Positions 1-32,000 of a stretch of DNA of 32,000 nucleotides are shown here, piece after piece. The notes below the pieces were generated by a model, which was not told where the DNA came from, did not search any database, and worked only from the letters and a program-made list of their open reading frames with translations. The stretch is taken from contig NZ_LN885086.1 in the NCBI RefSeq assembly GCF_001458695.1, positions 1,350,001-1,382,000 on the forward strand, in the 5' to 3' direction. Both the position numbers and the translations under genes were made by a program. The first letter of the stretch is position 1; the number at the start of each line of letters is the position of its first letter. This DNA comes from Candidatus Nitrospira inopinata. GTDB lineage: Bacteria; Nitrospirota; Nitrospiria; Nitrospirales; Nitrospiraceae.

Positions 1-41
1 CCGGTTTCGTTTCTCCTCTCAGCGCCTATTCGGCTCAGGCG

Positions 42-2249
42 GTGAGCGCCGATCTGCTACAGACCGACCGGTGTGAAGCGGCGGAGGACTGTTTCACGAT
101 GGCCGCCCGGCCGAGGGAACAGTCGGGGGCCGCGCTGACGAAAGATCAGGCGGCCGCGCTGAAGCTCGAACGACTCCGTCAGGTCATGGAGCGGTTTCCG
201 ACATCACTGGGGGCCAAGCGGGCCGGGCTGCTCTCCGGCGTCATGTTGATCGATCGGAATCCAGCCGGGGCGCTTTCCTATCTTCAAGCGGCCCAACGGG
301 ATTTTCCGGTCATCGAGGACTATATCCGATATTGGGTCGGCGAGGCGCTGTTGTCGCTGGGCGATGCGAAGGAGGCGGCGCTTGCTTTTGAGTCGGTGTC
401 GCAGGCCGTGCCCGATACCAATTTGCTTCCTCGAGCCGTTTTGCGCGCGGGGGAAGCCTGGTATCAGGCCTCCAGTTGTCCCGAGGCGATTGACCGGCTT
501 ACCAGAGCGGTCGCCCTTGGTCGCAATGAGAAAGATCCCGGAATCGCCCAGGCGTGGCTTCGATTGGCGGACTGCTATCTGCGCGTGGGGCGGGCGGCCG
601 AAGGGAAGGAGGCATTGGTAAAAGTCTGGGTTGCATTCCCTCAGACGAAGGAAGCGAAACAAGCGGAATCGCTCCTTTCGGCAGGGATCGGGGGGGAGTC
701 ATGGGCCCCCAAACCGGAAGATTTTTATGCCAGGGCTCAAGTGTTGCTGGGGCAAGCCTTGCATAAGGAAGCCATTGAGGAACTGAAGCGGTTTCTCGCC
801 AAAGATCCACCTGTCTCTCTTCGCAGTGAGGCCAAACTCAAGTTGGGCATTGCGCAGGTGCGACTCAAGCTCTACGAGCAGGCGCGGGAGACGTTTCAGG
901 AGCTGGCTGGAGGACGGACGACACATTCCGGTGAGGCGACGGTGTGGTTGGCACGAGTCTATCTTCGACAGGGGCTCGGTGACAAGTTGTTGGATTTGAG
1001 CCGCAAAATCGCCAAACGGAGTCTGTCCGCCGAGCAGAAAGGACAGATCAACTTGTTCGCCGGGATCTGGCTGGAGGATCAGGCTCAGTTTGAGGAGGCG
1101 ATCGCGCAATACCGGCAGGTCGCTCAAACGGGGGAGCCAGCCGCTCAGCGTACCGAGGCGCGTTGGCGGCAAGGCTGGGTTCTCTATCGAATAGGACGAT
1201 ATCAAGCGGCGATCGACGTATGGCGGTCGATCGTCGAACGACCGAACGGCGAGTGGGAACCGCAGGTGCTCTATTGGATCGCGCGGGCTTGTGGTCACGT
1301 CGGAAACTCGAATGCACAGGAAACGTTCCAGCTCCTCTGCGATCGCTATCCCTACACCTACTATTGCCAGCTTGCGCAGGGGCGCGCGGGAATTTCCGCC
1401 ATGGCTTCTACGGATCAGGAACGACGGCCGGAGGAGGCTGCCGTCCTTCCCGCCTCGCTTCCTTCTGCTTCGCCGGATCGTGATCAAATATCGGGACAGA
1501 ATGAAACGAGTCGGTCGGAAATCGAACGGCAGCCCGCCTACCGGCGGGCTGCCGAGTTGAGGGCATTGGGGCTTGAGCAGGATGCGGTCAGAGAACTCAC
1601 GGCGTTGACGGACGCGTACGGCAATGACGCCGCTGCAGTGGCCTCGTTGTCGGTCTTGCTGAGCGAAACCGGGGCGTATCATCACGCCTTGAGGCTTGTC
1701 CGGAGCAGGTTCCGGGACAGACTGGAGCGAGGCGGCGGCGCCATCCTTGAAGATGGCTTGTGGAACGCGGCCTATCCGACGGGACTGATCTCCACAATCA
1801 GCATGCAGGGCGTGGACGGAGTCGATCCTTTCCTGGTCGCGGCTATCATCAGGGAAGAAAGTCAGTACGATTGGCGGGCGGTGTCCCGTGTGGGCGCCAT
1901 CGGGTTGATGCAGGTCATGCCGGCCACCGCCAATGAAGTGGCGCAGCGCTATCGTCTTCCCGACGTCGCGCGGGATGACCTGTTTGATCAGGAAACCAAT
2001 ATTCGGATCGGAGTTCGATACATCGGGCAGTTGCTCGCTCGATTTTCCGGCAATCTGGTGCACGCCGTCGCAGCGTACAACGCCGGCCCTATTGCCGTTG
2101 AGAGCTGGGTCGTGGCGTATCGGGGACGGAGCGACGACGAATTTGTCGAATTGATTCCTTTCCAAGAGACGAGACAATATGTGAAGCGGGTGCTCCGCAG
2201 CTACAGGGAGTACGTTCGCCTGAACGGCCTTCAAAAGCCCGTTTCTTGA
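42..2249 (+). CDS. slt: Soluble lytic murein transglycosylase (Slt70-like: helical-repeat N-domain plus GH23/SLT domain); 5' end probably outside the window
   Basis: 735-aa ORF. The frame stays open to nt 3, and the residues encoded before nt 42 (GFVSPLSAYSAQA) look like the end of a signal peptide, so the true start is probably left of the window. C-terminal SLT motifs are present: AAIIREESQYDWRAVSRVGAIGLMQVMPATA (catalytic Glu in EES) and AAYNAGP. The N-terminal ~580 aa are Ala/Leu/Arg-rich helical repeats. Confidence 0.85.
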   Translation: MSADLLQTDRCEAAEDCFTMAARPREQSGAALTKDQAAALKLERLRQVMERFPTSLGAKRAGLLSGVMLIDRNPAGALSYLQAAQRDFPVIEDYIRYWVGEALLSLGDAKEAALAFESVSQAVPDTNLLPRAVLRAGEAWYQASSCPEAIDRLTRAVALGRNEKDPGIAQAWLRLADCYLRVGRAAEGKEALVKVWVAFPQTKEAKQAESLLSAGIGGESWAPKPEDFYARAQVLLGQALHKEAIEELKRFLAKDPPVSLRSEAKLKLGIAQVRLKLYEQARETFQELAGGRTTHSGEATVWLARVYLRQGLGDKLLDLSRKIAKRSLSAEQKGQINLFAGIWLEDQAQFEEAIAQYRQVAQTGEPAAQRTEARWRQGWVLYRIGRYQAAIDVWRSIVERPNGEWEPQVLYWIARACGHVGNSNAQETFQLLCDRYPYTYYCQLAQGRAGISAMASTDQERRPEEAAVLPASLPSASPDRDQISGQNETSRSEIERQPAYRRAAELRALGLEQDAVRELTALTDAYGNDAAAVASLSVLLSETGAYHHALRLVRSRFRDRLERGGGAILEDGLWNAAYPTGLISTISMQGVDGVDPFLVAAIIREESQYDWRAVSRVGAIGLMQVMPATANEVAQRYRLPDVARDDLFDQETNIRIGVRYIGQLLARFSGNLVHAVAAYNAGPIAVESWVVAYRGRSDDEFVELIPFQETRQYVKRVLRSYREYVRLNGLQKPVS

Positions 2250-2312
2250 CAAGAGATCGCAGAATTTTTATAGTGCGCGTCGATCGCGGAGGGATGAGGA
2301 AACGGTGCCGTC

Positions 2313-2567
2313 ATGGCGTTGGATCGCCTCGATGCGTTGGAAGTTCGCATTAAAGACCTGGTGAAGTTGATCCAGGAGCTGAAACGGCGCAATGCGTCGT
2401 TGGAGGAGGAGCTGAGAGTCGTTCGGCAGCGGCTTGCGTCTCAGGATGATCTGAATCAACGCTGGGAACGAGAGCGGGTTGATATCAAGTCGCGAATCGA
2501 ACGAGTCATCAGCGAAATCGAGATGCTGGAATGTGCGGACGAAGCCAGGGAGGTGGCCCATGAGTAA
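2313..2567 (+). CDS. zapB: ZapB-like coiled-coil cell-division protein
   Basis: 84-aa heptad-rich helical ORF (LDALEVRIKDLVKLIQELKRRNASLEEEL..). GAGGA lies 12 nt upstream of the ATG. The stop overlaps the zapA start (ATGAGTAA). Size, coiled-coil character and position directly 5' of zapA fit ZapB-type proteins. Confidence 0.55.
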   Translation: MALDRLDALEVRIKDLVKLIQELKRRNASLEEELRVVRQRLASQDDLNQRWERERVDIKSRIERVISEIEMLECADEAREVAHE

Positions 2568-2856
2568 AACCGTCGAGGTTGAAATTTACGGTCAACGGTA
2601 CGCCATTCGCGGGGAAGCCGAAGAGGCCTATGTTCGGCGGCTGGCTCATTACGTGGACGATCATATGAGACGTCTGGCCGAGGGCATGAAGACGGCCACT
2701 CCGGTCAAATTGGCGGTGCTGACGGCGATTAACCTGGCCCATCAGCTTTTTGAATCCGAAAAGAAGCGGGTGCAGGGAGAGGCCGACTTTGAACGACGCA
2801 TGGAAGTGTTGATGGAATCGCTCGAGGAACATATTCCGACCTCCCTCTTTCGTTAG
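2560..2856 (+). CDS. zapA: Cell division protein ZapA
   Basis: ATG at 2560 is preceded by GGGAGG (2548-2553). MSKTVEVEIYGQRYAIRGEAEEAYVRRLAHYVDDHMRRL...LAVLTAINLAHQLF fits the ZapA family pattern. The longer 2479 start in the ORF track runs through zapB and is rejected. Confidence 0.85.
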   Translation: MSKTVEVEIYGQRYAIRGEAEEAYVRRLAHYVDDHMRRLAEGMKTATPVKLAVLTAINLAHQLFESEKKRVQGEADFERRMEVLMESLEEHIPTSLFR

Positions 2857-3060
2857 CCTGCCAGCCTCCTGGTGAAAAACCAAGTTTCGCCTTGCTTTCC
2901 GGGACCCCCCTTTGTTATCGTGAAAACGTGTGAAGGAGCGAATGTTTCGGGCAGGTTGTCGCGGACGACTGAGACGGGGAAACAGACTTCTGGACATTGG
3001 TTTTAATACAAGGTAGAAACGACGGAGATCTGAGACGCGCGGGCGAATGTTTCATGGGGA

Positions 3061-3088
3061 TTAAGATCGTACCCTGAACTGTTATTAT
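3061..3088 (+). promoter_or_regulatory. Sigma70-type promoter with extended -10 (TTAAGA-N16-TGtTATTAT); predicted TSS near 3095
   Basis: TTAAGA at 3061-3066, a 16-nt spacer, TG at 3080-3081 and TATTAT at 3083-3088. The predicted start coincides with the base of the long helix of the structured RNA candidate. Motif match only. Confidence 0.3.
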
Positions 3089-3093
3089 GATGA

Positions 3094-3238
3094 GTTCAAC
3101 CGGCTTTCGATTTTTGTTGAGGAGAAAGCGTCGCCTTGTTGCTCAAGCAGGGCGGTCATCGATGTGTTCCAATGAGCGTGGGCGACCAGCCCCCACTCGT
3201 GGAGACCGGTTCTCAACAAGGATCGAAAATGGTGGAGC
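3094..3238 (+). ncRNA. Candidate rod-shaped structured sRNA, 6S-like (possible ssrS)
   Basis: 19 contiguous bp form between 3105-3123 (TTTCGATTTTTGTTGAGGA) and 3210-3228 (TTCTCAACAAGGATCGAAA), including 3 G-U pairs. An outer helix joins 3094-3101 to 3231-3238 (7 of 8 positions pair). Inner helices join 3130-3136 to 3180-3186 and 3140-3145 to 3173-3178. An asymmetric internal loop separates the helices. There is no credible ORF here, a promoter sits immediately upstream, and the location just downstream of zapA matches ssrS in many Proteobacteria. The RNA is shorter than a canonical 6S and no covariance model was run. Confidence 0.35.
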
Positions 3239-3436
3239 AGTCCTCCATTCGGAAAGAGGGAGATCCTGAGAGTCCTCAGGGAAGTCGTAAGCGTACGCTC
3301 CGGCGCGTTTCTAAACTGATCCGTCCCCTGCTCTTTCCTGATACGTTGTCCGCACAATCATCCTCCCGTGCTTCGTTCGCGCTCTGAAATTCTTTCAGAG
3401 GAACGGGCTGAACTGCGTCAGCCGTTTGAGAGGGGG

Positions 3437-5014
3437 GTGACTCTTATTTCTACCTCAATCATCGCATATATCCTGTGCACGATAATCGGTGCTGTCGTGG
3501 GCGTCGGCCTATTCGAAGTCGTGCGCCGCAACGTGGCCGCCGCAAAACGGGTTGAGCTTGAGGAACAGGCCAAACATATCGTCCAGAACGCACAGCGCGA
3601 GGCCGACAGCGTCTTGAAAGAGGCCAGGCTTGAGGCCAAGGATCTTGTCTTTCAGGCAAAAGCGGAATGGGAAAAGGAGCAAAAGGCGAAACTCGCTGAG
3701 CTCTCGGCGATGGAAAAACGCATGCTCCAGCGAGACGAGGCGCTGGACCGGAAGCTTGCCGCGCTGGAAAAACGCGAGAGCGAATTGCAGAAACGCGATC
3801 AGGAATTGATCAAGCGCGAAGCCGGGCTCGCGGCAAAGGAGTCCGCCTGCGCCAAGGCCGAGCGCGATCATCGCGAAGCCTTGGAACGTGTGGCCGGTAT
3901 GACGGCGGAAGAGGCCAAAAAGCAGTTGATCGTCGAAATGGAGTCCCAAGCGCGGCTTGACGCGGCGGGGATCGCCAAACGGACGATCGAAGAAGCGCGT
4001 GAAGTTGCCGAGCGGGAGGCTCGCGAAATCATCACCAGCTCCATTCAGCGAGTGGTGCGGGATTATGTGTCGGAATCGACGATCTCGGTGGTGGCGATTC
4101 CGAACGACGCCATGAAAGGGCGCATCATCGGCCGGGAAGGCCGCAATATCCGGGCGATCGAAGCGGCGACGGGAATCGATCTGATCATCGATGAGACGCC
4201 GGAGGCCGTGATCATCTCGGGATTTGATCCGCTGCGCCGCGAAATCGCCAAAGTTTCGCTTGAACGGCTGATGCAAGACGGCAGAATTCATCCGACCCGC
4301 ATCGAAGAGATCGTGGAAAAGGTCAAGACCGACATCGACAAGCTGATGTACGAGGAAGCCGAAAAAATCATCTTCGAGTTGGGGCTTTCGGATTTCCATC
4401 CTGAATTGATCAAGGTGTTGGGGCGGCTGAAGTATCGAACGAGTTACGGACAGAACAATCTGTATCACGCGCGGGAGGCCGCGTATATCTGCGGCATGAT
4501 GGCATCGGAGTTGGGATTGGACGTCAAATTGGCCCGTCGCGGCGCCTTGCTCCATGACATCGGCAAGGCGGTCAGTCATGAGGAAGAGGGCCCCCATGCC
4601 ATGCTTGGCGCCGAGCTGGCCAAGAAGTACGGCGAATCGCCCAAAATCGTGAACGCGATCGCCGCGCATCACGAGCAAGTGGAACCGATTTGTCCCGAGA
4701 GCGTGCTGGTGGCCGCCGCCGAGGCGCTGTCCGCCGCTCGTCCCGGAGCTCGAAGGGAAGCCCTCGAGTCCTACGTGAAGCGCCTGGAGAAACTCGAATC
4801 CTTGGCGGCCGGGCAGAAGGGGGTGCAAAAGGCCTATGCCATTCAAGCCGGGCGGGAGATCCGCGTGATCGTCCGTCAGGAAGACGTGACCGACGCCGAG
4901 TCGTTCCAGCTTTCGCGCGATCTGGCCAAGAAAATAGAGCAGGAACTGACGTATCCCGGACAAATCAAGGTGACCGTGATTCGAGAAAGCCGGTACGTGG
5001 AATACGCCAGATGA
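3437..5014 (+). CDS. rny: Ribonuclease Y (N-terminal TM helix, coiled coil, KH and HD domains)
   Basis: GTG at 3437 follows GAGAGGGGG and opens directly into the membrane anchor (TLISTSIIAYILCTIIGAVVGVGLF), giving 525 aa as in RNase Y. The KH motif is GRIIGREGRNIRAIEAATGIDLIIDETPEAVIISGFDP. The HD motif is LLHDIGKA...AAHH. The 3368 start in the track adds 23 non-hydrophobic residues over two hairpins and is unlikely. Confidence 0.9.
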   Translation: MTLISTSIIAYILCTIIGAVVGVGLFEVVRRNVAAAKRVELEEQAKHIVQNAQREADSVLKEARLEAKDLVFQAKAEWEKEQKAKLAELSAMEKRMLQRDEALDRKLAALEKRESELQKRDQELIKREAGLAAKESACAKAERDHREALERVAGMTAEEAKKQLIVEMESQARLDAAGIAKRTIEEAREVAEREAREIITSSIQRVVRDYVSESTISVVAIPNDAMKGRIIGREGRNIRAIEAATGIDLIIDETPEAVIISGFDPLRREIAKVSLERLMQDGRIHPTRIEEIVEKVKTDIDKLMYEEAEKIIFELGLSDFHPELIKVLGRLKYRTSYGQNNLYHAREAAYICGMMASELGLDVKLARRGALLHDIGKAVSHEEEGPHAMLGAELAKKYGESPKIVNAIAAHHEQVEPICPESVLVAAAEALSAARPGARREALESYVKRLEKLESLAAGQKGVQKAYAIQAGREIRVIVRQEDVTDAESFQLSRDLAKKIEQELTYPGQIKVTVIRESRYVEYAR

Positions 5015-5790
5015 GGGTGCTCTGCATCGGCGACATCATGGGAGAGCCGGGAAGGCGGGCGGTCGCCCGTGCCGTTCCGCGTTTGGTCGTCCAGCGGCAG
5101 GTCGACGTCGTGATCGGCAACGGCGAAAACGCCGCGGGCGGATTCGGCATTACGCCGGACTTGGCGGAGGAACTCTTCGATCTGGGGTTGTCGGTCATTA
5201 CCACGGGCAATCATGCCTGGGACAAAAAAGAGGTGTTGGATTACTTTCCGCGCCAGTCGCGCTTGCTGCGCCCCGCGAATTATCCCCCCGGCGTTCCAGG
5301 CAACGGCAGCGTCGTCGTGGAGACGGCGGGAGGCGAGCGATTGGCGGTCCTTCAACTGATGGGGCGGGCCCACATGCCCACGATCGACTGCCCGTTTCAA
5401 ACGGCGCGGCGGGAAGTGCCGCGCCTCAAACAAGAAACTGCCGCGGTGATCGTCGAAATGCACGCGGAAGCGACGTCCGAAAAAATGGCCATGGGACATT
5501 ATTTGGACGGCGAGGTGACGGCGGTCGTCGGCACGCACACCCACGTTCAAACGGCGGACGATCAGATCTTGCCGAAGGGAACGGCCTACATTACGGATAT
5601 CGGGATGACCGGCCCTCTCCACGCCGTCATCGGGGTAAAAAAAGAGCTGGCGATCGAAAAATTTTTAACCGGGATGCCTCGCCGTTTTGAGGTAGCGTCG
5701 GGGCCGTCGGTGTTTTGCGGGGTATTGCTGGAACTTGATGCGCGGTTGGGGAAGCCCCTCCATTTTGAACGGGTCCGTCTGATCGATTAA
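5011..5790 (+). CDS. ymdB: YmdB-like metallophosphoesterase (2',3'-cyclic-nucleotide phosphodiesterase family)
   Basis: ATG at 5011 overlaps the rny stop (ATGA). Motifs: MRVLCIGDIMGEPGR, GNGENAAGGFGIT, TTGNHAWDKKE, GTHTHVQTADDQILPKGTAYITDIGMTG. The rny-ymdB gene pair is a known conserved arrangement. Confidence 0.85.
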   Translation: MRVLCIGDIMGEPGRRAVARAVPRLVVQRQVDVVIGNGENAAGGFGITPDLAEELFDLGLSVITTGNHAWDKKEVLDYFPRQSRLLRPANYPPGVPGNGSVVVETAGGERLAVLQLMGRAHMPTIDCPFQTARREVPRLKQETAAVIVEMHAEATSEKMAMGHYLDGEVTAVVGTHTHVQTADDQILPKGTAYITDIGMTGPLHAVIGVKKELAIEKFLTGMPRRFEVASGPSVFCGVLLELDARLGKPLHFERVRLID

Positions 5791-5821
5791 CGAAAAGGAG
5801 CAGCGTACGAGCGACGCCTGG

Positions 5822-7255
5822 TTGTTCTCTCCCCCTCCTGCCGGTTCGTCGAGGCGAATTCTGACCGTATCGGAGTTGAGCACGTTGGTCCGTACGTGCC
5901 TGGAGGCCGATTTTGCCGACGTATGGCTTGAGGGAGAGATCTCGAATCTCCGCGCGCCGGGGTCTGGGCATCTTTACTGTACGCTCAAAGATTCGGCGAG
6001 CCAGATTCGGGCCGTGCTCTTTCGCTCAACGGCGCTCCGATTGGGATTCGGTCTTGAAGATGGGCTCCATGTCATCGTGCGGGGGCGGGTCACGGTCTAT
6101 GAGCCGAGAGGCGAGTATCAAATCGTCTTGGAGCACGTGGAGCCGAAGGGACGTGGCGCGCAGCAATTGGCCTTCGAACAGTTGAGACGGCGCCTTAGCG
6201 CCGAGGGGCTCTTTGACCGGGATCGCAAGAAGCCCTTGCCGGTACTCCCCCGCACGGTCGGTCTCGTCACGTCTCAGACGGGAGCCGCCGTTCGGGACAT
6301 GATCGCGGTTCTACATCGCCGATGTCCCATTCTGCATATCATTCTCTCCCCCGTGTCCGTTCAGGGCGATGGAGCCGCGGAGCAGATCGTCGGCGCCATT
6401 GAAGCCTTGAACGAACTCGGTTCCGTCGATGTCATCATCGTCGGGAGGGGAGGCGGCTCCTTCGAAGACCTGCAGGCGTTCAACGATGAGCGCGTCGTGC
6501 GAGCGATCGCGGGGTCGTCGATTCCCGTCGTCTCGGCCGTCGGGCACGAAACCGACGTAACACTGGCCGATTTCGCGGCCGATCTGCGGGCGCCCACGCC
6601 ATCGGCCGCCGCCGAAGCCGTGGCCCCGGTCCTCAGCGAGATCGTGGATCGGCTCGCGGGTTGGGTGGCTCGATGCCATCAAGGCGTCAAGCGCCGGTGC
6701 GATCGCGAGAGACAAAGGATGTACGCCGTCCGTGCCGACTTGGGGAGCTTTCGATTCCGAGTGTTGGAAGCCATACAGCGGGTGGACGATATTGTCATTC
6801 GGATGCGCCAAACGGTACAAAGGGACCTGCGAAACAGATGGGAGCGGACGCGCTCGCTGACGCACGATGCCGTTGCGAGGAATCCCGGCGCGCGTGTCCG
6901 TCATGGCATGACACTAATGGCTCGGCTGACGGCGCGTCTAGAGCAGACCATGCGCGCTCGGTTGAATCGGCGGGTGCAGGCGGCGCATTCATGCGCGGCG
7001 CGTCTGCACTCGCTGAGCCCCACGGCGGTTCTTGACCGTGGATACAGCGTCATCGAAACGATGCCGGGCGGCGAAGTCCTGCGGGACGCCCGTCAGGCGG
7101 CCGTTGGACAGGCAGTCGTTGCGCGTTTGGCGAAAGGTTCTCTTTGTTGTAGAGTGACGGAGATCATCACGGAGTCGCCCGTCAATCGCGACGGGATTCG
7201 CTGTCACGAAACGTTCTTCTCGGAAAGGATCGACGGTGGCCGGCGCGAAATTTGA
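5822..7255 (+). CDS. xseA: Exodeoxyribonuclease VII large subunit
   Basis: ILTVSELSTLVRTCLEADFADVWLEGEISNLRAPGSGHLYCTLKDSASQIRAVLFR matches the XseA OB-fold N-terminus. GRGGGSFEDLQAFNDE and VGHETDVTLADFAADLRAPTPSAAAE match the catalytic core. A TTG start at 5822 lies 13 codons before the conserved block, and the 3' end overlaps xseB by 20 nt. Confidence 0.9.
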   Translation: MFSPPPAGSSRRILTVSELSTLVRTCLEADFADVWLEGEISNLRAPGSGHLYCTLKDSASQIRAVLFRSTALRLGFGLEDGLHVIVRGRVTVYEPRGEYQIVLEHVEPKGRGAQQLAFEQLRRRLSAEGLFDRDRKKPLPVLPRTVGLVTSQTGAAVRDMIAVLHRRCPILHIILSPVSVQGDGAAEQIVGAIEALNELGSVDVIIVGRGGGSFEDLQAFNDERVVRAIAGSSIPVVSAVGHETDVTLADFAADLRAPTPSAAAEAVAPVLSEIVDRLAGWVARCHQGVKRRCDRERQRMYAVRADLGSFRFRVLEAIQRVDDIVIRMRQTVQRDLRNRWERTRSLTHDAVARNPGARVRHGMTLMARLTARLEQTMRARLNRRVQAAHSCAARLHSLSPTAVLDRGYSVIETMPGGEVLRDARQAAVGQAVVARLAKGSLCCRVTEIITESPVNRDGIRCHETFFSERIDGGRREI

Positions 7256-7487
7256 ACAGGCGATGGCACGATTGGAAGCCATTGTGGCCGAATTGGAAAA
7301 GGGCGAGCTGTCGCTCGATGAATCGCTCAAGATCTTCGAGGAAGGGGTGCGTCTCTCCAAACATTGCTTGAAGGTTCTCGAAGAAGCCGAGCGAAAAATC
7401 GAGGTGTTGGTGCAGGATAAGAACGGCAAGAAGCAACTCCGGGCGTTCACGTCGGTCGATGACGACGCGGATGAATCCGACGGGTGA
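7236..7487 (+). CDS. xseB: Exodeoxyribonuclease VII small subunit
   Basis: The 83-aa product FEQAMARLEAIVAELEKGELSLDESLKIFEEGVRLSKHCLKVLEEAERKIEVL is the typical XseB helical hairpin. It has a GTG start and lies immediately after xseA. Confidence 0.9.
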   Translation: MAGAKFEQAMARLEAIVAELEKGELSLDESLKIFEEGVRLSKHCLKVLEEAERKIEVLVQDKNGKKQLRAFTSVDDDADESDG

Positions 7488-7561
7488 TCTTTTTGCAAGC
7501 CGCGTCGCCGGCTGACGAACCGACCGGCCGTTTCTTTAGGGGGGCCGGTATTTCCGTATTC

Positions 7562-8335
7562 ATGGACGTTCATGCGCGGCGTCATAAACAACGACTTGAT
7601 CAACTGTTGGTGGATCAGGGATTCGCGGAGAGCCGAGAGCGCGCGGCGCGGATGATCCTGGCTGGAGAAGTCAGGGTCGATGGCGTCCTCGTCGATAAAC
7701 CGGCAAAGGCCGTGTCCGCCCAGGCCGTGATCGAAGTCCTTGCGCAAGGCGCTCGGTTCGTTAGTCGAGGCGGTGAGAAACTGGCGGCGGCGCTGGACGC
7801 CGGATTCATCGATCCGGCCGGGCTTGTCTGTCTCGATGTCGGATGCTCGACCGGAGGCTTTACCGATTGTCTTCTGCAGCGGGGAGCGCGACGGATCTAC
7901 GCGGTGGACGTCGGATACGGTCAATTCGATTGGCGGCTGCGACGGGACTCCCGCGTGGTTCTGATGGAGCGGACGAATATCCGTTACCTCGACAAATCGG
8001 CCATTCCCGAGCCGGTCGAGCTCACGGTCATCGATGTCTCCTTTATCTCGTTGACCAAGGTTCTCCCCCCCGTGCTGCAATTTTCGACTCCGGGCGCGAT
8101 CGTGATCGCGCTGGTCAAACCCCAGTTCGAGGTGGGCAAGGGCGAGGTCGGCAGGGGGGGGATCGTTCGTGACGAGGCGCAGCGGCGGGACGTCCTGCGC
8201 GGAATCGTGAACTTTGCGGCCGGTCTGGGCATGACGGCGAGAACGACTTTGGAGTGCCCTCTCAAGGGGAAAAGAGGAAATCAAGAACTGTTCGCGATTT
8301 TTGAATGCGGATCGACGTCTCACGGTGTATCGTGA
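7562..8335 (+). CDS. tlyA: TlyA-family 16S/23S rRNA (cytidine-2'-O)-methyltransferase
   Basis: The ATG at 7562 gives 257 aa. The S4-like N-terminus is RLDQLLVDQGFAESRERAARMILAGEVRVDG. FVSRGGEKLAAAL is present, as is the SAM motif CLDVGCSTGGFTDCLLQRGARRIYAVDVGYGQ. Confidence 0.85.
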   Translation: MDVHARRHKQRLDQLLVDQGFAESRERAARMILAGEVRVDGVLVDKPAKAVSAQAVIEVLAQGARFVSRGGEKLAAALDAGFIDPAGLVCLDVGCSTGGFTDCLLQRGARRIYAVDVGYGQFDWRLRRDSRVVLMERTNIRYLDKSAIPEPVELTVIDVSFISLTKVLPPVLQFSTPGAIVIALVKPQFEVGKGEVGRGGIVRDEAQRRDVLRGIVNFAAGLGMTARTTLECPLKGKRGNQELFAIFECGSTSHGVS

Positions 8336-8372
8336 GCGCGGTTCACTCGGAATCCACTTGTCCGGAGGCGCG

Positions 8373-9290
8373 ATGAAGGTACTCGTCACAGGAGGCGCAG
8401 GATTTATAGGATCGCACGTCGTGGATCGGTTGGTCGAGGAGGGGCACGAAGTCGTCGTCGTCGACGATTTGTCGACGGGGAAAAGAAAACACGTCAACCG
8501 CGCGGCCGTCCTGTATAAACTCGACGTCCAAAGCGGACGGTTGGAGAAGGTGTTTCGCAACGAACGCCCCAGTATCGTGATCCATTTGGCCGCTCAAGTC
8601 AGCGCTCGCCAATCGGTCGAAAATCCGATCCTCGACGCGCAAGTCAACGTGTTGGGAACGATGAACGTCCTGCATCAGGCCGCTCGGCACGGAGCAAGGA
8701 AAGTCATCTTTGCCTCGTCCGGCGTGGCGATTTATGGAGAACAGGAAGTGCATCCCGCGCCGGAATCTCACCCGACCAGACCGCTCTCGGCCTACGGCAT
8801 CAGCAAACTTTGCGGGGAACATTATCTGTCTTACTTTCAGCGCGTCAGCGGCCTTCAAGTGGTGAGCTTGCGATACGCAAGCGTCTACGGGCCGCGACAA
8901 GATCCCGAAGGCGAGGCGGGCGTCGTGGCGGTCTTTATTAGGAAGATGCTGAACAACGAGCAACCGATCATCAACGGCAACGGTCGGCAAACGAGAGACT
9001 TCGTCTTCGTTGACGACGTGGTGCAGGCCAACTTGGCCGTCATGTCGCAGGAGGCGCAGGGCGTGTACAACGTCGGAACCGGGGTCGAGACTTCCGTCAA
9101 TGAATTGTTTCGAATGCTGGCCGGCCTGACCGGATCTCCTTGCAAGGAGGTTCACGGGCCGGCCAAGGTCGGAGAGCAAATACGGAGCGTCATTGATTCG
9201 TCGAGGCTCAAGCAGGAAGTGGGATGGGAGCCCGAGACGAGTCTTGCCGAAGGCCTCGAGAAAACCGTCGCCTATTTTCGCGGGCAGTAG
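8373..9290 (+). CDS. NAD-dependent sugar epimerase/dehydratase (GalE-like extended SDR)
   Basis: The ATG at 8373 is preceded by GGAGG. The Rossmann motif is MKVLVTGGAGFIGSHVV. The catalytic YxxxK is SAYGISKLCGE. SLRYASVYGPRQ is also present. Substrate specificity cannot be read from the sequence. Confidence 0.85.
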   Translation: MKVLVTGGAGFIGSHVVDRLVEEGHEVVVVDDLSTGKRKHVNRAAVLYKLDVQSGRLEKVFRNERPSIVIHLAAQVSARQSVENPILDAQVNVLGTMNVLHQAARHGARKVIFASSGVAIYGEQEVHPAPESHPTRPLSAYGISKLCGEHYLSYFQRVSGLQVVSLRYASVYGPRQDPEGEAGVVAVFIRKMLNNEQPIINGNGRQTRDFVFVDDVVQANLAVMSQEAQGVYNVGTGVETSVNELFRMLAGLTGSPCKEVHGPAKVGEQIRSVIDSSRLKQEVGWEPETSLAEGLEKTVAYFRGQ

Positions 9291-9345
9291 GGTGCCGAAT
9301 GATGGTGGCGGGGCGTCGTTCGCCACGCCGGGACGAGCGAGCGCA

Positions 9346-9666
9346 TCAATATCGCGGAACGCCGTGATCGATTTGCAGGGACCAGGCATCGATCCCGCCG
9401 ATCAAATTCTTCACGTTCGAAAAGCCCTGTTGAAGCAAAAACGCCGTCGCGTCCCCGCTCCGCATCCCGTGATGGCAATAGGCGATGATCTCGGCGTTTT
9501 TATCCAGTTTCTCGAGCGAGTGCGGCAGAGTTCCCAGCGGAATCAACACCGAATTGTCGAGTTTTGCGATCGCGTGTTCCCAGGGCTCGCGAACGTCCAA
9601 CAAAACCAGCTTATCCCCTCTGTCGAGCCGTGTCTTCAGTTCCTTAGGCGTGATGATGAAGCTCAT
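9346..9666 (-). CDS. Single-domain rhodanese-like sulfurtransferase
   Basis: 106-aa product with LLDVREPWEH and the active-site loop IIAYCHHGMRSGDATAFL, ending in GGIDAWS. Confidence 0.85.
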   Translation of the reverse strand: MSFIITPKELKTRLDRGDKLVLLDVREPWEHAIAKLDNSVLIPLGTLPHSLEKLDKNAEIIAYCHHGMRSGDATAFLLQQGFSNVKNLIGGIDAWSLQIDHGVPRY

Positions 9667-9784
9667 CGGGCATCCTCCTTGTCAACGTCGGCAAATCATA
9701 TGCGACGGAGAAAAAGGCTGTCAAATTGCGGCGCGCTCATCCGCGACGATTCATCCTCCGGCATCTTAAGGGACGGGGCGGCGA

Positions 9785-10477
9785 TCATGCAGCATCAACG
9801 GTCCACCGTCCCCGGCGGTCCGGCCGTCTGACGGCTTCGGACAGCAAGACGATGAAATCGCGACGCGGGATTTCTTCCGCGCCGAATCGTCTTACGTGAG
9901 GGGAATATTGCTGGCAATCGATGAGGCGGAAATCCCAGGCTTGGAGTCGCTGCACGAGTGTGACCAGCGCCGCTTTTGACGCATCATCGACCGAGGCAAA
10001 CATGGATTCCGCGAAAAACGCGCCGCCGATCGCCACGCCGTAGATCCCGCCGACCAATGTCCCCTCCCGCCAGGCCTCCGCGGAATGGGCGTATCCCAGC
10101 TCGTGCAGCTTCGTATAAGCCTCGATCATCTCCGGCGTAATCCACGTGCCGCCGTCCGGATATTGGGGGCGGGGACCGGCGCAGCCTTCCATTACGGCGC
10201 GGAACTGCGTATCGAAGGTGATGGAAAAGCGACCGCCTCGGAGGGTCCGATCCAAGCGCCGCGGCACGTGAAGCTTGGATGGAAAGAGCACGGCCCGCGG
10301 ATCGGGCGACCACCAGAGAATCGGTTGGCCCTCGTTGTACCAGGGAAAGATGCCGTGCCGATAGGCTTCGAGCAGCCGCTCCGGACGCAAATCGCCCCCG
10401 ACGGCCAGCAGCCCATCCGGCGAGGCCCATTCGACGGGTGGGAAACGAAGATCGGTGCCCTTAAGCCTCACGATCAT
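9785..10477 (-). CDS. aat: Leucyl/phenylalanyl-tRNA--protein transferase
   Basis: GLLAVGGDLRPERLLEAYRHGIFPWYNEGQPILWWSPDPRAVL, LHVPRRL, and GVAIGGAFFAESMF match Aat. The ATG at 10477 gives 230 aa and leaves 35 nt after the upstream gene; the 10612 start overlaps that gene and is rejected. Confidence 0.9.
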   Translation of the reverse strand: MIVRLKGTDLRFPPVEWASPDGLLAVGGDLRPERLLEAYRHGIFPWYNEGQPILWWSPDPRAVLFPSKLHVPRRLDRTLRGGRFSITFDTQFRAVMEGCAGPRPQYPDGGTWITPEMIEAYTKLHELGYAHSAEAWREGTLVGGIYGVAIGGAFFAESMFASVDDASKAALVTLVQRLQAWDFRLIDCQQYSPHVRRFGAEEIPRRDFIVLLSEAVRRPDRRGRWTVDAA

Positions 10478-10512
10478 GGAGCGGCGACATGGAAAGATCG
10501 GACAGGTGCTCT

Positions 10513-12225
10513 CTAGCCGCGCTCTTTCCAATTGGACGCCAAAATGGGCTGGAACATCGGATCGGCGTCCAGCACGGCCTTGAGCAGTTCCGTGTTGAGG
10601 AAGTACCGCCACACGACGTCATCCTGCTCATGCTTGTCGGCGATCTGGTCGAACCAGCGTTTGGCTTCCGTGAGGTGATGGAGCAGTGTGGCCTTCTCTC
10701 CGTAGTTCGGCATGAAGATCATGCAATAGGCCATGGTGTATTCGGCCAAAAACTTATCGATCGGCAGCTCAGCCAGCGCCAAGGCTCTTTCGGCGTCCGC
10801 GTAGGCCTTGACACTGTCCGGATCGTGCAAGATCCGGTTCCAGGCGACCTTGTTGATGCGTGACCAGGCGAGTTGGAGCAGGGCTTCGGCTTTGGGCGTC
10901 TTCCGGTGTTCCGGAATATCTTGAACCAACGATTCAAAAGTCTGAATCATCGGCAACTGGTCATTGTTCCACCGATACGCCATGCCGAGACGGAAGCGAT
11001 TATCCAACTGTTCGGGGTGAGTTTCCGCCAATGTCTCCATAGGGGGCAGCATGCGATACAAAAAATCCGCCGGAGTCGGTTCCGTAAGCCCTCCCATTTC
11101 CATGGTGTTTGCAAGGTCCAGCCGGGCTGATGCCGAGTAGATGTTCCAGTAGAACTCATTGACGGCGCGCGCCAGCGCGGGATCCTTGATCGCCAGATTG
11201 TGCCTGTCGGCTGCCTGGCGCAGCAACGCGGTGTACAGGTGTCTCGATAAAACCGTCAGTGCGTCGGTTTGTCGAGGATCGATCAAGAGAATGCGGTTGA
11301 GCAACGCCACTCGGTCGCGCAGGTCGGGAAAGGCCGCCGCTCTGACCGCCGCGGCGGCCAGCGTGCCCGGTTGGTCTTGCGGAGACCACCAGGTCAATGA
11401 GTTCGGAATGGCGCGGCTTCTTTCCGTGGTAAAGGGAACGGTGTCGGGTCGTGCTTGGGCGGTCTCCGGTTCCGTCGGGACGGGAAGGAGAAACACTGCG
11501 GAATCTTCCGAAAACCCGTGTTTTTTGAGGCGGGAGAACACCACCCACTGGGTGGTGATGGACTTCAACGCTCCTCTCGCCCGCTTCACCGTATTGGTCC
11601 AACGCACGGTTCCAGGGGCATAGGTGACGGGGGACGTCAAAGGATCTTGATAGTGAACCGTCACCTCGACCACCGTGGCGGGCACGCCGACGACGTTTCC
11701 GTCCGGCTTGAGACGAAACGATCCGTCCGGAATATGTCTGCTGTTTGCCACGGTCAAATGGAGCCCGCTTCCCGGAGGAGAAACTCCTATCGAATCCATC
11801 ACAAAGGCGGAAGGGGGAAGGTCCAGCACGTCGTCGCCGAAGAACACGAGCGGACCGGTGCTGGGCCAGAGGACGTCCATACCCATGTCCGTGCGAGTCA
11901 ACGTGTGCGCGTGGGCGTCGGTCATTTCCCGCCAACACCGGTCGTAGAGTGAGCCGATTGTCGCCGAGGAAGGTGGGAGGTTTTTTTTCAGTCCTGTCAG
12001 CAGTCGATACTGGCAGGAAAAGTCCAATTTGCCGAACGTGGCGCGGTCGCCTTGAGAAATCGCGGTCGCATAGGCGAGCACGGTTTCGACGGCGGCCTTG
12101 TCCGCCGGCGCTCTCTTTTTCTGCGAAAGAGCGGCCGCGAGGGAAGAATCAAAGTTGAACGTCGCGAAGAGGGCCCAGCATCCCGACAGCGCCAGGAGAA
12201 AAAACGGTCGCCGGATCAAACTCAT
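10513..12225 (-). CDS. Hypothetical lipoprotein, 570 aa, no recognisable domain
   Basis: The ATG at 12225 is preceded by AAGGA. The signal peptide MSLIRRPFFLLALSGC carries a lipobox-like LSGC. The composition looks protein-like over the full length and the C-terminal half is helical. No motif I can assign. Confidence 0.7.
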   Translation of the reverse strand: MSLIRRPFFLLALSGCWALFATFNFDSSLAAALSQKKRAPADKAAVETVLAYATAISQGDRATFGKLDFSCQYRLLTGLKKNLPPSSATIGSLYDRCWREMTDAHAHTLTRTDMGMDVLWPSTGPLVFFGDDVLDLPPSAFVMDSIGVSPPGSGLHLTVANSRHIPDGSFRLKPDGNVVGVPATVVEVTVHYQDPLTSPVTYAPGTVRWTNTVKRARGALKSITTQWVVFSRLKKHGFSEDSAVFLLPVPTEPETAQARPDTVPFTTERSRAIPNSLTWWSPQDQPGTLAAAAVRAAAFPDLRDRVALLNRILLIDPRQTDALTVLSRHLYTALLRQAADRHNLAIKDPALARAVNEFYWNIYSASARLDLANTMEMGGLTEPTPADFLYRMLPPMETLAETHPEQLDNRFRLGMAYRWNNDQLPMIQTFESLVQDIPEHRKTPKAEALLQLAWSRINKVAWNRILHDPDSVKAYADAERALALAELPIDKFLAEYTMAYCMIFMPNYGEKATLLHHLTEAKRWFDQIADKHEQDDVVWRYFLNTELLKAVLDADPMFQPILASNWKERG

Positions 12226-12426
12226 GGAGATTCCTTCTGTTAAGTTTTGCAGAGAAGCCTTGGCAAGACGATCGAGGAGTAACTTTACCACGAGACCGCC
12301 CTGATCCGGTAGAGAGTCGGAGGCCGACCATTCCTCCGCAGGGACGACCGATGGGTTGAAGGACCCCTGATCGCCGCCCCGTTTTTGTCCTCGACGTTGA
12401 CGGAAGGGAAGAGAGTCCGGGAACGG

Positions 12427-12726
12427 TTATCTGCGGCCGGCGGCCGACAAGATTCTTTCTCGCATCCGCGCTCGATCGTACGCCGTAAGGACCGGAGCGG
12501 GGATTCGTCGGCACAAGGAGACGGTCTGACGAAGAGAAACGACGAAGTCCTCGCAGCGGGGACAAGCTCCGAGGTGACGGCGGATCTCCGAACAAACGTC
12601 GCGCGGCAGTTCATCGTCGATGAAGGCCGACAATGCACGAAGAATACGGAGACATCGCCCAGACTTGTGGCGATGGGGTTCGGTCGGGGAATGAGCCGGA
12701 CGTTTGGAAGAGGAATGTTTGGCCAT
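12427..12726 (-). CDS. Cytoplasmic zinc-binding anti-sigma factor (ZAS, RsrA-like, no TM segment)
   Basis: The 99-aa product starts 16 nt after the ECF sigma stop. It carries an H-x3-C-x2-C motif (RRHLGACPRCEDF, H51/C55/C58) plus C25 located 26 residues before the His. There is no hydrophobic segment. Confidence 0.75.
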   Translation of the reverse strand: MAKHSSSKRPAHSPTEPHRHKSGRCLRILRALSAFIDDELPRDVCSEIRRHLGACPRCEDFVVSLRQTVSLCRRIPAPVLTAYDRARMRERILSAAGRR

Positions 12727-12742
12727 GGCGTGCGCTGTTTCT

Positions 12743-13372
12743 CTATGAAATCGAGTCTCGCTCGTGAGAGTCCTGGCCGTCGGCAAGACCCTGCGTGCTG
12801 AGTTCGCGGCGGACAAACAAACGCGCGCGGTGGAGCCGCGATTTGACGGCGCGTTCGTTCAATCCCATAACCGTTCCCACTTCCTTGGCGCTCAAGCCTT
12901 CCATGTCGCGCAGCACGAGCACCATTTTATATTTTGGGGGCAATCTGTCAATCGCGTCGTTGAGCGCCTGCCGAAGTTGCTTGTTCTGGAGCGCCTCTTC
13001 GGGACTGAGATCGTCCACGGGGATCTGGAGATGAAGTTCGCCGTCGCTGGTGGGCACAAACTCTTCCAGCGACAATTCACGTTGAGGGGCTCCTTTCCGG
13101 CGTCGCCGCATGCGCAGGCACGCGCGGGAGGCGATGGTATAAAGCCAGGTGGAAACTTGCGCCTCGCCGCGGAACCGTGTGAATCCCCGATAGGCGTTCA
13201 AAAACGTTTCCTGGACCAAGTCTTTGGCCGCTTCGGTTTCTCCGCAGAGCCGGCTCGCGTACCGGTACATCAGATCCACGTGGTTCCGATACAGCGCATC
13301 GAAGGCGTCCTGTATCTTGGCTGAGACGGAAGACCGCTCGCGCGGCGTGGGGTGAGAACGCGAGGCCATCAT
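12743..13372 (-). CDS. ECF-type RNA polymerase sigma factor (sigma-70 regions 2 and 4)
   Basis: Region 2: AAKDLVQETFLNAYRGFTRFRGEAQVSTWLYTIASRACLRMRRRR. Region 4: LPPKYKMVLVLRDMEGLSAKEVGTVMGLNERAVKSRLHRARLFVRREL. Confidence 0.9.
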   Translation of the reverse strand: MMASRSHPTPRERSSVSAKIQDAFDALYRNHVDLMYRYASRLCGETEAAKDLVQETFLNAYRGFTRFRGEAQVSTWLYTIASRACLRMRRRRKGAPQRELSLEEFVPTSDGELHLQIPVDDLSPEEALQNKQLRQALNDAIDRLPPKYKMVLVLRDMEGLSAKEVGTVMGLNERAVKSRLHRARLFVRRELSTQGLADGQDSHERDSIS

Positions 13373-13382
13373 GAGCGGGATC

Positions 13383-13412
13383 AGTGTACGAGGGAGAGAG
13401 AAAAAGAGTCAA
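13383..13412 (-). promoter_or_regulatory. Sigma70-like promoter TTGACT-N18-TACACT immediately upstream of the ECF sigma gene
   Basis: On the minus strand, TTGACT lies at 13412-13407 and TACACT at 13388-13383. Only 10 nt (GATCCCGCTC, no SD) separate the -10 from the ATGATG start. Motif match only. Confidence 0.3.
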
Positions 13413-13419
13413 GCCGGGG

Positions 13420-14427
13420 CTAGTGAGGGCGATGAAAGTCGACCACGTCTCCACGCCCGTTCAGTTCGGCGGTAATGGTGTGGCCTTCCTTCAAGCCGGC
13501 CAAAGCGGTTTTCCCATGATGTACGGAATCGAGCGGGTAAATCTGCTCGCCTTCGGGCGTCCACAATTTCACGCTCGTGCGGTCCGGCGCGGCGAATTCG
13601 AGCGGACCGGTCACGAATCGGCGGGTCGTCGAGGGAGCATGCGGCGCCGACACGTCCGCCACCATGTGTCGTGCATGAATGTACAGGGTCATCGTATGTC
13701 CCACCCGAACATCTTTGATGCCGATCTTGGCGTTCACGTTGATGATACCGATGGGTGTTCGCAGGAAAATGAAGTTGGATTTCAGCTTGTCCACCGTGCC
13801 GGTCAGGACGAGGTGCGCGGCGGATCGTCCGGTGGGAAGTTGCCCGATCTGAAGGTCGAACTGCACGTCGTGCACGCCGACGACGGTGTCCGTCTCGTCC
13901 ACTTCCACGGTGACGGGATCGCCTTCCCGGAAACCGGCCAGCGACCGCTCGTAGGCGCCGAAAGCGACGGCCTTCTCCCCTTCCGGGCTCCATCGCAACA
14001 GTTTGGTCGGATCGTCGTCGCTTCGTTTGAACGGTCCGCCGAGATAGCGATGGATCAGCGATCCGTCGCTCCGCTTTCGGATGTCGATGGCGGAGTGAAC
14101 GTCATGGACCCAAAACGTCACCGCTTGGGAGGCCAGCACGTTTTTGAGCGTCGTCTTTGAGCTCAGCGTGAGCAGACCGACCGGCGTTTTCAAAAACACA
14201 ATGCCGGGCTTGGTCCTCCAGACTTGGCCCGTGAGGGTGATCGACGGATTGGCGTCACCGGCGGAAACGTCGGTTGTTTCGGTCGCTTGATCGGATTCCG
14301 GCTCTTCGACCGTCGTCAGTTCCTCTTCGGCGAAATCCGGCGTCTCGGCACGGGCGATACAGGGCGAGAGAAGGATCAGGACGATCCCCAGACCGTAAGG
14401 AAATCGTTTGATGAGCAATGACGGCAT
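13420..14427 (-). CDS. Hypothetical exported protein built from two tandem ~125-130-aa repeats
   Basis: The signal peptide MPSLLIKRFPYGLGIVLILLSPCIARA follows the ATG at 14427; in-frame alternatives exist at 14451 and 14550. There is a clear internal duplication (LTGxV...FLxTPxG...K..V...H..H, GP...LW.PEGE...LAG..EG..T.E...VV..H). No known family recognised. Confidence 0.65.
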   Translation of the reverse strand: MPSLLIKRFPYGLGIVLILLSPCIARAETPDFAEEELTTVEEPESDQATETTDVSAGDANPSITLTGQVWRTKPGIVFLKTPVGLLTLSSKTTLKNVLASQAVTFWVHDVHSAIDIRKRSDGSLIHRYLGGPFKRSDDDPTKLLRWSPEGEKAVAFGAYERSLAGFREGDPVTVEVDETDTVVGVHDVQFDLQIGQLPTGRSAAHLVLTGTVDKLKSNFIFLRTPIGIINVNAKIGIKDVRVGHTMTLYIHARHMVADVSAPHAPSTTRRFVTGPLEFAAPDRTSVKLWTPEGEQIYPLDSVHHGKTALAGLKEGHTITAELNGRGDVVDFHRPH

Positions 14428-14631
14428 CGCGGCATTCAACCATCGAACCATCAGCGCGAAACATTGCGGCGACTCGATCTGGGCAGGCGATCTGCCGGCG
14501 CACATGCGGATCGCGCGTCGATCAATGCAGTGATGGTATGCGAATAGCACGGGTTGCCGGGACAGTCAACCCGAAAACGGGTTTCGTTTGAAACGCGCGG
14601 GCCGCAAGGAACTCGCGAGCGAACAGCGGAG

Positions 14632-15987
14632 TTATTTTTTTCTCACCAGGATGCGCAACGGCGTGCCGGTGAAGTCGTATGTGTCGCGTAATTGGTTCTC
14701 GAGAAACCGGAGATAAGCGGGAGACATGTCTTCCGGATGCCCCACGAACAGGGCGAACGCCGGGGGCTTGGTCGTCACTTGCGTGATGAACGCGGACTTC
14801 GTGATTTTTGTCGGCTTGCCCGTCCGGACCGGCAGAGGGTGCGCCGACAACAGGGTTTGCAGCCACGCGTTCAGGGCGCCGGTGGGGATTCGCTTGGAGA
14901 ACGTGGCGTAGACCTCGTCGATCCGAACGAACAAGGCGGACACGGAATTCGACTCGATGGCCGAGCCGTACAAAACCGGCGCCCACGTCAAAAAGGGCAG
15001 CCGCCTGCGGAGTTGCAGCTCAAAATCTTTTCGGGCGCCGCCGTCGCCTCTGCGAAGATCCCATTTGTTGACCCAGAGAAGACAGCCGCGTCCCTGTTTG
15101 AGAATCGCTCCAGCCAGTTTCGTGTCCTGCTCCGTCACGCCTTCGGCTCCATCCAATACCAGCACCGCCAAGTCGGATCGGCCGATGGCGCGCAGCGAGC
15201 GGAGGACGCTGTAGCCCTCGACGCCGCGGTCGATTTTCCCCCTGCGGCGGATGCCCGCGGTGTCGGTGAAGAGGTACCGACGCCCCTCGTGGGCCACCAG
15301 GGAATCGATCGGGTCGCGCGTGGTTCCGGGAACGTCGCTGACGATCGCGCGCTCTTCTCCCAACAACGCGTTGACAAGGGTGGATTTGCCGACATTGGGC
15401 CGGCCGACGACGGCGATGCGGGGCGTCTGATGACGCTCTTCGGATTCCTTGGTCGGCGGCAAGAGGGGGTAAATGGCGTCCAACAGTTCCGCCACGCCCA
15501 ACCCGTGTTCGGCGGAGATCGGGAACAGTGTGTCCACTCCCGCTTGATAAAAGTCGGCCGTCAACGGTTCCGCCTGCGGCGTGTCGATCTTGTTCACGGC
15601 GACGAACACCGGTTTCGTGGCGCCGCGCAGCAGCCCAACGACTTCTTGATCGAGAGGGGTCAAGCCGGAACGTCCGTCCAACAGCAAAATCAGAATATCG
15701 GATTCGGCGATGGCCAATTCGGATTGTCGGCGAATCAGCGCCGACATCCCGGCCGACGCGGAGGGGTCGAGTCCCCCCGTATCGACGAGACGGAAGGCGC
15801 GATCCCGATAGGTCGCGTCGGCGTAGTTTCGATCGCGGGTGACGCCGGGCACGTCGTCCACGATGGCGGCCTTGGTACCGAGGATCTTGTTGAACAACGT
15901 CGATTTCCCGACGTTCGGCCGGCCGATGATGGCGATGAGCGGAACGCGCGAAGGGTCGGGCGTACGGGGTAAGGGGATGGATGCCAT
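14632..15987 (-). CDS. der: Ribosome-biogenesis GTPase Der (EngA), two tandem GTPase domains plus KH-like C-domain
   Basis: Two P-loops are present (IAIIGRPNVGKSTLFN and IAVVGRPNVGKSTLVN). DTGG and DTAG occur, and NKID and NKWD occur. Length is 451 aa. Confidence 0.95.
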   Translation of the reverse strand: MASIPLPRTPDPSRVPLIAIIGRPNVGKSTLFNKILGTKAAIVDDVPGVTRDRNYADATYRDRAFRLVDTGGLDPSASAGMSALIRRQSELAIAESDILILLLDGRSGLTPLDQEVVGLLRGATKPVFVAVNKIDTPQAEPLTADFYQAGVDTLFPISAEHGLGVAELLDAIYPLLPPTKESEERHQTPRIAVVGRPNVGKSTLVNALLGEERAIVSDVPGTTRDPIDSLVAHEGRRYLFTDTAGIRRRGKIDRGVEGYSVLRSLRAIGRSDLAVLVLDGAEGVTEQDTKLAGAILKQGRGCLLWVNKWDLRRGDGGARKDFELQLRRRLPFLTWAPVLYGSAIESNSVSALFVRIDEVYATFSKRIPTGALNAWLQTLLSAHPLPVRTGKPTKITKSAFITQVTTKPPAFALFVGHPEDMSPAYLRFLENQLRDTYDFTGTPLRILVRKK

Positions 15988-16077
15988 GTTCGTGTTGCAG
16001 CGTATGTGACCGTATCACAGGAAATTTCTGAAACACAATGTCTCGTCTTTGCCGGGCCCGTCCTTTATACTTTCTTT

Positions 16078-16767
16078 GTGATACCTGACGTCTCCCTCCT
16101 GACGCCTCACGGGATCGATTGGAACGTGATCGACGACGTGTTGCTTGATATGGACGGCACGTTGTTGGACCGGCATTTCGACAATTTCTTTTTCGAGGAG
16201 GAACTGCCGCGTCGGTACGCGCGTCTGCAAGAGCTGCCGTTTGAGGAGGCTCGCGATCGCTTGATGACCATGTATCGGTCGGTGGAGGGCGAACTGGCGT
16301 GGACCGATCTCCATTATTGGAGTCGGCGGGTCGGGATCGACGTCGTGGCTCTCCACAAAGAGTTGGATCACATGATCGGATTTTTGCCGGGGGCGGAGGA
16401 ATTTCTCCGCGCGCTGCGTCGGTTGGGCAAGCGGGTGACGATCGTCACCAACGCCCATCGCGCCGGGGTCGACGTGAAAACGGCCAAAACGGGGCTGGAT
16501 CGTTACGTCGATCGGATCGTGGACGCCTTCGAGGTGGGCTATCTGAAAATGCGGCCGGAATACTGGCCGGCTTGTCGGGAGCTGATCGGATTTGATTCGA
16601 AGCGGTCGCTGTACGTCGACGACGATGAGCTCTGCCTCGCCGCCGCGCGGGAGTTCGGCCTCGGTTGGATCATCCACAGCGCCAAATCCAGCTCTCAACT
16701 GCCGCCCGCTCCTTCGGCCGGTTTTCCGTCCGTCGAGCGGCTGTCATCCTTGGTCAGGGCGAGTTGA
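16078..16767 (+). CDS. yrfG: HAD-superfamily hydrolase, YrfG (GMP/IMP nucleotidase)-like
   Basis: VLLDMDGTLLDRHFDNFFFEEELP, ..TNAH.., and LYVDDDE parallel E. coli YrfG (LLDMDGTLLDLAFDNYFW..TNAH..FIDDSE). I prefer the GTG at 16078 because it leaves 90 nt for promoters diverging from der. The track start at 16006 cannot be excluded. Confidence 0.8.
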   Translation: MIPDVSLLTPHGIDWNVIDDVLLDMDGTLLDRHFDNFFFEEELPRRYARLQELPFEEARDRLMTMYRSVEGELAWTDLHYWSRRVGIDVVALHKELDHMIGFLPGAEEFLRALRRLGKRVTIVTNAHRAGVDVKTAKTGLDRYVDRIVDAFEVGYLKMRPEYWPACRELIGFDSKRSLYVDDDELCLAAAREFGLGWIIHSAKSSSQLPPAPSAGFPSVERLSSLVRAS

Positions 16768-17384
16768 CCGGCCGCGGCGGCCTCCCCTCGGTACATCGTG
16801 CCTCCGATGCGAGGAATTCCCTCCATTTCGAATCGATCCACGCGAAGGAGCCTGAGCCCGCCTTGCTCGATCAGGCGATCGATCCGTCTGTTCAGGTTGC
16901 AGCCACACCCGATGATATTCTGAATCGGATTGAGCCGGTGCTGCCAGGCCGCGACGTTCGGATCGTCGCTCAGTCCGTGTTCCAAGAAGAGAAAACGTCC
17001 ATCCGGTTTGAGGACGCGGCCGACCTCCCGCAGCGCCTGGACCGGATCGGGAATCGTGCAGAGGGTCCAGGTGCTCACCACGAAATCGAAGGAGCGATCG
17101 TCGGACGGCAACGTTTCGGCGCTTCTCCGGTCGAATCGGACCGGAAACGGGGCGGCGGCCACGCGGCGCGCGACTCGTTCAGGGAGCAACTCGGCCGGGT
17201 CCACGGCATGCAGTTGCACGACATGGCGGGGATAGTGCGAAAGGTTGAGACCTGTCCCGAACCCCAGTTCCAGCACCTGGCCATGAACCGGTGCGAGCAG
17301 TTCGGACCGCAGGCGGCGGAATTCCTCCGCCGCCATGAGCCGGTCCATCAAACGGGGGAAGATGTGGTCGCCGTAGAATCCCAT
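16695..17384 (-). CDS. Class I SAM-dependent methyltransferase
   Basis: The SAM motif I is VLELGFGTGLNLSHYP, and LKPDGRFLFLEHG is also present. I prefer the ATG at 17384 (MGFYGDHIFPRLMDRLM) because the 17468 start would leave only 20 nt before the divergent leuS. The 3' end overlaps the convergent HAD gene by 73 nt. Confidence 0.8.
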   Translation of the reverse strand: MGFYGDHIFPRLMDRLMAAEEFRRLRSELLAPVHGQVLELGFGTGLNLSHYPRHVVQLHAVDPAELLPERVARRVAAAPFPVRFDRRSAETLPSDDRSFDFVVSTWTLCTIPDPVQALREVGRVLKPDGRFLFLEHGLSDDPNVAAWQHRLNPIQNIIGCGCNLNRRIDRLIEQGGLRLLRVDRFEMEGIPRIGGTMYRGEAAAAGQLALTKDDSRSTDGKPAEGAGGS

Positions 17385-17429
17385 CGCGCGCCGGAAGACG
17401 GGGCCCTCGGCCCGTCGAACTCTCAAACC

Positions 17430-17458
17430 TTGTGAGCCCGAAGGGGCTGTGCTAGATT
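17430..17458 (+). promoter_or_regulatory. Sigma70-like promoter TTGTGA-N17-TAGATT upstream of leuS
   Basis: TTGTGA lies at 17430-17435 and TAGATT at 17453-17458, about 30 nt before the leuS ATG. Motif match only. Confidence 0.3.
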
Positions 17459-17488
17459 CCTGCCTCATTTTTTGAATACCATGCGATC

Positions 17489-19924
17489 ATGAGCAAAGGC
17501 TACGATCACCAGGCTATCGAGGCCAAGTGGCAACGGTACTGGGAAGAACAGAAAACCTTCCGAGTCGCCGAAGATCCGTCGAAGCCCAAATTTTACTGTC
17601 TCGACATGTTTCCCTATCCGTCCGGTTCCGGGCTGCATGTCGGCCATCTGGAGGGCTACACGGCGACCGACATCGTGTCACGGTATAAACGGATGCGAGG
17701 ATTCAACGTGCTGCATCCCATGGGGTGGGATGCGTTCGGGCTCCCGGCCGAACAGTACGCGGTCAAGACTGGCGTCCACCCCGCGATCACCACCGCGCAA
17801 AATATCGCCACGTTCAAGCGCCAGATGAAGCGGGTCGGGCTCTCCTACGATTGGGATCGCGAACTGAGCACGACCGACCCCAACTACTATCGCTGGACCC
17901 AGTGGATCTTCTTGAAACTGTTCGAGCGGGGTTTGGCCTACGTCGCCGAGGTGCCGGTGAATTGGTGCCCCGCGTTGGGGACGGTGCTCGCGAACGAAGA
18001 GATCGTGGACGGCAAGAGCGAAGTAGGCGGCTTCGAGGTGATCCGCAAACCGATGCGGCAGTGGGTCTTAAAAATCACGGCCTACGCCGACCGGCTGTTG
18101 GAAGACTTGAAGCTTGTCGATTGGCCGGCCAGCACACTCGAAATGCAAAAGAACTGGATCGGTCGCTCGATCGGGGCCGAGGTCGAGTTTCCCTTGGCCG
18201 ACGTCAAGGGAGCCGTTCGCGTCTTTACGACCAGGCCGGATACGCTCTTCGGCGCCACGTACATGGTCCTGGCGCCCGAGCACCATCTGGTGGACATCGT
18301 GACGACCGATGGGCAGCGGGAGGCCGTGGCTGCCTACCGCGACGCCGCGGCGAGAAAAAGCGATCTGCAACGGCAGGAGCTTGAGAGAGAGAAAACCGGC
18401 GTCTTCACCGGCGGGTACGCCGTCAATCCGGTCAACGGCGAGCGGCTGCCGATTTGGATCGCCGACTACGTGCTGATGAGCTACGGCACGGGCGCGATCA
18501 TGGCGGTGCCGGCCCATGACGAGCGAGACTGGGCCTTTGCGCGGCGGTATCGGCTGCCCGTCCGCGAGGTGATCGCCGGCGGGAACGTCGAAGAGGCGGC
18601 CTTCACCGACATCGAGCGCGGAACCGTCGTCAACTCAACGACCCCGGACGGGAGCTTTTCTATCAATGGACTTATACCGGCGGAAGCGATTCCCACGATC
18701 ACCGACTGGCTGGAGAAACAGGGCAAAGGCAAACGCACGGTCAACTATAAGTTGCGGGATTGGCTGTTTTCGCGACAGCGGTATTGGGGCGAGCCGTTTC
18801 CCATCCTGTGGGTCGATGGGGAGCCGCGTCCCTTGCCGGAAGAACAACTTCCCTTGAAATTGCCGGAGGCGAGCAACTTCAAACCGTCGGGCACGGGGGA
18901 AAGTCCGCTGGCGAATCTTGAATCCTGGCTTCAGACGACCGACCCGGCGACGGGCAAACCGGCGCGGCGCGAAACCAACACGATGCCGCAATGGGCCGGG
19001 TCCTGCTGGTACTACCTGCGATTCATCGATCCGAAGAATTCCGAGCGCCTCGTCGACATCGCCAAAGAGCGGTATTGGATGCCGGTCGATCTGTACATCG
19101 GCGGCAGCGAGCACGCGGTCCTGCACCTGCTGTATGCCCGGTTTTGGCACAAGGTGCTGTACGACGTCGGCGTCGCCTCGACGCCGGAGCCGTTTAAGAA
19201 GCTGGTGCATCAGGGCATCGTGCTGGGCGAGGACAATCAAAAGATGTCCAAGTCACGCGGCAACGTGGTGAATCCGGACGAGATGATCGATCGGTTCGGC
19301 GCGGACGCGGTGCGGATGTACGAGATGTTCATGGGGCCGCTCGAAGCGATGAAGCCCTGGAGCACGAGAGGCGTGGAGGGCGTCACCCGTTTCCTCGAAC
19401 GGGTCTGGCGGCTCATGGTCGATGAAGAGGGACGATTGTCCGCCGTCGTGATCTCGTCGGCTCCGACCGTGGATCAGCAGCGGCTGCTCCACCGGACGAT
19501 CAAAAAAGTCACCGAGGATATCGAGGCGCTGCGGTTCAACACGGCGATCTCGCAGATGATGATCTTCACCAACGAAATGACCAAGGCCGAGCAACGGCCT
19601 CGGGCTCTGCTCGAACCCTTCGTATTGTTATTGGCACCCTTCGCCCCCCACTTGGCCGAAGAGCTGTGGGAACGGTTGGGGCATCCACCGAGCGTGTCGC
19701 AGCAACCATGGCCGTCCTATGATCCGGCCCTGACGGTGGCCGAGCAGGTGACGATTCCGGTGCAAGTGAACGGCCGGTTGCGGGGCAAGGTCGAAGTGGA
19801 CCACGACGCGCCGCGCGACTTAGTCGAACGCCTTGCCCGGGAAGAAGTAGGCGGATGGATTCAGGGTAAGGAGCTCAAAAAAGTGGTGTACGTCGAGAAG
19901 AAGCTGATCAATTTCGTGGTGTAA
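17489..19924 (+). CDS. leuS: Leucyl-tRNA synthetase
   Basis: 811-aa product with the class I HIGH motif ([16 protein letters not shown]) and the KMSKS motif ([10 protein letters not shown]), plus the bacterial LeuRS editing (CP1) domain. Confidence 0.97.
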
Positions 19925-19959
19925 GGGTAATGCGGAGCGTTGATGAGAGCGCCGACAAG

Positions 19960-20607
19960 ATGGAGCGGAGCATCGGCGCGAGGCCAAGCAAGCCGACGTG
20001 GTCGATGCTCGCATCCGCCACCCTTGTCGTCGCGGTGGTGATCAATGGGCCGGCCGGTTGCGGCTATCAGTTTCGCGTGGAAGGAGCCGGTCCGACCATC
20101 GGCGGCGCGGATCGTTCCGCGGCGCAGGGGCCCGCGCCGCGTCTGGCGATCAAAACGTTGGTCAACCGGAGTTTCGAGCCGAACTTGGAAACACGCTACA
20201 CGAACTATGTGCGGTACGAGTTTTCGTCCGGCAGCGGGGCGCAGGTCGTGCCGGATTCCGCCGCGGCCGATTTGGTCTTAACCGGCGAGATCCTTTCCGT
20301 GAGCATGCCCACGGTGAGTTTCAGCCAGACGACGACGACGGAAAGCCGGACGGAAGTGGTGTTGCGGCTCGACGTGGAAGAGGTCAAGACGAAGAAAAAA
20401 ATCTGGAGCCAAGTGGCGAAAGGCGCCTCGGAGTTTTTTGTCACGCGGGATCTCCAGTTCAATCGCGTGTTACAGAATCGGGCGCTGGAGCAAGCCGGTC
20501 GCTTTGCGGCGGCCGATTTGGCCGCGCGGTTTCTGTTGTATGTCGAATCCGGCGGAGCGGCCGCGTCTCGCGACCGCTCCGCGACGCCGACTTCGTCGGC
20601 CCCGTGA
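19960..20607 (+). CDS. lptE: LPS-assembly lipoprotein LptE (RlpB-like)
   Basis: A lipoprotein signal with cleavage at PAGCGYQFR parallels E. coli LptE (AGCGWHLR). The position between leuS and holA matches the conserved leuS-lptE-holA arrangement. The start is ambiguous (19930, 19960 or 20005, all in frame). Confidence 0.65.
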   Translation: MERSIGARPSKPTWSMLASATLVVAVVINGPAGCGYQFRVEGAGPTIGGADRSAAQGPAPRLAIKTLVNRSFEPNLETRYTNYVRYEFSSGSGAQVVPDSAAADLVLTGEILSVSMPTVSFSQTTTTESRTEVVLRLDVEEVKTKKKIWSQVAKGASEFFVTRDLQFNRVLQNRALEQAGRFAAADLAARFLLYVESGGAAASRDRSATPTSSAP

Positions 20608-20626
20608 CGCGGGCGAGGGACTCGAA

Positions 20627-21733
20627 ATGGCACCGACGCTGAATCCCTATCAACTCGAGGCGGCCTTGAACAAACAGGCGCCCGGGCCGTTGTATCTCGT
20701 CATCGGCGAGGAGGATCTGCTCAGAGATCACGCGCTGGCCCTGTTGAAGGCCGCCATCCTCGGCGACGGCGGCGACTTCAATTACGATCTGTTCTATGGA
20801 GATGAAGCCGCCGGGGCCGATATCCGAAACTGTGCGTCGGAACTGCCGGCGTTCGCCGAGCGCCGGCTCGTCGTCGTGAAAGCGGCCGAGAAACTTCCGG
20901 CTCGGGAGACGGAAACGTTGGTCGAGTATCTGAGCGATCCGGTGGAGACCACGACGCTGGTCTTTGTCAGTCCCAAGCTGGACGGCCGATTGAAATTTTC
21001 TCAGGCGCTGACCCGTCGGGCCGTCCTGATCGACTGTTCGCCGCCGCGCGAGGCGCAACTCAACGCCTGGGTGACTCGGGAGGCCGAGCGGCTGGGGATT
21101 CGGCTGGACGAGCAGGCGCATCATGCCCTGAGAGAAGCGGTCGGGGGATCGCTGCATGGATTGCGGAGAGAAATGGAGAAACTTGCGGCCTATACGTCGC
21201 CCGCCTGTTCCGTGACCGCCGCCGACGTTCAGGCGCTCCGCGGTATCGAGCCCGGCGCCTCGATCTTCGACCTGACGCTCGCGATCGCCGAGGGACAGCG
21301 CGGCCGGGCCCTGTCAATCCTCGCGCGCAACCTCGAAGCCGGTGAAGCGCCGCTTCGCCTGCTGGGCTCCCTTGCCTGGCAATACCGCCGCATTTGGAAA
21401 GTCAAAGAGTCGCTGGCCGGCGGAGGCCGAGACGGGGAAGCCGCCCGAACGTTGCGCATGGACCCGGAGCGAGTCAGGTCGTTTGTGTCGCGCTTTTCGT
21501 TCGAGCATCTCCTTGCGGTTTCCCGCCTGTTGTTTGAAGCCGACGATCACCTCAAGGGCGGCGGCGGGAGCCGGCCAAAAATCGTGCTGGAGCGTCTGTT
21601 GTTTCGTCTCTGCGACCTTGCGCCGAACAAGCCGGGGGGGGCGACGCCGACTCCGACGAAGGCCGGTCGGGGGCAGACCCGCGTCGTCTCGAACGTGCGG
21701 ACGGTCAGGAGCGGGAGCCGGACAGGGCGTTGA
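20627..21733 (+). CDS. holA: DNA polymerase III delta subunit
   Basis: The ATG at 20627 opens MAPTLNPYQLEAALNKQAPGPLYLVIGEEDLLRDHAL, the typical HolA N-terminus. LVVVKAAEKL is present and the gene follows lptE. The Pro/Gly/Thr/Arg-rich C-terminal tail overlaps the convergent rpsT by 29 nt. Confidence 0.85.
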   Translation: MAPTLNPYQLEAALNKQAPGPLYLVIGEEDLLRDHALALLKAAILGDGGDFNYDLFYGDEAAGADIRNCASELPAFAERRLVVVKAAEKLPARETETLVEYLSDPVETTTLVFVSPKLDGRLKFSQALTRRAVLIDCSPPREAQLNAWVTREAERLGIRLDEQAHHALREAVGGSLHGLRREMEKLAAYTSPACSVTAADVQALRGIEPGASIFDLTLAIAEGQRGRALSILARNLEAGEAPLRLLGSLAWQYRRIWKVKESLAGGGRDGEAARTLRMDPERVRSFVSRFSFEHLLAVSRLLFEADDHLKGGGGSRPKIVLERLLFRLCDLAPNKPGGATPTPTKAGRGQTRVVSNVRTVRSGSRTGR

Positions 21734-21983
21734 CGCGCAGTGTGAGGCGGGAAATACGGCGGGAGGCCGTGTTTCGCTTGAGCACGCCTTTGGACGCGGC
21801 TTTCCTGATCGTGGAAACGGCCTCGCGCAGGAGCGACGCGGCGTCGTCCGCTTTCTTGTCGGTGACGGCCGCCAAGACTTTTTTAGTGATCGTTTTGACG
21901 GTGTTCATGGTGGCCCGGTTTCGTTCGCGCCGGCGTTCCGCCTGGCGGGCCCTGCGAATGGTGGATTTATGAATGACAGGCAT
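21705..21983 (-). CDS. rpsT: 30S ribosomal protein S20
   Basis: The ATG at 21983 is preceded by GGAGGAACC. MPVIHKSTIRRARQAERRRERNRATMNTVKTITKKV...KGVLKRNTASRRISRL matches bS20. Confidence 0.92.
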   Translation of the reverse strand: MPVIHKSTIRRARQAERRRERNRATMNTVKTITKKVLAAVTDKKADDAASLLREAVSTIRKAASKGVLKRNTASRRISRLTLRVNALSGSRS

Positions 21984-22078
21984 CGTTGGTTCCTCCAAAC
22001 AGGAGGCTTCGTGTATCATACAGCGTCTTGGTTCGTCAAGGATCGCGGCTTGGAAAGGATGAGAAGGGGAGCAATTCG

Positions 22079-22792
22079 ATGCCGAACATTGTGGCGCGCG
22101 ACCGTTTGATTTTCGCGTTGGACGTGCCGTCCGCCGACGAAGCGGAGCGGCTCTTGGATCGTCTCAAGGGGCACGTGTCCTTCGTCAAGGTCGGGTTGGA
22201 GTTGTACACGGTGGCGGGGCCCGACATGGTGAAGCGGCTGGTGGATCGAAAGATGCGGATCTTTCTCGATTTGAAGTTTCTCGATATCGAAGAAACGGTG
22301 CGGCGGGCGACGGCGCGAGTCGCCTCCATGGGCGTCGAGTTCCTGACGGTCCATGCCAATCGAAAGGCTCTGACTGCGGCGGTGGAAGGGCGGGCCGGCT
22401 CGGCGCTCAAGTTGTTGGCCGTGACCGTGCTGACGAACTTCGACGACCATGATTTGCGCGAGATGGGGATTCAGCGAAGCATCCAGGATCTGGTGACGGC
22501 TCGGGCCATGCTCGCCTCGGAAATCGGGTGCGACGGCGTGATCGCGTCCGGCAGGGAAGCGACCGCCATCCGGCAGAGAGTCGGCCCTCGCTTTATGATC
22601 GTGACACCGGGCGTCCGACCGGCGGGGAAGGGAACCGACGACCATGCCAGGGTGACGACCCCGTCTCAAGCGATCGCGGAAGGGGCGGATTACCTGGTGA
22701 TCGGCCGGCCTATTCGAGACGCGGCCGATCCCCCCTCGGCCGTCGAGGCGATCGTCGCCGAAATGCAGGCGGCCTTCGACGCCCGCGGCTGA
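22079..22792 (+). CDS. pyrF: Orotidine 5'-phosphate decarboxylase
   Basis: The ATG at 22079 is preceded by AAGGGGA. LIFALDV, FVKVGLELY, the catalytic IFLDLKFLDI motif, VTPGVR and LVIGRPI are all present. Length is 237 aa. Confidence 0.9.
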   Translation: MPNIVARDRLIFALDVPSADEAERLLDRLKGHVSFVKVGLELYTVAGPDMVKRLVDRKMRIFLDLKFLDIEETVRRATARVASMGVEFLTVHANRKALTAAVEGRAGSALKLLAVTVLTNFDDHDLREMGIQRSIQDLVTARAMLASEIGCDGVIASGREATAIRQRVGPRFMIVTPGVRPAGKGTDDHARVTTPSQAIAEGADYLVIGRPIRDAADPPSAVEAIVAEMQAAFDARG

Positions 22793-22860
22793 CCTCGGTT
22801 GCGGGGCTCCGGCGCTCTTTGCTAAGATCGTCGCCTGCCGTACACGATCCTTCCTGGGAT

Positions 22861-22938
22861 GGTGGATGTAGCTCAGTTGGTCAGAGCGCCGGATTGTGGA
22901 TCCGGAGGTCGCGGGTTCGACACCCGTCATCCACCCCA
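22861..22938 (+). tRNA. tRNA-His (anticodon GTG) with the extra 5' G(-1) and a genomically encoded CCA
   Basis: The cloverleaf was folded by hand. G-1 pairs with the discriminator C. The acceptor stem is GTGGATG/CATCCAC, the D arm AGCTCAGTTGGTCAGAGC, and the anticodon arm CCGGA-TTGTGGA-TCCGG. The variable loop is AGGTC and the T arm GCGGG-TTCGACA-CCCGT, followed by CCA. Confidence 0.95.
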
Positions 22939-23050
22939 CTTCGTTATTTCACCTGGTCTCAGCTTGGCGACGATCCAGGTCTATTGGCTTGGCCCGTTGC
23001 TCGCCGGGGAACAACAGCCGGGACCTGGAAGAACCTCTCTTGAGCCTGTG

Positions 23051-23097
23051 ACTCTCTCACGTTCTGAGGCGGGGGATTTTTCGTGAGGAATGAGAGT
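23051..23097. repeat. Imperfect inverted repeat ACTCTCTCACG / CGTGAGGAATGAGAGT, 113 nt 3' of tRNA-His
   Basis: The arms lie at 23051-23061 and 23082-23097 (6 + 5 bp with a 5-nt bulge). The loop of 20 nt contains GGGGGATTTTT. Function unknown. Confidence 0.5.
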
Positions 23098-23525
23098 ATC
23101 CTTCGGTGTTACGCTTCGTGATTCCTTCCGCCAGGCAAGCCGTGCTTGACATGCCAACCGCGCATCAGCTTGCGTTGCGGTCAAGAACCGTTCGTTCGTG
23201 GGCGGCGCAACAAGCGGCGGCGCGGCGTTGGTTAACCATGCCGCTTTCAGCGCAACGCCTGACATTATCGCTGGAGATATTTCCCATCGAATGCAGGTCA
23301 TCAAACCAGGGTGTGATCCTATTGCTCTCTTTGTCGGTCATACTGACGTGATGTGTGAAGTAGTCGGCACGTTCCAGAGATAAACAGCCAACCTCCGTCG
23401 CACCCGCGACCACTGGCGGCAGTGATTGCGGTCTCGACCATCGTGAGGTAACGTCTCTCATGCTATTCAGACGACAGCGCTGAGTCCTTACGCTTCTGAA
23501 CGCCCTGGATGGTTCAATCGGTCAC

Positions 23526-23792
23526 TTGGATTTCCAGAAAATCCTCTTCCTCAACACGAAGGAATATGAGGACAAGCCAAGCTACGAGTTTGTGCCCGAT
23601 CGATGTGGGGGATTCTCCTTCGCGTCTTACGCAGACAAGCGCCGCCTGCTTGAGGCAGGTTTTTGGGAAAAGGACGAGCAGCACTGGCAACTGACTAAGG
23701 CGGGGCGGCAGGAAGCGATGCAGCGCCCCGTCTCGAGGGAGCGGGTGATCAGATTTTGCCAGCGCACGCTGACTTGCGGGGCAACGCACTGA
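23526..23792 (+). CDS. Hypothetical 88-aa protein (orphan, lower-GC islet)
   Basis: The composition looks protein-like (FLNTKEYEDKPSYEFVPDRCGGFSFASYADKRRLLEAGFWEKDEQHWQLTKAG). Only a TTG start is available and there is no clear SD. Local GC is about 43-57%. Confidence 0.35.
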   Translation: MDFQKILFLNTKEYEDKPSYEFVPDRCGGFSFASYADKRRLLEAGFWEKDEQHWQLTKAGRQEAMQRPVSRERVIRFCQRTLTCGATH

Positions 23793-23981
23793 GCGCGGAG
23801 ATCTATCGGCGCTATCCATACTATGACTATGTCAACTCTGCTACACCGAGCAAAGTTGTTAACAAGGTCTGCCGGACGCGAAGTCTCGTCAGCGTGTCGC
23901 AGAGGCTGTTGTGAATCGAGGGGGACCGGCGCTCTTTCCCGCCCCCGCGAAGGCGGCGGACAGAAAGTCGAGCGGGTTTGT

Positions 23982-24182
23982 GTCATTGATTGGGACGATC
24001 CCGCCGTAAAGATTTTATGCGCTCGTTCGCGCGTGAAGCTGACCATTGAAGACGTGCTCGACCAAGGGCTTCCACGAGCCTACACTCCCGATCTCTACCG
24101 ACAGAAATGCGCCGCGGTCTTCGAACACGTCTATGAAACATACGGAGATCGAGGACACAGCATCTATGGGATCGTCGGGTAG
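23982..24182 (+). pseudogene. Possible C-terminal fragment of a type I restriction enzyme R subunit (HsdR)
   Basis: The last ~66 codons of ORF 23823-24182 read VIDWDDPAVKILCARSRVKLTIEDVLDQGLPRAYTPDLYRQKCAAVFEHVYETYGDRGHSIYG. From memory this resembles the extreme C-terminus of HsdR proteins (..LP..Y...L...K...VF.HVY..Y). The upstream 53 codons are Arg/Gly/Cys-rich junk, and no helicase or nuclease part is present. Not verified by search. Confidence 0.35.
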
Positions 24183-24440
24183 ATGTCAGGCTGTTCCCTC
24201 GATAGTGAAAGGCGATCCGGATCAAGAGGCCGTCACTGGAGCGGATGCAGGTTGCCAGCGGCCAAAACCCTCTTCGCCGTGGGTGACTCACACCCCCTTA
24301 CCTTTCGTAGACTCGGGTTTTGACCGGCGGTCAGCATGGAGGGCCTGGTATCGGAGGCGGCGACCGGTTTGACAAGATCGGCGCCGCCCCTCGACGGCTT
24401 GAGATCAGATTCAGTCAAGCGAGTTTCCAGCCATGCGCGT

Positions 24441-24881
24441 TTACAGGCTGCCAGTCACCACGTTGCCGACGATTTGCACGACGTCGGTCTCGTTGACGGT
24501 CACCGAGAGTTTAAGGCTCTTCTTGAACACAAGCGGGGAAGGCCATCCGATGGCGAAGGATTCCACGCCCGCTCCGGACAGATATTGGATGCCGTAGGGG
24601 TTGGCCTGGGTCAGGCCCACGTTGCGGGCCGCGGCAAAAGAAAAATTCACCACGTTTCGGCCGTCGATCTCGAGAATCACAAAGGTCAGATCGGTCGGTC
24701 CTCCCTGTTTCGTGACGTTGGCGGAAAGAAAGAGGCCGGGACCCGTCAGATTGACCAGCGTGTGGGTGCCTTTGGGGGCGGGGGCCTTGAGCCCCTGCGT
24801 TCTGCGGGGATCGCAGACCCCTCCGCTGCATCTCACCGGTTCTGAGGCGGTGTCTTTGGTCGTCTGTTTTTTTGTTGCCAT
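24441..24881 (-). CDS. Hypothetical 146-aa protein, no signal peptide, no recognisable family
   Basis: The ATG at 24881 follows a strong SD (GGAGGAATTCCGATG). The product has a Lys/Thr-rich N-terminus and then a beta-rich-looking body (LTFVILEIDGRNVVNFSFAAARNVGLTQANPYGIQYL...LKLSVTVNETDVVQIVGNVVTG). The overlapping plus-strand ORF 24336-24845 is Arg/Gly/His-rich and judged a shadow. Confidence 0.6.
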   Translation of the reverse strand: MATKKQTTKDTASEPVRCSGGVCDPRRTQGLKAPAPKGTHTLVNLTGPGLFLSANVTKQGGPTDLTFVILEIDGRNVVNFSFAAARNVGLTQANPYGIQYLSGAGVESFAIGWPSPLVFKKSLKLSVTVNETDVVQIVGNVVTGSL

Positions 24882-25133
24882 CGGAATTCCTCCTGTAGTT
24901 AGGGTTAAGACGACGGATTGTTGACGGCGTCCATTCGTCATGTCGGTGCCGCTACGTGGTCGGGTGACCGGTTTGGCGCGAAGAGATGAGACGCCATACG
25001 TGTTTCCACCAGGTAATCCGCACTCTATGCCGGAGCAGGGTACGAGTCAATCGGTAAATGGCTGCTGTGGTACCATGACGATCGAGGACCATGGCGAGGG
25101 GAATGACTTCTCTCGTCCGGCCGGGAGGATGTC

Positions 25134-25364
25134 ATGGTGGATGTGACGACGGATGGGGGACGGGCGGTCATGATCGGCATCGGGGTGGCCGGAGTGGCGT
25201 TGTTTCTCGTCGCGCGAGTCATCGGCTTGATGATCCAGCGAAAGGGGGAGCGGGGGCATCCCCAGCCTCCGGCCCAAGCCTCTCCCCCTATCCGTGGAGA
25301 ATTTGCCGAGCAACCAAGTGATAAGCAGAAAGATGGCACGAGAGAAAGCGACCGTCGGATGTGA
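25134..25364 (+). CDS. Small single-pass membrane protein (76 aa), hypothetical
   Basis: The ATG follows GGGAGGATGTC. One TM helix (AVMIGIGVAGVALFLVARVIGLMI) precedes a Pro/Gln/charged tail. The gene lies 161 nt upstream of the MHYT sensor gene on the same strand. Confidence 0.45.
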   Translation: MVDVTTDGGRAVMIGIGVAGVALFLVARVIGLMIQRKGERGHPQPPAQASPPIRGEFAEQPSDKQKDGTRESDRRM

Positions 25365-25525
25365 GTCCGAAGACGTCGTAGAGTCCGCGGGTGAAGGAAA
25401 AGGGGGACTGACAGCACGTTGCCGTCAGGCGGCAGGGGCTCGCCACCCGTCGGATTGCAAAACGTTCGGTCTCTCGTCATGATGGCGCATCTGTTCGCGT
25501 GAACAAATTTTGAGCGGAGCACGCC

Positions 25526-28294
25526 TTGCTCGGAATTTGCGACCCGGTGCTGGCCGTTTGCTCGATGCTGCTGGGCGGCGCGGCAGCCTACGTCGTTCTC
25601 AGCATCGCCGAGCGGATGCGCGCCACCGATCAGCGGCTGGTGAAGCTGCAATGGCTTTCGATCGGCGCCGTCGCCGCCGGGCTCGAAATATGGGCGATCC
25701 ATTTCATCGGGAACCTGGCCTTTTGCCCTCCGACTCACACGGCTCAGCACTCGGCGCTCGCCGTGTTTTCCGTTCTGTCCGCAGGAGGGGCCGGAGCCGC
25801 GGCCGTCTATCTCATCAGTAGCCATAACGGGGACCCCCTTCGACTCGTGGCCGGCGGCCTGGTGATGGGCGGGTGCATGAGCGTCACCCATTTCACCGGT
25901 TTGATGGCGTTGCACCGGTCGATGGATCTTCGGTGGGATTGGTTCCTGTTCGCCCTCTCGATCGCGATCATCGTCATGCTCGGCGTCGGCGTCGTTGCGC
26001 TTGGGGCCTGGAACATTGCGGCAGGCGGCTGGCGGGTGACCGAAAAGGCCAGCGCGATGGGGTTGGTTCTTTCCGGGGCCCATGTCATCGGGATGATGCC
26101 GGCGTACGGTCTGGCCGATATCGAGGTCGGCGCCCCGCCGGGAATCGCGGTCGACTTGCTGGCCGTGGTCGCCGTGGCCCTCTCGACCCTTTTAGCCGTG
26201 ATCGATCGACAAGTCACGAAAGCGTCGAACCTGGCTCGCGACAGCCATGCACGGATGATCGAGGCCATCGAAATGGTTCCGCAGTGGTTTGCGCTGTTCG
26301 ACGCCGACGACCGGCTGGTGATCTGCAATCGCAAATATCGGGAGGTGGTCTCGCGACCAGGGGCCGAGGTGAAAGCGGGCGAGTCGTTCGAGTCGATCAT
26401 CCGCCGCCTCGCCGAGCGGGGCGACATCCCCGCCGCCGCCGGGGACGTTGAAGCATGGGTGCGAATGCGCCTCGACCGGCATCGGAATCCCCAGGAGCCG
26501 TATATTCATCAACGAGCGAGCGGAGAATGGATCCAGATCAACGAAAGAAGGACGAAGGACGGCGGGGTCATCGCCATTGCAACGGACATCACGGCGTTGA
26601 AGCGGGCGGAACAGGCCGCCGAGGACGCCAAGGCGCGATTGGCCGACTCGTTGGCGCTGGTCGAGGCGGCCAAGGCCCGAATGCAAGAGGAGTTGAACGT
26701 CGGCCGGGACATTCAGAGAAGTCTCTTGCCGAACGTTTTCCCGGAGCGAAAGGATCTGGAACTCTACGCGCTTCTTGAGCCGGCCCTGGAAATCGGAGGC
26801 GACCTCTACGATTTCTTTATGATCGACGACCACCGGCTCTGCGTCGTGATCGGCGACGTGGCGGGTAACGGGGTGCCGGCCGCGTTGTTCATGGCGATGA
26901 CCAAAATCACGGTGAAGACGCGGGCGATGTCCGATCCGTCGCCGGCCAGCATCGTCACCTATGTGAACGATGCGCTCAGCGCGGACAACGATTCCTGCAT
27001 GTTCGTGACTCTGTATTTGGGCATTTTGAATCTCCGCGACGGCGTGCTGCTCGCGACGAACGCCGGGCACAATCCTCCTCTCCTGAAACGGCGGAACGGT
27101 CGGTTTGAGTGGATGCCCGATCTGGACGGGCCCATGGTGGGTCCCATGGCGGGCATTGCCTTCAAGGAGAGCAGGATTCAGTTGGAGCCCGGCGATGAGT
27201 TGTTCTTGTACACCGACGGGGTGACGGAAGCCGATAACGGCCGCCGCGAATTGTTCGGCAACGATCGGTTGAAAACGGTCCTCGACCGGTCCGGAGACAT
27301 CTCGGTCGTCGATCGCCTTCAAGCGGTCATGAAAGCGGTCAAAGCCTTTGCCGGCGACGCTCCGCAGGCGGATGACATCACCATGTTGGGATTTCGATTC
27401 AACGGCGTGGTCGCGTCCGAAGCGGGGGACGGAGGGTTTCGTCGAACCATGTCCAACCAATTGGCCGAGATTCCCGATCTCCAGACCGCGTTCGAGCGGT
27501 ACGTGGCTCAATGGGAACGGGCCAGGCCGCTGATTCCCGTTCTCAACATGGCGCTCGACGATCTGCTGAACAACGTGGTGCAGTACGCGTTCCCCCATGA
27601 TCCGACGGCCCATCATGCGATCACGGTCGAGGGCGAAGTGCGCGACGAGCACGTCGTGCTCACCATTGCCGACGACGGCATCCCCTTTAACCCCTTGACG
27701 GTGGCTCCCCCCGATCTGTCGTTGCTGTTGCACGAACGTGAGATCGGCGGCTTGGGGATTCATTTGGTTCGCTCCATGTTCGACGAAGTGACGTACCGGC
27801 GCAACGTCGGGCGTAATATTCTGACGCTGAAAAAGAAGCTGGTGCCCGGAGCATCCGCTTCCCCCGGTCATGCCGAGTCGGTGGTGGGCGGCGTGGTCGA
27901 AGTTGAAAAGGGGCTTGCCCGATCCGCTCAATTGACGGGACGAATCGTGGGAAACGTCGAAACGTGGCGCTCAGGCGCCGCGGTCATTGTCGTGCCGAGG
28001 GACCGATTTGATACGAACAGCGCGCCGGCGGTCGAGCGCGTCATCACCGACCATATCGAGCGGGGCGAACGGAGGATCGTGCTCGATCTTTCCCGTATTT
28101 CATACATCTCCTCGATCGGGGTGCGAGTGATCGTCAAGACCGTCATAACACTGATGCGAACGGGCGGGCACGTCGCGCTTTTCGGGGGGAACGAGCATGT
28201 CCGCACGGTCATGCGATTAAGCGGCTCTCTGATGGCGAGCCTCCACGTCTCCACGCTTGAAGAAGCTCTGTTTAAGGTCCAAGCTGATCGCTGA
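25526..28294 (+). CDS. Multidomain membrane signalling protein: MHYT sensor, PAS, PP2C/SpoIIE phosphatase, RsbW/SpoIIAB-type GHKL kinase and a STAS (anti-sigma antagonist) domain
   Basis: TTG at 25526 is the first start after the in-frame stop at 25511, with GGAG 6 nt upstream. The MHYT region has six hydrophobic segments with IWAIHFIGNLAF, SVTHFTGLMAL and GAHVIGMMPAY. The PAS domain reads VPQWFALFDADDRLVICNRKYREVV...GEWIQINERRTKDGGVIAIATDITALKRAE. PP2C motifs are GGDLYDF, GDVAGNGVPAAL, LYTDGVTEA and DDITML. Kinase motifs are LLNNVVQYAF, DDGIPFNP and GGLGIHLV. The STAS motif is LDLSRISYISSIGVRVIV. Confidence 0.9.
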   Translation: MLGICDPVLAVCSMLLGGAAAYVVLSIAERMRATDQRLVKLQWLSIGAVAAGLEIWAIHFIGNLAFCPPTHTAQHSALAVFSVLSAGGAGAAAVYLISSHNGDPLRLVAGGLVMGGCMSVTHFTGLMALHRSMDLRWDWFLFALSIAIIVMLGVGVVALGAWNIAAGGWRVTEKASAMGLVLSGAHVIGMMPAYGLADIEVGAPPGIAVDLLAVVAVALSTLLAVIDRQVTKASNLARDSHARMIEAIEMVPQWFALFDADDRLVICNRKYREVVSRPGAEVKAGESFESIIRRLAERGDIPAAAGDVEAWVRMRLDRHRNPQEPYIHQRASGEWIQINERRTKDGGVIAIATDITALKRAEQAAEDAKARLADSLALVEAAKARMQEELNVGRDIQRSLLPNVFPERKDLELYALLEPALEIGGDLYDFFMIDDHRLCVVIGDVAGNGVPAALFMAMTKITVKTRAMSDPSPASIVTYVNDALSADNDSCMFVTLYLGILNLRDGVLLATNAGHNPPLLKRRNGRFEWMPDLDGPMVGPMAGIAFKESRIQLEPGDELFLYTDGVTEADNGRRELFGNDRLKTVLDRSGDISVVDRLQAVMKAVKAFAGDAPQADDITMLGFRFNGVVASEAGDGGFRRTMSNQLAEIPDLQTAFERYVAQWERARPLIPVLNMALDDLLNNVVQYAFPHDPTAHHAITVEGEVRDEHVVLTIADDGIPFNPLTVAPPDLSLLLHEREIGGLGIHLVRSMFDEVTYRRNVGRNILTLKKKLVPGASASPGHAESVVGGVVEVEKGLARSAQLTGRIVGNVETWRSGAAVIVVPRDRFDTNSAPAVERVITDHIERGERRIVLDLSRISYISSIGVRVIVKTVITLMRTGGHVALFGGNEHVRTVMRLSGSLMASLHVSTLEEALFKVQADR

Positions 28295-28423
28295 GGGCCT
28301 CGCGCAACTCGGCAAAAAGGCGTCCGCTCATACCAATCGGCGAGCGGTTCCGTGTGTTCCCGTTGAGATGGAAATGGAATCCGTGAGGTGTCGTTGCTAT
28401 GATGGGCCGACAATCGGACAGAT

Positions 28424-28453
28424 AGAACGCGGATAAACAGAACGCGGACAAAC
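28424..28453. repeat. Tandem 15-bp direct repeat AGAACGCGGA(T/C)AAAC x2 upstream of the free STAS gene
   Basis: Units lie at 28424-28438 and 28439-28453 with 14/15 identity. A partial third copy (CGGACAGA) sits just upstream. The repeat lies 135 nt before the STAS ATG. Confidence 0.6.
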
Positions 28454-28493
28454 GGAATTGGCGGTTCACGTTGCCTGACGTCGAACGGCGTCC

Positions 28494-28507
28494 GGCATGA
28501 TCATGCC
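28494..28507. promoter_or_regulatory. Perfect 14-bp palindrome GGCATGATCATGCC (candidate operator) upstream of the free STAS gene
   Basis: The sequence is exactly self-complementary and lies 81 nt before the ATG at 28588, downstream of a TTGCCT hexamer (28471-28476). Any function is inferred only. Confidence 0.3.
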
Positions 28508-28587
28508 CCAAGAGGGCGCGCCGACACGTGCGCATCCTATCGGTGCCAAAGTCGAGAAGCGGTCTTCTCGCAGAAAGGAGCGTGACG

Positions 28588-28971
28588 ATGGAACAGGGAA
28601 CCAGACATACATTGACGGTAGCCGTTCATGAAAACGCCGGGGTCACTTGTGTCGCGTTGCAGGGCAGCCTCTCCGCCACCACCGCCGAACAGGGAACTCA
28701 AGAATTAAAAAAGATCATCGATGCGGGCGCCAAGAAGGTGGTCGTCAATCTGGAAGGCGTCGACTATATCAGCAGCGGTGGGATACGGGTGCTCATGCTG
28801 GCGCACAAACAGCTCAGCAACGTGCATGGGGAGATGAAGATCGCGGCCGCGAGGGGGATGGTCAAAGAAGCCCTTGAAGCCAGCGGGTTTAATCTGCTGA
28901 ATCGCGTGTACGGCGGCTCCATTCAACTGTGCAATACGGAAGAAGAGGCCGTGGCCGCCTTTCAAGGCTAG
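28588..28971 (+). CDS. STAS-domain anti-sigma-factor antagonist (RsbV/SpoIIAA-like)
   Basis: The ATG at 28588 is preceded by AAAGGAG. The 127-aa product carries VVVNLEGVDYISSGGIRVLMLAHKQL, with the conserved phosphorylatable Ser in the ISSGG context. Confidence 0.9.
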   Translation: MEQGTRHTLTVAVHENAGVTCVALQGSLSATTAEQGTQELKKIIDAGAKKVVVNLEGVDYISSGGIRVLMLAHKQLSNVHGEMKIAAARGMVKEALEASGFNLLNRVYGGSIQLCNTEEEAVAAFQG

Positions 28972-29014
28972 GCCCTCAAACTTCAAAGCATCATGGCGGG
29001 CGATTGAGGAGGCC

Positions 29015-29986
29015 ATGCACTACGTCCATCTTGGGCGCTCGGGTGTGAGAGTGAGCCGACTCTGCCTGGGCACGATGAATTTCGGTCCCCAGACGAGCGA
29101 GGCCGAGAGTTTTGCGATCATGGATCGAGCCTTGGAGCTGGGCATCAATTTTTTCGACACGGCCGACGTGTACGGCTGGAAAGTGGGCGAAGGGTGGACG
29201 GAGCAGATTGTCGGCCGATGGTTCAAACAGGGTGGAGGGCGGCGGGACAAGGTCGTGCTGGCGACCAAGGTCTATGGCCGCATGGGCGATTGGCCCAACC
29301 AATCGCGCCTGTCGGCGTTGCACATCAAACGGGCTTGCGAGGAGAGTTTGCGGCGGTTGGGGACGGATTCTATCGATCTCTATCAGATGCATCACGTTGA
29401 TCGGGAGTCACCATGGGATGAAATCTGGCAGGCGATGGAGCAGTTGGTGCGGGAAGGGAAGATTGTCTACGTCGGCAGCAGCAATTTCGCCGCCTGGCAT
29501 CTGGCTCAGGCTCAGGAGACCGCAAAGAGCCGGCACTTCCTGGGGCTCGTCTCTGAGCAGAGTCTCTACAACTTGCTCGAACGGACGGTGGAGCTGGAGG
29601 TGATCCCGGCCTGTCAAGCCTATGGGATCGGCCTGATCCCTTGGAGCCCGCTGGCGAGGGGGGCGCTGGCTGGGGCCTTGGGACCGGTGACCGGTGGGCG
29701 TCGGGCCGGGGCGGAGGTCAAGCGAGAGATCGAGCAACATCGGGCGAAGCTGGAAGCCTATGAAACGTTCTGCCGTGATCTGGGTGAACAGCCGACGGCC
29801 GTGGCCTTGGCCTGGTTGCTCCATCAGCCGGCGGTCACGGCGCCGATTATCGGGCCGCGCACGGTCGAGCAGCTCGATAGCTCGATGCGAGCCCTCAGTC
29901 TCACGTTGAGCAGTGAGCATCTGAAACGGCTGGATGAGATCTTCCCGGGACCAGGCGGACCCGCTCCCGAAGCCTATGCCTGGTAG
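29015..29986 (+). CDS. Aldo/keto reductase (NADP-dependent oxidoreductase)
   Basis: MHYVHLGRSGVRVSRLCLGTMNFG, INFFDTADVYG, and DLYQMHHVD are present. IVYVGSSNF and LIPWSPLARG are also present. The start follows GAGGAGG. Length is 323 aa. Confidence 0.92.
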   Translation: MHYVHLGRSGVRVSRLCLGTMNFGPQTSEAESFAIMDRALELGINFFDTADVYGWKVGEGWTEQIVGRWFKQGGGRRDKVVLATKVYGRMGDWPNQSRLSALHIKRACEESLRRLGTDSIDLYQMHHVDRESPWDEIWQAMEQLVREGKIVYVGSSNFAAWHLAQAQETAKSRHFLGLVSEQSLYNLLERTVELEVIPACQAYGIGLIPWSPLARGALAGALGPVTGGRRAGAEVKREIEQHRAKLEAYETFCRDLGEQPTAVALAWLLHQPAVTAPIIGPRTVEQLDSSMRALSLTLSSEHLKRLDEIFPGPGGPAPEAYAW

Positions 29987-30027
29987 GAGGGGAGAGCCGC
30001 TGTTCGCCCTCGCGCACAGTCCCTGCG

Positions 30028-32000
30028 ATGCCCATGACCGAGCACCGGCCCGTCGTTCCTTCCACCGTTTCGCTGCCTGAAATCACGGTCAAAGCGGTCG
30101 TGCTCTCGGTGGTGCTGGCCGCTCTGTTGGCCGCCGCCAATGCCTATCTTGGGCTGTTTGCCGGCATGACCGTGTCGGCGTCGATCCCGGCGGCCGTGAC
30201 CTCGATGGCGGTGCTGCGCCTCTTCCGCCGCTCGAATATCCTCGAAAACAACATCGTCCAAACCGCCGTGTCTGCTGGAGAGGCCCTGGCGGCCGGCGTG
30301 ATCTTCACGATTCCCGCTCTGTTGTTGGTCGGCTCATGGTCCTCGTTCGACTATTGGCGGACGACCGTCATCGCGATGGTCGGTGGGTTGCTCGGCGTGC
30401 TGTTTACGATTCCGTTGCGACGGGCGCTGATCGTGACGGCACAGTTGCGATTTCCCGAAGGGGTGGCCACGGCCGAAGTACTCAAGGCGGGAGCAGCCAC
30501 TCCACATGAGGCGGGGCGGGCTGTTGCTCATGATGTCCGGGTGCTCTTGTTTTCAGCGTTGGCCGGCGGCGCGACAAAGTTTTGTGAGAGCGGCCTTCGT
30601 CTCTGGGCGGAATCGCTGGAAGGGGCGGTCCGGATCGGACGAACTCTATTCTACGGAGGCATCAATCTGTCACCGGCGTTGTTGGCGGTGGGGTTCATCT
30701 TGGGGCTCCGCACGGCGCTGGTTGTCTTTCTGGGAGGCTGTCTCGGCTGGGTGGTGTTGGTTCCGGCCCATGGGCTGTTCTTTGGAGTGCCGACCGATCG
30801 GCAGGGGATCGAGGCGGCCATGGCCATCTGGAGTGGAAAGGTCCGCTATGTGGGCATCGGGGCGATGGTGGTGGGAGGGCTCTGGACCCTGGCCCAATTG
30901 CGCGCCCCCGTCTGGCAGAGTCTTCAAGTCCTGTGGGCCCGCTATCGAGAGGCTGGAACGAAGCGGCGGAGGGGAGAGCCTCCGGGCCGGACCACTGTCG
31001 AGAACCGTGAGGGGAAAGCTGATGCGACAGCCAGGACGGAGCGGGATGCGCCGTTTTGGTGGTTGGTTGCGCCGTTCGTGCTGTTGTTGATCCCGGCGGC
31101 CTGGATCTATGCGACCGTGGTGGACAGTGTCGCGATCGGCCTGTTCATGACCCTGGTGATGACGGTCGCCGCGTTTTTGTTTTCATCGGTGGCGGCCTAT
31201 ATGGCGGGGCTGGTCGGCAGTTCCAGCAATCCTGTCTCGGGTGTGACGATCGCCACGATCATGGCTGCCTCGCTGCTGCTCGTCTTATTCATGGGAGCGG
31301 GCCATCCGGCCGGTCCCGCGGCGGCCCTGGTGATCGGAGCGGTGGTCTGCTGCGCCGCGGCCATGGGAGGTGACAATATGCAGGACCTCAAAACCGGTCA
31401 TCTGGTGGGAGCGACGCCGTGGAAGCAACAAGTGATGCAGGTGGTGGGGGTTCTCGCCGGCGCGGTGGTGTTGGCTCCTGTGCTGACGGTGCTCCAGGCC
31501 AAGTATGGCATCGGGGCGCCGACGAGCGACCATCCCCATCCGTTGAGTGCGCCGCAGGCGACGCTCATGGCCAGTCTGGCGCACAGTGTGTTCGGCGGGG
31601 CGGTTCCCTGGCCGTTGGTGGGAGCGGGGGCCGTGATCGGTGGGCTGGTGATTCTGTTGGACCAGAGACAGGAACGGCGTGGCCGGAGCTTCCGTCTCCC
31701 GATCCTGGCCGTGGCGCTGGGGATCTATCTGCCGTTGAAACTCTCTGCTGCAATCGTTGCAGGCGGGGTCGTCGCCGCTCTGGCTGAACGGGCAAGAGAA
31801 AGCGGCGGGGCCGGGGAGGATGGGGCACGGCGAGGACTCCTCTTTTCGGCCGGATTGGTTACCGGTGAATCCTTAATGGGTATTCTCTTGGCGTTGCCAG
31901 TCGCACTCGGCGCCCTGTGGCCCGGCCTTGGTTCCGATCCCTTCGCGCTGTTCGATCGTCCGCCGTTGGGCGGTTGGCCCGGCCTCTTGATGATGGCCCT
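30028..32000 (+). CDS. OPT-family oligopeptide transporter (3' end beyond the window)
   Basis: This gene is absent from the ORF track because no stop is reached. I hand-translated frame 1 over 30028-30432, 30481-31140 and 31381-31460 and saw no stop; the rest of the frame was not translated. ATGs occur at 30028 and 30034. The product reads MTEHRPVV..ITVKAVVLSVVLAALLAAANAYLGLFAGMTVSASIPAAVTSMAVLR...IFTIPALLL...MQDLKTGHLVGATPWKQQVMQVVGVLAG, typical of bacterial OPT transporters. Confidence 0.9.
   Translation, partial: MPMTEHRPVVPSTVSLPEITVKAVVLSVVLAALLAAANAYLGLFAGMTVSASIPAAVTSMAVLRLFRRSNILENNIVQTAVSAGEALAAGVIFTIPALLLVGSWSSFDYWRTTVIAMVGGLLGVLFTIPLRRALIVTAQLRFPEGVATAEVLKAGAATPHEAGRAVAHDVRVLLFSALAGGATKFCESGLRLWAESLEGAVRIGRTLFYGGINLSPALLAVGFILGLRTALVVFLGGCLGWVVLVPAHGLFFGVPTDRQGIEAAMAIWSGKVRYVGIGAMVVGGLWTLAQLRAPVWQSLQVLWARYREAGTKRRRGEPPGRTTVENREGKADATARTERDAPFWWLVAPFVLLLIPAAWIYATVVDSVAIGLFMTLVMTVAAFLFSSVAAYMAGLVGSSSNPVSGVTIATIMAASLLLVLFMGAGHPAGPAAALVIGAVVCCAAAMGGDNMQDLKTGHLVGATPWKQQVMQVVGVLAGAVVLAPVLTVLQAKYGIGAPTSDHPHPLSAPQATLMASLAHSVFGGAVPWPLVGAGAVIGGLVILLDQRQERRGRSFRLPILAVALGIYLPLKLSAAIVAGGVVAALAERARESGGAGEDGARRGLLFSAGLVTGESLMGILLALPVALGALWPGLGSDPFALFDRPPLGGWPGLLMMA

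Follow-up and report, generated by a model that had tools for sequence, protein, structure and literature searches.

Among described partner switches, HsbR/HsbA of Pseudomonas aeruginosa and CrsR/CrsA of Shewanella oneidensis carry a PP2C phosphatase and an RsbW-type kinase/anti-sigma domain in one polypeptide, with a separate STAS protein alongside. RpoS is bound by both HsbR and CrsR, HsbA changes partner with its phosphorylation state, and RpoS or FlgM are the targets of the two systems (PMC6482189). The Nitrospira module described here is built likewise, but the input of its larger protein is an MHYT-PAS region in the membrane (no REC was found by Pfam), where HsbR and CrsR have a receiver domain, and it possesses a C-terminally tethered extra STAS domain that these two systems lack. 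The order of its cytoplasmic domains, PAS-PP2C-kinase-STAS, is shared with Rv1364c of Mycobacterium tuberculosis. In a passage of PMC7693655, Rv1364c is cited as phosphorylating and dephosphorylating its own STAS domain, and passages of PMC7693655 and PMC12143880 make it the precedent for a STAS domain served by the kinase and phosphatase of its own chain. Unlike the Nitrospira protein, however, Rv1364c is soluble and lacks MHYT, and no obligatory free STAS next to it has been described.

The module is located within a 32,000-nt stretch of Candidatus Nitrospira inopinata DNA (hereafter the window), where the following features were delineated:

25526..28294, + strand: five-domain gene, 922 aa (MHYT, PAS_7, helical linker, PP2C, RsbW-type kinase, tether, STAS); ORF and Pfam
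25526..26209, + strand: seven-helix membrane domain of MHYT type, residues 1-228; Pfam MHYT and AF2 secondary structure
26270..26614, + strand: PAS_7 domain, residues 249-363; Pfam PAS_7, 88 bits, 5.3e-25
26588..26722, + strand: single long helix connecting PAS to PP2C, residues 355-399; AF2 secondary structure
26825..27400, + strand: PP2C/SpoIIE phosphatase, residues 434-625; Pfam SpoIIE, 160.6 bits, 5.6e-47
27452..27835, + strand: GHKL serine-kinase/anti-sigma-type domain, residues 643-770; Pfam HATPase_c_2, 64.7 bits, 1.1e-17
27836..27973, + strand: variable kinase-STAS tether, residues 771-816; 0/46 positions invariant
27974..28228, + strand: tethered STAS, residues 817-901; Pfam STAS, 46.5 bits, 3.4e-12
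28295..28587, + strand: intergenic region; sequence inspection
28588..28971, + strand: free single-domain STAS, 127 aa, ATG start; Pfam STAS 1e-16, TIGR00377 66 bits

We lean, with some caution, towards reading the module as a two-gene partner switch, composed of a sensor-PP2C-kinase protein and a STAS protein, with a Nitrospira-specific MHYT-PAS input and a second STAS held on a tether of about 45 residues.

Results

The five-domain protein and its orthologues

The 922-aa ORF begins with a TTG codon; in orthologues, 920-930 aa long, the start lies at the equivalent position and is either TTG or GTG. The five domains proposed in an earlier, sequence-only reading of this DNA were all recovered by Pfam profiles above the gathering score. 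The motifs quoted in that reading were likewise all found in the translation, namely GGDLYDF (residues 424-430), GDVAGNGVPAAL (443-454), LYTDGVTEA (561-569), DDITML (616-621), LLNNVVQYAF (680-689), DDGIPFNP (716-723), GGLGIHLV (741-748) and ISYISSIGVRV (858-868). More than 118 full-length orthologues, 70-98% identical to the five-domain protein, were present in Nitrospira; the catalytic residues were intact, and across the 56-118 orthologues compared there was no variation in the metal motifs of PP2C, in the N, G1 and G2 boxes of the kinase or at either STAS serine. A search of the literature returned no published characterisation of the five-domain Nitrospira protein. On the three points where the sequence-only reading had exposed itself, profile support was thus present, catalytic residues were not degenerate, and the architecture was not found to be already characterised with a known target.

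The tethered and free STAS domains

The tethered STAS is preceded by a linker with pLDDT values below 50 at residues 775-806 (AF2), and matched TIGR00377 (anti-sigma factor antagonist) at 54.8 against a cut-off of 53.45. Codons 28109-28114, previously given as the phosphorylatable serine context, do encode a serine pair, S862 and S863, as codons 28771-28776 encode S62 and S63 within DYISSGGIRV of the free protein. It is, however, the second Ser of each pair that is equivalent to SpoIIAA Ser58, S863 falling in the S58 column of the STAS alignment and S63 aligning with S58 of SpoIIAA 1auz, and the predicted phospho-acceptors are consequently S863 (codon 28112-28114) and S63 (codon 28774-28776). 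Y860-G865 (Y-I-S-S-I-G) was invariant in the tethered STAS of all orthologues, DYISSGGIRV was near-invariant across loci with S63 kept in every one, and 15 further STAS proteins of related modules also had a Ser at the SpoIIAA-S58 position.

The free STAS gene starts 293 nt past the stop codon of the 922-aa gene, as had been reported, but its description as a paralogue of the fused STAS did not hold in any recent sense, the two being only 28% identical over 57 residues. The free STAS was closest to the cognate STAS proteins of PP2C-kinase systems (50% identity to that of a Nitrospira paralogue module, 38-41% to those of Rhodobacterales). The fused STAS was equally distant from every partner-switch STAS compared (21-33% identity), including Rhodobacterales STAS-1, to which it was no more similar (28-31%) than to other STAS. 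This even distance, together with a TIGR00377 score just past the threshold, would be consistent with a tethered STAS that is no phospho-substrate but a structural, dimerisation or ligand-binding module, as in transporters and stressosome proteins, leaving the free STAS as the only switch protein. We consider this improbable, given that no orthologue departs from Y-I-S-S-I-G, whose Ser is at the SpoIIAA-S58 position, and that a variable, flexible tether is what a substrate acting in cis requires. The AF2 model, being of low confidence (mean pLDDT 59, pTM 0.34), was uninformative on docking of the tethered STAS to the kinase.

In the two-gene partner switch preferred here, the genes are separated by an intergenic region in which an extended -10-like element, TGCTATGAT, a putative promoter, was seen at 28395-28403, followed by three tandem 15-mers at 28415-28459 and a Shine-Dalgarno sequence, AAAGGAG, at 28574-28580 ahead of the free STAS gene. 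An element like TGCTATGAT / TGCTATTAT was also present in the corresponding intergenic regions of L003, L008 and L019, and no terminator was found between 28295 and 28587.

Conservation of the module and its place among relatives

About 40 Nitrospira species genomes, some of them comammox, were found to share the two-gene module. Whether a free STAS is always adjacent, a question raised by the sequence-only reading, could be answered in the affirmative: it lay directly downstream of the five-domain gene in 40/40 Nitrospira loci having flank, while the other neighbours changed. Across these 40 loci no sigma factor or other conserved partner was found within +/-8 kb, in agreement with the earlier statement that no sigma-factor target is visible near the module. 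The lone sigma factor in the window is an ECF sigma at 12743-13372 (- strand), 12 kb from the module; a ZAS-type anti-sigma with the sequence HLGACPRC comes next, and the assignment of this sigma to an anti-sigma of its own was borne out.

Sequences most similar to residues 370-772 were without exception of the PP2C-kinase layout. PP2C and RsbW-like kinase occurred in a single chain, as sensor-PP2C-kinase proteins, in 118-121 of the 149 nearest cluster representatives; a STAS domain was found in 0/149, and an MHYT domain outside the five-domain family in one, a histidine kinase. STAS genes were neighbours of the relatives' PP2C-kinase genes in the individual loci inspected and, more broadly, in 22/34 non-Nitrospira loci. 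The stress previously laid on the all-in-one fusion as unusual was therefore misplaced, a PP2C-kinase with a free STAS alongside being among the commonest architectures. Given how very common this arrangement is, the free STAS is taken to be the ancestral partner, and its closeness to the cognate STAS of PP2C-kinase systems suggests that the tethered STAS and the MHYT-PAS input are lineage-specific additions. The module is a real, conserved variant of a well-known bacterial signalling scheme; it does not represent a new type of system.

Shared ancestry with Rv1364c across PP2C, kinase and STAS together was not supported: similarity to Rv1364c 3ke6 was limited to the PP2C domain (residues 421-570, E 1e-9), the 3ke6 kinase part gave no match to the Nitrospira kinase even at E<=1, and the nearest kinase-bearing relatives were without STAS in 118/118 cases. 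With STAS absent from the proteins most closely related to it, the five-domain Nitrospira fusion probably arose independently of Rv1364c, as judged from these sequence comparisons.

The module might nevertheless work as a closed circuit in the manner of Rv1364c, with the tethered STAS as sole substrate, the kinase sequestering a sigma factor encoded elsewhere, and the free STAS served mainly by another kinase/phosphatase. The shared domain order would fit, Rv1364c acting on its own STAS according to the passages cited above, and some Nitrospira do possess a candidate for the second enzyme pair in a paralogous HAMP-PP2C-kinase (71-73% identical), whose STAS is 50% identical to the free one. That paralogue, however, brings its own STAS gene, the five-domain gene adjoins the free STAS in 40/40 loci, and the cognate STAS of related PP2C-kinase modules resembles the free protein and not the fused one, all of which makes a closed circuit unlikely.

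The phosphatase and kinase domains

The two-gene partner switch that we prefer has both enzymes in one chain. In the PP2C domain, the metal-binding motifs GGDLYDFF, GDVxGNGVPAA, YTDGVTEADN and QADDIT were invariant in orthologues, and the domain aligned to the PDB relatives RssB-Pa 3eq2, SiaA 6k4e and Rv1364c 3ke6. The five-domain protein scored far under the cut-offs of the NCBIfam RssB/SiaA equivalog models (NF045505 RssB_Pseudo: 50 bits against a cut-off of 700). The kinase domain aligned with SpoIIAB 1til/1l0o and RsbW 6m36, N683 corresponding to SpoIIAB N50, and its boxes (N-box D679...N683, G1 DDGIPF, G2 GGLG) were all invariant. The N-box has Asp, not the more usual Glu, four positions before the Mg-binding Asn, as do 12/62 relatives, and Pro takes the place of the second Gly in the G1 box of SpoIIAB, DxGxPF being the norm among the PP2C-kinase family. 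B. subtilis RsbW is also without the second Gly of the G1 box. Although these two substitutions could be taken as signs of a degenerate enzyme in a mere scaffold protein, and the long ORF as an assembly or frameshift artefact joining separate genes, both forms occur among relatives, all metal- and ATP-binding motifs are invariant, and a 912-948-aa version of the ORF recurs in more than 100 independent assemblies, closed chromosomes among them, so that this very remote reading is effectively refuted.

The membrane and PAS regions

Pfam MHYT was matched in two stretches within residues 54-110 (40.8 bits against a cut-off of 21), and AF2 secondary structure predicted seven helices for the membrane domain, not the six of the sequence-only reading. 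One His per MHYT repeat (H59, H122, H186) was invariant in orthologues, as were C67 and C117. The repeats read AIHFIGN, VTHFTGL and GAHVIGM, compared with AMHFIGM, IMHYSGM and GTHYTAM in histidine kinase P0224, whose MHYT-PAS_7 region is 35% identical to that of the five-domain protein; IHF, THF and AHV thus stand in place of MHY, the three His being kept and every Met and Tyr gone. Met and Tyr of the motif are the proposed copper ligands, and copper-dependent binding of a diatomic gas by an MHYT domain has been shown only for CoxC (PMC11347149). The domain assignment of the sequence-only reading therefore stood, but with these ligands absent its proposal of a gas or redox sensor is weaker than was stated, and the nature, even the existence, of the input is uncertain.

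The beta-sheet core of the PAS domain comprises residues 253-354 (AF2 secondary structure), and the most conserved stretch of the whole protein is residues 364-433 (mean column conservation 0.96). The location of the 45-residue PAS-PP2C helix in this best-conserved segment fits the mechanism by which a coiled-coil linker activates PPM phosphatase dimers (PMC12143880).

Discussion

By analogy with described systems, the GHKL kinase would by default phosphorylate the STAS serines, S863 in cis or within a dimer and S63 on the free protein. A signal at the membrane/PAS module may then be relayed through the long PAS-PP2C helix, a coiled coil in the dimer, to switch on the PP2C domain, which would take the phosphates off. 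Unphosphorylated free STAS could bind the kinase domain or another partner and so alter the activity of a target encoded elsewhere, candidates being a sigma factor, an anti-sigma factor or an enzyme. The tethered STAS, at high local concentration, would serve as an internal rival to the free STAS, as substrate or occupant of the kinase, and set the latter's threshold. That the two STAS domains compete and that the free one serves as a diffusible output, as the sequence-only reading proposed, are plausible conjectures.

A bolder version, which we regard as rather doubtful, is a self-referencing switch in which tethered and diffusible STAS compete for one kinase/phosphatase pair, the tethered copy acting as an internal buffer that makes the free-STAS response ultrasensitive or delayed; the His-triad MHYT variant would respond to a membrane-soluble gas or redox signal with a bearing on nitrite oxidation (NO, O2 or CO), and the output would fall on a non-neighbouring, possibly non-sigma target. 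Should this be true, an MHYT-type sensor would for the first time be connected to Ser/Thr phospho-signalling, and the module would be a candidate regulator kept in at least about 40 Nitrospira species genomes, including comammox.

Compared with known MHYT sensors (CoxC, NbdA, MucR and the MHYT histidine kinases), the Nitrospira protein shares their membrane fold and the His of helices 2, 4 and 6, but has lost Met and Tyr in all three repeats, and its output is a Ser/Thr phosphatase-kinase pair, a partner missing from the list of MHYT fusions in PMC11347149 (HK, GGDEF, EAL, PAS and DNA-binding). With RsbU-RsbW-RsbV and SpoIIE-SpoIIAB-SpoIIAA of Bacillus the module shares the three catalytic and substrate folds and the position of the acceptor Ser. 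Each Bacillus module, however, consists of three individual proteins, and its operon also encodes the cognate sigma factor, SigB or SigF, whereas the Nitrospira module has fused domains, two STAS and no sigma factor in its neighbourhood. Two STAS proteins per phosphatase/kinase pair are also found in the Chlamydia Rsb system and in Rhodobacterales dCache-HAMP-PAS-PP2C-kinase loci. Of the latter, L047, L052 and L059 are collinear with the Nitrospira layout (sensor-PP2C-kinase, STAS-1, STAS-2), STAS-2 being the one 38-41% identical to the Nitrospira free STAS. In Chlamydia and Rhodobacterales, however, both STAS proteins are free, and only in Nitrospira is the first of them covalently tethered.

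Architecture and conservation of the five-domain protein

The ORF at 25526-28294 (+), which has a TTG start and a product of 922 aa, was found to encode five domains, each exceeding its Pfam gathering score, and the same start position was observed in orthologues of 912-948 aa.

Pfam domains of the five-domain protein
Residues 54-110: MHYT, two repeats detected
Residues 249-363: PAS_7
Residues 434-625: SpoIIE/PP2C
Residues 643-770: HATPase_c_2 (kinase)
Residues 817-901: STAS (fused)

The product also passed the cut-off of TIGR00377, the NCBIfam model of the anti-sigma-antagonist superfamily, and its database names ("RsbU", "anti-sigma factor antagonist" and "SpoIIE family protein phosphatase") are all automatic. 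Every motif quoted in the sequence-only reading was located where it had been reported, and the separate 127-aa STAS gene (free STAS) described there was present 293 nt past the five-domain gene, at 28588-28971, with an ATG start and the Shine-Dalgarno sequence AAAGGAG. As ORF, domains, motifs and free STAS were all found, the sequence observation was therefore fully confirmed.

Conservation was assessed in 118 full-length orthologues (70-98% identity) and in an aligned subset of 56 sequences. Invariant in the orthologues were the PP2C metal-binding motifs (GGDLYDFF, GDVxGNGVPAA, YTDGVTEADN and QADDIT), the kinase boxes (N-box NMALDDLLNNVVQYAFP, G1 DDGIPFNP and G2 GGLGIH) and, in the fused STAS, Y860-I-S-S-I-G865. 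The kinase domain could be aligned to the structures of the Bacillus kinases SpoIIAB and RsbW, with N683 falling on the Mg-binding Asn50; four residues before N683 the N-box carries Asp for the usual Glu, a substitution shared by 12 of 62 PP2C-kinase relatives; in this family DxGxPF is the usual form. The serine pairs proposed as phosphorylatable in the two STAS domains are present, the equivalent of SpoIIAA Ser58 being the second serine only (S863 in the fused and S63 in the free STAS). The sole unconstrained part was the segment of about 45 residues between kinase and STAS, in which 0 of 46 positions were invariant and which was also the lowest-confidence part of the AF2 full-length model; this is how a flexible tether would be expected to look. 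The model itself (56 orthologues; mean pLDDT 59, pTM 0.34) was usable for secondary structure and domain limits only. P0002, a relative of 1049 aa (75% identity, 81% coverage) with a canonical HATPase_c among the Pfam domains listed for it, could represent either an extended form or an erroneously joined gene model.

Relatives and origin of the tethered STAS

When 1.84 billion cluster representatives were searched, only one cluster (P0023, from Nitrospira) matched residues 1-919, and the other 149 best cluster representatives were re-scanned domain by domain.

Domains detected among the other 149 best cluster representatives
PP2C: 121
Kinase: 118
MHYT: 3
STAS (single sequence or STAS profile): 0

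Two of the three MHYT matches were partial sequences belonging to this same Nitrospira family, the third, P0224, being an MHYT-PAS histidine kinase; no MHYT-PP2C protein was seen among these 149, the hit lists being dominated by Nitrospira orthologues. The nearest relatives consisted of a HAMP, PAS, DAHL, dCache or TorS-type sensor followed by PP2C-kinase, with the chain stopping after the kinase. The distance from N-box to chain end was 90-113 residues in the 62 relatives with a recognisable N-box, compared with 246 in the query. Because the relatives end after the kinase and, in the loci inspected, a STAS gene usually adjoins them, the common and ancestral unit is sensor-PP2C-kinase plus a free STAS, which is the scheme of HsbR/HsbA and CrsR/CrsA (PMC6482189). 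Inventions specific to the lineage are the STAS tethered at the C-terminus and the input formed by MHYT-PAS.

The free STAS had been regarded as the extra element; the evidence pointed in the opposite direction. It shared 50% identity with the STAS of a paralogous Nitrospira module (L036-L038) and 38-41% with the second STAS of Rhodobacterales modules, whereas the fused STAS shared 21-33% with the other partner-switch STAS domains compared, and fused and free STAS were only 28% identical over 57 residues. In the paralogous module, found in other Nitrospiraceae MAGs (L036, L037, L038 and L046), the gene for a 123-124-aa STAS, in which the acceptor context reads DYIASAG, stands upstream of one for a ~700-aa HAMP-PP2C-kinase, which is 71-73% identical to residues 370-772 and is without a fused STAS; MAG SAW316 holds two copies of it.

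At the Rhodobacterales loci L047 (5607-10112), L052 and L059, a dCache-HAMP-PAS-PP2C-kinase gene (~1200 aa) precedes two individual STAS genes, a collinear, free-standing counterpart of the tethered and free pair of Nitrospira. This collinearity suggests that the tethered STAS may derive from a neighbouring gene that became fused. BLAST scores for homology of the fused STAS to the first Rhodobacterales STAS were non-discriminating, with identities of 28-31% to the first, 22-26% to the second and 32-33% to unrelated STAS. The possibility of fused triads outside this phylum was also considered, the candidates being loci with a tblastn match to residue ~900-915 (L048, L050, L051, L054, L056, L058, L064, L065 and L076); on ORF inspection none proved to be a fusion, the genes being either individual rsbU/rsbW/rsbV-like ones or a PP2C-kinase accompanied by its own STAS gene.

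Membrane sensor and PAS-PP2C helix

The membrane domain had been read as a six-helix sensor of gas or redox signals; seven helices were present instead in the AF2 secondary structure. In MHYT domains, conserved Met, His and Tyr have been proposed as copper ligands, and the first experimental validation came in 2024 with CoxC and copper-dependent CO sensing (PMC11347149). The repeats of the five-domain protein read AIHFIGN, VTHFTGL and GAHVIGM, those of P0224 AMHFIGM, IMHYSGM and GTHYTAM. The three repeat His were invariant, likewise C67 and C117, and all motif Met and Tyr were replaced. The MHYT fold assignment holds and a His-triad metal site is possible, but the proposed sensing role is weakened by the Met/Tyr replacements.

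A single 45-residue helix (355-399) was modelled between PAS and PP2C, inside the best-conserved stretch of the protein. It matches the coiled-coil linker through which PPM phosphatase dimers are activated by diverse sensor domains (PMC12143880). The MHYT fusions listed in the literature involve histidine kinase, GGDEF, EAL, PAS and DNA-binding domains (PMC11347149), and nothing relevant linking MHYT to partner switching or PP2C signalling was found in the literature searched. One point of interest for signalling is whether the coiled-coil mechanism, as proposed for PPM phosphatases, would allow a membrane domain of the MHYT type to drive a Ser/Thr phosphatase.

The free STAS gene and its spacer

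In the 40 Nitrospira loci that have the free STAS downstream of the five-domain gene, it was 127 aa with an ATG start, and nearly all carried DYISSGGIRV, the exceptions being DSISSGG at one locus and an IRT ending at another. The spacer holds an extended -10-like element, TGCTATGAT (28395-28403), and, just downstream at 28415-28459, three tandem 15-nt repeats (CGGACAGATAGAACG, CGGATAAACAGAACG and CGGACAAACGGAATT). The full three-copy array was seen in the window and L002 only, the near-identical L001 matching at just the first and third positions. No terminator was found between the two genes, a promoter/terminator scan gave nothing above shuffled expectation, and an Rfam scan in and around the module gave no RNA element. 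Similar -10-like elements occur in the spacers of L003, L008 and L019, and this recurrence across several species makes a promoter of its own possible for the free STAS; the repeats or TGCTATGAT may represent a separate promoter or operator.

Genomic context and target

The two genes of the module travel together. Ahead of them lie holA, pyrF and tRNA-His in the window and in a small number of relatives, and in most Nitrospira the pair stands between an S26 signal peptidase and a DeaD helicase. Guilt by association was tried; clustering of the neighbours over 41 Nitrospira loci returned only the S26 signal peptidase, DeaD helicase, a Zn peptidase, an FAD protein and a DUF1232 protein as recurring neighbours, none of which was informative. 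Nor did these loci share, close to the module, a sigma or anti-sigma factor, a GGDEF protein or any further plausible candidate for the target. The sigma factor in the window does have its own ZAS anti-sigma, as had been noted, and at other loci it shows no synteny with the module.

Sigma factor locus in the window
12743-13372 (-): ECF sigma factor
About 12430-12720 (-): short ZAS-type anti-sigma (HLGACPRC), after the ECF sigma
10513-12291 (-): 592-aa protein without Pfam match, after the ZAS anti-sigma

A 376-aa ORF (13420-14550, -), placed between the genes of the ECF sigma and the GTPase Der, has coding-like GC3 and no Pfam match. After tRNA-His (22862-22938), ~2.6 kb of lower G+C (0.57-0.59) extends up to 25525; its ORFs are all small and match no family: 102 aa (+), 166 aa (-) and a 76-aa putative membrane peptide (25134-25364). 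As pyrF is only ~550 nt from the five-domain gene in L029, this stretch may be a small insertion beside the tRNA. Downstream, an aldo/keto reductase gene (29015-29986), shared by the closest relatives only (L001, L002), runs for ~50 nt into the beginning of the ORF for an oligopeptide transporter of the OPT family (29938-32000); in many Nitrospira the OPT gene lies downstream of the module at a distance of 3-5 kb.

Proposed mechanism

By default, the kinase would phosphorylate both STAS serines. A signal from the membrane or PAS domain would activate PP2C via the helical linker, and the free STAS, once dephosphorylated, would change partner and act on a distant target, with the tethered STAS as a cis competitor that tunes the threshold. 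As a whole, this four-step scheme was held with slightly better than even confidence. A closed circuit, in which the tethered STAS is the sole substrate, would agree with the domain order shared with Rv1364c, the PAS-PP2C-kinase-STAS fusion of Mycobacterium tuberculosis; it was judged unlikely. Similarly doubtful is a non-phosphorylated tethered STAS with a structural or ligand-binding role, a reading that the low identity to other STAS domains would favour and the invariant acceptor motif speaks against. A small chance was left to mechanisms outside those listed. Degenerate domains or an assembly artefact, raised in the sequence-only reading as degeneracy, were set aside as very improbable given the invariant catalytic motifs and the conserved ORF across orthologues.

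Comparison with known systems

Nitrospira are the main nitrite oxidisers of soils, waters and treatment plants, some being complete ammonia oxidisers, and to our knowledge almost nothing is known of how they sense their surroundings. Nothing relevant linking Nitrospira to partner switching, RsbU, SpoIIE or anti-sigma antagonists was found in the literature searched. The module is kept in at least ~40 species-level Nitrospira genomes, comammox genomes (Ca. N. nitrificans, for example) among them, a conservation that makes it a promising candidate for an environmental switch particular to this lineage. It also raises the question of how a covalently tethered antagonist affects partner-switch dynamics when a free antagonist is present.

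From the five-domain protein, only the PP2C core of the Rv1364c structure 3ke6 was matched (E 1e-9), its kinase part being undetected even at E<=1. Since, in addition, all close relatives are without STAS, the triple fusion most likely occurred independently; the protein is Rv1364c-like in layout and lies outside the Rv1364c family. The components, logic, folds and even the triple fusion are already known, so a known scheme is refined and no new principle is introduced. What appears new, among the 149 best cluster representatives, is the input domain together with the pairing of a tethered and a free STAS, both restricted to one environmentally important genus.
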